From a virus (Duplodnaviria; Caudoviricetes), in the IMG/VR virus record IMGVR_UViG_3300031992_000052, positions 1 to 64,000 of that record: DNA of 64,000 nucleotides. One strand, given 5' to 3'. Below the pieces are notes generated by a model. The model had not been told where the DNA came from, made no database searches, and worked only from the letters and a program-made list of their open reading frames with translations. Of the stretch, positions 1 to 64,000 are shown in pieces (position 1 is the first letter of the stretch; the number at the start of each line of letters is the position of its first letter). A program made the position numbers and the translations under genes.

Positions 1-16
1 AAATCAATTCAAGACT

Positions 17-139
17 ATGGAGAAAATGACTATCAACTTCGCAGGCCGCAAGGTGGTGCTGCGAGTGTACGACTATGAGCGCGAGGCTATGCGCAAGGCA
101 GCCCAGCGTCTGGGCGTAACGCTGGCACAGGCAGCGTAA
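17..139 (+). CDS. small hypothetical protein (40 aa, ends LAQAA)
   Basis: ATG in AAGACTATG context, open frame to TAA; below ORF-track cutoff, translated by hand. Confidence 0.55.
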   Translation: MEKMTINFAGRKVVLRVYDYEREAMRKAAQRLGVTLAQAA

Positions 140-198
140 GACTATTCGGATCGGTCTATCGACCGAGAAATTAACAGAAAATTTATCTCAAAATTATT

Positions 199-263
199 CA
201 AGGCTGCGATTAAGCGAGAGCAGAGTCAAACGTGTTTGAACTATGCCGAGCGAAAGCAGGCTC
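199..263 (+). repeat. 65-bp palindromic dispersed element, copy 1 (intergenic)
   Basis: CAAGGCTGCGATTAAGCGAGAGCAGAGT-hairpin-TGCCGAGCGA.AGCAGGCTC; second copy at 3496-3560. Confidence 0.85.
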
Positions 264-292
264 GATGTGAAACATCAAAAGCTACACAAGTT

Positions 293-499
293 ATGAAGAA
301 GTTTAAGACTATGGCCAGCGCCGCCAAGAAGAGCGCACGTATCGTGACTATGACCGCAGCCGTGGCTGCCAGTATGAACACCACTATGACCGCCGAGCAG
401 AAGGCCGCCATGGAGTGCGCCTTCGCGGACATGGCCGAGGAGTACGGCCCCAAGGCTATCATCGTGGACCTGCACCCGTTCCACGGTTTTATCGCGTGA
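293..499 (+). CDS. hypothetical protein
   Basis: ORF; start moved to ATG in ACAAGTTATG context. Confidence 0.6.
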   Translation: MKKFKTMASAAKKSARIVTMTAAVAASMNTTMTAEQKAAMECAFADMAEEYGPKAIIVDLHPFHGFIA

Positions 500-556
500 G
501 GATTTCTTTAACACGAATTACCACGAATTATCCACAAATTTTTGGAGGACTGAGGT

Positions 557-892
557 ATGAAAATCAAAAAGTTATTGATGCAATACAAGTCTATTGCAAG
601 AGAGATGAAGAGCGAGGCACGGAATTATAATAATCTGGCTATCGCTGTCAGGTCACGTTACTGCTCAGACAAGACGTTTGAAAACTATCGCGCCTCTTGG
701 AAGCGTCTGCTGGCTCTTAACGACGAGGCGTATAGGGTCATGTGTGAATACAGGCGACTGGCAGGCAGCGTGCTATACCGTGCGTTGTTCCTGCTCGGTG
801 TCATGCCCAGGCAGAACTCTTTCCGCTTCATTGATGGGAGCGAAACGCAATTCAGTTATAATCAGATGATCAATTTACTCAATTTGAAATAA
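557..892 (+). CDS. hypothetical protein
   Basis: 111-aa ORF in co-oriented gene run. Confidence 0.6.
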   Translation: MKIKKLLMQYKSIAREMKSEARNYNNLAIAVRSRYCSDKTFENYRASWKRLLALNDEAYRVMCEYRRLAGSVLYRALFLLGVMPRQNSFRFIDGSETQFSYNQMINLLNLK

Positions 893-898
893 ACGACT

Positions 899-1165
899 AT
901 GGCAAAGTTTGATATGGGCGGATTCATCCGCGAGTGTTATCTGCGCTCGGAGCCGAGCGTGGATTTGAACAACGTGACCAGTGACAACCCCGTGAACTGC
1001 TCGAAGCACCGGCTGAGCACGGATGAGTATAAGCGCATCCTCGTGGAGTACGGCGTGGCCGACGAGCACGAGAACCCTATCGACGGCAACCGAGACCGAC
1101 TTATCGGCTGCAATATGTGGATGCTCCAGAGCGGCCCGCAACTGTATGACCCTAAGGAAGCGTGA
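899..1165 (+). CDS. hypothetical protein
   Basis: ACGACTATG start, 88 aa. Confidence 0.7.
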   Translation: MAKFDMGGFIRECYLRSEPSVDLNNVTSDNPVNCSKHRLSTDEYKRILVEYGVADEHENPIDGNRDRLIGCNMWMLQSGPQLYDPKEA

Positions 1166-1296
1166 GACTATCTGTTGCCGCCTGTCGGCGGGAAATTATT
1201 ATTAAAATTCGTATTAAAATTCTGCTCCGCTTGGAATAATTCTAAAAATAATTCTAAAAATAATTTTGAGCGGAGCGACCCAAAACAAAATCAATT

Positions 1297-1419
1297 ATGG
1301 CAAAGACTATCAACATCAACAAGACACGCAAGGCCATCGCCTATGCGTACCGCGTGAGTGTCAACAATATCCCCGAGGAAATCGAGGACCAGTTTATAAC
1401 CTACAGAAAGGCAGCGTGA
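1297..1419 (+). CDS. small hypothetical protein (40 aa, ends YRKAA)
   Basis: A-rich start context, hand-translated; abuts next gene. Confidence 0.6.
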   Translation: MAKTININKTRKAIAYAYRVSVNNIPEEIEDQFITYRKAA

Positions 1420-1423
1420 GACT

Positions 1424-2035
1424 ATGGCAACAAAGAAATGCAAGCGCAAGGAGTGGAAGCACGTCATCTATTCGGACGACAGCAGCCAGTATGACGAGTT
1501 TGAGAAGGCGTGGCGCGAAGATACGGGGCCGGCTAACTATCCTGACGGCGACGTGTCCGAATATACGTGGGAGATGTTCGGCGACGACCTGAACGACTGG
1601 CTGGCCGACGAACGTGACAACCTGAACTGGCAGATAGAGGGCGAGATTGTGGCTATCGCGAGCCTGGGGCTGTGGCATGGCCGACGGCTGGGCTACAAGA
1701 TGGTGGGCGATAAGCTGAGCGACATCTTCAACTGTTCGCAGGACGAGAACGAGTACTATTGCGACCAGGACGATGTGCAGGCCACCTGCAGCCACCACGA
1801 CGGCACGAACTACATCACCTATCGCGTCATCAAGCCCGGCGACGGGGAAAAGGTGGAGGAACTGCTCGACAAGATGGCGTTCGAGAGCGAGGACTACGAG
1901 GCCGACGTCTATCGGGCTACGCATTCGCTGGTACCCTATGTGGCCGAGGTGTTCGGCTGGAAGTACGACCGCCGCATGAAGCGCGGCGACATGTGGGACC
2001 CACGGACGTATAAGAGTTATCGTAAAGCAGCGTAA
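1424..2035 (+). CDS. hypothetical acidic protein (ends YRKAA)
   Basis: 203-aa ORF, GAGACTATG start. Confidence 0.8.
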   Translation: MATKKCKRKEWKHVIYSDDSSQYDEFEKAWREDTGPANYPDGDVSEYTWEMFGDDLNDWLADERDNLNWQIEGEIVAIASLGLWHGRRLGYKMVGDKLSDIFNCSQDENEYYCDQDDVQATCSHHDGTNYITYRVIKPGDGEKVEELLDKMAFESEDYEADVYRATHSLVPYVAEVFGWKYDRRMKRGDMWDPRTYKSYRKAA

Positions 2036-2040
2036 GGACT

Positions 2041-2625
2041 ATGGCAAAGATTATTCCTATCCGTCGTGGCGACTTCGTGTGCTACGAGGAGACGATTGAG
2101 AACTGGTGGGGTAACCCTATCGGTGTGAAGAAGATGGCGGGCACGGTGGCGAGCCAGCCCCGTGACCCCTATACGGGACGGTGGTGCAAGGCCGACGAGT
2201 GGTGCGCCGTGGTAAGGCTGCAGCCAAAGACTGGCGAGGCGCAGGAGGTGGAGATGCGCCACCTGACGCGCATCAAGCGGCTGGAGGACTTCACCCGCGA
2301 AGACCTGGCACGGCTGCGCAGTGAGGTGGTGCTCAACTCGGACTACTACCACGACTATCGCAACACGTTCGGCATCAGCAGCAGGAGCGTGAGCCTGTTC
2401 TTCGACTCCTATCTGGACGACATCGCCGACATGGCCAGCGAGGACGGCTATCTGTGGGACTATGCGGAGCGGGGCAGCACGTACTACAAGGAGGGCTACC
2501 ACACGTGGAGCGAGTTTCTGGAGCAGTATGACACGCTGGATAATCTGGAATCGTGGTGGGACTGCTATGAGACGTTCGACTGGGTGGTCTATGAGGGCGA
2601 GGAGGAGTTGCGCGAGGCGGCGTGA
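2041..2625 (+). CDS. hypothetical protein (ends LREAA)
   Basis: 194-aa ORF, GGACTATG start. Confidence 0.8.
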   Translation: MAKIIPIRRGDFVCYEETIENWWGNPIGVKKMAGTVASQPRDPYTGRWCKADEWCAVVRLQPKTGEAQEVEMRHLTRIKRLEDFTREDLARLRSEVVLNSDYYHDYRNTFGISSRSVSLFFDSYLDDIADMASEDGYLWDYAERGSTYYKEGYHTWSEFLEQYDTLDNLESWWDCYETFDWVVYEGEEELREAA

Positions 2626-2688
2626 CTATCTGGAGCAGCCTGACGGCTGGAAATTGGTTAAAAATTCAATTAAAAATTATTCGAGACT

Positions 2689-3180
2689 ATGAGCAGTTTT
2701 ATTGTATCGAAACGGGAGTTTATCAAGGCGGCTGGCCTGATGTGTGGCTACGAGGGAGCAAAGCGTGACAGCCACAAGTGGTTTGTTGACAACGTGCGCC
2801 AGGAGTTTGAGCACGCCTATGCGCTGAATGTGCTGAGCGTGAACGAGCAGTATGGCGACAACGAGATGCCGGAGGAGGAGCCGCTGGACGATGTGTTTGA
2901 GGACTATCGCAAGATGGGTGCGCTCATCTATACCGAGGGCTATAAGATGGGCATCATCTGCACGAAGGTGGCTGACGTGATGGACAAGCCGACGTTCCGC
3001 AAGTCGATGTGGAACTTCTTCCGGAGCGTGCTCTATCAGATTGAGAACGAGGCCGCCCACCGTGCGGTGGCGGAGCTGTTCTTCACCTGTCTAAGCAAGC
3101 TCTACGAGGACGAGATGCGCAGCGTGGAAGGCTGGTGGGGCGAAGTGGAACTGGATGTCAAACCGACTAAAGTAGCATAA
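2689..3180 (+). CDS. hypothetical protein
   Basis: 163-aa ORF, GAGACTATG start. Confidence 0.8.
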
Positions 3181-3187
3181 GGAGGAC

Positions 3188-4474
3188 ATGACTATGGCAA
3201 ACGAGGCTATGCAAAAGCAATACCGCGACCTGAAGAGCAAGCATCCCGACGCGATGCTGCTCTTCCGCTGCGGCGACTTCTATGAGACGTATGAGGACGA
3301 CGCGAGGGAGTGCGCCAAGGTACTGGGCATCACGCTCACTAAGCGTCACAGCGACGGGGTGGCTATGGCGGGATTTCCCCACCATGCACTCGACACCTAT
3401 CTGCCCAAGCTGATACGCACAGGGCATCGTATCGCTATCTGCGACCAGCTGGACCCGCCGCCAGGACCGAAGCGCAAGCGCGGCGAGACTATCGACAAGG
3501 CTGCGATTAAGCGAGAGCAGAGTGATGCTTGCATCGACTCTGCCGAGCGAGAGCAGGCTCAAACGAAGTTTAACAATTCTAACAACAATCAAAATTCGGA
3601 GGACAAAGTTATGACAAACGAGACAATGAAGGTGGCCGACCTTATCGGAAAGAGTATCAGCAACGGCGGTAACGCCAAGTACACAATCAACAGCATCGAG
3701 GGCGACAAGGTGAGCGTGACGTTCCAGATGGGCGACAGCGAGGGCAAGCCTATGACTATGGGTGTGGCCCAGGTGGAGAAGCTGCTGCAAGGCGGCTGGA
3801 AGGTGAGCGACGGCACGCAGGAGCCTACCAAGCAGGAGGCACCCAAGGCGGAGGAGCCGAAGGCTAAAACGGTGACTATGGAGAAACCAAAGCAGGAGGA
3901 GCCCGCCAAGCCTAAGGTGACGCTGCGCAAGAAGCAGCCGCAGACGGAGGCTAAGGCGGGGGAGCCTAAGCCGCAGGCAGAGCAGCCGAAGGGCAGGCTG
4001 ACCTACTCGACCTATACGAACGCGAAGGGGAAGGCGTGTGCCAAGATTAGCGGATTCGCCGAGACGGATGCTGCCTATCAGAAGGAGGCCGCTTCCAGCC
4101 TGCACGGCTCGGCTACCTACGAGAACACGAAGCAGGGGCGCGTGAACTTCCTGCTGTTCGGCCCCCGCTATGCGGAGGTGGCAAAGACCGTATGCCAGAT
4201 GCTCAACGAGGGCAAGACCGTGGCCGACTGTCAGGCCGTGGTGGATGCCGCCACCGAGGAACGCCAGCAGAAGCGCGAGGAGTGGAAGCAGAAGCGTGCG
4301 GCCTATCGCCAGGAGCGCGAGGGCAGGAGCCATCAGCCATCAGCCACCAACCATCAGACATCTTCAGGCAAAGTCTATACCGAGGCAGAGGTGGCCGACC
4401 TGATGGAGCGCGTGATGCGGGGTGACGCTGACGCACTGGCCGAGGTGAACGCTATCAAGGCTAAGGCGGCGTGA
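3188..4474 (+). CDS. MutS domain I protein fused to an unknown C-terminal region (possible internal start at 3611)
   Basis: [29 protein letters not shown]...[28 protein letters not shown] is the MutS-I signature; no ATPase domain follows. Confidence 0.85.
3496..3560 (+). repeat. 65-bp palindromic dispersed element, copy 2 (in frame in the MutS-I ORF)
   Basis: Matches 199-263 with a different but still pairing central hairpin; encodes [21 protein letters not shown]. Confidence 0.85.
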
Positions 4475-4521
4475 GATTTAAATGAAGAATTAAGAATGAA
4501 GAATGAAGAATAAAAGTAGTT

Positions 4522-5595
4522 ATGGCAACAAGAAAGAACAACGGAGGCCAGCAGAAGAAGCGGGGCTTCCAGATGAACGACAAGCAGAAGGCGAAGTATG
4601 CAGAGTTATTCACCAATGCGCTCGACGCTATGGAGGATGCGGAGTGGCGCAAACCGTGGGTGGCACCCAGACACATGTCGCCCGCGAACTATGCGAGGAA
4701 GAACCGACCCTATCGGGGCATTAACGACTTCCTGCTGACGCTGCTGTGTGCAGTGAAGGGGTGGGAGGCTCCGCTGTTCCTCACCTTCGACCAGCTGACG
4801 GACATGGGGCTATCGCTCAATATGGTGCAGTCCGCGGACGGCAACGTGGTGCTGAAAGACAATGGCATGCCGATGTTCGAGGGTAGCTTCCCCGTGGTGA
4901 AGATGCTGCCTCACTTCTATAAGGACGGCAAGCGGCTCACACCAAAGGAGTACGACGAGCTGACGGACGAGGAGAAGGACGAGTGCCGCAAGTTCTTCTC
5001 GATGCGGGCCTGGCCGGAGTTCAACCTGAGCCAGACGGACTTCAGGTCGAAGTTCCCCCAGAAGTGGGAGGAATTGACACGCCTTCCTGAACACGACTAT
5101 CAGGCTGGCACCCGCGACGAGGTGCTGGAGCGGATGATCATGCAGGGCGAGTGGCGCTGCAAGATTCTCTTCGGAGGCCATTCGTCGCACTACAGCCCCT
5201 CGGAGGACATCATCCGTCTGCCAGAGCGCAGCCACTTCCTCGGCGACGAGCTGTTTTATTCGACTGCTATTCACGAGATGGCGCACTCTACGGCGGGCGA
5301 ACTGAAGCGCGACATGGGCGGCGGGGGCTTCGGCTCGGAGGGCTATGCCCGTGAGGAGTTCGTGGCGGAGCTGACGGCGGCGTGCGTATGCAGTATGCTG
5401 GGCATCGGCAGGCTGCTCGACCAGCAGCATATCGCCTACGTGAACAACTGGCGCCAGGCTATCCGCGACGACAAGGATTTCATCCCGCAGGTCATCGACC
5501 ATGTGCAGCGGGCCACGAACTACTTCCTGCGTCGCTACGACGAGGTGAACAAGCAGATGCACCCGCTCTGCCTGCCTATGCCGATGGCGGCGTGA
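4522..5595 (+). CDS. ardC: ArdC-like antirestriction protein (ssDNA-binding N-domain + zincin-like domain)
   Basis: WRKPW...PYRGIN...FLTFDQ N-domain; YSPSEDIIRLP, HEMAHST and YAREEFVAEL motifs. Confidence 0.88.
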   Translation: MATRKNNGGQQKKRGFQMNDKQKAKYAELFTNALDAMEDAEWRKPWVAPRHMSPANYARKNRPYRGINDFLLTLLCAVKGWEAPLFLTFDQLTDMGLSLNMVQSADGNVVLKDNGMPMFEGSFPVVKMLPHFYKDGKRLTPKEYDELTDEEKDECRKFFSMRAWPEFNLSQTDFRSKFPQKWEELTRLPEHDYQAGTRDEVLERMIMQGEWRCKILFGGHSSHYSPSEDIIRLPERSHFLGDELFYSTAIHEMAHSTAGELKRDMGGGGFGSEGYAREEFVAELTAACVCSMLGIGRLLDQQHIAYVNNWRQAIRDDKDFIPQVIDHVQRATNYFLRRYDEVNKQMHPLCLPMPMAA

Positions 5596-5708
5596 GGCCA
5601 ATTTACGATTTGACGATTTACTATTTACGATTTATTTGCGGAGCGGCTACTGCCCTTGTTGGTGGGGTCGCTTCGCGAGAAATTATTTCTTAAATTATTC
5701 AAACGACT

Positions 5709-6098
5709 ATGGCAAAGAATATTTATCACGAACATACCAGCAGCAACTCCTATTGGGACAGCAGCTGGACGGATAAGGACTGGATGCTCTGCGAGACGGA
5801 GGAAGAGTATCAGGAAATGGTGAAGAAATACAAGGAGAAGGCGAACAACTATCAGAACTCTCCAAGCGGCGAACGCTACGGCAAGTGGCGCATCGTCTGC
5901 TCGGAGGAAAAGGAGCTGCATGCCAGTGAATACTATTACGGTCACGCATGGCAGGGCAAGACCTTCGACTGCATCGGCGTGTGCTACGAGGAGCACCTGG
6001 AGCGCAGCAACCACTACACGTATATCATCAAGCCAGGCACCGTGGGTAAGGTGACACCATGCAAAGACCCTGGCATCGGATGGATGTACGGAAGTTAA
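5709..6098 (+). CDS. hypothetical protein
   Basis: 129-aa ORF, ACGACTATG start. Confidence 0.75.
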   Translation: MAKNIYHEHTSSNSYWDSSWTDKDWMLCETEEEYQEMVKKYKEKANNYQNSPSGERYGKWRIVCSEEKELHASEYYYGHAWQGKTFDCIGVCYEEHLERSNHYTYIIKPGTVGKVTPCKDPGIGWMYGS

Positions 6099-6117
6099 AC
6101 TAAAAACACAACAAGTT

Positions 6118-6906
6118 ATGGAGACAACAAAGATTTACCTGAACTATCTCGACAAGGGCGAGAAGGAGAGAATGACCGATGCGCTATCGTTTCTGCGCTC
6201 AGATAACAAGGAGAGCAGGGCGATGTTCGAGAGGATAGCTGGTGAGATATACGGACATGACCGCAAGTTTGAGTACCCTACCGACAACGGGAACAGACCC
6301 AGCGAGAGTACTTGCGGAACATGCGGCAAATATTACCACACTATCATCCAGTTTGAGCAGAAGGACCTGACGGAAGAAGCCCTGAAGGCGCTTGGCAGTT
6401 GCGACGAATGGGACTGGCGCTACTTCTACGCTATTGCCATTGGTAAGGAGGACAGAAAACTGTACCTGGTGTCGTTTTCTAACGCCTGCTCTCCTAACTG
6501 GAATCATGAGTATAATATCCAGCGCCGCATGGAGTTGAAGGACGTTAACTTCCCCCTGCTGCGTGAGGGCTGTTGCATCTACCGCATGGACGATGCGCTG
6601 CACGCTGCCATAAACCAGGAGTTGTGGAGCAAGGAATCTACCTTCTCCACAAGCACGGATGGTGTCCGCATGGTGGTGAAAGACCAGCACGGCAACTATA
6701 CCGCCATCGTGGGCGAGACGCTGGAGCAGATATTCCGCGACTATGCCGACCACTACACGGGCTATCGCAACTACCGCCGCCAGATGGCTTCAGAGTGGGA
6801 AATTGTCAGCGATAAGGCGAAGGCAAGCTATGAGGAATGGAAGAAAACCGCCAAAGGATTGAAGTCTGACTTCGACAAGTTCTATGGTGGCGGGATTGTG
6901 GACTAA
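6118..6906 (+). CDS. hypothetical protein
   Basis: 262-aa ORF, ACAAGTTATG start. Confidence 0.8.
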   Translation: METTKIYLNYLDKGEKERMTDALSFLRSDNKESRAMFERIAGEIYGHDRKFEYPTDNGNRPSESTCGTCGKYYHTIIQFEQKDLTEEALKALGSCDEWDWRYFYAIAIGKEDRKLYLVSFSNACSPNWNHEYNIQRRMELKDVNFPLLREGCCIYRMDDALHAAINQELWSKESTFSTSTDGVRMVVKDQHGNYTAIVGETLEQIFRDYADHYTGYRNYRRQMASEWEIVSDKAKASYEEWKKTAKGLKSDFDKFYGGGIVD

Positions 6907-7308
6907 ATGGTTACGAATATGGGACAATGTTATTCTGTGGAAATCAAAGCGAGATTCACTGACGAGGAGGGCGCGAAGAAAGCGCTGCAGGCCAAACTTG
7001 GCAGGCATGAAGAGGAACGTGTCAACTACAACCTTGACCACTTCAAGGAACTTGGCATAGGCACTGACAACCTGCATGACCTGATGGGCATATTCTTCGG
7101 CGGCTGGAAGGGGAGGCTCGAAACCTGTCCGGGCGACAAGGAGTGGGAGTATGCCGACTTCGATGCCTCCTATGGCTGGGAAAGTCTTATGATGGATGCC
7201 TTCGAGACAATCGCACCTTACCTGGCTGACGACTCTGTAATTAAAATCTGGCCCGATTCCGGTTGTGACTACGGAACAGTCAGGAACGGGAAATGCAAAT
7301 GGGCATAA
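6907..7308 (+). CDS. hypothetical protein
   Basis: 133-aa ORF abutting previous stop. Confidence 0.7.
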   Translation: MVTNMGQCYSVEIKARFTDEEGAKKALQAKLGRHEEERVNYNLDHFKELGIGTDNLHDLMGIFFGGWKGRLETCPGDKEWEYADFDASYGWESLMMDAFETIAPYLADDSVIKIWPDSGCDYGTVRNGKCKWA

Positions 7309-7326
7309 CTAAAACGAGTGACGACT

Positions 7327-7932
7327 ATGGCAAAGAAACTATGGAAGGCCGCCCTGGAAAAGGCCAACGAGAATCTGAAGAAGTATGGCGCACGGTTGGA
7401 TGTGCGCCGTCAACTGGGAGGTAACGGCTATTCGCTTAACGTCAGTTGGAGCGACGGCGAGACTGAGAACTATGCCAGCGGTTTCTATGAGGAGGAACTG
7501 GATCAGTTGGTGAGCGAGGCGTGGCCGGACGTGAGAATCAAGAGCCGCCAGCGCGGCGACAGGATTATCCGCTGCATCGTGCATGTCGATACCACGGAGC
7601 GCGACGGTATTCATAACGGCAAGTTCACCCACGAGCATGAGTATTGCGGCAGCGAGCAGGCCGCCGTGCGCTGGATGAACCAGGTGCTGGCCTATACGCT
7701 GGACGACGGGGCCACGATGGCAAGCACGGAAGACCTTATCAGCGTGAACGCTGCGCTGGCCGAGCAGTACGACGACCCCTGCAACCTGAACGCCTACGCC
7801 TCAATAGAGGACATCACGGAGGAGGTGATTGTGAAGTGCAGCGAGGCGTTCTGCGAGCACCACTGGAGTCACAAGGCACTCGTGGCTGTGGCCGACGAGC
7901 TGGGCATCGACCTATATGATATTGAGAAGTAA
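7327..7932 (+). CDS. hypothetical protein
   Basis: ORF; start moved to ACGACTATG. Confidence 0.75.
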   Translation: MAKKLWKAALEKANENLKKYGARLDVRRQLGGNGYSLNVSWSDGETENYASGFYEEELDQLVSEAWPDVRIKSRQRGDRIIRCIVHVDTTERDGIHNGKFTHEHEYCGSEQAAVRWMNQVLAYTLDDGATMASTEDLISVNAALAEQYDDPCNLNAYASIEDITEEVIVKCSEAFCEHHWSHKALVAVADELGIDLYDIEK

Positions 7933-7953
7933 CGAACAAAGCAACGAGAGACT

Positions 7954-8256
7954 ATGACATCAGAACAAGTATCAGCAACCGTATTCAACGACGAGTTGGC
8001 GGAGGGCATCTGCCGGCTGTGGAGCCGCTGGCAGGACGAACAGGGCTACGAGGACTTCAAGGACTACGAGCAGGCTATGCTGGGGTATGTGCGTAAGGCG
8101 CTGCCCAAAGAGGACATCACCCTGGTGCGCGGCACTCAGGAACCGTGGGGCATCATCTTCCGCATGGGAGGCACGAACCACCACCTGAAGCTGAACATCG
8201 ACATGGAGGAGGAAACCTACTGGATTTCCGTGGAGAGCGGCAGTAATATCAAGTAA
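7954..8256 (+). CDS. hypothetical protein
   Basis: 100-aa ORF, GAGACTATG start. Confidence 0.7.
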   Translation: MTSEQVSATVFNDELAEGICRLWSRWQDEQGYEDFKDYEQAMLGYVRKALPKEDITLVRGTQEPWGIIFRMGGTNHHLKLNIDMEEETYWISVESGSNIK

Positions 8257-8278
8257 CGATTAAAAACAGATTACGACT

Positions 8279-8524
8279 ATGGGAAAGTACAAGGTGACTA
8301 TCATCTTCGGAGAGTATGCGGCCAAGGCTTATTGCAATGGCGGCATAGAAGAAATGGCGGAACACATGGCCGAGGGCCAGCTGACGGTGCGCGAGTTTGA
8401 CACCGAGGCCGAGCGGCGGGCCTATATCATGGGCATCGACGACAGCGACGGGTGGCTGGGTGCCGCCGTGCTGAGCAAGGAGGATGCAGAGAGTGAGGCA
8501 GTGAAACAACTTTTAGACGAGTAA
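8279..8524 (+). CDS. hypothetical protein
   Basis: 81-aa ORF, ACGACTATG start. Confidence 0.7.
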   Translation: MGKYKVTIIFGEYAAKAYCNGGIEEMAEHMAEGQLTVREFDTEAERRAYIMGIDDSDGWLGAAVLSKEDAESEAVKQLLDE

Positions 8525-8529
8525 CGACT

Positions 8530-8721
8530 ATGGCAAGGAAGAAATGGAATGTGCTGGTGAACATCACCGTGGCAGTGAAGATTGACGATGTGGAAGCCGA
8601 GACGGAAGAGCAGGCCGAGACTATCGCAAAGAACTGGGTGGGCGACGACTATATGCACTACGTCCGACAGGCCGACATGCTGGCCGACTACGAGGTGGTG
8701 GAAACATGGGAGAGTAAGTAA
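8530..8721 (+). CDS. hypothetical protein
   Basis: 63-aa ORF, ACGACTATG start. Confidence 0.65.
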   Translation: MARKKWNVLVNITVAVKIDDVEAETEEQAETIAKNWVGDDYMHYVRQADMLADYEVVETWESK

Positions 8722-8744
8722 CGAACTAAAACAGATTAACGACT

Positions 8745-9239
8745 ATGAGTCACAGCAAGATTTATCAGATTTCGAGCAAGCCTATTGCCGAAGACGAGTA
8801 TGCAAGCCCCAGCGATTTCTATGAGAACAGCGGGGATTTCGCCGACTATATCGGCGACGAGATAAAGGGCGATGAACGCCGCGAGTGTATAGAGAGCTTG
8901 GCCGACACGGTGAAGGATCTGTTTGTGCTCGACGAGACGGGCGAGGCGCTGGTGTTCAAGGGTACCGATGCACTCAGGACGTTCTGCGAGCGGTGGGCAT
9001 CGGCTATCCGCGAGGCGGCTGGCAAGGTGACTGCCGACACGGTGCTGCAGCACACGCCGCGCTACACGGTGAAGGCCATGTGCGACGAGACCTGCCTCGA
9101 CACAGCCAAGCGGTTCGCTATCAAGGGCTGGTGCGAGTATGCCTCGCCTGCCGACGAGTTGATAGAGTATGTCGCCGGCATGAAGATGCGGAAAGGGCGC
9201 AAGCTCTACATCGGTGCAGTGATAGACTATCACTATTAA
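8745..9239 (+). CDS. hypothetical protein
   Basis: 164-aa ORF, ACGACTATG start. Confidence 0.75.
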   Translation: MSHSKIYQISSKPIAEDEYASPSDFYENSGDFADYIGDEIKGDERRECIESLADTVKDLFVLDETGEALVFKGTDALRTFCERWASAIREAAGKVTADTVLQHTPRYTVKAMCDETCLDTAKRFAIKGWCEYASPADELIEYVAGMKMRKGRKLYIGAVIDYHY

Positions 9240-9474
9240 CCCTACAGCCCCGCACGGATTAACCTACCCTTCGATGGGATGCGGGGCACTAACTGTTTCG
9301 GCGGATGCAATCCGCCTGCAATGAACGAAGACATTACGTTTTCATAACTTGTAAATGCCCAAGCCGGGTGCTCCGGCTGGGCGAATTGATTTTGAATGTT
9401 GATACGGCTGCTGCGTCGGGATGACGCGGTGGTCGTTTTTTACTTGAAACTTTAAACTAAAAGATATAACGACT

Positions 9475-9708
9475 ATGACATCACGGACTATCATGCGGCA
9501 TCTGCGGCACGGACAGATGGTGGTGCTGCCGGACGAGCCGTGGCTGTGCTTTGCCCGCGACCTCTTCGGAGGGCTGGTGGTGCTGGCATGGCGGCGACAA
9601 AAAGAACCTATGCCAACGCGGTTGGCTACTCTCTCGGACAAACGAAGGGCGGTGCTCTTCGACGTGTCGATGTTAAAACGTAAACGTAGAACGACTAACA
9701 AGCAGTGA
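9475..9708 (+). CDS. hypothetical protein
   Basis: 77-aa ORF, ACGACTATG start. Confidence 0.55.
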   Translation: MTSRTIMRHLRHGQMVVLPDEPWLCFARDLFGGLVVLAWRRQKEPMPTRLATLSDKRRAVLFDVSMLKRKRRTTNKQ

Positions 9709-9711
9709 ACT

Positions 9712-11097
9712 ATGAAACAGATTACAGAACGCTACAAGCAAGGCTTCGGCTACAACGGACTGACGAATGAGCTGACGCTGGCCGACGGCACACGGATTCG
9801 TGGTGCCTATAAGTTGATAGAGGCGGGCAGCGCCACGGCGAGCCACGACCCATTCAGGGGCTGGCAGAAGAGTGAGGGATTTCCCACCGACCAGAATGGT
9901 CAGACGGTGAACGACCGCGACTATGAGCACGATCGAGAGGCGCAGCAGGTGACGGAGCGCATAGCCGAGCACTACGACCAGCGGGCGCTGCAGACGCCGG
10001 TTGTGGTGACACGGGACGGCATCGTGCTCAGTGGTAACGGACGCACGATGGCCGGCGACCTGGCCGCACAGTGGGGAACGGACACCGACTATGTGGACTA
10101 TCTGGCCAAGTACCCGGAGCAGTTCGGGTTTACGATGGCATGGGTGAAGACGCTGCGCCACCCCCGCGTGGTGTTCGAGGTGTTCCAGACACCACCCTAT
10201 ACCACAGAGACTTTCGCCCGCTTCAATGCTCAGGAGATGAAGTCGATGAGCAAGACGGAGCAAGCGGTGAAGATGGGCAAGCTGGTGACTGACGAGCTGT
10301 TCCACCGGGTGTGCCGCACCATCAACCAGTACGACACGCTGGGCGAGTTCTACGGCGACGCCAGGGATGCGCTCGACGTGGTAAAGGACATGGTGACGGA
10401 GGGTGTGCTCAGTCAGGTGCAGATGGCCGAGATGACGGACGGCGACCGGCTAAGCGATGCCGGTCAGGAGGTGATAGAGAACCTGCTTATCGGTAAGGCT
10501 TTCGAGCGGAATCCCGATGCTGTAAGGCAGACGACCTCTGTACGCTCTATGCGCAAGATTATCATCACGGCACTGGCCGAGGTGGTGAACAGCATCTGCC
10601 TGGGTCCTGACTATTCGCTGGAGCAGGAGATGGCAAAGGCTATACGGCTGGTGTATGTCAGCCGACGGACGGGTGGCTACCATGAGGGCGACCGTGTGAG
10701 TGGCTTTGCCCGCCAGATGACGATGTTCGGCGACGAGCAGACCGTGGCCGACATGACCGACGGGGCGATGCTGCTCATCAGCGACCTGCTGAACGACAAG
10801 CGCTCGACACGGCTGAAGAAGGTGCTGGCCATCTATAACCACCACGCACAGGCTTCGGCCAGCGGCCAGGTGGATATGTTTACCGGCGGCGTGAAGACGA
10901 AGGCCGAGATACTCAGTGAGGTGTATCAGCTGCTGGGATGCGACGCTGAGATACGCGACCTGATGGGTACGGCAGTGAGGGCACGGACGGAGGCGGCGAG
11001 GGCTGCTGTGGTACAGCAGCAGACGGAACGAGCGGAGCCGACGTTTGCCGAAAGGCTGCGGGAGGCGCTGCTGAAGCACTATCGGGCGGCGGCGTAA
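9712..11097 (+). CDS. DdrB-like ParB-superfamily domain protein
   Basis: NDRDYEHD...PVVVTRDGIVLSGNGRTMA resembles the ParB-like DdrB domain of polyvalent proteins. Confidence 0.7.
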   Translation: MKQITERYKQGFGYNGLTNELTLADGTRIRGAYKLIEAGSATASHDPFRGWQKSEGFPTDQNGQTVNDRDYEHDREAQQVTERIAEHYDQRALQTPVVVTRDGIVLSGNGRTMAGDLAAQWGTDTDYVDYLAKYPEQFGFTMAWVKTLRHPRVVFEVFQTPPYTTETFARFNAQEMKSMSKTEQAVKMGKLVTDELFHRVCRTINQYDTLGEFYGDARDALDVVKDMVTEGVLSQVQMAEMTDGDRLSDAGQEVIENLLIGKAFERNPDAVRQTTSVRSMRKIIITALAEVVNSICLGPDYSLEQEMAKAIRLVYVSRRTGGYHEGDRVSGFARQMTMFGDEQTVADMTDGAMLLISDLLNDKRSTRLKKVLAIYNHHAQASASGQVDMFTGGVKTKAEILSEVYQLLGCDAEIRDLMGTAVRARTEAARAAVVQQQTERAEPTFAERLREALLKHYRAAA

Positions 11098-11124
11098 ACT
11101 TGAAACTTGAAACTTGAAACCAAT

Positions 11125-12537
11125 ATGGAATATTTTGCAAACTGTATGACCCACGAGCAACTGGAGCAGGAGCACCGGCGGCTTGTAATAAAGATGCACC
11201 CAGACCGGAACCCTGACAACCCCAACGCTACGGCTAAGTTCCAGGAGATGCAGCAGCAGTATGAGGAACGCAAGGCGGAGCTGAACGGCGACTATACCAA
11301 GTCGGCAAGAGGGCGCGAGCGGAGAGAGCGGGAGCGCCGGGAGCGTGAGGAACGGGAGCGCAAGGAGCGCGAACAGAACCGGCTGGCCGAGGTGCTGGAG
11401 CAGGCACGGCGCAACAAGCAGAAGCGGCACACGGAGCTGAAGGCGGGCGACTTCATCTATGCCCGGCAGGTGAACGTGGGCAAGGTGGCTATGGCCTTTG
11501 CCCGTATGGAGCCGCTGCTGCGGGAGGTGCTGACCGCAGGACTGGCCGACGAAGCGGTGGTGATGGTAGAGACTATCGTGGAGATGAGCGACGAGCAGCT
11601 GATGAACAACGACCTGAACTATGAGCTGCCAGACGGCGGACCGTGGGGCGGATGGGAAACCATTCAGAGTGCCGACCCTGCCAACGGCATCCGCAAGGCC
11701 AAGCGCGTGGCGAAGGTGGTGATGTTCCGCTCGCCAAGCTACTGCGTGATGGGCAGCCCCATGGGTGACCCGATGATAAGCCGCTTCTACATGCCCTGCG
11801 GCTACGGCGAGATGTATCAGAAACAGCTCGACGCCATGCTGGCTAAGATACGCCACGAGCAGCAGGAGCAGCAGCGCATCGAGGCGGAGCGCAAGGCACG
11901 CATCGAGACGGAGCAAAGGCCGCTGATAGACGAGTGGCAGGGGAAGCTGATTACTATCAGCCGAGGACTGACCGACGCGGAGCAGCAGACGGTGGCGATC
12001 AGTAACCTGAAGGCGGTGCTGAAGGGGCGGTTCCCGGGGGTGACGTTCACGGTGAAGAGCACTAAGAGCAGCTACGGCAAGCATCAGTATTATGAGCTGA
12101 CGTGGGAGGACGGGCCGACGGTGCAGGAGGTGACGGACGTGGAACGGCTGTTCGACCCCTGCTATGACAGCGACACGTTTTCTACCCCGTGGACGGAGCG
12201 CTTCGGCAAGGTGCTCTTCGGGAGCAGGACGCGCAAGATGAACGTGCTGACGAAGGCGCGTATCTTGCAGCAGTTGGGCGGCGTGGCGGATGCCTTCTGT
12301 CAGGGCGACATCGACGACGAGGTGACGGTCAGCGACGACGACTGGACGATGCTACACCTGATGGTGGGCGTGAGCACCAGCGACAAGGACGCTACGCTAT
12401 GCCGCTCGACGCTGAAGGCTGACGGCACACGGCGGGTGCATATCGGCACGGCTGTGCGCTATGTGTTCGACAGGACGAGCTATGTAAAGGCTAAGGTCAC
12501 ACGGAAATCACAGAAAGCACAGAAGCAGGCGGCGTGA
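11125..12537 (+). CDS. DnaJ (J-domain) protein with C-terminal LPD29-like domain
   Basis: HRRLVIKMHPDRNPD...KFQEMQQQYE (HPD motif); NLKAVLKGRFPGVTFTVKS...LTWEDGPT resembles LPD29. Confidence 0.72.
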   Translation: MEYFANCMTHEQLEQEHRRLVIKMHPDRNPDNPNATAKFQEMQQQYEERKAELNGDYTKSARGRERRERERREREERERKEREQNRLAEVLEQARRNKQKRHTELKAGDFIYARQVNVGKVAMAFARMEPLLREVLTAGLADEAVVMVETIVEMSDEQLMNNDLNYELPDGGPWGGWETIQSADPANGIRKAKRVAKVVMFRSPSYCVMGSPMGDPMISRFYMPCGYGEMYQKQLDAMLAKIRHEQQEQQRIEAERKARIETEQRPLIDEWQGKLITISRGLTDAEQQTVAISNLKAVLKGRFPGVTFTVKSTKSSYGKHQYYELTWEDGPTVQEVTDVERLFDPCYDSDTFSTPWTERFGKVLFGSRTRKMNVLTKARILQQLGGVADAFCQGDIDDEVTVSDDDWTMLHLMVGVSTSDKDATLCRSTLKADGTRRVHIGTAVRYVFDRTSYVKAKVTRKSQKAQKQAA

Positions 12538-12613
12538 GGATTTTGGAAAGAAATTATCAGAAATTAAACAGAAATTATTTTAACCCCCAAGTCCCGGAAG
12601 GGCAAAGAAAATT

Positions 12614-13024
12614 ATGAAGACTATCGACGAGATTATCAACAACGAGAATTACAAGAGACTGAATGGCGCGTTGGTAGACCGCAGCATTGAGATTGCGGGT
12701 AAAATCCGCGAAGCCATGCAGTCGGCTGAGATTAAGGAAGTCGGCGACTATTCCATCCAGACTGTGCGCAGCCGCTCCGGATTCAGTACAACGGATTTGT
12801 ATGTGCTGGCAGAATGTGACGACTATCCCGTGTACCACTGTCTCGAAATTGAAAACAGCAAGCACTTCGCTAACGACTTCAACTGCTGGATGCAGAAGGC
12901 TACCGGCAAGGAACGCTTGAAGTTCCTGAACGATGCCAAAAGCGTGCTGGAGGAGATAGAGGCTATCAAGCAGAAGCGAATGGAGGATGTGGAAGATGCG
13001 CTGAAGGCTGTCGAAGGGCTGTAA
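12614..13024 (+). CDS. hypothetical protein
   Basis: 136-aa ORF. Confidence 0.75.
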   Translation: MKTIDEIINNENYKRLNGALVDRSIEIAGKIREAMQSAEIKEVGDYSIQTVRSRSGFSTTDLYVLAECDDYPVYHCLEIENSKHFANDFNCWMQKATGKERLKFLNDAKSVLEEIEAIKQKRMEDVEDALKAVEGL

Positions 13025-13027
13025 AGG

Positions 13028-13052
13028 AAAAAGGGAGGCCCTGAGCCTCCCT
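13028..13052 (-). terminator. Rho-independent terminator of the minus-strand CRISPR-mimic RNA
   Basis: Minus strand AGGGAGGC-TCAGG-GCCTCCCT followed by TTTT. Confidence 0.8.
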
Positions 13053-13138
13053 AAATCCTCGCATTGCTGCGACATCTACCAGAGTAGAAATTTGAACTAT
13101 TAAGTTCGTTTCAATCCACAAGCCCTTTCGGACTTGAC
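13051..13138 (-). CRISPR. cas-less mini-array / CRISPR-repeat mimic RNA: I-C-like repeat, 34-nt pseudo-spacer containing a Cas12a handle, degenerate I-C repeat
   Basis: Minus strand: GTCAAGTCCGAAAGGGCTTGTGGATTGAAAC | GAACTTAATAGTTCA-AATTTCTACTCTGGTAGAT | GTCGCAGCAATGCGAGGATTTAG. Confidence 0.78.
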
Positions 13139-13142
13139 GGTG

Positions 13143-13174
13143 CAAAGATATCACTTTTGTTCCGAACGTCCAAG
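13143..13174 (-). promoter_or_regulatory. Bacteroidetes housekeeping-type promoter for the CRISPR-mimic RNA
   Basis: CTTG-N20-TATCTTTG fits the -33 TTTG / -7 TAnnTTTG consensus; ends 4 nt before the repeat. Confidence 0.75.
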
Positions 13175-13228
13175 AGGGCTGTGGATATTTTACGGAAAAT
13201 TAACAACAGACAAAATCAATCGAGAGTT

Positions 13229-13720
13229 ATGAGAATAGGACAGCATTACTTTCCTGAGTATGCCCTGTATTACAGAGGCTATGGACTGACGAACGGGGAT
13301 GGCGGCAGATGCTGCGCAATGCACGACACGCCGGAACTGTATGACAAGTGCGACTATCCTAACATCGGACTGGGATGGCCGGTGGATAAGGGCCGCGACT
13401 ACAACCTGGAGGAGATGAAGCAGCGCATCGACGAAGTGATAGCCGAGCGAGAGCGGCGCATCGGGTGGGTGAAGGAGTTTGCACAGACACAGAAGAAGCC
13501 CGACTGGACGGAGCGTTATCTGCTGGAATCCTGCGACCCGAACAATGACGACGGACACAGAGGCAGGAGCCACCATACGGAGGCAGAGCTTTACCACATG
13601 TGGAGCGACGGCATACACTACTATATGCGATGGGGCATGGGGTTCGTAAAGGTATCGAAGACAAAGTACCTCTATCGCCAGTTCCTGATTGAGAAAGGAT
13701 ATATTGAGGATAAGGACTAA
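13229..13720 (+). CDS. hypothetical protein
   Basis: ORF; start moved to GAGTTATG. Confidence 0.7.
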   Translation: MRIGQHYFPEYALYYRGYGLTNGDGGRCCAMHDTPELYDKCDYPNIGLGWPVDKGRDYNLEEMKQRIDEVIAERERRIGWVKEFAQTQKKPDWTERYLLESCDPNNDDGHRGRSHHTEAELYHMWSDGIHYYMRWGMGFVKVSKTKYLYRQFLIEKGYIEDKD

Positions 13721-13734
13721 AGCGACAACGAGAT

Positions 13735-16700
13735 ATGAGTAAGTTATCAAGACTGCGCGACAACATCGAGGCACTGCAGCATGCGATGACCTCGACGAGT
13801 GAGTATGACCAGAGTATTCTGAATAAGTATTCGGGCTTCGGAGGGCTGAACTTCGTGCTAAACCCGCTGGAGCCGACGGCATGGACGAAGAGCGACATGG
13901 TGTACTATCAGGACACCGTGCGGCTGCATGAGCTGCTGCGAGAGGAAGCGGGGAGCGATAAGGAGTATCAGGCATGGGTGGAGAGCCTGAAGGCAAGCAC
14001 GCTCACGGCGTATTATACGCCACGGGAGGTGGTGCATGCCATCGGCAAGGCACTCTATAGTTGGTATAACGTAGATCAATGGTCGCGCCGTCCTCACACG
14101 ATGCTTGACCCTGCGGCTGGCATGGGGGCTTTTGCCCGCTGGATTGGCAGTGGCGTGACGGCTATGAGGGATGGCCTTGTTATAGCCTACGAAAAAGACC
14201 TACTGACAGGACTGATGCTGGAGAGACGGATGTCTAACAACAGCAAGACTGTTGTCCGTACTAAGGGCTTCGAGACTATCCCGGCATCGGAGCTGGGCAA
14301 GTACGACCTGGTGAGTACGAATGTTCCGTTCGGGGACATTAGGGTGTTTGACCCTGACTATACGAACTCGAAGAGCCAGGTGCGCAGGGATGCGGCGAAG
14401 ATGATCCACCGCTACTATGTGCTGAAAGGGCTGGACTGCCTGCGAGAGGGTGGGGTGTTAGCTTACATTATCACGAGCAACTACCTGAACCGTGACAGCG
14501 AGCAGATAGGCGAGGCGCTGAAGCAGGCACGGCTCATCGGGGCGTATCGGTTGGCGAACAATCTCTTCAAGGAGAGTGGCACCGAGGTAGGCACTGACCT
14601 CTTAGTGATGCAGAAGGACTCGAAGCGCGGCGAGCTGACCGAGGAAGAGACGATGCTGCTGACGCAGTATGAGGACGGGGGGTGCCCGACGAATATGTAC
14701 TTCGACATGTGGCCGGAGCGAGTGATTGCCACGGCGTGGACGGTTGACACGGATGCCTATGGAAAGAGGGCGTTTGTGTATAAGCACCGCGACGGTGTGG
14801 CAGGAATTGCACAGCAGCTGGGGGAGGTGCTGAGCAAGGACCTGAAGAAAGGCCTCACCCCCGACCCCTCTCCGAAGGGCGAGGGGAGTGACGACCAAAA
14901 GGGCAAGGAGAAGGCCAAGAGCGAGAAGCAGGAGCGCAAGGAGGAGAGGATGACTATTAAGGAGAGTATTTTGCGAGAGCTTTGCTTCGACTATCAGATG
15001 TTGTACAAGAAGGAAGCGGAGGAGATGGCTGAGCAGCCGGAACTCCGAAAGGAGATAAACCGCCTCTATGACGGCTTCGTTGAAAAATGGGGTCTGCTGA
15101 ACAAGCCGGAGAACGTGAAGTTCATAAAGGCTATCAAAGGCTTTGGCAATATCGCAGAACTGCTGACACTGGAGATACTGGAGGGCGGCAAGTGGCGCAA
15201 GGCTGACATCTTCGACAGGCCGGTGGCGTTCTCGACGGACGAGATGCACAGCGTGACGGACAGTCACGAGGCGCTGGCGCAGAGCCTGAATGACTATGGC
15301 AAGCCCGATGTGCGCTATATGGCTGCGCTGACGGGCAAGAGCGAGGAGGAAATCTGCGACGAGCTGGACGGGGAGATATACTATAATCCCCTGAGCGAGG
15401 AGTGGGAGATTAAGGCTCGCTTTATCAGCGGGAATGTGATTGAGAAGATAGATGCTATCCTGCGGAAGTACCCGGAGGCTGCGGACGCTCGGGCGGATTT
15501 GCAATCCGACCGCGACGAGTATAAGGACTTGCAGTCCGACAAGAACGGCGAGCGCATTAAAAATGCTGATACTCACAGCGACGGGATTGCAAATCCCGCC
15601 GAGCTGCGCGAGAAGACGCAGGCTCTCTATATCCGCCGCTCCTTGGATGCGCTGAAGAAGGCGGTGCCTGAGCCTATCCCCTTCGATGATCTGGACTTCA
15701 ATCTCGGTGAGCGATGGGTGGACTGTAAAATCTACGAGGACTTTGCCTCGGAGTTCTTCTCGATGGAGGGCGACGAGTGGGGCAGTAAGGTGGAGGTGAC
15801 GGTGCGGTACGACCGCAACCTGGACCAGTATGCCTGCGCCAGTGACCGTGGCAATGAGAAAATATATACCCAGTATGCCGTGAGCAGCGAGGCCAGCCAG
15901 CCGATTGACGGCATGGGGCTGCTGCAGCATGCGCTGCAGAACTCCTGCCCAAAGATGATGAAGTATCGACGTGACGAGCGGGGCCGCAAGATTCAGCAGG
16001 GCAAGAGCTATGCCAAGGACGAGGACCCGGAGGCTACGCAGAAGGCGAACACGCTGATTGAGGAAATCCGACAGGGCTATCAGGACTGGCTCTTGCGACA
16101 GCCGAAGACGCTGCGCGACGGGCTGGCTGATAAGTACAACCGACTGTTCAACTGCCATGTGAAGCCGCAGTTCGACGGCTCGCACCAGCGGTTCCCCGGC
16201 ATCGACTGGCAGGGGCTGGAGCAGAAATACGGCATACCGCAGCCGGTGTATAAGGACGGCAAGAAGGTGAGCGGTGGTCTGTATAAGAGCCAGGAGGACT
16301 GCATCTGGATGCTGGTGATGAACGGCGGCGGCATCTGCGACCACGAGGTAGGCTCAGGCAAGACGCTTATCATGTGTCTCGCCGCCCACGAGATGAAGCG
16401 CTTAGGTTTCTGCCACAAGCCGATGATTATCGGACTGAAGGCTAACGTGGCCGCCATTGCCGAGACCTACATGACGGCCTACCCCAAGGCCCGCGTGCTC
16501 TATGCCAAGCATGCCGACTACTCAGGCAAGGAGCGGGAGAACTTCTTCAACCGCATGAAGAACAACGACTGGGACGTGGTGATCATGTCGCACGACCAGT
16601 TCGGGTTCATACCGCAGTCGGACGAGGTGCAGGCCGACGTCATCCGTGAGGAGCTGAACCACCTGAACGAGAGCCTGAGCGCACTCTACGGGTCGTATGA

Positions 16701-18894
16701 CAGCGTGTCGAGCCGACTGAAGCGCGGACTGGAGAAGAAGAAAGCCAACTTGCAATCGAAACTTCAGGACTTGCAATATTCTATTCGCAAGCGCACTGAC
16801 GACGTGGTGGACTTCAAGATGATGGGTATCGACCACATCTTTATCGACGAGAGCCACCAGTTCAAGAACCTGGGCTTCACCACCCGTCACGACCGCGTGG
16901 CAGGCTTAGGCAACACGGACGGAAGCAAGCGGGCCTACAATCTGCTGATGGCTATCCGTACCATTCAGCAGCGCACGGGCCGTGACCTCGGAGCCACGTT
17001 CCTCAGTGGCACCACGATTACGAACTCGCTGACGGAGCTGTACTCGCTGTTCCGCTACCTGCGACCGCAGGAGATGGCCAAGCAGGGTATCACCTGTTTC
17101 GATGCCTGGGCCGCTATCTTTACCCGTAAGACGCAGGAGTATGAGTTCGGGCTGACCAACCAGATTGTGCTGAAGGAGCGGTTCAGATACTTCATCAAGG
17201 TGCCGGAGCTGGCGCAGTTCTACAACGAGATAACCGACTACCGCACGGCGAAGGACGTAGGCATAGAGCGGCCCGAGAAGTACGCCCGACTGATGCACAT
17301 CGAACCGACCCCCGACCAGGAGGAGTTTATCCACACGCTGATGAGGTTTGCCGAGACGGGCGACTTCTCGCTGATAGGCATCGACAACCCCACCAAGCAG
17401 CAGGAGATGGCGAAGATGCTCTACGCAACGGACCTGGCCCGCAAGATGTCGCTCGACATGCGGCTGATTGACCCGGCGTATGGCGACCACCCACGGAGCA
17501 AGGCGAGCATGTGCGCCAAGATGGTAGCCCAATACTATCACAAGTTCGAGGACGTGAAGGGTACGCAGATGATCTTCAGCGACCTCTCGACGTGGCAGAA
17601 CGACGGGAAGTTTAACATCTACGAGGAGATCAAGCGCAAGCTGGTGGAGGACTACGGCATACCGGCCTCGGAGATACGCTTCATTCAGGAAGCCCGCTGC
17701 GACACGAAGAAGAAGAAGCTCATCCACGAGGTGAACGACGGCGACGTGCGTATTCTCTTCGGCTCAACCTCTATGCTCGGCACTGGCGTGAACGCCCAGG
17801 AGCGCGTCGTGGCGGTGCATCACCTCGACACCCCCTGGCGCCCCGCCGACCTGGAACAGCGCGACGGCAGGGCCGTGCGTAAGGGCAACGTCGTGGCCCG
17901 CGATTATGGCGACAACAAAGTGGATGTAATCATCTACGCCGTGAAGCGCAGTCTGGATGCCTATAAGTTCAATCTCCTGCACTGCAAGCAGACGTTTATC
18001 CAGCAGCTGAAGCAGGGGCAGTTGGGCAAGCGCACCCTCGACGAGGGCTCGATGGACGAGAAGGGCAATATGAACTTCGCAGAGTATATGGCTATCCTCT
18101 CGGGTAACACCGACCTGCTGGAGCGTGCCAAGCTCGACAAGAAGATTGCTGCCCTGGAGGTGGAGAAGAAAAATTTCCACCGCGACCAGCGACAGGCAGA
18201 GGAGCGCCGCGACCGGCTGCAGAAGGACGTGGAGCGGCTGAAGCAGGATGTCCTGGATGCACAGACCGACCAGCAGCAGTTCGACGCAAGGAAGCAGCTG
18301 GGCGAGCAGGGCGAGGTGCTGAACATGCTCACGCTCGACGGCTTCACCGTGCCCGACGGTTTTTCCGTCGGAAGTGCCGACTATGCGAAGGCCATCGGTG
18401 AGCGGCTGTGGCGCATTGAGCAGACGGCTCGCACACAGGGTGTCCGCCTGAAGATAGGTCAGCTCTACGGCTTCGACCTCATGGTGAAGACCAACGAGCA
18501 GAAAGTGCGCGACGCCGACGGCAACGAGTCGATGGAGTACACCAACCTCTTCTCGCTGCAGGGCCAGCGCATCCTGCACACCGTGAACAACGGCAAGCTC
18601 TCGCACCTCTCGCCCCGTCTGGCAGCGGAGTATGCTCTGCGCTGTCTGCAGGAGCTGCCCCGCCGCATCGCCGACTGGCAACGCTGGATAGCCGACAACA
18701 ACGTGACTATCCGCCAGCTCGACGAACTGCTGCGCCAGACGTGGAGCAAGGAGGACGAGCTGCGCCGCGCCAAGGCCGACCTCGCCAAGCTCGACCGCAA
18801 GATTAACGCTGAGATGAACGGCAAGAAATCCGGCGGCTCATCGGACGATGGCAGTGCCTCCGAGGCCGACGGCGGGCTGAAGCAGGCGGCGTAA
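13735..18894 (+). CDS. DarB-like N6-adenine methyltransferase / SNF2-family helicase fusion
   Basis: MTase motifs LDPAAGMGAF and TNVPFG; helicase motifs HEVGSGKT, IDESHQFKN, LSGT, QRDGRAVRKGN. Confidence 0.9.
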   Translation: MSKLSRLRDNIEALQHAMTSTSEYDQSILNKYSGFGGLNFVLNPLEPTAWTKSDMVYYQDTVRLHELLREEAGSDKEYQAWVESLKASTLTAYYTPREVVHAIGKALYSWYNVDQWSRRPHTMLDPAAGMGAFARWIGSGVTAMRDGLVIAYEKDLLTGLMLERRMSNNSKTVVRTKGFETIPASELGKYDLVSTNVPFGDIRVFDPDYTNSKSQVRRDAAKMIHRYYVLKGLDCLREGGVLAYIITSNYLNRDSEQIGEALKQARLIGAYRLANNLFKESGTEVGTDLLVMQKDSKRGELTEEETMLLTQYEDGGCPTNMYFDMWPERVIATAWTVDTDAYGKRAFVYKHRDGVAGIAQQLGEVLSKDLKKGLTPDPSPKGEGSDDQKGKEKAKSEKQERKEERMTIKESILRELCFDYQMLYKKEAEEMAEQPELRKEINRLYDGFVEKWGLLNKPENVKFIKAIKGFGNIAELLTLEILEGGKWRKADIFDRPVAFSTDEMHSVTDSHEALAQSLNDYGKPDVRYMAALTGKSEEEICDELDGEIYYNPLSEEWEIKARFISGNVIEKIDAILRKYPEAADARADLQSDRDEYKDLQSDKNGERIKNADTHSDGIANPAELREKTQALYIRRSLDALKKAVPEPIPFDDLDFNLGERWVDCKIYEDFASEFFSMEGDEWGSKVEVTVRYDRNLDQYACASDRGNEKIYTQYAVSSEASQPIDGMGLLQHALQNSCPKMMKYRRDERGRKIQQGKSYAKDEDPEATQKANTLIEEIRQGYQDWLLRQPKTLRDGLADKYNRLFNCHVKPQFDGSHQRFPGIDWQGLEQKYGIPQPVYKDGKKVSGGLYKSQEDCIWMLVMNGGGICDHEVGSGKTLIMCLAAHEMKRLGFCHKPMIIGLKANVAAIAETYMTAYPKARVLYAKHADYSGKERENFFNRMKNNDWDVVIMSHDQFGFIPQSDEVQADVIREELNHLNESLSALYGSYDSVSSRLKRGLEKKKANLQSKLQDLQYSIRKRTDDVVDFKMMGIDHIFIDESHQFKNLGFTTRHDRVAGLGNTDGSKRAYNLLMAIRTIQQRTGRDLGATFLSGTTITNSLTELYSLFRYLRPQEMAKQGITCFDAWAAIFTRKTQEYEFGLTNQIVLKERFRYFIKVPELAQFYNEITDYRTAKDVGIERPEKYARLMHIEPTPDQEEFIHTLMRFAETGDFSLIGIDNPTKQQEMAKMLYATDLARKMSLDMRLIDPAYGDHPRSKASMCAKMVAQYYHKFEDVKGTQMIFSDLSTWQNDGKFNIYEEIKRKLVEDYGIPASEIRFIQEARCDTKKKKLIHEVNDGDVRILFGSTSMLGTGVNAQERVVAVHHLDTPWRPADLEQRDGRAVRKGNVVARDYGDNKVDVIIYAVKRSLDAYKFNLLHCKQTFIQQLKQGQLGKRTLDEGSMDEKGNMNFAEYMAILSGNTDLLERAKLDKKIAALEVEKKNFHRDQRQAEERRDRLQKDVERLKQDVLDAQTDQQQFDARKQLGEQGEVLNMLTLDGFTVPDGFSVGSADYAKAIGERLWRIEQTARTQGVRLKIGQLYGFDLMVKTNEQKVRDADGNESMEYTNLFSLQGQRILHTVNNGKLSHLSPRLAAEYALRCLQELPRRIADWQRWIADNNVTIRQLDELLRQTWSKEDELRRAKADLAKLDRKINAEMNGKKSGGSSDDGSASEADGGLKQAA
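14853..14890. repeat. REP-like palindrome in frame within the methylase-helicase
   Basis: CCCCTC-TCCGAAGGGC-GAGGGG stem, encoding LTPDPSPKGEGS in a linker. Confidence 0.6.
15487..15604. mobile_element. 118-bp MITE/REP-like element in frame within the methylase-helicase
   Basis: Near-perfect 21-nt terminal inverted repeats GCTCGGGCGGATTTGCAATCC / GGATTGCAAATCCCGCCGAGC and internal palindromic units. Confidence 0.7.
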
Positions 18895-18906
18895 ACACCC
18901 CGATTT

Positions 18907-18968
18907 CGTGAAGTATACTTCCCGCTCGCGGAAAGTATACTTGCCGCGCGGCGGAAGTATACTTCACG
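18907..18968. repeat. three AAGTATACTT palindromes at 22-bp period inside a larger inverted repeat
   Basis: Copies start at 18911, 18933, 18955; outer arms CGTGAAGTATACTTCC / GGAAGTATACTTCACG. Confidence 0.85.
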
Positions 18969-19020
18969 ATTTTGCCCTTTATAACGAACACGAATTAAAA
19001 CGAATTAAAACATTACGACT

Positions 19021-19641
19021 ATGGCAAAGAAATCATTCACCTACGGCGGCTACACATTCGAGCCGCGAGGATTGTTCGCAGACTTCGGACTGAACGACGA
19101 CATTCATGAAATCTGCTGCAAACTGAACAGCAGTAACTTCGGCTATGTAGCCGATGGCGACGAGCCTTATAACTATGACGACTTCTACAAGGCTGCGGGC
19201 GAGAAGGTTGACGACGTGTTCCTGTGTAAGGAGAACGGCATCTTGTACGTCCCATGTCAGTCATCGCTGCAGATTTTCACACCCGGCAAACATGAGCCAG
19301 GCAGTGTGTCAGCAGCATATCACCGTCGGCGTGCAGCCATCGAGGAAGCCAGGATCGAGCGCAAGCGTGAAGAACTGAGACACGTTATGACTCCCACGGA
19401 AGAGCAGAATCAGACTATCATCGCCCTGCGTCATGCCATTGACGAGTGTCGCAAGCAGGGGCTGGACTTCGCCGTGGATGGCACGGACCTGTATGTATTC
19501 CGTGCTGACCTGCTGGAGAATTTGACAAGCGACATGGCGCCTGCAGACGGGCAGGAAGGAATCGCCGACAACCTCTTCTCAGTCATTGACAACGCATGGG
19601 ATGTCTGCGAGGGGTTGTACGCTAATCCGAAAAAAGTATAA
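19021..19641 (+). CDS. hypothetical protein
   Basis: 206-aa ORF, ACGACTATG start. Confidence 0.75.
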   Translation: MAKKSFTYGGYTFEPRGLFADFGLNDDIHEICCKLNSSNFGYVADGDEPYNYDDFYKAAGEKVDDVFLCKENGILYVPCQSSLQIFTPGKHEPGSVSAAYHRRRAAIEEARIERKREELRHVMTPTEEQNQTIIALRHAIDECRKQGLDFAVDGTDLYVFRADLLENLTSDMAPADGQEGIADNLFSVIDNAWDVCEGLYANPKKV

Positions 19642-19692
19642 CGATTAAACGATACGACTACGAATTAAAACAAATTAAAACAAACAAGCAAT

Positions 19693-20847
19693 ATGACACA
19701 GCAAGACTACATCGAGAAAGTAAACGCTGCCAAGCAGCACAGTTATAACTACTACGTCCTCTCGGCCCCGACCATCAGTGACGCTGAGTTCGACGCAATC
19801 GTGGCCGACATCGAGCAGGCCGAGCAGGAGCACCCCGAATGGACGCTGCCCGACTCGCCGACGCAGACCGTGGGCAGCGACCTCTCCGCCAACGGACGGC
19901 GCACCATCCTGCACCGCACACCGATGCTCTCCTGCCAGAAGGCGCAGGACACAGCGAAGGTGACGGCCTGGCTCGGAAAGATGAAGAAGAAAGTTGGCGG
20001 CGGTCTCTCGGCTATGCCCACATGGATGCTCTCATGGAAGGCCGACGGCATCTCGTGCTCACTCGTCTATCAGGACGGGCGGCTTATCGAGGCCAGCACA
20101 CGAGGCGACGGCCCCACGGGACAGGACCTGATACAGCACGTCAGGCTGATGCACACCGTGCCGCAGACTATCAATGCCAGCGAAATGGCAGGGCGTGTGG
20201 AAGTGCGCGGCGAGATAGTATGCCCCAAGGCCAACCTACAAGGGCTCCGCGACCAGAACGGCAAACAGTATGCCGACTGCCGAAGCGCCGCCAGCAGTCT
20301 GTGCAACCAGGTGACACCGAGCGCTGACATGGCACGGCTGGAGTTCTGGGCGTGGGACTGCATCGGCGACGACCTGAGCATGAGGTGGCAGGACCACACA
20401 TGCGGCACGCTGCAGAGGATAGGCTTCAAGACCTGCTACCACGAGACTGACGACGGCACACACATAGAGGCCATACTACAGTTGATGGCCGAGAAGCGCG
20501 ACCTGCTGCTGATTCCCGTCGATGGCATCGTCATACGGCTGAACAGCAACAAACAGTTCATCGAGCAGGGCTTCACCGACCACCACCCCAAGGGTTCGAT
20601 AGCCTATAAGTTCCCGCCGCAGACCACCGTGACCACCGTGCGCCGCATCGAGATAACCGTGGGAGCCACAGGCCGCCGCACCCCCGTGGCCTGGTTCGAC
20701 CCCGTGACCATCCTGGGCCGCACCGTAGAGAAGGCCAGCCTGGGCAGCGAGGACACCATGCGCAAGCTCGGCGTCACCGAAGGCGCAAGGGTAGAGGTAG
20801 GACTGAGCAACGACGTGATACCGAAGGTGTATCGGGTGGTAGCGTAG
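19693..20847 (+). CDS. ligA: minimal NAD-dependent DNA ligase (Ia + adenylation + OB domains only)
   Basis: YYVLSAPTISDAEFD, KADG adenylation lysine, STRGDG, EVRGE, DGIV, IAYKF; ends at DVIPKV without Zn finger/HhH/BRCT. Confidence 0.88.
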   Translation: MTQQDYIEKVNAAKQHSYNYYVLSAPTISDAEFDAIVADIEQAEQEHPEWTLPDSPTQTVGSDLSANGRRTILHRTPMLSCQKAQDTAKVTAWLGKMKKKVGGGLSAMPTWMLSWKADGISCSLVYQDGRLIEASTRGDGPTGQDLIQHVRLMHTVPQTINASEMAGRVEVRGEIVCPKANLQGLRDQNGKQYADCRSAASSLCNQVTPSADMARLEFWAWDCIGDDLSMRWQDHTCGTLQRIGFKTCYHETDDGTHIEAILQLMAEKRDLLLIPVDGIVIRLNSNKQFIEQGFTDHHPKGSIAYKFPPQTTVTTVRRIEITVGATGRRTPVAWFDPVTILGRTVEKASLGSEDTMRKLGVTEGARVEVGLSNDVIPKVYRVVA

Positions 20848-20890
20848 AAACAACGAGAGTATTAACCCCAACAAAAACAATTCAAGCATT

Positions 20891-21583
20891 ATGAGCAAGA
20901 CAAAGAACCAGGTCATCGACCAACAGAACGAGAAGCAACAGGCCATCCAGTATCTTACCGACCTCGTGGCCACAGTGTCTAACTATTACCTGAAGGGCAG
21001 GATAAAGCCGGAGCCGCTACGCATCAGCGAGAGCCGCCTCACATCGGGGCAGATAGGCATCGACCTGTATAACTTCGGCACAAAGCCCGTGTGCGACGGA
21101 CTGAACTTCGTGCCTATTTACTTCGACGACGGCACGGACGAACAGGGCTTCGTGTTCGCCATGCACTACAACGCCGACGATCCCACGCCGCTCACCTTCC
21201 TCGTGGACTTCACCAACCTGCCCGAGGTACAGGTGGGACCCGAAAGCCTGCCTACCGACACGCTGCAGAACATAGCCCGCTGGCTGGAGCAGGCGGCGCA
21301 GAACAAGCAACAGTCCGATTCCGCCGCCGTGCAGCAGGCGAAGGACATCATCACCCTCTGGAGCGACTGGTGCATGGACTACGACGACGAAAACCTGTGG
21401 CTCGACTACATGGTGCGCCACCCCAAGGCCCACTGCAACCGCCAGCACCTGCAGCAGAAGTGGGACTACTGCTACGAGAAGTACGGCAACAAGGCCGCGA
21501 TGCAGATGTTCTGGCGCGAGCTCGACAACGACAACCGCGCCATCCTGACCGATTACATCACGACCGAGTGGCACAAAGATTAA
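20891..21583 (+). CDS. hypothetical protein
   Basis: 230-aa ORF. Confidence 0.75.
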   Translation: MSKTKNQVIDQQNEKQQAIQYLTDLVATVSNYYLKGRIKPEPLRISESRLTSGQIGIDLYNFGTKPVCDGLNFVPIYFDDGTDEQGFVFAMHYNADDPTPLTFLVDFTNLPEVQVGPESLPTDTLQNIARWLEQAAQNKQQSDSAAVQQAKDIITLWSDWCMDYDDENLWLDYMVRHPKAHCNRQHLQQKWDYCYEKYGNKAAMQMFWRELDNDNRAILTDYITTEWHKD

Positions 21584-21717
21584 GAAAAGTTTAACCCCTA
21601 AAAACAAGTAACGAATATGATTGAAAATTGGATAATGGGCTTCTTCGCATGGCTGTGGTTTGTGCAGTGGGCCTGCAAGAAGTAAGTATTAACCCCCGAA
21701 ATTAAAACATCACGACT

Positions 21718-21939
21718 ATGACAGACGACAGGATGATGGAAAAGGCGTGCGGTTGCATCGACTGCTTCGCCTATGGAGGATATGACGTGAGACTGCAGAA
21801 ATACAGTTCACCAGTATCAGCAGACAGGAAACTGCACAGAAAGCGGTGGTATCTCTACCAGCGCGGCAAGTATGTGGGCCAATCGTTCAAGACCGACAAG
21901 GAAGCGATGGCATGGATAGACAGTAACGAGAACAATTAA
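21718..21939 (+). CDS. hypothetical protein
   Basis: 73-aa ORF, ACGACTATG start. Confidence 0.65.
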   Translation: MTDDRMMEKACGCIDCFAYGGYDVRLQKYSSPVSADRKLHRKRWYLYQRGKYVGQSFKTDKEAMAWIDSNENN

Positions 21940-21951
21940 AACGTCACGACT

Positions 21952-22284
21952 ATGGCAAAGAAAAGCGAAGCTGCTGCATTGCTGCAGCACTACAAGGAGC
22001 GGCGTGAACGTCTGCGTGCCGTCGGCAGTCCATGGGTGGACGCTCCTCTGAAGAATGCGAATGGCGCATTTAACATCCCAACAACCGACGAGTCCCTGTA
22101 TTGGGACTATGTGGCTGGCGTTATTGATTTGAACAAGGCGGCTTGTGAGTTTCATCGGTGCGGATGGGATAACTTCATCGACGAGAAAGCGACTATGGAA
22201 CGCTTTCAGGAATTAGACAAGAAATATCACAAACTTGGTTGTGAAACTGGCTTCACAACCATCTACAAATCCAAAAACAAGTAA
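21952..22284 (+). CDS. hypothetical protein
   Basis: 110-aa ORF, ACGACTATG start. Confidence 0.7.
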   Translation: MAKKSEAAALLQHYKERRERLRAVGSPWVDAPLKNANGAFNIPTTDESLYWDYVAGVIDLNKAACEFHRCGWDNFIDEKATMERFQELDKKYHKLGCETGFTTIYKSKNK

Positions 22285-22290
22285 GCGACT

Positions 22291-22452
22291 ATGACTCAAG
22301 AAGAAATCGACATGCTGAAGCGTGCGATAGAGACGCACATCAGCGCACTGTATCGTAGCGAGGATGCCTATGCCAAGAACGGCAACATGGAGGCCGTAAA
22401 AGATTGCCTCGCTGAAATCAAGAAGTATCAGTCATTAAAACAGAAACTCTAA
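22291..22452 (+). CDS. small hypothetical protein (53 aa)
   Basis: GCGACTATG start, fills gap in gene run. Confidence 0.5.
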   Translation: MTQEEIDMLKRAIETHISALYRSEDAYAKNGNMEAVKDCLAEIKKYQSLKQKL

Positions 22453-22643
22453 AACAAGTAAACGACTATGGGAATCGAACTTACCCCCGAAGAAGCGCAG
22501 GCCCTGAAGAGCACCCTGCACGCAGTGACCCACTCCTGGCGCCGCTACCCCGGCATGAACACCGGCAGCAGTCAGGTGCATAACCTCTACTGGAGCGACA
22601 TCGAAACACTAATGGCTATTCACGACAAATTCCCCGTAGAACT

Positions 22644-22994
22644 ATGAACAATTACGGATTCAAGAAGACTATTCAGGACCTGAGCGGACAGAAGTACGGA
22701 CGCTGGACGGTCGTAAAGCTGGCGCGGCGCGACAAGAACCGCAACGCCATCTGGCTCTGCCGCTGCGAGTGTGGTACGGAGCGTGAGATAGACGGCTATG
22801 CCCTACGACACGGCAGGACCAAGGGCTGCACACACTGCGCCCACCGGAAAGACGGCGTAGGCCACCCCATCGACATCTGCGTGACGCTCGGCAAGGTGAT
22901 ATTCTCCGTAGAGAAACTGATTCGCAGGGGCATACCGCTCGATGACGTGTTGCTGCGGCTGAAGGAAGAACAGCAAAAGGACGAAGCCCTATGA
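22644..22994 (+). CDS. Zn-binding domain of the type found N-terminal in HNH/AP2 homing endonucleases; no nuclease domain
   Basis: DLSGQKYGRWTVV...WLCRCECG...LRHGRTKGCTHC. Confidence 0.65.
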   Translation: MNNYGFKKTIQDLSGQKYGRWTVVKLARRDKNRNAIWLCRCECGTEREIDGYALRHGRTKGCTHCAHRKDGVGHPIDICVTLGKVIFSVEKLIRRGIPLDDVLLRLKEEQQKDEAL

Positions 22995-23171
22995 CCGAGA
23001 ATGTCTATCCCCTCACCCTCACCGCACCCGACGGCAGGGAACTGCGCACGCTGGCATGGTTCCCGACCGAGGAGTGCCGCCGAGACTTCTACGAGAAAGC
23101 CGCCCGGCGCGGCCTGACCGTGAAAGAGAATAATTCTTGCTAATTCCTGCAAGACTTTCAAGAATTTATAT

Positions 23172-23179
23172 TAACTTTG
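23172..23179 (+). promoter_or_regulatory. Bacteroidetes -7 promoter element
   Basis: TAACTTTG in AT-rich intergenic region upstream of 23260. Confidence 0.6.
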
Positions 23180-23259
23180 CAACCGAAAGTTGCTACAACG
23201 AACATTTTAAACGCTGCGCCAGATAGCAAAGCAAGTCCCAAGGGCATGGGTAAGAGATT

Positions 23260-24291
23260 ATGAAAACTTTTAATACCGAGAATGTATTCAAGAGTATCTA
23301 CAACAAGCAAGAGATTCGCTATTGCGAATACCAAGGTTGGGCATTAACCACCGAAGCTGGCAGAAGCATTCGCATCTATGTAAAAGATGAAGGGCACTAT
23401 GAGTATCCCTTAGAAAAGAAGGACATCTTTGTCAAAGAGACCAAGAAGCGCGCTTCTTACCTTCGCAAGAAAATCAACGATGAGTTCGCAAAACGTGGTA
23501 GTGACAGTTGGTACCGCAAGTATTACCAAGACGAGCTGACGCTCGACGCATGGTATGAGAAGAAACTGAAGGAGGACAGGAAGAAGGCACTGCTTGACCG
23601 CGATGAGAAGAAAATCGAGGCCATGGTCAAGAAGAACGTCAAGAAGTATTGGGATCATCCATTCCATATTCTGCGAACAGGCTCTCATACCGGCACTCAC
23701 ACTATGGCATACGGGAAAGAGAACAGCGTCGTATGCAGTGAGACAAACGACTGGAAAGGCTATAGCAGAAGCACTAAATTCCCGATGGTAGTCCGTTCGC
23801 TACACCTCACCATACGTCGCGGTTATAGTCTGTTTGTCATCGGTGGCCTGATTACCTTTGTCAAGGGTGACAGAATAGACCGCCGGGGAATGGCTTGCGA
23901 ATGGATTGAACAGGGCAAGGCCATTGCCGACATCCGCACCGTGAAAGGCTACCTGGTACGTGGTGAGCACATCGAAGCCAAGAGCCTGAAAGAGGCGCAG
24001 GAGGTCAGTGCCGAGCGTCGCACGCTGTTGCTTGCACAGGCCGTCGCGGAGCACAAGAAACTGCGCATCCGCAATCAGCAGAAAGCCGACGGCACGCTGA
24101 TGATTACCTTCGAGGACTCGTTGAAGTCTGGCAACTGCCGCCCGGGAACCGCGAGCTTCAAGCACAAGTATGAGGAAGCCATTGGACACGAGGCTACGAG
24201 CATCAGTATCGACGACCTCCGTAAGTATGCCAAGCAGTTCGGGGTTGAATACTATGCAGAGAGAGCTATCAGATATGCACTTAGTCATTAA
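23260..24291 (+). CDS. hypothetical protein
   Basis: 343-aa ORF. Confidence 0.8.
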   Translation: MKTFNTENVFKSIYNKQEIRYCEYQGWALTTEAGRSIRIYVKDEGHYEYPLEKKDIFVKETKKRASYLRKKINDEFAKRGSDSWYRKYYQDELTLDAWYEKKLKEDRKKALLDRDEKKIEAMVKKNVKKYWDHPFHILRTGSHTGTHTMAYGKENSVVCSETNDWKGYSRSTKFPMVVRSLHLTIRRGYSLFVIGGLITFVKGDRIDRRGMACEWIEQGKAIADIRTVKGYLVRGEHIEAKSLKEAQEVSAERRTLLLAQAVAEHKKLRIRNQQKADGTLMITFEDSLKSGNCRPGTASFKHKYEEAIGHEATSISIDDLRKYAKQFGVEYYAERAIRYALSH

Positions 24292-24296
24292 ACATT

Positions 24297-24518
24297 ATGA
24301 AAGTTTTACAGCTGTCAAAAGTCGCACAGGCATATTACGAGGGGCTTCGCGCCCCCAGCCTGGCGCAAGGGTGGGATAAGTATGTCGCCACCGACGGGGA
24401 GCAGTGTCTCTTCGTAAAGAGTGACTACGAGCCTAAAGAGGGAGAGGCTGTGTTCTTCCTCACAGTGAGAAACAGGAACGTGGCCTGCACGCTCCACAAA
24501 TCAAACGTCAATGAGTAA
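24297..24518 (+). CDS. hypothetical protein
   Basis: 73-aa ORF. Confidence 0.6.
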   Translation: MKVLQLSKVAQAYYEGLRAPSLAQGWDKYVATDGEQCLFVKSDYEPKEGEAVFFLTVRNRNVACTLHKSNVNE

Positions 24519-25137
24519 AGAGCGATTTACGGTCACGCCGTCAGAACACTCCATGTGGACGGTCAGTGACAGCGAAAGCGGATTCAGCATCAAGTTCCGC
24601 GAAGGTATGTTCAACGAGACACAGGAAGTAAAGACCCCCGACACGCTACCCAAGGACGTTGACCCTGCAACGTGGGCAGCAAAAGCAATGTCGGCCATTG
24701 GTGACTACATGGCACTGGAACATCCGTTGCTGGTCAGCTGTGACATCTACGCCCGGCGCTCAGCCTTGTGGCAACTGTCTCACGAAAGCTGGTGGGTGAC
24801 GCTCGTCGCCGCATGCAACGGACTGCTGATAGACCCGGAGGCGGGAGACCTTACGGATAATCTCTTCGACGAGCTTGACGATTTCTTCAACCTGTCAGGC
24901 GAGAATCCTGCCGACCTGGAAGAGAACGAGAAGCAGAACCTACTCGGCATGGTGTCGCTGCTCGACGAGGACGAAGCCCGCGAGGTGTTCGGCATCATCC
25001 ACACCTACTGGAATGAATACCACGATGCTCACTATGACATCGAGAAATGGGCACGCGACTTGCTGTGGTGGCCATGCTGGGCCAATCCTGTCATCGACAA
25101 GATGGAGGAAAAAGCCGAGGACGACGAAGACGCATGA
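24511..25137 (+). CDS. hypothetical protein
   Basis: 208-aa ORF overlapping previous stop. Confidence 0.75.
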   Translation: MSKERFTVTPSEHSMWTVSDSESGFSIKFREGMFNETQEVKTPDTLPKDVDPATWAAKAMSAIGDYMALEHPLLVSCDIYARRSALWQLSHESWWVTLVAACNGLLIDPEAGDLTDNLFDELDDFFNLSGENPADLEENEKQNLLGMVSLLDEDEAREVFGIIHTYWNEYHDAHYDIEKWARDLLWWPCWANPVIDKMEEKAEDDEDA

Positions 25138-25329
25138 AGTACACCTTCCTGACAGACCTTTATCCCGACTGCCCGATGTTCGAGGATAAGGACTTTGACA
25201 GCGACGAGCAGGCACTGGCACACGCCCGTGACCTGTTCGCCCATTGTAACGCCCCGAGCATCACCGTCATCGACGAAGGCGGGAACAAAATCGGGGAGAT
25301 AAATTGAGAAACTAAAAGCGAAAAGAACT

Positions 25330-25554
25330 ATGACTACCGACTTTACGCCCCACAGCCCGCAGGCGGGCTACACGGTAACGATCAAGCTGACGGGCACGAG
25401 GGAAGAACTCTCGGCCCTGTACGACCTGCTGCAACAGGCAGAACCCTCTGACGACCGCGAGCGACGCATCAAGGACGACGTGCTCAATGAACTCCGCTCC
25501 GCCCACGGCTGGCTCACAGACATGGAGGACATTGCCCGACGCACGGGCGAGTAA
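25330..25554 (+). CDS. hypothetical protein
   Basis: 74-aa ORF, GAACTATG start. Confidence 0.6.
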   Translation: MTTDFTPHSPQAGYTVTIKLTGTREELSALYDLLQQAEPSDDRERRIKDDVLNELRSAHGWLTDMEDIARRTGE

Positions 25555-25597
25555 TCTCTCATCAACCGAGTATTAACAATCAAAACAAGCAACAAAT

Positions 25598-26461
25598 ATG
25601 GCATTTAAGAATTTCACAGTAAACGGCCAGTCGATGGAAGACTGGATTAAGCAACAACAGGAGAAGAACGGCGTGCTCACCATCCGCCAGGCCACGCAGC
25701 GCAACGAGTGGGGCACGACCGTGCTGAAAGGCAGTATCACCACACTGAGCGAAGATCAGGACGCGGAGTTCCTGAACGCCGACATGGACATCCGCATCGA
25801 CGGCAAGCTCTATACGATGAAGGGCCGCCGCGTGGAGCGCAAGAACGGCATCTGGTACGTGGACGGCAAGCGGCAGGAGTTTCCTGCCGACGAAGGCAAG
25901 GCTACCACCAAGGCCCACGAAGACCTACAGCAGGAAATCAGCGAGGCCATGAGCGCAGCCTTCGGCGGCGGCATCGCAAATATCAACGGCAGGGTAGGGC
26001 AGAGTCACATCCATAGCGGCGAGCACGTGGTGAAGACCACCGTACGGAATGAGTTCTCTGGTGGCACCGTCATCAAGCAAGGCCGCAATATCTCCATGCC
26101 CAACGGCGGCACGGTAAAGATAAACCGTGGCGGCAAGCAGTACACCATCAGCGGCAAGAGCCTGGAGCGGCGCGACGGCGTGTGGTACTGCGACGGCAAG
26201 CCCGTCAGCGACAGCGACACCGGCGGCGCATACGACGACCTCGACGTGGTGAAGCTGGAGATACATGGCAACGTGGAACAGCTCTCCACCGTGAGTGGCG
26301 ACGTAAGCGTATCGGGCGACGTGGGCAATATCTCAACCGCCTCGGGCGACATCCGCTGCCAGACCGTGCGCGGCTCCGTATCGACCGCCAGTGGCGACGT
26401 GCATTGCGGCAGCATCGGCGGCTCGGTATCCACAATGAGCGGCGACATCTACGAGCGATAG
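25598..26461 (+). CDS. DUF4097-like beta-repeat protein with duplicated N-terminal module
   Basis: Repeats STVSGDV/STASGDI/STASGDV/STMSGDI; duplicated KLYTMKG..VERKNGIWYVDGK / KQYTISG..LERRDGVWYCDGK. Confidence 0.65.
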   Translation: MAFKNFTVNGQSMEDWIKQQQEKNGVLTIRQATQRNEWGTTVLKGSITTLSEDQDAEFLNADMDIRIDGKLYTMKGRRVERKNGIWYVDGKRQEFPADEGKATTKAHEDLQQEISEAMSAAFGGGIANINGRVGQSHIHSGEHVVKTTVRNEFSGGTVIKQGRNISMPNGGTVKINRGGKQYTISGKSLERRDGVWYCDGKPVSDSDTGGAYDDLDVVKLEIHGNVEQLSTVSGDVSVSGDVGNISTASGDIRCQTVRGSVSTASGDVHCGSIGGSVSTMSGDIYER

Positions 26462-26502
26462 TCGCCGCGATACTACGCACACATTATATATATATATTAT
26501 AC

Positions 26503-26530
26503 GCCGCTCCCCGCAAAGGAGCGGCTTTTC
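26503..26530 (+). terminator. Rho-independent terminator
   Basis: GCCGCTCC-CCGCAAA-GGAGCGGC followed by TTTT. Confidence 0.7.
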
Positions 26531-26572
26531 TATTTCCCAATCATCAACAAACTTAAAACCCAAAGCAAAACT

Positions 26573-27445
26573 ATGAAGAAGTATTTTGCCCTGCTGTCGT
26601 GTGCTCTGATGGCCATGACGGCCTGTGAAAACAACGCCCTCGAAACAGAGAGCACAGTGATGAACAACGTCACCGTGAACGATCCGCAGGAGGTGACGCT
26701 CACCTTCTCGCCCTACGAGCAGGAGGCCATGACCCGTGCCGGAGGTGACCCCACCAGCATCGCCACCATCGCCACCCGCCTTGATGTCTGGCTCTACCAG
26801 GACGGCCAGGAGGTGCAGGCCGTCCACCAGACCAGCACCGACCCGGACTTCGGCTCCCTCACCGTCACCCTCGACAAGCGAAAGACCTACACGCTCTATG
26901 CCTGCGCTCATAAAGACACCGGCGCGGCTACCCTGCAGGGCGGTATCATCACCTGGCCGGGCGCGAAGATGACCCACTCGATGTTCTACACGCAGACGTT
27001 CACGCCAGCCGAGACCACGACGCTCTCGTGCCTCATGCAGCGAATTGTGGCCCAGTTCCGACTGGAAACCACCGATGCCGTGCCAACAGAGGCCGACAGG
27101 ATCACCATCGCCGTGGACCAGGCTCCCGCCGCATGGAACGTCGCCGGCTACGGCATGAACCCCCGTGATTACACCGCCACCTACCAGGGTTACAACCTGA
27201 ATCAGGACGGCAGCGTGACCCTCTCCGCCTTCGTCATCGCCGACCCCGACGAGTCTGTGCTCCACACCGTCACCGTCACCGCCTATGACACCGACGGCCA
27301 GCCCCTCCAGCAGCGCACCTTCGAGGATGTGCCCCTGCGCAACGGTTACAGGACTGTCTATCGCGGTGCTTTCTTTACCGACACTTCCTTCACGTCCACG
27401 TTCACCGTCAGCGACTGGCAGGAGTTCGATACCGTGGAGTTCTGA
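26573..27445 (+). CDS. FimB/Mfa2-like (type V pilin) lipoprotein
   Basis: Lipobox AMTAC, TRA processing motif, C-terminal VPLRNGYRTVYRGAFF...DW strand. Confidence 0.7.
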   Translation: MKKYFALLSCALMAMTACENNALETESTVMNNVTVNDPQEVTLTFSPYEQEAMTRAGGDPTSIATIATRLDVWLYQDGQEVQAVHQTSTDPDFGSLTVTLDKRKTYTLYACAHKDTGAATLQGGIITWPGAKMTHSMFYTQTFTPAETTTLSCLMQRIVAQFRLETTDAVPTEADRITIAVDQAPAAWNVAGYGMNPRDYTATYQGYNLNQDGSVTLSAFVIADPDESVLHTVTVTAYDTDGQPLQQRTFEDVPLRNGYRTVYRGAFFTDTSFTSTFTVSDWQEFDTVEF

Positions 27446-27582
27446 TGACTTCTGAGCACCCTGACGGGTGGAAATTGTTCAAATTTAATTCAAATTATTA
27501 GAACTTTTCCATCCGCAGGGTTGAATAATTTGAGAATAATTTGAATAATTTCCCGTCGTAAGACGGTTTAAAACACCCAACT

Positions 27583-28005
27583 ATGGATTTGATAAAAGAA
27601 TACAACCAGCGGTATCAGTTCTTTGCCGACATCACTGGCGAAGCCATGCGCGTACACCGCAAGTTCAAGCCAGGACTGGTGGAAAGTGCCTACGAGGCCG
27701 CTCTAAAATACCTGCTGGAACTGAAAGGAGTACAGGTGGAGCGGCAGGTGTACCTCCCAATATTCTGGGACGACGTTCAGTTAGATCAGTCGTACCGTAT
27801 GGACTTGATGATTGGCGGCAACATCATCTGTGAGTTGAAAGCTGTATCGCATGTTGAAACCTGTCATCGTAGACAACTGTTTAACTACATGAATCTGACG
27901 CATCAGCCATACGGCATGATTATCAATTTCGGTGCGCCGAGTCTCTACGCAGAGTGGTTTCATCGGCATAACGATGGGCGCATCGAAAAGGTAAAACTTC
28001 TCTGA
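27583..28005 (+). CDS. GxxExxY (PD-(D/E)XK-like) protein
   Basis: AMRVHRKFKPGLVESAYEAAL, RMDL, ICELKAV, QLFNYM, IINFG. Confidence 0.88.
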   Translation: MDLIKEYNQRYQFFADITGEAMRVHRKFKPGLVESAYEAALKYLLELKGVQVERQVYLPIFWDDVQLDQSYRMDLMIGGNIICELKAVSHVETCHRRQLFNYMNLTHQPYGMIINFGAPSLYAEWFHRHNDGRIEKVKLL

Positions 28006-28072
28006 TATTTAATAATTTGAACAAAATTTGATTAATTTCCCGTCGTAAGACGGCTAAACACCCAAAGAAACA

Positions 28073-28957
28073 ATGAAAGCAATCAAGAATCTTTGCGTCC
28101 TGTGCGCAATCAGCATGGCACTCGTCGCCTGCGAGAAACCCATCCTCGACGAAACATCGTCGGATAGTAACGAACCCCTTGGCAACGTGACCCTCACGTT
28201 CAGTGCCCACGGCGCGACGACCCGCGCCGCCGCCACCGACATCGGCACCTGCTTCTCGAAGCTCAACGTGATGCTGTTCAATGCCGACGGCACTAAGTAT
28301 TTCGACAAGGTGCGCACGCAATACTCCACCGACGAGAACTTCGGACAGCTATCGCTCACGCTGCCCGCCGGGGAGTACGGCGTGGTAGCCGTCGGTCACT
28401 CGTCGGCCAAGAGTGCCACCATCAAGAGCATGGAGATGGTGCAGTTCACGGCCAGCGACGGCCAGAAGCTGACGGACACCTTCTGCTATGGCGGCACCGT
28501 GACCGTGGGCGAAGCACCCGAGCAGCACCAGCTCACGATGAACCGCATGGGCGCAATGGTCCGCTTCCAGTTCACCGACGAGGAAATCCCCGCTCAGCTG
28601 ACGCACGTCAAGTTCGACTATACCGGCGGCTCCGCCAATTTCAACCCCACCACCTCGGAGGGCACCACGAAATCGACACAATCAGAGACGCGCCCCGTCG
28701 CTGCCGATGACGTCTACGAAATCTACACCTTCCCTTATCTCTCCTCCTCCGGCACGCTGAAAGTCACCATCACCGCCCTCACCGCCCAGGGCGACGTGAT
28801 CAAGAAGCGCACGCTCGATGCCGTCCCCGTGACGCGCAACCGCATCACCAGCTACACCGGCCCCCTCTTCTCTGAGGGCGAGGGCACCATCACTCAGAGC
28901 GGCTTCTCCTTCACCGTTAACGGCGAGTGGGACGGGGAAGACCAGCATGAGTTCTGA
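28073..28957 (+). CDS. FimB/Mfa2-like (type V pilin) lipoprotein, paralogue of 26573
   Basis: Lipobox LVAC, TTRA motif, VPVTRNRITSYTGPLF...EWD. Confidence 0.7.
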   Translation: MKAIKNLCVLCAISMALVACEKPILDETSSDSNEPLGNVTLTFSAHGATTRAAATDIGTCFSKLNVMLFNADGTKYFDKVRTQYSTDENFGQLSLTLPAGEYGVVAVGHSSAKSATIKSMEMVQFTASDGQKLTDTFCYGGTVTVGEAPEQHQLTMNRMGAMVRFQFTDEEIPAQLTHVKFDYTGGSANFNPTTSEGTTKSTQSETRPVAADDVYEIYTFPYLSSSGTLKVTITALTAQGDVIKKRTLDAVPVTRNRITSYTGPLFSEGEGTITQSGFSFTVNGEWDGEDQHEF

Positions 28958-28963
28958 ATAATC

Positions 28964-29011
28964 AACGCCGCCGCCATCCCTGTCATGTGGATGCGCGGCG
29001 GCGTTTTTTTT
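28964..29011. terminator. terminator between convergent modules
   Basis: AACGCCGCCGC...GCGGCGGCGTT followed by T tract. Confidence 0.75.
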
Positions 29012-29080
29012 CGCGCTGGCTGGCTGTATGCCTGGCGTGAGCTGGTCAGGAATACCAGATTTCGGGGATGCTTTCTTGTG

Positions 29081-29764
29081 TCATTTCCGTAAGGTTTTTA
29101 GTGCTTGCCAGGTGTACCAGGAGGAACGCGTTGCGTCGTAGATGGCATCGTGCTGAATGCCGTCGTATTGAGAGGGTAGGGGGTCGAAGACCTTGTAGGC
29201 CAGCGACGGGTCGGCCTGTATCTGGTGTGGCAGGGCGATGCCGTTGGCGCGTGTGCTCTTTCTGGCCATGCTGCGCTCTACTTCTATCAGAGCCGCCTCC
29301 AGTATAAGCGTGCGGCAGTCGCGGAACGAGGTGTGTGGCACGATGTCCTCCAGGTCGATGTCGAAGCGGCGGCAGAGTGAGCGGAGGATTGCAACATCCA
29401 CGTCCATGCCGTGCGCCCAGAGGCAGATGCTGTCAAGGCTATGCTTCTTCACCATACTGCGGATGAAGTCGAGCACGCCCACGAGCACGTCGGCCACGGG
29501 TTCGGCCAGTCCCTCGCACACGGCACGCTTCGCCTCGTCGCTCTGGCGGCTCCACCATGTGATGGTGTTGGGGTCGAAGTCCATGCCCTCCACCACGCAG
29601 GAGCGGAGGTCAACGTAATTCACGAAAGGCTCTGCGTCGGCCTTGCTCATAAACGGCTCCACGTCGGCATCGCGCAGCCATGGCACCACAGCCACCTGCA
29701 TGATAGCGGCGTCCGACGAGAGCGAGCAGGTCTCAAAGTCGATGGTAAAATCTAAATGTTTCAT
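29081..29764 (-). CDS. DEDDh-type 3'-5' exonuclease (DUF5051 / Rv2179c-like)
   Basis: IDFETCS, TITWWSRQ, WAHGMDVD, FRDCRT, HDAIYDA motifs. Confidence 0.8.
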   Translation of the reverse strand: MKHLDFTIDFETCSLSSDAAIMQVAVVPWLRDADVEPFMSKADAEPFVNYVDLRSCVVEGMDFDPNTITWWSRQSDEAKRAVCEGLAEPVADVLVGVLDFIRSMVKKHSLDSICLWAHGMDVDVAILRSLCRRFDIDLEDIVPHTSFRDCRTLILEAALIEVERSMARKSTRANGIALPHQIQADPSLAYKVFDPLPSQYDGIQHDAIYDATRSSWYTWQALKTLRK

Positions 29765-29940
29765 TGGCTCCTACGCTTTAGGATTTCTCTCACTGTGTCG
29801 GCATCCACCTTGGCGATGCTGGCGATGTTGGCTATGTGCCATCCTTCTTTCTGCAGCCGGATGACTTGCTTTTCCAGGGCCTTGCCCCCATGTACTCTTG
29901 TTGTTGCCATAATACTTTAGTCGGTTGTTTAAGTTAATAA

Positions 29941-30162
29941 TCATTTGCTATATCTATATGAGATTCGTCCTCGTGTGAGGTCGTAGGGTGACAGCTCTAC
30001 CTCCACACGGTCGCCCACCATGACGCGGATGTGGTGCTGGCGTATCTTGCCGGAGAGGGAGGTGAGGATGGTGACGCCGTTATCCAACTTCACCCGGAAG
30101 TTGTCGCGGCTCAGGTTCTCGGTCACAGTGCCTTTGACTTTAATATGGTCTTGCTTGCTCAT
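29941..30162 (-). CDS. infA: translation initiation factor IF-1
   Basis: [17 protein letters not shown]...FRVKLDNG...[34 protein letters not shown]. Confidence 0.93.
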
Positions 30163-30183
30163 ATATCGCTGTCTATTAAATAG

Positions 30184-30615
30184 TTATTTATCATAATCGT
30201 GATTATGCGATTTTTCTGCGCTTCCATCTCGCACCGCTTTCTTGCTGTGCCACCGGCTGGATTTCTTGTCGCGTCGGCGTCGCTCGGCACGTATGTGGTT
30301 GTAGAATCCGGTGTAGTATTTCGGTGGATTGTCAGCCAGGTACTGAAGGGTCTCGGCGGCCTCGCGCTGCTCCTTGGTCAGCTTGCCGAGGATAGGGATT
30401 GCCGCCATGCACTCGTTGAGCAGCAGGCGGATGCTTGTCCGCCGACGCTCCACCATCCTTGACCACCGGCGCTCCAGAGCTATCTCGCGTCTGCGAACCC
30501 GCTGGTAGGCTCTGAGCATGCCCTCGCGGCTCTGGCCCTGATAGACCCAGACGGCCTGGCCTGTCACGCAAGAGTAACAGATGTAACGGAATTGATATGG
30601 ACGGCGCTGATACAT
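30184..30615 (-). CDS. basic hypothetical protein
   Basis: 143-aa ORF in minus-strand run. Confidence 0.6.
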   Translation of the reverse strand: MYQRRPYQFRYICYSCVTGQAVWVYQGQSREGMLRAYQRVRRREIALERRWSRMVERRRTSIRLLLNECMAAIPILGKLTKEQREAAETLQYLADNPPKYYTGFYNHIRAERRRRDKKSSRWHSKKAVRDGSAEKSHNHDYDK

Positions 30616-30652
30616 ATTCTCTTGGGCTGCGAATGTACCGCAGCATACTGTA

Positions 30653-33600
30653 CTATTCCTTTGTTTCTTCGGTTTCGGGGTCGGTTTCTGGGGCAGCCTG
30701 CACGTAGTTCGGGTCGCCCTCGTGGGCGGGGTCGTAGCGGTGCTTGGGCACCTGACTCTTGCGGTAGAAGTAGTAGCAGCGGGGGTACGGCTTCTTCTTC
30801 ACCAGTTCGCGGGGCAGGCGGTTGCCGTGCTCGTCGGTGGCTATGCTGAAGCCGTCGGCGGCTTTGGGGTACTGCCAGGCGGCGCACTGGCGCATGCCGA
30901 GCGTGACGTCGGTGTCGGTCTTCAGTGTGATGCGCGGGTTGCGGATGTATGGCGACGTGCGCAGATAGTCGTCCAGCTGTTCGCGGATGCGGTTGTAGGC
31001 TCCCTTGATGGTCTTCTCACCGATGGTGATGCCGCAGTAGTCGAGCAGAGAAATGGCCAGTTCGCGCTGAGCGATGGGGATGCCGAGGTGGCGCTTATCG
31101 GCGAGATAGCCTGCTATCCAGCGGGTGAACTGCTCGTCCTTCGAGGCGGCGAGAGCCTGGCGTAATAATGCACGGCTGTCGCGCGGCGGGGTGAAGGTCT
31201 CTTCGGGGTATTGCAGGAACAGCTGGCAGCACTGCAGCAGCAGGTTGCGGGCGTCGTTCAGAATTTGCGGCGGCAGGTTGTGGGCTACCTCCTTCACGCC
31301 CTCGCTGCGGAAGTCGTCGGCAGGGGTGTGGGCTGGGCGTGAGCCGTCCATCGAGCGGGGGTGATACCAGTCGCCCACAAGTATCTGGTAGGCGCGGCGG
31401 TTTGTCGAGTCACTGGAGAGGTCTATCTGTTCGTTGCTGGCCAGTACAAACTTCGGCAGGTCGTCGCCTGTCAACTTAACGGAGCCTTTATAGAGGCCGC
31501 GAGAGGTGACGGAGAGCGGATAGTTATACATCTTCTTGGGATTGAAGCCCTGCGGCAGTTCGTCGATGCAGACCACGTTGTGCAGACCGGGGACGACTTT
31601 GCCCAGCTCCTGCTCCATCACGATGTTGCCTCCTTCGAGCGCCTTGCCGTCGATGCCGAGGGTGCGGCGCACGAGGGCGAAGAGTTCGAGTATGGCGGTC
31701 TTGCCCGTGCCGCCGCTGGCAAGATCCTCGCGGCGGGTGCCGTTGTCGGTGATGTGGATGAACTGCTGACGGTTGGCCGAGCGGTGGCGCACCAGTGCCG
31801 AGCCGATAGCGTGGAGCATGGCGATGAAGTACATGTCCTGCGTCTGCCGTTCGGTCTTGGTGAGTTCCTGTATCTGCTCCTTCTCCCAGAAGATGCGGCA
31901 CGTATTATATAGGAAGCGGAAGTGCAGCGGCATTTCCTCTAACGGCTTATCCATCACGAGACGGTAGCGCCAGAGCTGCTGCCACTGGTCCCAGCGCATG
32001 TTCTCCTGCTTGATCTCCTCCTCCACCTTCGCCGCGCTGAGTATCGCCTCGTGCTTGGCCAGCTCGGATGGATAGAAGCCTGCCTCCTCCACGTGCCACA
32101 GGCGGTCGGTAATGGTGAAGTCGCCGTCGAGGATGGCATCCTGATTGGTCCACCATTTCATCTGTGAGTATGGCACGAGGCTGATATCATCCTTCGTCAC
32201 ACGGACGGCGGTGTTATGGAAGAAGAAATGGTCAAAGTCCTCGCCGAAGCTCTTCTCGTCGAAGTCCATCGTCTCTATCGACTCCATGATGCCCTGCTCG
32301 AGCTTGGCTCCATAGATGGCACGCGAGAGCGCACCTTTCTTATCATTAAACTCAGAGTGCGCCCGTAGCCATTCGGCCATGATGTCGCGTATCTGTGGCA
32401 CCAGCTTATTGCTGCCCTTCTGACCCACGAACAGTTCGCTGTAGGTGTGGTCGTTGCCTAAGAGGAAGAAGCGGCTGAACGACTCGTCGCCACTCTGCAT
32501 AACGCGGCGCACGATGCCACGGGCACGAAGGAACACGGGGGTGTTCCGCAGGTCGAACTTATAGCGGGCACGGCTGCTGCCGTCCTGCTCCTTACGCTCG
32601 CTCTCCCACTGCCAGAACTTGCAGGTCGGCGTGTCGAACATCGCGTTGTCGAACCATTCCGTCGGGTCGTCGTGCTGCAGCTCGGCGGGCATCAGCCGCT
32701 CCACCTCGGCGAAGTGCTGAATGAAGTCGGTGACATCCTTCAGTGATTTACTATTTACGGAATTACTATTTACGATTTGATTCAGCTCCTTCGGCAGCCG
32801 GAGCCAATGCACGGCAGGGTTACTCAGGGCGATGGCCTGACTGGCCTTCAGTCCTGTCTCGTCCTCGTCGTAACAGACGTACAGCCCGCCCTCCACGCAG
32901 ACGCTCTGGAGCTTCCTCAGCAGCGCCCGTAGCCAGCGGCTAGGGCGCATGGTGCCGCCCTTGCCGTCGAAGCCTGCCATCTCGGAGTTGAGCCAGACGA
33001 CGTGCGCGTCGCTGTGGCTATAGACGGCTATCGCATCGCGTGGGCCGGAGCAGAGCACGATGCGGCCGAAGCGGATCTGTTTCGTCTTCTTCTCCTTATC
33101 CTCTATCTCCACGTAGGGATGGCGCTTGTCCTGTTCGGGAATCACACCGTCCTTCAGGAAGTCCTCCAGGTCAGCGTCAGCATACCATTGTCGGCCTACG
33201 TCCACACTCTCGTCCACGTCCTTCCATGCCCACTTGTAGCCGTAGATATTCTTCGGCTCATACTTCTTTGTGCCGAACGGATAGCAGAACATGAAGATGG
33301 GATAGTTGCGCGTGGCCTTGACTATCTGCACGTAGAAGCCACCTTTCTCCTTGTTCTCCTTGCGGCTGATGACGCGGGCTACGGGCTGCACGTGGAACAG
33401 CCGTTCCACCTCCCTACCCCACTCGCTCACGGTCTTGGTCTCGGCTTTCAGAGGGTTGCCGTAGAAGCCTGCGCCTAAAGAGCAGCGGTAGAGGGGTTCG
33501 CCCGTGTCGGGGTCGAAGTCGGTTATCAGGTCGCCTATCTTGATTTCGGCGGGGGCAGTGCCGCTGTGGTAGGCGGCCGTAGCACTTTGTTCGGTCGCTG

Positions 33601-34162
33601 CCCCGCCGATGTCTCTTATATCGTCCTTATTGGCCTTGTGGGTTGACATCTCCACCTTCAGTCCCAGTGCCCTCAGTCCCTCCACGGTCCAGTCGCCGCG
33701 CTCCAATAGCGGCTCGTCGCCCGTCCAGTCGGCATACTGCAGCTCTGTCTTGCGGAACTCCGTCCACCCTACCCTATCCATGCGCAGCGAGCGTTGCCAC
33801 TTGCGACCATCTTCGTCGGTCTCTTCCTCCAGGTTCACGTCGCAGCGCGTGGCCAGTTCGCTCATCACCTCCTGCATCTCGCCCGCAGGGATGGCTCCTG
33901 CCGGTTTACCCATCAGCCGCGCGGCGAGCTGAATGGCTCCGTAGCCCGTGGCTCCGCACGCGTAGCACTTGAACATCGGCGCCGTGGCTCCCATCCTTGC
34001 GTCGCGTTCCACATGCAGCGACGGATCATGGTCGTCGTGCCAGGGGCAGAGGTAGTAGGCCACGGTGCCTTTCGCATTCTGCCGCTGCATCGTGTGTCCC
34101 CATCCCGCCATTACTTCCACGAGAGGTATCTGGTCTAATATGTTGCGATTATTCTCGTTCAC
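30653..34162 (-). CDS. DNA primase-helicase (CHC2 Zn finger, TOPRIM-like, P-loop)
   Basis: CPWHDDHDPS...FKCYACG; LCSGPRDA and CYDEDETG; GGTGKT Walker A and VCIDE Walker B. Confidence 0.85.
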   Translation of the reverse strand: MNENNRNILDQIPLVEVMAGWGHTMQRQNAKGTVAYYLCPWHDDHDPSLHVERDARMGATAPMFKCYACGATGYGAIQLAARLMGKPAGAIPAGEMQEVMSELATRCDVNLEEETDEDGRKWQRSLRMDRVGWTEFRKTELQYADWTGDEPLLERGDWTVEGLRALGLKVEMSTHKANKDDIRDIGGAATEQSATAAYHSGTAPAEIKIGDLITDFDPDTGEPLYRCSLGAGFYGNPLKAETKTVSEWGREVERLFHVQPVARVISRKENKEKGGFYVQIVKATRNYPIFMFCYPFGTKKYEPKNIYGYKWAWKDVDESVDVGRQWYADADLEDFLKDGVIPEQDKRHPYVEIEDKEKKTKQIRFGRIVLCSGPRDAIAVYSHSDAHVVWLNSEMAGFDGKGGTMRPSRWLRALLRKLQSVCVEGGLYVCYDEDETGLKASQAIALSNPAVHWLRLPKELNQIVNSNSVNSKSLKDVTDFIQHFAEVERLMPAELQHDDPTEWFDNAMFDTPTCKFWQWESERKEQDGSSRARYKFDLRNTPVFLRARGIVRRVMQSGDESFSRFFLLGNDHTYSELFVGQKGSNKLVPQIRDIMAEWLRAHSEFNDKKGALSRAIYGAKLEQGIMESIETMDFDEKSFGEDFDHFFFHNTAVRVTKDDISLVPYSQMKWWTNQDAILDGDFTITDRLWHVEEAGFYPSELAKHEAILSAAKVEEEIKQENMRWDQWQQLWRYRLVMDKPLEEMPLHFRFLYNTCRIFWEKEQIQELTKTERQTQDMYFIAMLHAIGSALVRHRSANRQQFIHITDNGTRREDLASGGTGKTAILELFALVRRTLGIDGKALEGGNIVMEQELGKVVPGLHNVVCIDELPQGFNPKKMYNYPLSVTSRGLYKGSVKLTGDDLPKFVLASNEQIDLSSDSTNRRAYQILVGDWYHPRSMDGSRPAHTPADDFRSEGVKEVAHNLPPQILNDARNLLLQCCQLFLQYPEETFTPPRDSRALLRQALAASKDEQFTRWIAGYLADKRHLGIPIAQRELAISLLDYCGITIGEKTIKGAYNRIREQLDDYLRTSPYIRNPRITLKTDTDVTLGMRQCAAWQYPKAADGFSIATDEHGNRLPRELVKKKPYPRCYYFYRKSQVPKHRYDPAHEGDPNYVQAAPETDPETEETKE

Positions 34163-34458
34163 GATTTGTTAGTAGTTTCCTTCGCCTGTTTCGTGTACTC
34201 ACGGTATTCCTTCTTTAGTTGGTCGATGACGGCATCCTTGTCGGCGATGCGCTCACGCAGATTTTCTACGAGCTGCTGCAGCGAGGCCACCTGCTTGTCG
34301 CCCTGCGCCCACTTCTCACAGGCCGCACAGTATATGTCGCGCAACCGCTCTACGTTCTCTGCGGCCTGCTCCATCTGCCGACGCAGGTCATCGAGCTCCG
34401 CCTCGTAGGGATTGTTTCCCAGCAGAGCAGAAAGAAGATTCTTGAAGTATCGTCTCAT
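34159..34458 (-). CDS. coiled-coil hypothetical protein
   Basis: 99-aa ORF overlapping primase start. Confidence 0.7.
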   Translation of the reverse strand: MRRYFKNLLSALLGNNPYEAELDDLRRQMEQAAENVERLRDIYCAACEKWAQGDKQVASLQQLVENLRERIADKDAVIDQLKKEYREYTKQAKETTNKS

Positions 34459-34470
34459 GCCGAAAGCCTC

Positions 34471-34662
34471 CTACATGGTTCGTGTGATACATACAGCCGG
34501 TACGCTGGGGTCCGTGCGCACCTCATACTCCTTGTCCTCCAGCTTCATGTCGTGTACCTGAACCTTAACCGACTTGATCTTCTTTTTGTCGGCAAGGGTG
34601 AAGATACGCGACTGCCTGACGCGCATACCTCTTAACTCTTCTTTGCTCACAGTCTCCTGCAT
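34471..34662 (-). CDS. small putative DNA-binding protein (Cro-position gene)
   Basis: Start at MQETVSKEELR; first gene of leftward operon, divergent from the HTH gene. Confidence 0.55.
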   Translation of the reverse strand: MQETVSKEELRGMRVRQSRIFTLADKKKIKSVKVQVHDMKLEDKEYEVRTDPSVPAVCITRTM

Positions 34663-34722
34663 AATTGTCTGAAAATCTCTTAAATTATATGCGTTAATAA
34701 CACAAAAACGGGAGAAAAACCT

Positions 34723-34847
34723 TACCTTTGCAAGTGTTTCAAGTTCGCAAGGCGACGCACGGCTCTCCGCTGAGAGGCGCTTCACTGCGCCTGCAGGTTT
34801 CCCTTGACCCGTCGGTGAGTTAATTAACTAACTCGGTTGCAAAGGTA
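34723..34847. promoter_or_regulatory. face-to-face Bacteroidetes promoters
   Basis: TACCTTTG on + at 34723-34730 and on - at 34840-34847. Confidence 0.65.
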
Positions 34848-34913
34848 AAAAAGAAATCCGAAAGTCGTGTTGATTGCTGTTGATTATTAACGTAATTTAA
34901 TTATAGTTTCAAC

Positions 34914-35471
34914 ATGGCAAAGAAAGAGAAGAACAATTTCACACGCGCCGTGGAATGGCTCATAACCAACGGCGTAGTTAAGAATCAGAAGGATATGGCC
35001 GAGCGTATGGGTACGACGGAGAATACCATATCTCGCAACAAGCACGGTGGCGTCAAGCGTCCTGATGACGACACACTGCGCAAGTTCAACGAACAGTTTG
35101 GCAGCATCATCAACATCGACTACCTGCGTGGCGAGAGCAAGGTAATGCTGGTGAAAGACCTTGCCACACGTCAGTCTGCCAAACCTGCAGATAAAACAGC
35201 GTCACTCCTCGCTGCGAAAGATGAAACTATCGCCGCAAAGGACGAGGTGATTGCTGCCTTGAAAGGCAAACTCTCCAGCATGGATGAGACTATTGTCACT
35301 CTGAACGGGCGCATCGCTGACAAGGAAAAGATCATCAACACACAGGACAAACTCATCAGTACCCTTCGGCAACAGATAGACGACCTGCACCAGCAGGCCG
35401 CCTCGGAAAAGGGGCTCCACTCTGGCCATTCCCACTCGGAAGCTGCTGACCGTGGAACCGCGCACACCTAA
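34914..35471 (+). CDS. XRE-type HTH regulator with coiled-coil C-terminus (repressor candidate)
   Basis: NQKDMAERMGTTENTISR HTH; NIDYLRGE; heptad repeats AAKDETI. Confidence 0.75.
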   Translation: MAKKEKNNFTRAVEWLITNGVVKNQKDMAERMGTTENTISRNKHGGVKRPDDDTLRKFNEQFGSIINIDYLRGESKVMLVKDLATRQSAKPADKTASLLAAKDETIAAKDEVIAALKGKLSSMDETIVTLNGRIADKEKIINTQDKLISTLRQQIDDLHQQAASEKGLHSGHSHSEAADRGTAHT

Positions 35472-35696
35472 ATATATATAGGGCAACTGAATGCTACAAC
35501 GAAAAAGTGAACTACCACGGAGTCTTTAGCTGCGTGGTAGTAACTCGGCTGCTGTAAAAGGCTCGCCGCTGCGAGCCTTTGGAACTGCGACGTCATCGAC
35601 AACGGCGCGTTCGCGAAATAATTGTTACTTCCTTGAATCAAAACCAAAAACTATGAAAAACTAAACAAATTAAACTATTAAAACAACTTATGAACA

Positions 35697-38600
35697 TTAT
35701 GGATTGATGTTTGCATAACACACGAGCCAGCCGTAGTTGTAAGCCTCGCTACCTCCCTGGCCGTGGTAAAAAGCCTTTGCTTTCAGTTCGCGGAACTTCT
35801 GCAACGTCACGATGCTGTTGGAGCGCAAACTCGTAGCCTGCGACGGCACAAGCAGGTTGCAGAAGTAGGCTCCAGATGCCGACGAACCAGTCACGCCGGA
35901 GCCGTTAATCTCGATGGTGCCGGTCGTGGCGTTGAAAATATTAATCTCGCAACCCAACATGTCGGACGTTATGCGCGGCAGACGGATGGTGATACCGCTG
36001 ACTTCCACCTGAAGGTTATTGCTGGCCGATTCGAGGTTGACAACATCCTGGCCGTAAAAGTTCGTCACCGTGTAGTTGCTGATGTTAGATGACGTTAGCC
36101 GCAGATACGGCAGAAAGAGGTTACCGCGCAGCACAGCGTCCTGCGTGATGAGCGTGCCTTTCGTCGGGTCGATGCTCACCTTGCCGCTCACCGTGCCGTC
36201 GCTGTTGCTGAAAGTCACGCGGTCGGCACGCAAATTAATCAGGCCGCGCTCGATGTCGATACCCGTGCGCCGGCGTTGGTATGCCTCCAGCTCGCCAGCT
36301 ATTTCGCGGATGCCGGGCTTGCGCTCAGGCGACACGCCTACCGCCCAGATGCTGCGTACACGACCCTGGCTTTCCAGAATCCATTTTAGGGACGCAAAGT
36401 CCGAAAGGCTGATGTCGTTACCTAATGCGTCACCAATAATCAGGTCGTTGCCGTAGGTCGTCACCTCATAGCGCCGCCACAACACGCGCCAGCCTTGCGG
36501 CGTGTCATAGTAGCCGTAGTCTCTGTCATCAGCAGAGGTGTCGCCACTGTAGAGCATTTCATGTTCATCACCATCTGGGTTTACGGCCATTACGTCCATA
36601 TACGTATTATTCCCCTCGTCGGCATCAACTGCGCTGACCACCGCCCATGTATAGAGGTACTTGCCTACCAGGCTGGCGTCGGGCTGCTCTGCCGAGAAGA
36701 CCAGCGAATCCAAGAACGTTGTGTTTTTTGGGCGCAAGGAAAATACTCGTCCGAACGGCTGAATACGTTCCCAAGCACCACGGACAAGGCTCATGCCGCA
36801 GATTTCCAACGTGCCTGTAATGCCGCTCATAATACGCCAGAGAGCCCGGCATACGCCACTAAAGCTGTTCTTGGTCCAGAATGTGATGGTATGGCGCACA
36901 TAGTCGGAACTTGCGCCGAACGTTGTCGAAGCATCGCCACTCGGACTGCTTACCCTCGTCACCTCGTCTATCAGAAGGCCCTTTGATGCGTCGATGAACG
37001 GATAACCGGAGGTGGAGCCATAGATGTAGACAACGTAAGAGCACGTAGACCGCGACCACCACGACAGTGTATAATACTGTCCTGCGCTGATAGCGTAATT
37101 CGTCTGTCCGCTGTTTGTCCCATAGAGCAGATATTGCAGCACTTCCTTGATGTTGCTTCCGTCGGAATAAGCCCTGTAGCCATCCATGCCGTTGAACATA
37201 TTCGTGACAGCCGTGCCGCCGATGGTTATCGGTGTCGTAGGCAGCAGCTCGCCAAGCACTGCGTCAGCCGCCATGCCGTTAGTCAGGTAGTTGCGGTAGG
37301 CTACGTCGGTAGGACATGGAATCCACGGTGTCGATGCCTCACCCTCTTCCAGCTTTATCCAGTCTACCGTAGCCGTGCCAACGCCGGGGCTGTCTTCATC
37401 GTCAAAGTACACTTCAACAACCCATGTGTCTTTATTGCTGGCCACGGTAAACGTCCTGCTTTCCGTCTGACGTTCCTCCGACTTGATGACTACAGCATAC
37501 TTCTCCACAGAGTCCGTAGAGCGCACACGTACCGTCAGCATATTGTTATTGTCGGTAGCGTCGTGGTCGGTGCATCCTCTTACCGTCAGCGTGTAGGTAT
37601 TGCCCTGCGTCAGCTTCGACAGTGTCCGTTGGTGCTTGCTGCCGCTGCTGGCATTGATGTTCGTAGTCACCTCCATCAGCGAGTTAGGTATCAGGTTCTC
37701 GTTGGCCTGCACGCCGTCCTCAACGCCCAGCGAAATCTCGCTCACCGTCTGACGTATCTCCGACATGCCTGTCTTTAGGCCGTTGGTGTCCTCGGTCAGG
37801 GTGGCAATATTCTCGTTCGACGAGCGGATGTATTGGCCAACGGTTTCTATGGTTTCCACTTCCGTTCCAGTGGCGGCGTAGGTGATTTTTCGTGCCACCG
37901 ACTTTTCGGCGTCGCCCACAATCTTCGTGTCCCATTCGCCAAGCAGGTTCACGCCCACGGAGATGCTGACGGGCATGGTAACGGTGTTGCCGGCGGTGTC
38001 TGTCAGTACCACGCTGCACGTTATCTTGCCGCTGGTCTTATAGGTGCCACTCTGTCTGCTGTAGCCGGTAATCTGCAGCCTGTAGTCGTTGACGCCTATG
38101 GGCGACACAGTAAGTCCGAGGTCGTTACTGACAGATGTCGGCGTACCCACCGTCACGTTATTGTCGCTGCCACGGCTTGCGGTCATCGAGATGTACAGCG
38201 GATGCTGCTGGCTGAACGGAAATGTTCCGTCGTTGATATTCTGCTCAATAATCAGTGGGCTGGGATTCACCGTCAGCGTCCAGCCGTCAAGGCCGTCCCT
38301 GCCGTCAGCACCATCAGTGCCATCAGCACCGTCAGCCCCATCCTTGCCCGTCTTTGTTGTGGTGAACATACCGTTGGCTACGTAGGCTGACAGCAGGGCT
38401 GGAGCGGTAGCGCCGCCTGGGTCTGGTTCTGCTGGCATCTGTATCTGCAGCGCATAACCCTCGGCCAGCCCCTTGTAGCCGATGAAGGCAAAGGGGTAAC
38501 GCCAGGTGTCGGTGTGCTCTATGTCGCTGCCGCCGCAACCCTTCAGGGCTGCCACAAGGTTGCTGTTGAATCCTGTTGCGTCATGGCTGACCAATACCAC

Positions 38601-41600
38601 AAACACGCTACTGTCGAGCGCGTTAATCTTTGCCGCCAACGCATTGTCTATGCCCGCAGAATCGAAGAAGGTATCGTAGAATCTTGGGGCGTATGACACT
38701 TCGCTGATAGTCTGCTTAACCTCCAGTGTCTGACGGTCTATAACGAACAGGGCCAATCCTCGTCGCAGCCCAGAGTCTGTATCGACAGCTATATCGGTAT
38801 AGTCATACGTCACCGTCTGACTGCCGTTGAATATCTTCACCTGTGCACCGGGCAAAGTAACGAAGGACGGCGGATTACCGTGACCACGAAGCGAGATATA
38901 GGCGGCATCCTTTCCAGGGGCACCATCAGCGCCATCAGCTCCGTCAAGTTCTTCGTCGTTAGGCAGGTAGGCCGTGGCCGCCTCGCCACGCTCCAGCTTG
39001 GGCATACAGACATCGGCTTCCGAACCGGCGACTTCCCATGCAGGCGTTACCCAATACACATAGGTTGAGACAGAACTGTCGATAACACTTGCCGATTTGA
39101 AGGTGACGGTGTGGTACGTCCAGTCTTCATCATCCAGATTCCATCCAAAGTCCTTTATATAGGCATATTTGTTACCGTCAAGACAACGTCCCCAATCACG
39201 GTCAAAGGCTGCGTAGGGTATCGGCCCCTCGTCATCCCAATCACCAGGGTTTATGTCGAAAAACAGTCGGCCTTTATTCCAGAATGACAAGGTATAGACG
39301 GTGGCAGGCTGCAAGATGTCATGACCAGCCCCAGTAATTTGCTGTTGTATCATCTGCCCCGAACTCCCCGATGAGCCAAGGTGTATGTAGTTATGGCTGT
39401 CAAGACCGTTCACTACAATAGTGCCGGTATTAACATTCCACTTATCCATCTTCCCTGCCACAAACCGCGTCTGCCGCAGCAGGTTCGGTTGCACCTCGCT
39501 GGCATCCTTGCCGTCTTGCCCGTCGTCGCCTTTGTCGCCTTTATCTCCTTTGTCGCCTTTATCACCTTTTTCGCCGTCTGCACCGTCCTTGCCGTCGGCG
39601 CCGTTCCATACCGTTGCCGGACTCCAGCTGCCGCTTACCGTGCCATCGACCACCGTGGCCACGGAGGCGTATATGGTTGTCGGCACAACTACTTCCACCT
39701 GGCATTCATCTTTGCCGACGGCAACAGAACTGTCTTTAAAAAACCCTATGCAGATAAAGTGTGTGCCAGCCGACGGAACGAGCCTTATCGTGCCGGATGT
39801 TTCGCCGCTGTATTTGGTGTATTTTGTGTTCATGTCGCTGTCAACGGCTTCGTAATCGTCGGACAACATCGAGTCATCATCAATATCGCCGATGACCAGA
39901 TAATCATAGCCATCTTCTGTCGATACGTTTACATTAAGCACCACCGGAGCGTCACCTCCTGTTGTAAAGTAAATCATGCCCACAGAGTTGCCATCATCGC
40001 CTGGCGACGGTAATGTAATGACGTTACCGTCCAGTTGCCATGAGCCGTCTATATCGCCAAAGTCAACGCCCGGCGGCACCGAGCTCCAGCCGTTTCCAAA
40101 GTCGGTAGTGCCGGAGCCTATGCCCGTGGTTTTTGTTGGCAGTTGCGGAACAGTGTCGCTCATCTTGTAGGCCGTCACCGTGCGTATGGTAAGACCGTCG
40201 TTGCCGTCTGCACCGTCTGCTGCAAAGTTGCCAAGTATCTTCGGTGTGGTGAACGGCCCCCAGTGCCCGCCTTCGTCGCTTGAACTGCTCGACGAGTCGC
40301 TGTCTGAGGCGTGTACATAGTCGCGGTAACTGCCGTACTCGTAGCGGTTGGTGGGGCTGACACCCTGACGCTCGTCATACCAGCCCCGCGGCACCCATCC
40401 GTCCTGATTTTTATTGGTGTCGCTGCCGGTGGCCGCTCCCTCCGGGTTTACCTGTCCGCCGGCGATGTCTGCCGGTGCTGTTCCGTAGTCGTTGGTCGGC
40501 GTAGGCAGGAATATCCATTCGCGCTCCTTGGAGTCCTCGCCGTCGCGGACGAAGGCTACGGTCTGCCGGGCCAGTTCCTCGCTATTGCCAACCAGCCTGA
40601 CGTTGACGGACTTCTGTCCGCTGAAGGCTGCCGTGGGCAGGATGGCGGTAGCCTCAGTGTATTCCTGGCTTAACACCAATAGTTCCCATTCGGCCGACCC
40701 TACCGCGGCGAAATAGATACGCAGAGTCATAGCCACTGCCTCTTCCCGTTTCAGCAACGACATGCTGCCGTCCTGACTGGTGGCCCGGATGTTGATTGTT
40801 ACGCCACCACCGGGTGTGTAATTGCCGTCCTGAGGGTTGTAACTGACAATAAAGTCGGACAATACCAGTGTGAGTATCTCCTTAGTCTCTGCAAGCACGT
40901 TGATGACGGCGGAGCCCAGAGGCTCGTAGACCTGAGCGCTGCTGGAGCTGCTTTCGGACGATGACGAGCTGCTGTCGGACGAGCTGCTGGAACTGTCGGC
41001 ATCGCCCCAGGCTGTGACGGTGAAGGCCGCAGACACGGCACCGCTGAAGTCGTCGCCGCTGCCGCGCTGGTGACTGAGGGTGATGCGGCCGTTGGCCATG
41101 GTGCGGCGGCCACTTGCGCCGTTCCACAGAGCGTCGGCGTTGGCGTCGCCTGTATTGCGGCTGACGGTCCATAAGCTCACGCGGCTGTCGGCATTGGTGC
41201 TCCAGCCCTGTATCAGACTGGCCGTCAGCACGGCGGCCTTGCCCCATTTGACGTAGGGGGCGGCGTTGCCGGCATCCTCGTTGTCGATGGCGCAGGCCAG
41301 CTCTACGTGCAGCGGCAGTTCTTCGGGATTCCAGCTGACCTCCTCGTTATACTGGTCGGTGCCCAGGATGCCTGTGTCGAGGTTGACGGTACGCTGGCCG
41401 TTCTCTACGGCGCTGACCTCGCCCATGTAAATCCACCAGTGGTCGGGGTCGTCAACCGTACTCGGGAATCCCCGGCTGTCGTACTGTGTCGACAGCCCGT
41501 CCTGCATGACGAAGGAGTGCTTCACAAGCCACTCTCCCGCCAGTCCGTAGGGGTTATCCTGCGGGTACTGCTGCTTCGGCGCGAACACCAGATAGGCTTT

Positions 41601-41873
41601 GGAGTCGGCCACGTAGGCTTCGCTCTTCTCCAGACGGGCGTAGATGGTGTAAGGTCCGTTGCCGCCGGTCAGCCGCCGGTTGCGCCCCGAGAGCGTCCAC
41701 TCGCGATACATGTTGGTGTTGGGATTGACGCCAAGACCAGACACCATCGGGCTGAAGACCTTGATCTTCGCGCCGGTGGCAATGCTGACGGCCAGGTCGT
41801 TGGCTGAACCGTTGGCATTGGCGATGATACTGATGGCCGACGGGGCTATATAGTGGATGGGGGATGTGCGCAT
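35697..41873 (-). CDS. large tail fibre / tail-tip protein
   Basis: 2058 aa; collagen-like GDKGDKG/GADG triplets, ILEI-like domain, several NLL...KLEEG carbohydrate-binding-like modules, Ser-rich linkers. Confidence 0.8.
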   Translation of the reverse strand: MRTSPIHYIAPSAISIIANANGSANDLAVSIATGAKIKVFSPMVSGLGVNPNTNMYREWTLSGRNRRLTGGNGPYTIYARLEKSEAYVADSKAYLVFAPKQQYPQDNPYGLAGEWLVKHSFVMQDGLSTQYDSRGFPSTVDDPDHWWIYMGEVSAVENGQRTVNLDTGILGTDQYNEEVSWNPEELPLHVELACAIDNEDAGNAAPYVKWGKAAVLTASLIQGWSTNADSRVSLWTVSRNTGDANADALWNGASGRRTMANGRITLSHQRGSGDDFSGAVSAAFTVTAWGDADSSSSSSDSSSSSSESSSSSAQVYEPLGSAVINVLAETKEILTLVLSDFIVSYNPQDGNYTPGGGVTINIRATSQDGSMSLLKREEAVAMTLRIYFAAVGSAEWELLVLSQEYTEATAILPTAAFSGQKSVNVRLVGNSEELARQTVAFVRDGEDSKEREWIFLPTPTNDYGTAPADIAGGQVNPEGAATGSDTNKNQDGWVPRGWYDERQGVSPTNRYEYGSYRDYVHASDSDSSSSSSDEGGHWGPFTTPKILGNFAADGADGNDGLTIRTVTAYKMSDTVPQLPTKTTGIGSGTTDFGNGWSSVPPGVDFGDIDGSWQLDGNVITLPSPGDDGNSVGMIYFTTGGDAPVVLNVNVSTEDGYDYLVIGDIDDDSMLSDDYEAVDSDMNTKYTKYSGETSGTIRLVPSAGTHFICIGFFKDSSVAVGKDECQVEVVVPTTIYASVATVVDGTVSGSWSPATVWNGADGKDGADGEKGDKGDKGDKGDKGDDGQDGKDASEVQPNLLRQTRFVAGKMDKWNVNTGTIVVNGLDSHNYIHLGSSGSSGQMIQQQITGAGHDILQPATVYTLSFWNKGRLFFDINPGDWDDEGPIPYAAFDRDWGRCLDGNKYAYIKDFGWNLDDEDWTYHTVTFKSASVIDSSVSTYVYWVTPAWEVAGSEADVCMPKLERGEAATAYLPNDEELDGADGADGAPGKDAAYISLRGHGNPPSFVTLPGAQVKIFNGSQTVTYDYTDIAVDTDSGLRRGLALFVIDRQTLEVKQTISEVSYAPRFYDTFFDSAGIDNALAAKINALDSSVFVVLVSHDATGFNSNLVAALKGCGGSDIEHTDTWRYPFAFIGYKGLAEGYALQIQMPAEPDPGGATAPALLSAYVANGMFTTTKTGKDGADGADGTDGADGRDGLDGWTLTVNPSPLIIEQNINDGTFPFSQQHPLYISMTASRGSDNNVTVGTPTSVSNDLGLTVSPIGVNDYRLQITGYSRQSGTYKTSGKITCSVVLTDTAGNTVTMPVSISVGVNLLGEWDTKIVGDAEKSVARKITYAATGTEVETIETVGQYIRSSNENIATLTEDTNGLKTGMSEIRQTVSEISLGVEDGVQANENLIPNSLMEVTTNINASSGSKHQRTLSKLTQGNTYTLTVRGCTDHDATDNNNMLTVRVRSTDSVEKYAVVIKSEERQTESRTFTVASNKDTWVVEVYFDDEDSPGVGTATVDWIKLEEGEASTPWIPCPTDVAYRNYLTNGMAADAVLGELLPTTPITIGGTAVTNMFNGMDGYRAYSDGSNIKEVLQYLLYGTNSGQTNYAISAGQYYTLSWWSRSTCSYVVYIYGSTSGYPFIDASKGLLIDEVTRVSSPSGDASTTFGASSDYVRHTITFWTKNSFSGVCRALWRIMSGITGTLEICGMSLVRGAWERIQPFGRVFSLRPKNTTFLDSLVFSAEQPDASLVGKYLYTWAVVSAVDADEGNNTYMDVMAVNPDGDEHEMLYSGDTSADDRDYGYYDTPQGWRVLWRRYEVTTYGNDLIIGDALGNDISLSDFASLKWILESQGRVRSIWAVGVSPERKPGIREIAGELEAYQRRRTGIDIERGLINLRADRVTFSNSDGTVSGKVSIDPTKGTLITQDAVLRGNLFLPYLRLTSSNISNYTVTNFYGQDVVNLESASNNLQVEVSGITIRLPRITSDMLGCEINIFNATTGTIEINGSGVTGSSASGAYFCNLLVPSQATSLRSNSIVTLQKFRELKAKAFYHGQGGSEAYNYGWLVCYANINP

Positions 41874-41949
41874 CTTTTTATTTACGATTTACTATTTTCG
41901 ATTTGCGATTTTTTTTTATAACGACAAATTATCAAAATCGGGTGCCTGG

Positions 41950-41998
41950 TCAAGGGCATGGCGCTGCCCTTGATTTTACGCTCGGATACAGACATATT
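41950..41998. promoter_or_regulatory. back-to-back putative late promoters
   Basis: TCAAGGGCA-N6-TGCCCTTGA inverted pair between divergent tail genes; + copy has CATATT 19 nt downstream. Confidence 0.7.
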
Positions 41999-42029
41999 AG
42001 GGCATAACGATATATCGGAAATCAACTGT

Positions 42030-44873
42030 ATGGAGCACTTAGCACTTGAAGTTTTTGATCTTACGGGCACTGGCAGTCAGTATGCCTGGCTGCCTCGCAA
42101 CGCCAGCATCACCATCAACGACACGAGCGGCATCTTCGGCAGCGGCGACGTGTGGAGCCACCCGTTCCGGCTGAACGTCTACGAGAACGCGGGCATCTTC
42201 GGCATCAGCGGCGACCTGCACGGTTCGCGGCTTCACGAGCAGATACACAAGCGGCGGGCCCGCCTGTGGGTGATGGGCCTGCCGCTGTTCCTGGGCTACC
42301 TGATGCTGGGCGACGAGGCAGAGGTGGACAAGGACGGCAATGTTGACGTAACGTTCGAGTCGGGACAGCACACGTTCGACGAGATGATAGAGGGAGCGAA
42401 GGCCAATCAGGTGCCTACGATAGGGGACGTGGAAATCGGTATGGCACTATGGCGTAAGCGGTGGACGCATTGCCGTGTGAAGCTGGAGGCATCGCTGAGA
42501 CTGCCAAGCGGCTCCCCTTATCACGGTGCCACTCTGAGCGGCCCTGTGTATCATACGGTGAACGGCGAATTGGCCGATGAGTTTGAGTTGTCGTGCGACG
42601 GCGAGGAAGACGGCAACAGCGTGCAGGAATACCCGCGCATGGTGTTCCCACGGGGCAGCTTCGACAACACCGAGGAAGGCGGCGAAGGATGGAACAAGAA
42701 CTGTATCAACACCAACCTGCCCTATACCGAGGACGAAGACGGCACGCCGACGAGCCCCTACTGCAACATAGCCCTCTGCTATCAGAAGTACGGTTACTTA
42801 CAGACCGACAAGGACGGCAACACCAAACCCGACTACAGCGCGGAGCCGGTGGCCCAACGCGGCTACGAGTACATGCCCGCCGACCGCATTAACTCCGCGC
42901 CATGCTTCTATGTTGCCTACTGGGTGCGCTGTCTGATGACCCACCTCGGCATCCATATTGAAGAGAACCAGATGATGCAGGTGGAAGACCTGCGGCGGCT
43001 GTTCTTCGTGAACACCAACTGCGCCTATATAGAGCCGACGAAACTGCGTAGCGAAGACTACAACGAACGGTTCGGCCGATACAAGCACGATGTCGTGGTA
43101 AACAACAGACTGCAGCGGCCGGTGCCGGAGTATGTTGACTCCGAGAAGAACATCGACAAGAACGAAAGCGGATTCCACGGATCCAACGTCGAGATGACCG
43201 GTATCGAGAGCGATGTGTCTAACGTGTCGGTCAAGATTAGCGAGGTGATGCCATGGGATTTGGCGGAAAACTACGCCTATGGACTCAAGAACAACTACTA
43301 CCATAAGGCTATCGCGTCGAGCGAGTGCTTCCCAGACGTTGACATCAGCGAGGTTATCAAGGCCATAGAAGACGGATTCGGCGTGCGCTTCCTGTTCAGC
43401 GACGACTACAGCAGGGTGCGCATCATACTGCTGCGCAACATTCTGCGCAGCGGCGACGTGCAGGACATTGCCTGTGAGATAGAGGACGAGAGCGTAAAAG
43501 TGGAGAACAGCATCCGTGGGTTCCGCATGACCTACGGCGACAACAAGGACAATACAGAGTTCTTCTATAAGGGTTTCGACGACAAGCTGCCGAAGAAGAA
43601 ACCTTACTTTGTGGACGACAGCGACAAGCACGACTATTCGCACTGGGACCTGAATGCCGTATATAGCAACATTATCAACAGGGTGTCGGCTTTCGACAAG
43701 ACCTGCTATGTAACTCCGGTCACCGGCGATGCTTACGGCGTTAAGATTGACAAGGATGCGAAACGCTACGACGAGCTGCACCCCTCGCTCTTCGAGTTTG
43801 CGGGCTACATGGATGCCATAGACGGCAACTGCACGGGAGAGGACAGCACCGTTCACACCGTTAACGTGGGCTTTACGCCGGCCATTATGAACGACCTGAA
43901 CATGACGCAGGAACGCGGCGGCGATTATCGGCAGCGGTTTGCGCTGTTTGTGGATGCTACCATGCGCCCAAGGCGGGTCAACTACAACGATGTCAATGAC
44001 TATGACAGCTTCAGCGACCCCACCGCGATATATGACACCGAGAAACTGTATGCCAAAGGTTCGCCAGCCAGGCAGATGATGGCAGGCGACGGCTTTGTCA
44101 AGCCGGGCGAGTTTGCCATCCTCTCTGACATGTATGCCGCCGCTACGGATGTAGTAGCTCTCGTGAGCGGCGTTGTGGGACTTACGCCTCTCACTGCCCA
44201 CATTAAGTTCGATATGTCTGGCCACATTAACGAGGGTTACCGCCTCTATCTGCAAGATAATTACGAGCCTAACGACGACGGCGTGTCGCCCATCGAGAAG
44301 AAGGAGTGGGGCCTGACGTTGGGTATCATGCGCGGCTCTGGCAGCGATGCCTACATAGACTACCAGCGCGACCCGGAGGATGGCGAGAACAACGACACGT
44401 GGGACGTGATGCCGTGCGGCAGCGCAACAGCACACCCCGACACCTGCGACAACTACGGCAACCGGTGGGACTACAACGGCTCTGAATCTGGTATCGGCAA
44501 TGCCGACGGACGTATCTCGCTGAAGTTGCGGGCGGAGAAGCTGAACCCGAACTTCGACCCGACGCTGCCAGAGACGCACTACGACCAGGAACACCCGGAG
44601 CGGAATACAAACCCACGCTATCTCACCATCAGCAACCCGGCGCTGCGTCAGCGCGGGCTGGCCGATCAGTTCTACAAGGAGTACAGCTACTGGCTGCGCA
44701 ACGCCCGCGTCGTACAGCAGCCGGTGAGGATGGAACTGGCACAGCTACTAACCATCGACAAGACGAAGCGCGTGAGGGTGGGCGACATCATGGGGTTCAT
44801 CCGCAAGATGCAGTACACCATCAGCAATGAGACTGGGCTGGGTAAGGTTACAATGGAGATTATGTATATATAA
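42030..44873 (+). CDS. putative minor tail protein
   Basis: About 947-aa ORF in structural module; start moved downstream of the promoter motif. Confidence 0.6.
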   Translation: MEHLALEVFDLTGTGSQYAWLPRNASITINDTSGIFGSGDVWSHPFRLNVYENAGIFGISGDLHGSRLHEQIHKRRARLWVMGLPLFLGYLMLGDEAEVDKDGNVDVTFESGQHTFDEMIEGAKANQVPTIGDVEIGMALWRKRWTHCRVKLEASLRLPSGSPYHGATLSGPVYHTVNGELADEFELSCDGEEDGNSVQEYPRMVFPRGSFDNTEEGGEGWNKNCINTNLPYTEDEDGTPTSPYCNIALCYQKYGYLQTDKDGNTKPDYSAEPVAQRGYEYMPADRINSAPCFYVAYWVRCLMTHLGIHIEENQMMQVEDLRRLFFVNTNCAYIEPTKLRSEDYNERFGRYKHDVVVNNRLQRPVPEYVDSEKNIDKNESGFHGSNVEMTGIESDVSNVSVKISEVMPWDLAENYAYGLKNNYYHKAIASSECFPDVDISEVIKAIEDGFGVRFLFSDDYSRVRIILLRNILRSGDVQDIACEIEDESVKVENSIRGFRMTYGDNKDNTEFFYKGFDDKLPKKKPYFVDDSDKHDYSHWDLNAVYSNIINRVSAFDKTCYVTPVTGDAYGVKIDKDAKRYDELHPSLFEFAGYMDAIDGNCTGEDSTVHTVNVGFTPAIMNDLNMTQERGGDYRQRFALFVDATMRPRRVNYNDVNDYDSFSDPTAIYDTEKLYAKGSPARQMMAGDGFVKPGEFAILSDMYAAATDVVALVSGVVGLTPLTAHIKFDMSGHINEGYRLYLQDNYEPNDDGVSPIEKKEWGLTLGIMRGSGSDAYIDYQRDPEDGENNDTWDVMPCGSATAHPDTCDNYGNRWDYNGSESGIGNADGRISLKLRAEKLNPNFDPTLPETHYDQEHPERNTNPRYLTISNPALRQRGLADQFYKEYSYWLRNARVVQQPVRMELAQLLTIDKTKRVRVGDIMGFIRKMQYTISNETGLGKVTMEIMYI

Positions 44874-44877
44874 GATT

Positions 44878-45966
44878 ATGGCAGTAACAGTAACAGGAAT
44901 GTTTGGCAGCGGCAGGACGTATTTTGCCGACTCGCCAGTGGTCATCACCATCAGCGGACTGGAGTGGCCCACCGATGCCGGCGGCAGTCTGGTGTCGCCG
45001 TTCAATGTGGTGAAGGTGCAGGTATTGGATAATGACAACAACAACGTGGGCGAGTTCCGTGCCGACACGGGCGGGCTGTCGGATATATCGTTCGACATCT
45101 CGTCGGCACTCAGGGCAATGTGGAGCGGATATAACTTCGGCAGTGAGGTATCAGCCGCCAGCGGGCGTAGCTCGTTCCTACGCACTTATGCACCCTACTC
45201 GCTACGCATCTGGACTGAGTACCAGGCCGCCGACGGCACATATACCACAACGACGCCATCTGGCTATGGTGGCGGACGGTGCATGCTGGGCGGACTGACG
45301 GAGCTGGAGCGGAGCCGGATATCGAACGCTGCCAATGCCGACGCCTCTCACTTGCAGAATTCAAACCTGCGCTACGGCGACGCGAGCACGAAGCCGCTGA
45401 CGGTGCCGGAGCGGGTGGGACAGCACAGCATCACCTCATGGGTGGACGTTGGTGCCGACGGCACGACGAGTTCGTTCTTTGCCGCCAGCGCCGTACCGGC
45501 AGCCGACGGCGCGGAAGCTCATGCGCCGATGGTGCTGCGCGACAGCGTGCCCTACGTGGACTTTCTGTTCGTAAACCGCCGTGGGGCTGTTGAGACATGC
45601 AGCGCACAGACGCTGGAAAGCCTGGGCATCAGCATCAAGACCGAGAACTACGGCATGACAGAGCGTCCGTCATTCAGTCCTACACGCAGCCTGACGGCAC
45701 GGGCCAGCGGCGGCCTGCGGTCGTGGCAGATGTCGAGCGGCTACCTGACAAGGGAGTGGGCCCGCTGGTGGGCGCAGGAGTTCCTAATGGCTCGGCAGTG
45801 GTGGATGCGTGTTGACGATGACGGCGAACCGTCATCCGCAGCGACGGGGGGATTGTATGCGCCGGTGGTGGTCACGCCGGCCAAGGGCGACACCGGCATC
45901 TACGACCGGACGAAGCAGCAGATGCCGCACGTGGACTTTACCGTGACGCTGGCGCTGGAGGGATGA
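44878..45966 (+). CDS. putative tail/structural protein
   Basis: FLFVNRRGAVET and SSGYL motifs like Bacteroidetes siphophage tail proteins; context. Confidence 0.55.
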   Translation: MAVTVTGMFGSGRTYFADSPVVITISGLEWPTDAGGSLVSPFNVVKVQVLDNDNNNVGEFRADTGGLSDISFDISSALRAMWSGYNFGSEVSAASGRSSFLRTYAPYSLRIWTEYQAADGTYTTTTPSGYGGGRCMLGGLTELERSRISNAANADASHLQNSNLRYGDASTKPLTVPERVGQHSITSWVDVGADGTTSSFFAASAVPAADGAEAHAPMVLRDSVPYVDFLFVNRRGAVETCSAQTLESLGISIKTENYGMTERPSFSPTRSLTARASGGLRSWQMSSGYLTREWARWWAQEFLMARQWWMRVDDDGEPSSAATGGLYAPVVVTPAKGDTGIYDRTKQQMPHVDFTVTLALEG

Positions 45967-46001
45967 TTACATTGAAGATTGAACATTAATGGCAGCTTGT
46001 C

Positions 46002-46035
46002 TGCCCTTGATTTTGGGCTCCGTTATAACGATATT
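46002..46035 (+). promoter_or_regulatory. putative late promoter
   Basis: TGCCCTTGA-N19-GATATT. Confidence 0.7.
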
Positions 46036-46065
46036 CGGATAACAAGAAATTAACTCGAATACGAA

Positions 46066-46425
46066 ATGAACCAAGTAATGATTGACCTCTGGCCAATTCT
46101 GGTGCCTATACTCCTGGCCGCCGTGGGTTGGCAGTGGCGCGAGAACCACGCCCTGAAGATCCGCGTGGCGGTACTGGAGACTACCGTAGAAAACTTAGAG
46201 ACGACGCTCTCGAACATACAGAAGCGGCAGGACTCGCAATCGAAGAAACAGGATGATATTCTCGACCGCATACAGTCGATGGAGTCGGAGGTGCTGGAGC
46301 GAATGGGCAAGACCGACAGCAGCATCTCGTCGCTGTCGGCTCAGGTGAAAGGCCTGCACGACCTGCTGGTAGTGTCGGACTTCGGTATTCACACCAAACG
46401 GAACAGTTATGGGCGAGAAGATTAA
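46066..46425 (+). CDS. membrane-anchored coiled-coil protein (holin/lysis candidate)
   Basis: N-terminal TM LWPILVPILLAAVGW followed by coiled coil. Confidence 0.5.
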   Translation: MNQVMIDLWPILVPILLAAVGWQWRENHALKIRVAVLETTVENLETTLSNIQKRQDSQSKKQDDILDRIQSMESEVLERMGKTDSSISSLSAQVKGLHDLLVVSDFGIHTKRNSYGRED

Positions 46426-46804
46426 GAATACGGGTAACGAACTGAAGAACCGGTGGGTGCAACGGATGCCGCGTTTCTTCCGGATGATAGTGAAAATAGT
46501 GACAGCCATCGCGCTCACGGCAACTACCGTCAACTTCGCCGTGCCTGCCCTTGGCGGTGTGCTCTACGAATGGTGGTCCGAGGTATATACGCATATCCTC
46601 GTGGGTAGCATCTGTACGCTGATGATTTGCAAACTCACTGTGGCTGGAGGTTACAGGGAGCTGAACCCGGAGGAGCTGCTGCGCGGCAAGATGGGGCGTC
46701 ACATTCAGATGGGACACGACATCGACGAACAGATAGACGGCGAACAGCCAGATATTCACCAACAAAACATGAAAGATTATGGCAGGCAGCAGAACGCAGA
46801 TTGA
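46409..46804 (+). CDS. two-TM holin-like protein
   Basis: Two hydrophobic segments and a charged tail. Confidence 0.5.
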   Translation: MGEKIKNTGNELKNRWVQRMPRFFRMIVKIVTAIALTATTVNFAVPALGGVLYEWWSEVYTHILVGSICTLMICKLTVAGGYRELNPEELLRGKMGRHIQMGHDIDEQIDGEQPDIHQQNMKDYGRQQNAD

Positions 46805-46958
46805 CTTCGCTACCTGAAGTATAACAAGGACGAGGTAGGAAATCTTAGACAAGGCGACCATTGCAGGCTTGGCATCAGAGGCGGATGTAAAATAATGTCT
46901 GTTCGTATGTTATTATGTCTGAAAAAGTTATTATGTCTAAATAAAAAAATGGTGAATT

Positions 46959-49532
46959 ATGTCACAAGCAATTAATATTACTAAAGGTAACGACCACCGT
47001 CTGCGCGTAGCCATGACGCGATGGTCAGAGCCGATGGCACTGTCATCGAGCAGCAATGTGCACGCCTACGCCGTGAAGAGCGTGACGGGCGTAAGATATG
47101 CCCTCGTCGTGCGCTACTCAGCACAGGACGAGGGCGTGATGGAAGTGGACTGGCCTTCGACGCTGACGGCAGGCTGCTACGGTCTGGAGATTACTGGCAC
47201 ACTGGAGGGTGAGGGCCAGTGGCGCATGGCTGCCGCCAACGCCGTCAAAGTGACACAGGTAACGGAGAAAGGCGGCGAGAGCATCACCATGACCGGCGAC
47301 TCGTTCGATGTGGTGGGCGTAGTGACCGTCTGCGTAGGTTCCACCGGTGTCACCGAAGAGCTGCGCCAGGCGGTTGCCGACATGATTGAGGAGGAGTATA
47401 ACGCCTCCGAACGACTGCGCGAAGAAGGCGAGTTTGTCCGTGAGACCCACGAGGACAACCGTATACTGGCTGAAGAGGCGCGTGAGGGCAACGAGCTGAC
47501 GCGAGAGAACAATGAAACCACCCGCCAGACCAATGAGACCGCACGCCAACAGGCAGAGGCGGCACGGCAGGGAGCCGAGACGCAACGGCAGGAGGCAGAG
47601 TCGCAACGGGCAGGCAACGAGGAGTCACGCCAGCAGGTCTTCGAGACCTCGCAGACCCAACGGCAATCGTCCTACACCCAGGCCGAAATCGCCCGAGACA
47701 CGGCCTACCAGACGGCAGAGACAGCACGCAATAACGCCTACAGCACCGCCGAGGGCCAGCGCGATACCGCCTTCAGCGAAAAGCAGGCGGAGCGTCAGGC
47801 GGCGTACTCAACCGCCGAAGCCGCCCGCGATGCCGCCTTCACTGAAAAGCAGACCCAGCGCCAGACCTCCTTTGAGACGGCAGAAGCTGGAAGGGCAACA
47901 ACCTTTACTGCCAACGAGCAACAGCGCGGCACGACATTCGCCACCAACGAGCAGCAGCGGCAGACCACCTTCGCCACCAACGAGGGCACAAAGCAAGGTT
48001 CTGTAGCAGGCGACGGCAGCCGCTGGGGAATGTATAAGCAGGCAGAGTCACAGCGCGACAGCAGCTATCAGGCGGCAGAACAGCAGCGCGGCACATCCTA
48101 CCAGACAGCGGAAGGACAGCGCGACAGCGACTATCAGGCGGCAGAACAGCAGCGCGGCACATCCTACCAGGCGGCAGAACAGCAGCGTAACACAGAATCG
48201 TCGGCAGCAACGTCAGCCGCCAACAATGCCGCCGCAGCCGCCAACAAGGCTGCAGAGGATGCAGAAGACAAGATAGAAGAGCTGACGGCCAAGGAGGCCA
48301 CCATTGAAGACCTTGACGAGCTGGCACCCGCCATTACCGTGGCAGACCCAGCCATAGAGGTCATCAAGGTGATACTCGCCGACAAGACTGGAGAGCAGAA
48401 TCTGCAGGGACTGCCCGTCAGGCTGTACCTGTGGGATGACGAGAATGACGCGTGGGTACTTAGCGAGACAAAGACTGCCGACACCTACGGTATTGCTGTG
48501 TTCTCCGTGGAGTATGGGGTGTTGTATAAGATTACGTTTACGCAGGTGACGGGCTGTGAGGTGATAGCCGACGTGGAACACCGGGCTGCGCTGATATGGC
48601 GTGCCGTGGAAGCTACATACAAACTGCCTGATGCCGGTGAGATACTGACGGTGGTGACACACAGCCTGAGCGGTTCGGCATACACGCCTCTGGCGGGCGT
48701 GACGGTAAGTGTGAGCTACGGATCTGTAGTGAAGAGCAAGCAGACGGACGCACAGGGACAGGCAGAGTTCACTATCCCCACGGGACAGCAGTATACCGTC
48801 AGCACAACGCCTATCGACGGCCTCTATGCCCGATACAACAAATACAGCGAGAAGCATACCGCGAGCCAGACTCGCAGGACGCAGACCTTCACATATACAC
48901 CCTGCGAGACCGGCTTCTTCCTGATAGACGGCCAAGGCCGACAGTATAATATAGACGAGTGGCGTGACGCCGTTACTGCAGGAACGGTGGAAGCTGCCGA
49001 TGCCAAGCTGGTGAAGATAAGTACAGAAGCCCTTGCCTCGCACGGAGGTGTGTTTGCTATAGATATTGATATGATAGCCTACGGCACAGGGCAGCCTGCC
49101 AATCAGACATGGGCTGCATCAAACGTAAAGTTCAACTCCATTCCGGAGAACGGCAACAATACATCGGCGAACTACTATTACGACGGCTACACAGCATCGC
49201 AGCTCATTAAACAGGAAGGTGCCGAGCGTAGCATCGCCACTCCTGCCGTAACAGCCGCCATGGCTAAGAGTGTGACCGTAGGCGATGAGACATTACCAGG
49301 ATTCCTTGGCTCGATTGCCCAATGGAGTACGTTGTGGCAGAACCGTGCTGAGATAGATGCACTGATAGAAGAAGTAAGGCCAGACCACACCAACAGTATC
49401 AGCGCGAGAACGACACAGAAATGGACCAGCACACAGAGCAATGCCAACGGCGCCTGGTACTGGACTTCGAGTGCCAACTACGGCAACGCCAAGAACAACA
49501 GCTACGCTGTCGTTCCCTTCTTCGCGTATTAA
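46959..49532 (+). CDS. DGR target 1: tail fibre / receptor-binding protein with C-terminal CLec-like variable region
   Basis: Coiled-coil AE.QR repeats, Ig-like segments, ends WTSTQSNANGAWYWTSSANYGNAKNNSYAVVPFFAY. Confidence 0.85.
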   Translation: MSQAINITKGNDHRLRVAMTRWSEPMALSSSSNVHAYAVKSVTGVRYALVVRYSAQDEGVMEVDWPSTLTAGCYGLEITGTLEGEGQWRMAAANAVKVTQVTEKGGESITMTGDSFDVVGVVTVCVGSTGVTEELRQAVADMIEEEYNASERLREEGEFVRETHEDNRILAEEAREGNELTRENNETTRQTNETARQQAEAARQGAETQRQEAESQRAGNEESRQQVFETSQTQRQSSYTQAEIARDTAYQTAETARNNAYSTAEGQRDTAFSEKQAERQAAYSTAEAARDAAFTEKQTQRQTSFETAEAGRATTFTANEQQRGTTFATNEQQRQTTFATNEGTKQGSVAGDGSRWGMYKQAESQRDSSYQAAEQQRGTSYQTAEGQRDSDYQAAEQQRGTSYQAAEQQRNTESSAATSAANNAAAAANKAAEDAEDKIEELTAKEATIEDLDELAPAITVADPAIEVIKVILADKTGEQNLQGLPVRLYLWDDENDAWVLSETKTADTYGIAVFSVEYGVLYKITFTQVTGCEVIADVEHRAALIWRAVEATYKLPDAGEILTVVTHSLSGSAYTPLAGVTVSVSYGSVVKSKQTDAQGQAEFTIPTGQQYTVSTTPIDGLYARYNKYSEKHTASQTRRTQTFTYTPCETGFFLIDGQGRQYNIDEWRDAVTAGTVEAADAKLVKISTEALASHGGVFAIDIDMIAYGTGQPANQTWAASNVKFNSIPENGNNTSANYYYDGYTASQLIKQEGAERSIATPAVTAAMAKSVTVGDETLPGFLGSIAQWSTLWQNRAEIDALIEEVRPDHTNSISARTTQKWTSTQSNANGAWYWTSSANYGNAKNNSYAVVPFFAY
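49428..49526 (+). repeat. DGR variable region VR1
   Basis: Differs from TR only at TR adenines, plus one extra NNC codon. Confidence 0.93.
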
Positions 49533-49580
49533 TCTCTTTAACTCTTTAACTCTTGAACTCTTTAGAACAAGCATAGGAAC

Positions 49581-50894
49581 ATGGAAAAAGAAGTATTGGA
49601 AGGATATTGGGAAAGGATGAGAGCCCAGTTTGCCAGCAAGGCCCAGATACAAGCCCTCGCCGACCTAAAGCAAAATATGTTGACACCTGGAGCTGGCATC
49701 AGGATAAATAACGACGTGATTTCCAGCGAACCCATCACGGAGGAGTTGGTGCAGATAGGCATAACGTCCAACGTTGCTGGTGTCAGTGTGAGTGGGCTGA
49801 CCGTCAATGCCTACTACAACGGCAGTACGGAGGTGAGTGGCACAGCAACGACGGATGTTGATGGCAATGCGCTGCTGAGGGTGCCGACGGGCTATACATA
49901 CAGGCTGGAGTTCCCCGTGATTGCAGGCTGTGAGGTGATTGCCGACATAGAGAAAACAGCCTCGCTGGTGTGGCGTGGCGTGAATGTGCAATACACCACG
50001 GGACTGGAGCAGGTAGAGGTGTACCTGCGCAAGCAGCTGACAAGCAGCACGGAGGCGGTGGCTGGCCAGACTGTCAGCGTGACAACGGGTGGCACAACAA
50101 CCACCTACACCACAGACTCAGACGGCAAGGTGACGTTTGGCGTGACTATCGGTGACAGCTATACGGTTTCAGCTCCGAAGCTGCGGGACTGGTATGTGAG
50201 TCGGGGAGAGTATACAAGGACTTTCGTTGCAGCCTACGAGTCTCGCGGCGTAGAGTACACCTACAAGGCTTATGACAGCGGACTGAAGGTGGTAGACCGT
50301 GAGGGTAACGAATATACCACCGAGCAGTTTGCTGCTGCCATAGAGGCTGGCACAAAGGCACCAAACGATGCCTATCTGGTGAAGGTGGCGACTGACGCGC
50401 TGGTGTCTGGGAGCGGCTGTTTTGCCGTAAGGATAGACGATATAGTCAACAGAGGCGGCGGTGCCACATGGTCAGGCAACAATACGCTGTTCAACGACAT
50501 CCCGGCCAATGGCAACAATAGCGGCAATGCGCTCTACTATAACGGGCTGCGCGCCAGCGAACTGATACAAGCAGAGGGCGATACAAGGAACATATCAACG
50601 CCTGCCGTCGATGCCTGCTTGTCGCAGAGTATTACCTTCGGCTCCGTCGAGCACAAGGGATTTTTAGGCGCCATCGGACAGTGGAGTGTCTTGTGGGCTA
50701 ACAGGACAGCTGTAGATGCCATCATAGCCCTGACAAGACCCAACGCGACAAACAGCCTGAGCAACTACACGACGCAGAAATGGACCAGCACACAGTACAG
50801 TGCCAACGGCGCCTGGAACTGGACTTCGAGTGCCAACAACGTCAGCAGCCTCAAGGTCGTCAGCTACGCTGTCGTTCCCTTCTTCGCGTATTAA
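49581..50894 (+). CDS. DGR target 2: paralogous adhesin with C-terminal variable region
   Basis: Shares GCEVIAD..WR.V, WSVLWANR and TTQKWTSTQ blocks with target 1. Confidence 0.85.
   Translation: MEKEVLEGYWERMRAQFASKAQIQALADLKQNMLTPGAGIRINNDVISSEPITEELVQIGITSNVAGVSVSGLTVNAYYNGSTEVSGTATTDVDGNALLRVPTGYTYRLEFPVIAGCEVIADIEKTASLVWRGVNVQYTTGLEQVEVYLRKQLTSSTEAVAGQTVSVTTGGTTTTYTTDSDGKVTFGVTIGDSYTVSAPKLRDWYVSRGEYTRTFVAAYESRGVEYTYKAYDSGLKVVDREGNEYTTEQFAAAIEAGTKAPNDAYLVKVATDALVSGSGCFAVRIDDIVNRGGGATWSGNNTLFNDIPANGNNSGNALYYNGLRASELIQAEGDTRNISTPAVDACLSQSITFGSVEHKGFLGAIGQWSVLWANRTAVDAIIALTRPNATNSLSNYTTQKWTSTQYSANGAWNWTSSANNVSSLKVVSYAVVPFFAY
50787..50888 (+). repeat. DGR variable region VR2
   Basis: Differs from TR only at TR adenines, plus two extra NNC codons. 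Confidence 0.93.
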
Positions 50895-50973
50895 TCTCTT
50901 TAACTCTTCAACTCTTTATCTCTTTAAAAAATAAGCATCGGACAAACCCTCTAAAAGTAACGATTAAAAGAAT

Positions 50974-51369
50974 ATGCTATCAGAGAAATTGCAGATTTAC
51001 CTTGACACCTACAAGCTGGTAGAAGTGCTTTACAGGCACATGAGCAATGTGCCTAAAGCCTACCGCTATGGTGAATACGGGCGTGCATCGAGCATGTCGT
51101 TTGAGGCACTGGACATGATTTACGTGGCCAACAGCAGCCAAGAAGAACGGCCAGCAGCGCTGACACGCTATCTGCAACTGATAGGCGGTGTGCGCAGCAG
51201 AATGCGCCTGATGAGCGAGATGAAAATCCTGCCGCCGAAGATGAGCGTCAACGTTCAGTTCCTGCTGGATAAAGTCTCGCGTCAGGCTATCGGCTGGCGC
51301 AACGCTTCGCAAAGACCAGAGCCGCTACGCCACGGCAACGCGGGAGAGTCGCATCTTGACAAGAGATGA
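50974..51369 (+). CDS. avd: DGR accessory variability determinant (four-helix bundle)
   Basis: LQIYLDTYKL...PKAYRYGEYG...SRQAIGW; located between VR and TR/RT. Confidence 0.85.
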   Translation: MLSEKLQIYLDTYKLVEVLYRHMSNVPKAYRYGEYGRASSMSFEALDMIYVANSSQEERPAALTRYLQLIGGVRSRMRLMSEMKILPPKMSVNVQFLLDKVSRQAIGWRNASQRPEPLRHGNAGESHLDKR

Positions 51370-51450
51370 TACGGGTCGTCGCTTTCACTCCCTGTAAAAA
51401 AAGGGGAAGAAGCAAAGGATTTGCAATACGAATATAGTAACGACACACTG

Positions 51451-51546
51451 AGCACACAGAACAATGCCAACAACGCCTGGAACTGGACTTCGAGTGCCAA
51501 CAACAACAACAAGAACAACAGCTACGCTGTCGTTCCCTTCTTCGCG
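51451..51546 (+). ncRNA. DGR template repeat (TR)
   Basis: AAC-rich 96-nt copy of both VRs; diverges after TTCTTCGCG (CAT in TR, TAT TAA in VRs: IMH*/IMH). Confidence 0.93.
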
Positions 51547-51580
51547 CATCGTCAGCAAGGAGCACGTTACTATAGAGGAT

Positions 51581-52708
51581 ATGTTCGATGCTTACCGCAA
51601 CTGCCGCCGGCATAAGCGATGCAAGGACAGTGCCATTGAGTTTGAGCTGAACTACGAACTGAACTGCTACGCACTCTACCAGCAGCTGAACAGCCAGGCC
51701 TACCAGCCCGGTACGTCGGTCACGTTCTGTGTGACGCGGCCAAAGCTGCGTGAGGTGTTCGCCGCCATGTTCCGCGACCGCGTGGTACACACGCTGCTGA
51801 TGATGCGCACGGAGGCAGCCGTGGAATGCAGGCTTACCGACTGTGCCTGTGCCTGCCGCAAGGGAAAGGGCACGCACTACGCCGTCAGAAGACTGAAAGA
51901 CATGCTAATGATGGCTCCGGATGGATGGACGGTAAAATGCGACATCAGCGGCTTCTTTATGGCCATCGACAAGCGCGTGCTGCTGCCCCTGTGGGAGGAT
52001 GTGGTCAGAGAGGCGTGCCCTGACGATACCGACTGGTGGCTGTGGCTGACGAGGACGGTTATCATGCACAGGCCGGAGCACGACTGTGAGATGCACGGCA
52101 ACAGAAACCTGTGGAAGCGGCTGCCAGACAACAAGACACTGTTCCGTACCAACGGGCTGGGTATGCCAATAGGCAACCTGCCCAGCCAGATTTCAGCCAA
52201 CCTGTATCTTGCGGAGTTTGACAGGCAGATGACGGTGTGGCTTGGCGGCGAGATGCGCTACGTGCGCTATGCCGACGACTTTGTGATGGTACACCCCGAC
52301 AGGCACGTACTGCTGCGGGTGCTGTCGCAGGCTCGCGAATGGCTGAGAGAGCACCGCAGGCTGGAGCTGCACCCGAAGAAAGTGACCATACAGCCCGTTA
52401 GCCGTGGCGTGAACTTCTTAGGCTCGTTTGTGAGAGGCGGTATTGTCACGCCCGGCAAGAGGCTGCGTGGCAATGCGCTGAGAGTGGCCGACGAGTGGGC
52501 AATGGCAGGCACACACACCGACGAAGAACGCCTGCGTGTATGCCGCCAATGGAACAGCTATGCAGGTCTGCTGCGACAGTACGACTCCTACAGAATACGG
52601 CGCAGTATGTGGCGGCGGATGGGAGATTACGAGGGCTTGAATTGTATTAACATGAATAAGATAGTATTAACCAATAAAAACAAAAATCATTATGAGACAG
52701 TTTGTTAA
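51581..52708 (+). CDS. DGR reverse transcriptase (start uncertain; frame open from 51464)
   Basis: KLREVFAAMFRDRVVH, KCDISGFF, GMPIGNLPSQ, YVRYADDF, GVNFLG. Confidence 0.93.
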   Translation: MFDAYRNCRRHKRCKDSAIEFELNYELNCYALYQQLNSQAYQPGTSVTFCVTRPKLREVFAAMFRDRVVHTLLMMRTEAAVECRLTDCACACRKGKGTHYAVRRLKDMLMMAPDGWTVKCDISGFFMAIDKRVLLPLWEDVVREACPDDTDWWLWLTRTVIMHRPEHDCEMHGNRNLWKRLPDNKTLFRTNGLGMPIGNLPSQISANLYLAEFDRQMTVWLGGEMRYVRYADDFVMVHPDRHVLLRVLSQAREWLREHRRLELHPKKVTIQPVSRGVNFLGSFVRGGIVTPGKRLRGNALRVADEWAMAGTHTDEERLRVCRQWNSYAGLLRQYDSYRIRRSMWRRMGDYEGLNCINMNKIVLTNKNKNHYETVC

Positions 52709-53306
52709 AAGTGTCGTACCTGCCGAGGGGTACGAGGAAGTGAAGAAAGTAGGCAGCAAGTATGTGGTACATCTGGAGGGTGTTCCGTCGGGAGAAGCCG
52801 ATGGTACTACGGCCTGCTGGGAAACAATGACCGACGGGGAGCCTGATATGGCTGCTCTGACGGAAGAGCTACAGGCATGGAAAGCCCACGTCGCAGAACT
52901 GGAGCTTACGTCTGCCGTATCGTCCAAGCAGCGCGAGATCCTGTCCTATGACAGTTCGCCATCCGTAAACAGCTTCGAGATTCGGCGTAACGGCGAGAAG
53001 ATGATGGACTACTGGATAGGCCGTGACCTGCGTACCTCGCTGGAGGGCGACGTGCTGGCAGCATCGGCCATCGGTGACACCTACAAGTTCGATATCCGCG
53101 AGCTGGGTATCACGCTGGAGCTGAACTGCACTAAGTTCTTGGCCGCCCTTACACACCTACGCCAGTATGCCTACCAGGCTTTCAATGTCACCAGCCTTCA
53201 CCTGGCTAACGTGGGCCAGCTTACTACTGTAGAAGCCGTGCAGGGGTATGACTTCACCACAGGCTATCCCGCAAAGCTGGTGTTTAATCTTGAGGAGCTG
53301 ACCTAA
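52692..53306 (+). CDS. DUF4376-like tail fibre assembly protein
   Basis: YDSSPSVNSF...YAYQAFNVT..H...YDFTTGYPAKL; position next to fibre genes. Confidence 0.6.
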   Translation: MRQFVKSVVPAEGYEEVKKVGSKYVVHLEGVPSGEADGTTACWETMTDGEPDMAALTEELQAWKAHVAELELTSAVSSKQREILSYDSSPSVNSFEIRRNGEKMMDYWIGRDLRTSLEGDVLAASAIGDTYKFDIRELGITLELNCTKFLAALTHLRQYAYQAFNVTSLHLANVGQLTTVEAVQGYDFTTGYPAKLVFNLEELT

Positions 53307-53446
53307 AAAAAGGAATGGTATGAAAGATGTAATGTTCGCCGGGATGGGCATGATGTATATGCTCTCCGTCATCGTCATAGCACAGTCCCGTCTGTTGCGA
53401 TACCATCGCAACAATCCCTAATACTCTCCCCTCGGGGACGAGAGTA

Positions 53447-53611
53447 TAAAAAAGGTCCCCGAACAACTTTTCTTCATTATGTAGCATCTGACCTCTAATA
53501 ATATAGCCGCTTACGACAGCAAGTTGCCCGGGGACTAAATTGTCACCCTCGTACCGCTGCCGTAAAGCGTTTGTGCTATATCAATATAGAGGTCAGATGG
53601 GTGCAAAGGTA
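53447..53611 (-). ncRNA. putative structured antisense RNA with own promoter
   Basis: TACCTTTG on - strand (53604-53611); long stem CATCTGACCTCTA / TAGAGGTCAGATG (53485-53599); T tract at its end. Confidence 0.45.
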
Positions 53612-53645
53612 ATAAGAATATTTTAATCTTTAACATTTTTGCACG

Positions 53646-53885
53646 ATGAAAAGAATAGATTTAGTGGAATTTAACAAGGAACTGCTTCAAAAGTTGAACG
53701 AAGCGGGCATCCGATTGGAGGATTACAAGTATTGCGACTTATACCGCGACTACCTTGAATTATCAAAAACGATGGTCACTCGCAAGGCAGTTATCCTGAC
53801 GCTGGCCGAGCGTCATCATATCAGCGACAGACAAGTTTATAACATCTTGCACCACCTTGAAATGTCAGTAAACAGAAGACATTGA
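53646..53885 (+). CDS. small HTH protein
   Basis: LAERHHISDRQVYNIL HTH. Confidence 0.7.
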   Translation: MKRIDLVEFNKELLQKLNEAGIRLEDYKYCDLYRDYLELSKTMVTRKAVILTLAERHHISDRQVYNILHHLEMSVNRRH

Positions 53886-53961
53886 AACCGCCACTTCACG
53901 GATGAACCGTAGGCTTCGGGTGATATGCTTTCATTCACTTCATAATCAAGTGATTAGTGAA

Positions 53962-53969
53962 TAACTTTG
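53962..53969 (+). promoter_or_regulatory. Bacteroidetes -7 promoter element
   Basis: TAACTTTG upstream of the 54045 operon. Confidence 0.6.
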
Positions 53970-54044
53970 CCCGTGGGTTCGGATTTCCCGACCCGCGAGT
54001 TAATTCACATTATTATTCACAACCAACACAAACACTTTACAACA

Positions 54045-55124
54045 ATGAGTGACATGAAAGTTTTCTCTATTCCCGACTCGAACGGCGGCAATGGAGGTAA
54101 TGCGCTTGCCAACGGCATCGTGCCCTTCATGCTCGGTGCGGGCATGAGCGGTGGTCTCGGTGGCTTCGGCTTCGGTGGCTACGGTGGCTACAACATGATG
54201 AACATGAACAACATCACTGAGTTGTTCGCCATGGGCATCCTGGCCAGCATGTTCGGCTGGAACGGCAACGGCGGCTTCGGCGGCATGGGTGGAGCCAACG
54301 GCGTAGGATTCCTTGCCAACCAGTTGAACAACGACAACGGGCGTGACCTCATCATGCAGGCCGTCACTTCGCAGGGCGAACAGGCACGCACGGCCACCCA
54401 GACGCTGAGCACCATGCTCGGTCAGGACTTCAACCTCGTCAACAGCGGCATCCAGCTCATCCAGAGCTCGCTGTCAAGCATCGCTGCCCAGCAGGGCATG
54501 ACCCCGCTGCAGATCATCAACAGCATCCAGGCAGGCAACGCAGCCCTGAGCCAGCAGCTCTGTCAGTGCTGCTGCGACAACAAGTTCGCTATCGCCGAAC
54601 AGACCTCGCAGCTCCAACAGGGCATGAACACTGGCTTCAACGGTGTGCAGATGGGGCTGAACCAGGGCTTCAACGGTGTGGAGCGCGGACTCTCTGGCAT
54701 CCAGACGCAGATGGCGCTCAACGCAGGCAAGGACGAGCTGGCCACCTGTCAGCAGACCTACACCCTCACCGACGGCGCCAACCGCAATACGCAGGCCGTT
54801 CTGGCCAAGCTCGACGCCATGCAGACCCAGGCACTGCAGGACAAACTCGATGCTGCCCGCGAGAAGAACACGCAGCTGGCCGGCGAGATTTCGCAACTGA
54901 ACCAGAACCAGTACATCGCTGGTGTGGTCGGTCAGACGATGGCTCCCGTAAACGCACAACTCGCAGCCCTGAACAAGGAGGTGGACGATATCAAGTGCAA
55001 GCTGCCTAACACGGTGAACGTGCAGTACCCGAACCTGGTGGCTGTCAACGCTACGCCCTACGTCAGCGGCGGCATCTATCCTAACGGAATGTTTGGCGGC
55101 TACGGCGGTAACTACGGTTTCTAA
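54045..55124 (+). CDS. Gly-rich / Gln-Asn-rich coiled-coil protein with CQCCC motif, unknown function
   Basis: Start moved to MSDMK; composition and QQLCQCCCD motif. Confidence 0.75.
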   Translation: MSDMKVFSIPDSNGGNGGNALANGIVPFMLGAGMSGGLGGFGFGGYGGYNMMNMNNITELFAMGILASMFGWNGNGGFGGMGGANGVGFLANQLNNDNGRDLIMQAVTSQGEQARTATQTLSTMLGQDFNLVNSGIQLIQSSLSSIAAQQGMTPLQIINSIQAGNAALSQQLCQCCCDNKFAIAEQTSQLQQGMNTGFNGVQMGLNQGFNGVERGLSGIQTQMALNAGKDELATCQQTYTLTDGANRNTQAVLAKLDAMQTQALQDKLDAAREKNTQLAGEISQLNQNQYIAGVVGQTMAPVNAQLAALNKEVDDIKCKLPNTVNVQYPNLVAVNATPYVSGGIYPNGMFGGYGGNYGF

Positions 55125-55140
55125 CGGAAGGAGGTGAGCT

Positions 55141-55485
55141 ATGGCATGTAACATTAACATTCCAACTAATCAGGGCGGCATACCATACCTGCAGTCCACC
55201 AACACCACCGTTGGCACAACGGCTGTAGACATCGCCCTCGGCTTCAACCGCCGACCGCTGCCGCCCGTGGGTTACTTCACCGTGCGTCTCACCGATGCCA
55301 TCCCTGCCGGAACCACGACCACGCTGCCCGTCACGCTGACCCGCAACGGCCAGACACGCCAGCTCACGCTCTTTGACGGCACGCCCGTCACGGTGGCTGA
55401 GCTGATTGGCGGCACCGGCGTGTTCCTCGTGTTCAACGACGCAGGCAATGGCATCCTCCAACTGATGAGCCGCACCGTCGTCTAA
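55141..55485 (+). CDS. hypothetical beta-rich protein
   Basis: 114-aa ORF in operon. Confidence 0.7.
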   Translation: MACNINIPTNQGGIPYLQSTNTTVGTTAVDIALGFNRRPLPPVGYFTVRLTDAIPAGTTTTLPVTLTRNGQTRQLTLFDGTPVTVAELIGGTGVFLVFNDAGNGILQLMSRTVV

Positions 55486-55548
55486 TCTTCCGCAGGCTGC
55501 GGAAACTCCGCAGCCTGCTATTAACCAACACAAAAAAAGTAAAACAAC

Positions 55549-56106
55549 ATGGATTTCCAAAGTCTAAAGCAGGGTTCTCCCATCTATATCCTTCAGGAAG
55601 GCGGCACCGAACCACAACTTACCGTTGCAACGGTGGCCAACAAGCCAGAACCAAAGCCAATGTATATGACACAGACACCTGGTGCAACGCCCGGTATCTA
55701 TGCCGGCACGAACATGATGCAGCCCGTCGTGGAGATTGTGGTCCACATGGGTAATGAGGACGTCCCGTTCTCCAACCTTTCTCCGACAGCTTCGACAGCC
55801 ACGTACAACAACGGACAGACTACTATCAGTTGCACGACTGAAGGCATGCTGCCCGCCGTCGATGCAATGATGCAGAAGGCCAGAAAGCGCATCGAGGAAC
55901 GGCCCTACGACGATGCGGTGATGGCGAAAGGTAAAGAGTTCCTGATGTCGCTCAACCCCCGCTATAAAGAGGAGGAAGAGCAGAAGCAGGACATCGCCAA
56001 CCTGAAAGGACAGATGGGCGACGTGGTAAACACCATGAACACCATGATGTCCATGATGCAGGATCTTAACAAGAAGATTTCCGGCACCTCGCCGAAGGGC
56101 AAGTAG
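55549..56106 (+). CDS. hypothetical protein
   Basis: 185-aa ORF in operon. Confidence 0.75.
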   Translation: MDFQSLKQGSPIYILQEGGTEPQLTVATVANKPEPKPMYMTQTPGATPGIYAGTNMMQPVVEIVVHMGNEDVPFSNLSPTASTATYNNGQTTISCTTEGMLPAVDAMMQKARKRIEERPYDDAVMAKGKEFLMSLNPRYKEEEEQKQDIANLKGQMGDVVNTMNTMMSMMQDLNKKISGTSPKGK

Positions 56107-56169
56107 AAGTCCGTGTGCCGTGCGGTTCTGCCGCACGGATAGTAATAACCCTTTAATTCAGCAACGACT

Positions 56170-56508
56170 ATGATTTTCGGAATAGAATTTCGTGACGAGC
56201 AAGACAAGCGCGAGCTCGTCGAACTGGCACAGACAGCCAAGGAAAACGTCTGTGACCTGTGGGAGAAGTTGGCCGAGCACATTCCCGAGCTCCAGCAGAT
56301 CCAGGAGCGTGGTGGCCGCTATCGCGGCGGCTACGGCATGGGATGGCAGGGCAATGTTGGCTACCGTAACTACGGTGGCGGTACCAACTACCGCGAAGGC
56401 TATCCTCAGCACATGATGGGTGGCTATGACCCAGCTATGGGAGGCTACGGCCCAACGTTCCGCGAGAACCCCGCCTATACCGGCGGCGGTGACCGTCGCG
56501 GTTACTAA
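56170..56508 (+). CDS. protein with Gly/Tyr/Arg low-complexity tail
   Basis: RGGRYRGGYGMG...GGGDRRGY; ACGACTATG start. Confidence 0.7.
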   Translation: MIFGIEFRDEQDKRELVELAQTAKENVCDLWEKLAEHIPELQQIQERGGRYRGGYGMGWQGNVGYRNYGGGTNYREGYPQHMMGGYDPAMGGYGPTFRENPAYTGGGDRRGY

Positions 56509-56633
56509 TTCTCCCCTTGGGCGGGTGCCGGTGCCCGGCGTTTCTCCGCCGGGACAATCCCGCCGCCCGCCCGTTTTTATTATCCTAATGTCCCGTATGC
56601 TGCGCATTGTCGCAGTCCTAAAAAAGAAAGAAT

Positions 56634-57044
56634 ATGCACCAGTACGATATAATTCCAGAGGAGCTTAGAAAGTATCTCGCTCAGTTTGGTAAACACTTCA
56701 ATAAAAAGCTCTGCGACTATGCCGTCTCCCTCATGATGAAGGCCGGCCCCGACGGCAAGCCCGTCCGCATCACCCCAATGACTCGCGAGGAAGTAGAAAC
56801 TCTCCTGAAAACCCACGGCGTAGAACTGAAGAACAACGTCCTCTACGATCACGTGTTCGTCGCCAACATGGTAAAGTCCGACCAGCTCGGCTCCAGTATC
56901 GTCGACGCGAAGCATCACGCCCTCGCCATCAAAGACTACATCGACGATGTAGACAAGGCCGAAGGCTATCTCTTCGACCGCTGGATGTCAGACCTCTGTG
57001 GTCTCGGCCCCCATTACCTCCCATACTGGGAAGACATGATTTAA
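56634..57044 (+). CDS. hypothetical protein
   Basis: 136-aa ORF in operon. Confidence 0.75.
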   Translation: MHQYDIIPEELRKYLAQFGKHFNKKLCDYAVSLMMKAGPDGKPVRITPMTREEVETLLKTHGVELKNNVLYDHVFVANMVKSDQLGSSIVDAKHHALAIKDYIDDVDKAEGYLFDRWMSDLCGLGPHYLPYWEDMI

Positions 57045-57083
57045 CGTTCAGTAAACGGCGGTAGTACCGCCGCCCCATTCACT

Positions 57084-57479
57084 ATGACCCGCGACTACTT
57101 AGACATAGACCGTCATTGGGGCATTCTTGCCTATTATGACGTCATCCCCTCCGACTTCGACCAGCTCGGCCCAATCCTCCGTGAGTTCTCCTGCCCCGAA
57201 CAGGAGATAGAGAAAGCATGGCAAACCATCCACTACACCAACAAGGCATTCATTTTTAATGTCCCCTGGGCACGCATGTCCGTCCTTGTTGTCGGTCACG
57301 TCACTCACCCCTCGCAGTTCCTCAACTCCCTTCTGCACGAATTTGACCACCTGCAGGACGCCATCCTGAAATACTACGACGTACCCCACGGTACCGAAGA
57401 CGCAGCCTACCTCCAGGGCTACCTCGGTCAGGTGGCCTACGACGGCATCCTGCCGCTCATCTGTCCCGTCTGCCCTTGA
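57084..57479 (+). CDS. HExxH-motif protein (possible metallopeptidase)
   Basis: LLHEFDHL...EDAAYLQG. Confidence 0.6.
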   Translation: MTRDYLDIDRHWGILAYYDVIPSDFDQLGPILREFSCPEQEIEKAWQTIHYTNKAFIFNVPWARMSVLVVGHVTHPSQFLNSLLHEFDHLQDAILKYYDVPHGTEDAAYLQGYLGQVAYDGILPLICPVCP

Positions 57480-57504
57480 TTTCCGTCCCGTAGTTTGCGA
57501 TATT
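57471..57504 (+). promoter_or_regulatory. putative late promoter
   Basis: TGCCCTTGA-N19-GATATT. Confidence 0.65.
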
Positions 57505-57518
57505 ATCGCAAAAACGAT

Positions 57519-58022
57519 ATGACCAACTGCAAAGAATTTGTCCTCGACGACATTATGGCAATCTGTGCCATCCCCGTAACCGATTTCAATCCCGGCTTCT
57601 CTGGTTGGCAATTGCAGCCAGTCATCGCCGTAGCCGCTTTCTCCCCTACTCTAACCCGCGCCATCACCATCGGCCAGCAGGCCGCCACCACCGGCGGCAT
57701 CCTAATCCCCATCATGCGCCTCACGGGCAAGGCCAAAGACGACGAAAGCGACCAAACTGCTGGCCGCTTACATAAGGTGACAGTAAACTGTCAGATAGAC
57801 GACCGAGACATGAGTGCCGATGGGAACGGGATGACCGTCCTTGATCATCTGCTCACGCTGGAACGCACCCCCAGCCATCTGCGGCTCACCTTCCGCGACC
57901 AGAGCCGCGCCTTCGTGCAAGCCAGCAAAGACACCTACCTCTGCACCGTCGACCGTGACGGTGCAAAGACCTCCGTGCAGTTCCGCATCGAATGCCTGAT
58001 GGGTATTCAGATGCTTGTCTGA
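57519..58022 (+). CDS. hypothetical (probable virion) protein
   Basis: ORF directly after late-promoter motif. Confidence 0.6.
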   Translation: MTNCKEFVLDDIMAICAIPVTDFNPGFSGWQLQPVIAVAAFSPTLTRAITIGQQAATTGGILIPIMRLTGKAKDDESDQTAGRLHKVTVNCQIDDRDMSADGNGMTVLDHLLTLERTPSHLRLTFRDQSRAFVQASKDTYLCTVDRDGAKTSVQFRIECLMGIQMLV

Positions 58023-58024
58023 GT

Positions 58025-58726
58025 CTATCGGCTGAAGCGCATCCGTTTAGTAGAGTCGCCATCTGCGCGTCTCGCCATCGGCGGTGCGACGGGCAGTGTC
58101 TTAGCAGTATCTTTAGCCACAGAGCCCGCCGCTTCATCGGCGGGCTGACCGTTCTCCTCCGTTTCTACAGTTTCAGGCATATTTCCGCCTTCTGCCTTGG
58201 GTGCATTCTCCACCATCCCCTTGTACTTCGTCCACAGCCCATCCACGTCCTCGCGCTTGCCGTAAGCCGTGGCCGTGAAGTGCCGCCCGTAGCGCATGTT
58301 CACAGGTCCCTCGATGGCGAAGTCTGGCAGCAGTATCGCCGTCGCGTCTTGCTGAATGTCATGCAGCACCAGCCGCTCTCCGTAGGGATTGTCTTTCTGC
58401 CACGCCGAGGCATCAGGAGAAACAGCCTCCGACAGGTCGCTGACGATGGTCAGGCGGGCTATCACGTTCACGTTTCCGCAACCGTCCATGCGTGCCCACT
58501 GTTTCCGCATCCATGTGGCGATAATCTCTGCCGCCTGGTCGGGCAGCGACGGGGCGGATATCAGCATCTCCGCGTTGCTGTAGCGTGTAAGCAGGGCAGG
58601 CAGCAGTTCCGTCAGGCTCAGGTCGCCATAGCCTTCCATCTGCGCCGTACCTTCCTTTTCCAGTATGTTGCGCAGCTCGCGCAGTTGTTTCTGTGCGCAA
58701 CAAGGTTCTATCAGTTTCGTAACCAT
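58025..58726 (-). CDS. hypothetical protein
   Basis: 233-aa ORF. Confidence 0.7.
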   Translation of the reverse strand: MVTKLIEPCCAQKQLRELRNILEKEGTAQMEGYGDLSLTELLPALLTRYSNAEMLISAPSLPDQAAEIIATWMRKQWARMDGCGNVNVIARLTIVSDLSEAVSPDASAWQKDNPYGERLVLHDIQQDATAILLPDFAIEGPVNMRYGRHFTATAYGKREDVDGLWTKYKGMVENAPKAEGGNMPETVETEENGQPADEAAGSVAKDTAKTLPVAPPMARRADGDSTKRMRFSR

Positions 58727-58832
58727 AACTCTTAATTCTTAACCATTAGCTCTTAACTAAAAAGACAAGGCTCCGGCTCACGTTCGGGAGCCAGAGCCTT
58801 GCATTGCATGTGAGAGAATCAGGCAGTGACGC

Positions 58833-59396
58833 TTATGCGGCATCGGCCTGGTTGATGACACCGTACCACTTGGTTACAGGATATTTCATGTAACCGCAGG
58901 AAACCGTGAAGGTCTGTCCATGATCGTCGGTGCGTGCCGTGCCCGAATCGAAGGTCACCTGAATCTCGGCCTCGCCGTTCTCGTTGCCGATGACGATATA
59001 CTCGTCGAGGAACGTGCCCTCGGTTGTGCCTGCCTTCTTGTTGCCGGTGGCAACGAAGTAGAGGTTCTTGTCAGAGTTGTGCAGCACGCGAGCGGTGAAG
59101 GCCATGTCGTCCTCACTCATCTCCACACGACCAGTGGTCGATCCGGTCCAGCCCTTGCCGGTACCGTTGTCCTCACTCGTCACCTGACCCGTCTGCGACT
59201 TGTAGTCGATGCGGTAGCCCTGCAGGGCATCCTGATTAGTGGGCAGAGTGATATTGTACTGGTTCTTCGCGTCGTCAGCCACGATAGAACCGACATTAGC
59301 CAGAGGCACGACAAACATGTGGTTGCTCACGCCTGAAGGGTTCTCCTGGCAGCTGGCGCTGCTGAGAACGCTCTTGGGAATACATGATAATGGCAT
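58833..59396 (-). CDS. putative major tail (tube) protein
   Basis: Beta-rich, about 187 aa, downstream of capsid; FDSGTARTDDHG motif; assignment by context. Confidence 0.55.
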   Translation of the reverse strand: MPLSCIPKSVLSSASCQENPSGVSNHMFVVPLANVGSIVADDAKNQYNITLPTNQDALQGYRIDYKSQTGQVTSEDNGTGKGWTGSTTGRVEMSEDDMAFTARVLHNSDKNLYFVATGNKKAGTTEGTFLDEYIVIGNENGEAEIQVTFDSGTARTDDHGQTFTVSCGYMKYPVTKWYGVINQADAA

Positions 59397-59539
59397 AATC
59401 GTTATAAATTTTGTGTTTGTGTTGGTTTTGTGTTCAGTATGCTGCCGTATCACGGCAGCGTTAGAGAGGAAATCAGAGGGCGGCAGCGCAGGCGGCGATA
59501 TGACTACTTACCCGCGCCGCCGCAGCACCCCCGATGGGT

Positions 59540-60949
59540 TTAGCCCTTCGTGTAGTAGGTCTTGCCAGACGCTACCTCGGTGTCCTCCGTCAGAGTGTAC
59601 ACGTCGCCGTCCTTCTCATACCAGCCCTGCCCAGCGGGATTGCCAGAGGGGTTAGTTACGGCTGTGTAGGTGGGAGTCTCCTCCTCCTCAGCAGCCTCGG
59701 TTGCCGACATGAACTTGGCCTTCAGCTCGTACACGCCACCGGGGAAGGTGAAGTTATACGTCTCAGAAGTGCCGCCGTCGCTCCAGTTCACGAAGATGTA
59801 GCCCGGCTTCGGCGTGGCCTTCACCTGAATCAGGTCGCCTGCCTGGAAGAGCTCCTTCTCGGTCATCACCTGCACGGTACCCATCTTCTCGTTCTCGCTG
59901 ACTGCGGTGAAGATCTCGGTGAGGTACTCGCCGGCAGGCATCTTGGGAGCCACGTTCTGCACGTCGTTCACGGCGAACACCTGCGGGTCGAAGTCGCGGA
60001 TGCGGACGGTAGCGCGGACGTTGGCCTGGAAGTCGAAGACGCGCAGGTCCTTGTTCACCTGGCCGATAGAAATCAGAGCCTGGTCCTCGCGCTTGTCGCA
60101 CAAGAACTCAATGTTCTTTTCAAGCGTTGCGATGATCTGGCCTCCGGATCCGAGGGCGGCGCTGGTGGCAATCACCAGGTTAGGCATCTCGGCGAACTTC
60201 CATCCAGCCTGCAGCACGGTGGGAGCGAGCTGGTTGAAGGTCAGCATGTAGCCCTTTATCATCTTGCGACCGAACTCGGGGCTGACGATGAAGTAGAGCT
60301 TCTCCTCGGGCTTCTTCAGGGCAGGCGACAGCTTGTCGTAGAAGTTTACAGCCAGGTCGTAAACCTGGTCGGGTTCCAGATTGGTGATGTCGCCGGTCGG
60401 AATCAGGTTGCCGTTCTTCTCGCTGATGGTACCGTCTGTACGGCGCATGGCGATGATGGTGTAGAAACCGTTGAACAGGCTCAGGCCCTTCTTCACGGCA
60501 TTCTCGGGAGTTTCCTCCAGCTTGCGGAAGGCCATGTTTCCGAAAGGAATGTTGGCGCGGATGTCCTCGGCGAGGTTGCCAGAGAGCGTGTTCAGGAGGA
60601 GCTGAGTGTGCTCAGTGTTCTCAGCAACGTTGGTTGCGTCGAACGGGCCCTTCTCCTTGTATCGCTCAATGGAGTCGCTGGTGTGGAGGTAGATAGGTTC
60701 AACCTTGGCAGGATTGTCAACGAACTTACCAAGCTCGCTGTCTTTCACATTGCCGACAAAATACGGACGAGCCTGCAGGCCCTTACGGCTGAAAAGGTAA
60801 CAGGTGTCGATGTTCTCGACATCCGTAGTCACCATCATACCCAGGTCACTGAACATGCTGTCGGTGAGCAGATAGGTGTGCGCTATAAGCTCAGGATGGA
60901 TCACTTCCTTTACGGAGTTGATCTGTGCTACAGATAATGCGTAAGCCAT
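59540..60949 (-). CDS. major capsid protein with C-terminal Ig-like (InlB B-repeat-like) extension
   Basis: Follows protease/scaffold gene, biased codon use; C-terminal KATPKPGYIFVNWSDG. Confidence 0.7.
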   Translation of the reverse strand: MAYALSVAQINSVKEVIHPELIAHTYLLTDSMFSDLGMMVTTDVENIDTCYLFSRKGLQARPYFVGNVKDSELGKFVDNPAKVEPIYLHTSDSIERYKEKGPFDATNVAENTEHTQLLLNTLSGNLAEDIRANIPFGNMAFRKLEETPENAVKKGLSLFNGFYTIIAMRRTDGTISEKNGNLIPTGDITNLEPDQVYDLAVNFYDKLSPALKKPEEKLYFIVSPEFGRKMIKGYMLTFNQLAPTVLQAGWKFAEMPNLVIATSAALGSGGQIIATLEKNIEFLCDKREDQALISIGQVNKDLRVFDFQANVRATVRIRDFDPQVFAVNDVQNVAPKMPAGEYLTEIFTAVSENEKMGTVQVMTEKELFQAGDLIQVKATPKPGYIFVNWSDGGTSETYNFTFPGGVYELKAKFMSATEAAEEEETPTYTAVTNPSGNPAGQGWYEKDGDVYTLTEDTEVASGKTYYTKG

Positions 60950-61009
60950 AATGTTTGTGTTTGTGTTGATTGAGGGGTTATTACTATTGTTTACTGTTTC
61001 TGTGTTGTT

Positions 61010-61043
61010 ATGATAATGCGCTACCGCGTCGCGGTCAAGGGCA
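61010..61043 (-). promoter_or_regulatory. putative late promoter for capsid gene
   Basis: Minus strand TGCCCTTGA-N19-TATCAT. Confidence 0.7.
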
Positions 61044-61095
61044 GTCCGCCGCTTGTTCCGTATGCTGCGATATTATCGCAGCCATCCAGCGCGAG

Positions 61096-62916
<1,821 letters not shown>

Positions 62917-62949
62917 AATCTCTTTCGTCGTTAAATGTTTCTGTGTTGC

Positions 62950-62983
62950 ATTATAATGGCAGGCGCTCTGATAATCAAGGGCA
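62950..62983 (-). promoter_or_regulatory. putative late promoter for protease gene
   Basis: Minus strand TGCCCTTGA-N19-TATAAT. Confidence 0.75.
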
Positions 62984-63077
62984 GGTTTTACGATGTCTGA
63001 AGGCTGAGGGCTGAAGGCTGAGGGGCAAGCGTCGGCGGTGGGATACACATCATCCATCATCCATCATCCATCAGCCA

Positions 63078-64000
63078 TCACTTTATCTCCGGTGTCCGAT
63101 GCGTAGCAGGGAAAGCAGTGAACAGCCGCTTGCGGCTCTGATCGCATGCCGCCTTCCTGCGCCGTGCCTCTGCCGCACAGGCGCACGCCTTCTCGCGCTC
63201 CGCCTGCGCTTCCCTCTCGCGCGCGATATTATATATAGGTGTATCTACCGCTGCCTCGCCCAGCGCATCCAGGTTCTCGGCGATATAGTCGCAAGCCATT
63301 GCCATTGCCTGCTGCGCGTCGGTCATGCTGTCGCGCCGTGCCAGCCGTTCTTCTTTTTCGATGCTGCTGCCGGTGCCCCTTGCCGATGTGCTCACCGTCA
63401 AGCTCGTGCGCGTGATAGTCGTCCGTCGGCTCTCGACATAGAAAGCCAGGGCTATGCGGAGCAATTCGAGCAGTTCCTCGAAATGCTCAGCGCTCCCCGC
63501 CGTCGCCCCCTCGCCGTCCTGTCCCGTTTGCTGCGATAGTATCGCAGCCTCCCCGTCGTTGGCAAAGGCCACCACGGCCTTCAGCAACTTCGCCCCAATC
63601 CTCGGCTTCAGGTAAGTATTCTGACAGAAGCGGATATCCCTCACCAGCGAGACATACGCCATGCGCTGATTCTTGATGTCAAGGAACTTGTCGAGCACCG
63701 TCGCCGTCTGGAACAGCAGGTCTTTGTTCAGGTAGAAGGCGTCGGCATCCTGCCACATCTCGGTAAACAGTTTCTCTCCCTTTGCGTCGGCTTCGAGGAA
63801 CAGCAGCAGCGAGTCCGTCGCCCTGCCCGCGCTCATCCAGGCGTCCTTTACCACCCTGTCCTTCGCCTTCTCGTCAGCGGGGTCGTAGCTCTCGCCGGAA
63901 GACACATTCATGCCCCCGCCCTCGTTGAACGATACCGTCAGCAGTCCAGCCTTGTGCGCCAGCATCCTGTACCACTCTATCTGCTGACAGATGCGGACGA
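63078..64000 (-). CDS. putative head-associated protein (DUF6712-like), 5' end outside window
   Basis: Open frame upstream of the protease gene; context-based call. Confidence 0.5.
   Translation of the reverse strand, partial: VRICQQIEWYRMLAHKAGLLTVSFNEGGGMNVSSGESYDPADEKAKDRVVKDAWMSAGRATDSLLLFLEADAKGEKLFTEMWQDADAFYLNKDLLFQTATVLDKFLDIKNQRMAYVSLVRDIRFCQNTYLKPRIGAKLLKAVVAFANDGEAAILSQQTGQDGEGATAGSAEHFEELLELLRIALAFYVESRRTTITRTSLTVSTSARGTGSSIEKEERLARRDSMTDAQQAMAMACDYIAENLDALGEAAVDTPIYNIAREREAQAEREKACACAAEARRRKAACDQSRKRLFTAFPATHRTPEIK

Follow-up and report, generated by a model that had tools for sequence, protein, structure and literature searches.

Solitary mimics of type I-C (RacrIC1) and type V-A (RacrVA1-3) repeats are known from viruses, and each of them inhibits the CRISPR-Cas system that it imitates (Camara-Wilpert et al. 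2023, PMC10651486). The SRUFinder pipeline sought hits that were not associated with other repeats (PMC10651486); searches for solitary repeats can miss those that are chained, which constitutes a blind spot. CracrVA1 is composed of one Cas12a repeat, a pseudo-spacer of about 21 nt and a terminator, and Cracr action needs a pseudo-spacer seed of at least 9-10 PAM-proximal bases matching a cas or toxin promoter, or similarity to a host CreR/CreA; Cracr arrays are reported to contain variants of one CRISPR type only, in a list of phyla that does not include Bacteroidota (Liu et al., 10.1101/2024.10.29.618823). Viral mini-CRISPR arrays serve inter-virus conflict, as reviewed in 2024 in a paper that makes no mention of mixed-type units (PMC11656645). 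Published Racrs are single repeat mimics and viral crRNA-like arrays are of one CRISPR type, and our search of an incomplete literature collection found no paper on mixed-type repeat-mimic RNAs.

Here we describe a phage locus in which a type I-C mimic and a Cas12a mimic are joined in one putative RNA, a combination that was not found in the literature searched. The stretch of DNA analysed, referred to as the window, covers positions 1 to 64,000 of an IMG/VR virus record of 95 kb, which is estimated to be about 80% complete. Reads containing this stretch come from ruminant gut metagenomes, and the phage is a rumen phage, probably of Prevotella-type bacteria.

Anatomy of the RNA unit and its genomic setting

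The unit is a putative non-coding RNA gene of about 110 nt on the minus strand (approximately 13150-13027), with no ORF within it, and is flanked by plus-strand ORFs at 12614-13024 and from about 13230. An initial annotation of the window had divided it into a promoter, a 31-nt repeat, segments of 34 and 23 nt and a terminator, and all of these segments and their coordinates were confirmed from the sequence (Table 1). Module 3 occupies the place of a Cas12a guide and also the place of the 3′ hairpin of a I-C crRNA.

Table 1. Positions of the elements of the RNA unit and of the anti-defence-type genes near it in the window
Feature	Position	Strand	Description
Predicted Bacteroidota-type promoter	13143..13173	-	TTG at 13173-13171, 20-nt spacer, TAnnTTTG -7 box
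-7 box, TATCTTTG	13150-13143	-	4 nt upstream of the first repeat base
Module 1, type I-C repeat mimic, 31 nt	13108..13138	-	GTC, 6-bp stem, GAAA loop, GTGGATTGAAAC
Module 2, full-length V-A (Cas12a) repeat mimic, 34 nt	13074..13107	-	mini-hairpin and handle
Module 2a, 5′ mini-hairpin, 5-bp	13107-13094	-	5′ part of the V-A mimic
Cas12a handle, 19 nt	13092-13074	-	3′ part of the V-A mimic
Module 3, shortened I-C-like hairpin, 23 nt	13051..13073	-	5-bp stem, GCAA loop, GGATTTAG
Intrinsic terminator	13027..13052	-	9-bp GC-rich stem (13052-13032), 3-nt loop, T run
ddrB-like ParB protein	9712-11097		anti-defence-type neighbour
DnaJ+LPD29 protein	11107-12537		anti-defence-type neighbour
DarB-like methylase/SNF2-helicase (antirestriction), 1719 aa	13735-18894		anti-defence-type neighbour

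Promoter activity is predicted for the region of the TAnnTTTG box. A scan for sigma-70 promoters returned nothing at the unit, as expected because the phylum is Bacteroidota. The RNA has a predicted fold of five successive hairpins (-41.1 kcal/mol, z -3.7), and its first stem contains a U-G pair, so that the pairing suits the minus strand only. Following published I-C biochemistry, the last 11 nt of module 1 would form the 5′ handle, with a predicted Cas5c cut between 13119 and 13118; the predicted Cas12a cut is directly 5′ of 13092. An Rfam scan of 12000-14500 with E values up to 10 gave only a chance miR-48 match, on the terminator, and the single RNA-library contig found covers 12132-12387, outside the unit.

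The I-C and the V-A motif each occur only once, in the window as in the entire 95-kb record, with chance expectations of 0.24 for the 12-mer (at most one mismatch) and, for the handle pattern, of 0.02 (at most two mismatches). Chance does not come close to explaining two such motifs 15 nt apart on one strand and framed by a promoter and a terminator. A type I-C CRISPR array was considered and ruled out, since the locus has a single full repeat and a truncated one, and cas genes were not found. The latter agrees with the initial annotation, which had noted that cas genes were missing: a model search of the 95-kb record found no I-C Cas7 gene and no Cas12a gene, the Cas12a result being a weak negative as the model detected none of its control genomes.

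The unit is flanked by a run of anti-defence-type genes (9712-18894), with the ddrB-ParB, DnaJ+LPD29 and DarB-like genes adjoining it, in line with the anti-defence setting noticed at the outset. Two small ORFs without a family match adjoin the RNA gene (12614-13024 and approximately 13230-13720) and could be candidate protein anti-CRISPRs. Relatives in runs X23 and X4 retain the unit but have unrelated sequence of about 437 nt in place of the gene at 13219-13727, and L131, another copy of the unit, diverges directly after the terminator; the replacement of a neighbour gene around a preserved unit, together with this divergence, points to an exchange of cassettes around the RNA gene.

Host type I-C and type V-A repeats

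That both CRISPR types occur in Prevotella/Bacteroidales, as initially stated, was borne out by the Prevotellaceae, in which I-C and V-A systems bear exactly the motifs seen in the unit. Prevotella sp. UMGS287 has both, with a complete V-A locus (Cas12a, Cas4 and Cas1; 17 repeats) and a complete I-C locus (Cas5c, Cas8c, Cas7, Cas4 and Cas1; 18 repeats). Its I-C repeat consists of GTC, a GC-rich hairpin and a 12-nt end as in module 1, and its V-A repeat has a 4-bp mini-hairpin at the start and a 19-nt handle at the end. UMGS287 also carries a copy of the unit, which we assign to a prophage because an integrase lies alongside, at the contig end; the repeats of this bacterium and the unit of its own prophage have the 19-nt handle and the 12-nt I-C end in common.

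Each of the three segments could be related to these host repeats. The 31-nt segment was correctly described as a type I-C-like repeat, since host I-C arrays located beside cas5c, cas8c and cas7 have GTC and the 12-nt 3′ end in common with module 1; the arrays in L074 and L061 agree with it in GTC, hairpin and 12-nt end. Compared to the host stem of about 7 bp, which is GC-rich, the stem of the I-C mimics is 4-6 bp and AU-richer, a difference that leaves doubt about recognition by Cas5c. The third segment, also taken as I-C-derived, begins with GTCGCA and ends with TGCG-GGATT as host I-C repeats do, with a shortened stem and the last handle bases gone; sister units L082-L084 carry a complete I-C repeat at that place.

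The 34-nt segment had been read as a Cas12a repeat placed as a spacer. The Cas12a handle within it is identical at 19/19 positions (CTG loop) to that of a natural 8-repeat V-A array in the metagenome contig L127. A 5′ mini-hairpin similar to module 2a is found in many Prevotellaceae V-A repeats, and we therefore refined the claim: the whole 34 nt, including the 5′ mini-hairpin, imitates a full V-A repeat, instead of being filler followed by a handle. At 34 nt the mimic is 2-3 nt below the natural 36-nt repeats, its 5′ half being a 15-nt analogue.

The same comparisons bear on an alternative that the initial annotation had offered, the guidance of one host system onto the array of the other. 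The unit would then be a working mini-array, with a I-C crRNA sending Cascade-Cas3 to V-A arrays or to the V-A mimics of rivals, or a Cas12a crRNA aimed at I-C repeats. The geometry of a repeat, 34 nt and a repeat-like hairpin fits host I-C spacers, which measure 32-36 nt, and viral mini-arrays are known (PMC11656645). However, the natural array in L127, whose handle is identical, differs in its 5′ half, in that the 17 nt with which the I-C seed would have to pair are unrelated, and the seed is likewise mismatched in all Prevotellaceae V-A repeats seen. Array repeats are not preceded by a constant PAM, module 3 has only 6 seed bases in common with host I-C repeats, and there was no PAM-flanked seed match within the phage itself. 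Moreover, the lysogen UMGS287 tolerates the unit alongside both of its arrays. Redirection of one system onto the array of the other is accordingly disfavoured, and we regard it as very improbable.

Among 401 sampled genomes of Prevotellaceae, about 23 contained V-A arrays and about 20 contained I-C arrays with this 3′ end, and the two were found together in only 2, so that a dual decoy would mostly pay across hosts or strains and not inside one cell. In Prevotellamassilia timonensis (arrays L061 and L116), at least six I-C spacers match unit-bearing phage contigs (L009, L012, L025, L033, L034, L037, L038 and L079), several of them at 34/34 positions, and thus provide direct host links for those uncultivated phages. 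These spacer sequences indicate that I-C immunity and unit-bearing sister phages are in real conflict. No V-A spacer matched the sister phage loci, and the P. timonensis I-C spacers gave no self-targeting match in the 80 kb around the unit copy of that genome. For the 95-kb phage, the 539 unique Prevotellaceae spacers (310 V-A and 229 I-C) yielded no credible match, the best being 19/20.

Two other features were seen in these bacterial genomes. A handle-like match in contig 15 of P. timonensis is probably due to chance, as the surrounding sequence reads as ordinary and apparently coding. In UMGS287, a perfect inverted repeat of about 60 bp lies upstream of cas12a (L072:1650-1790).

Recurrence, covariation and modular variants of the unit

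The initial annotation had suggested looking in related phages for the same architecture with covarying stems, and both were found. A scan of IMG/VR for a V-A handle located 5-30 nt behind a I-C 3′ end returned 42 further viral contigs, with covarying stems in modules 1, 2a and 3. The same pattern gave 3 matches in species-representative genomes, all of them Prevotellaceae (the uncultured Prevotella UMGS287, Leyella stercorea and Prevotellamassilia timonensis), and a metagenome scan added two more copies of the exact unit of the window (L130 and L131). The units follow a common plan of promoter, modules and terminator. A TAnnTTTG box is present upstream in 43/48 units, 4-5 nt ahead of the I-C mimic in those that begin with it, and all sister units close with a terminator hairpin, each different in sequence.

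Stem pairing was counted with a script anchored on invariant motifs because modules 2a and 3 are not correctly aligned in the MAFFT whole-unit alignment. With the four outer pairs of each stem scored, 51/52 cells were canonical in the 13 variants of the module 1 stem and 55/56 in the 14 variants of the module 2a mini-hairpin, values equalled by 0/2000 partner shuffles in either case; sequence relatedness inflates these counts, and the variants come from clearly distinct lineages with unrelated terminators. Module 3 falls into at least six stem classes across lineages, each able to pair in per-sequence folds. RNAalifold on the MAFFT alignment recovered only module 1, with 3 compensatory pairs, and the handle stem. 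The latter is unvarying in 28/28 aligned units and GGATTGAAAC never varies, the bases of both being fixed by the search pattern itself. Close relatives differ only in the handle loop base 13081, the mini-hairpin loop base 13099, promoter-spacer bases and the terminator loop. Because the stems of modules 1, 2a and 3 carry compensatory changes while GGATTGAAAC and the handle stem stay constant, the alignments indicate that selection acts on RNA structure in these three modules.

Additional hairpins were present in some units. In a goat-gut relative (run X4), an inserted small hairpin (at 13138) of the form GTCAA...TTGAC, closed by a GAAA-type loop, separates the I-C mimic from the promoter, and some viral contigs have a short 5′ leader hairpin.

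The pattern of conservation is also relevant to the possibility that the unit is a regulator of the Cracr type, whose V-A part, I-C part or both would guide Cas12a or Cascade to a host cas promoter, or to the promoter of a CRISPR-guarding toxin, for repression without cutting. CracrVA1 has this architecture of a single repeat, a short spacer and a terminator (10.1101/2024.10.29.618823), and module 3 is conserved to the point that in L024 it is identical at 22/23 positions although the terminator that follows is unrelated. Across the family, however, conservation tracks base pairing and not guide register, since the handle-to-hairpin distance drifts by 0-8 nt of A-rich filler, and the supposed I-C spacer is itself a covarying V-A repeat mimic. 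The sister unit of the lysogen UMGS287 lacks a seed match of at least 10 nt upstream of cas12a, k-mer comparison with its cas loci gave few matches of 9-12 nt, at chance level and in coding sequence, and no CreR-like element was found upstream of cas12a in this genome. Published Cracr arrays are, in addition, of the same type only (10.1101/2024.10.29.618823). Regulation of this kind is in our judgement unlikely.

Several lineages depart from the order of modules found in the window. In L082-L084 the order is reversed, with the promoter followed by the V-A handle and then by a complete 28-nt I-C repeat mimic (L082:3990-4110). Here the promoter box is 4 nt ahead of the Cas12a handle, so that transcription would yield the mature 5′ end directly, and the complete I-C repeat marks a I-C repeat behind the handle as a recurring design. 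Other lineages have a doubled I-C mimic or lack module 3. The nested mini-array initially proposed therefore fits the lineage of the window, in which 34 nt separate repeat 1 from the I-C-like hairpin, but not for the family as a whole, in which this distance is 33-41 nt and the third hairpin can be absent or the order reversed; the rule is one of chained modules, with nesting not obligatory.

Module content was also compared with the host. The Leyella stercorea genome contains 136 copies of a third kind of repeat, of 30 nt, and neither a I-C nor a V-A array by the two exact patterns used. In the unit of its prophage (L046:3420-3600), a copy of this third repeat, matching at 29/30 positions, precedes the I-C and V-A mimics. 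Since lineages reverse the order, double the I-C mimic, drop module 3 or add the third repeat of the host, the unit family is modular, its module content tracking the host in the cases seen.

Units mixing other repeat types were observed as well. Three-type units (L046 and L137-L140) are made up of the host-repeat copy, a conserved stretch of about 22 nt ending in CCGTTGAC, and the I-C and V-A mimics. A two-type unit in L088 (family genome G327, contig 79, around 28000) has a promoter box and a short segment ending in GGAATTGAAAC, a I-B-like handle; a Cas12a handle follows after 6 nt, and a terminator after about 27 nt more.

The variants raise the question of whether only one arm of the unit is active, for example as a Cas12a decoy with I-C-like hairpins that are inherited or structural (stabilisers or insulators at the 5′ and 3′ ends), or the reverse. 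L075 would fit this, as it lacks module 1 yet retains the handle, hairpin 3 and the terminator, and so would the marked difference between the stems of the I-C mimics and those of the host. In contrast, the 12-nt I-C 3′ end is exact in almost all units, with rare single-base variants (L079, L081 and GAGG in some), and a plain stabiliser needs no such single-stranded tail; the sister phages are, furthermore, targeted by I-C spacers. A single active arm is thus quite unlikely.

A probable polyvalent decoy RNA and its relation to known systems

The reading that we favour, and consider probable, is that the unit encodes a polyvalent Racr-like decoy RNA against type I-C and Cas12a systems, built as a chain of repeat mimics. 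We base it on the mimicry, the recurrence and covarying conservation, the modularity that follows the host, the anti-defence context, the host relatives that use both systems and the I-C spacers against sister phages, and on the fact that solitary I-C and V-A mimics inhibit their systems (PMC10651486). Its own promoter would drive transcription of the RNA from the first base of module 1 or one beside it, and the RNA would offer the I-C repeat hairpin with its 11-nt handle to Cas5c and Cas7, and a complete Cas12a repeat to Cas12a. Each protein set would bind, and probably cut, its own mimic, and the guide loaded in this way would be the self-paired repeat of the other system, without a DNA target. 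I-C Cascade components and Cas12a would then be locked in useless complexes, and phage-targeting crRNAs outcompeted. We infer the transcription, processing, binding and inhibitory steps for this RNA from the analyses above.

A bolder version, in which the nesting itself is functional, we put forward as a tentative and rather doubtful possibility. One transcript of about 110 nt would give rise to a complete I-C crRNA (11-nt handle, 34-nt "spacer" and 3′ hairpin) and a complete Cas12a crRNA (19-nt handle and 23-nt "guide"), each guide being the repeat of the other, targetless and self-paired, and would produce full-size but blind Cascade and Cas12a complexes. The unit could then be part of a modular toolkit of Bacteroidota phages, in which I-B-like, I-C and V-A mimics are gained or exchanged according to the CRISPR repertoire of the host. 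Functional nesting is possible but not established, because spacing in the family ranges over 33-41 nt and some members have no module 3.

If the decoy reading is correct, RNA mimicry can be polyvalent, with class 1 and class 2 systems addressed at once by one compact RNA that phages reassemble from modules to fit their hosts, and a phage could move among strains that differ in CRISPR type while devoting almost none of its genome to this. It would also represent a natural design for small multi-effector inhibitors, including inhibitors of Cas12a, a genome-editing enzyme.

Compared to the I-C and V-A repeats of Prevotellaceae (UMGS287, L074 and L072), the unit has the same GTC, hairpin and 12-nt end and the same 19-nt handle and mini-hairpin; it differs in being single-copy without variable spacers, in its shortened stems with stable tetraloops, and in a V-A mimic of 34 rather than 36 nt. 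Viral mini-CRISPR arrays resemble it in their repeat-spacer-repeat geometry and in being carried by a virus without cas genes. In the unit, however, the "spacer" does not copy a protospacer from a rival virus but is a structured repeat, conserved among the units, that imitates a different CRISPR type, and the repeats are mimics with altered stems instead of copies of host repeats. Cracr RNAs are likewise viral crRNA-like RNAs, with multiplexed units in both, whereas the present unit mixes I-C and V-A, and no promoter seed match was found for its sister unit in UMGS287.

The closest resemblance in subject is to the Racrs: the unit is phage-encoded, has no need of cas genes, lies outside a CRISPR-Cas locus and among anti-defence genes, and imitates host repeats of I-C and V-A, the subtypes for which Racrs have been validated singly. 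Unlike them, it is not solitary and its host phylum is Bacteroidota. It comprises three abutting repeat-derived modules from two unrelated classes in one promoter-to-terminator RNA, in which each mimic lies at the spacer place of the other.
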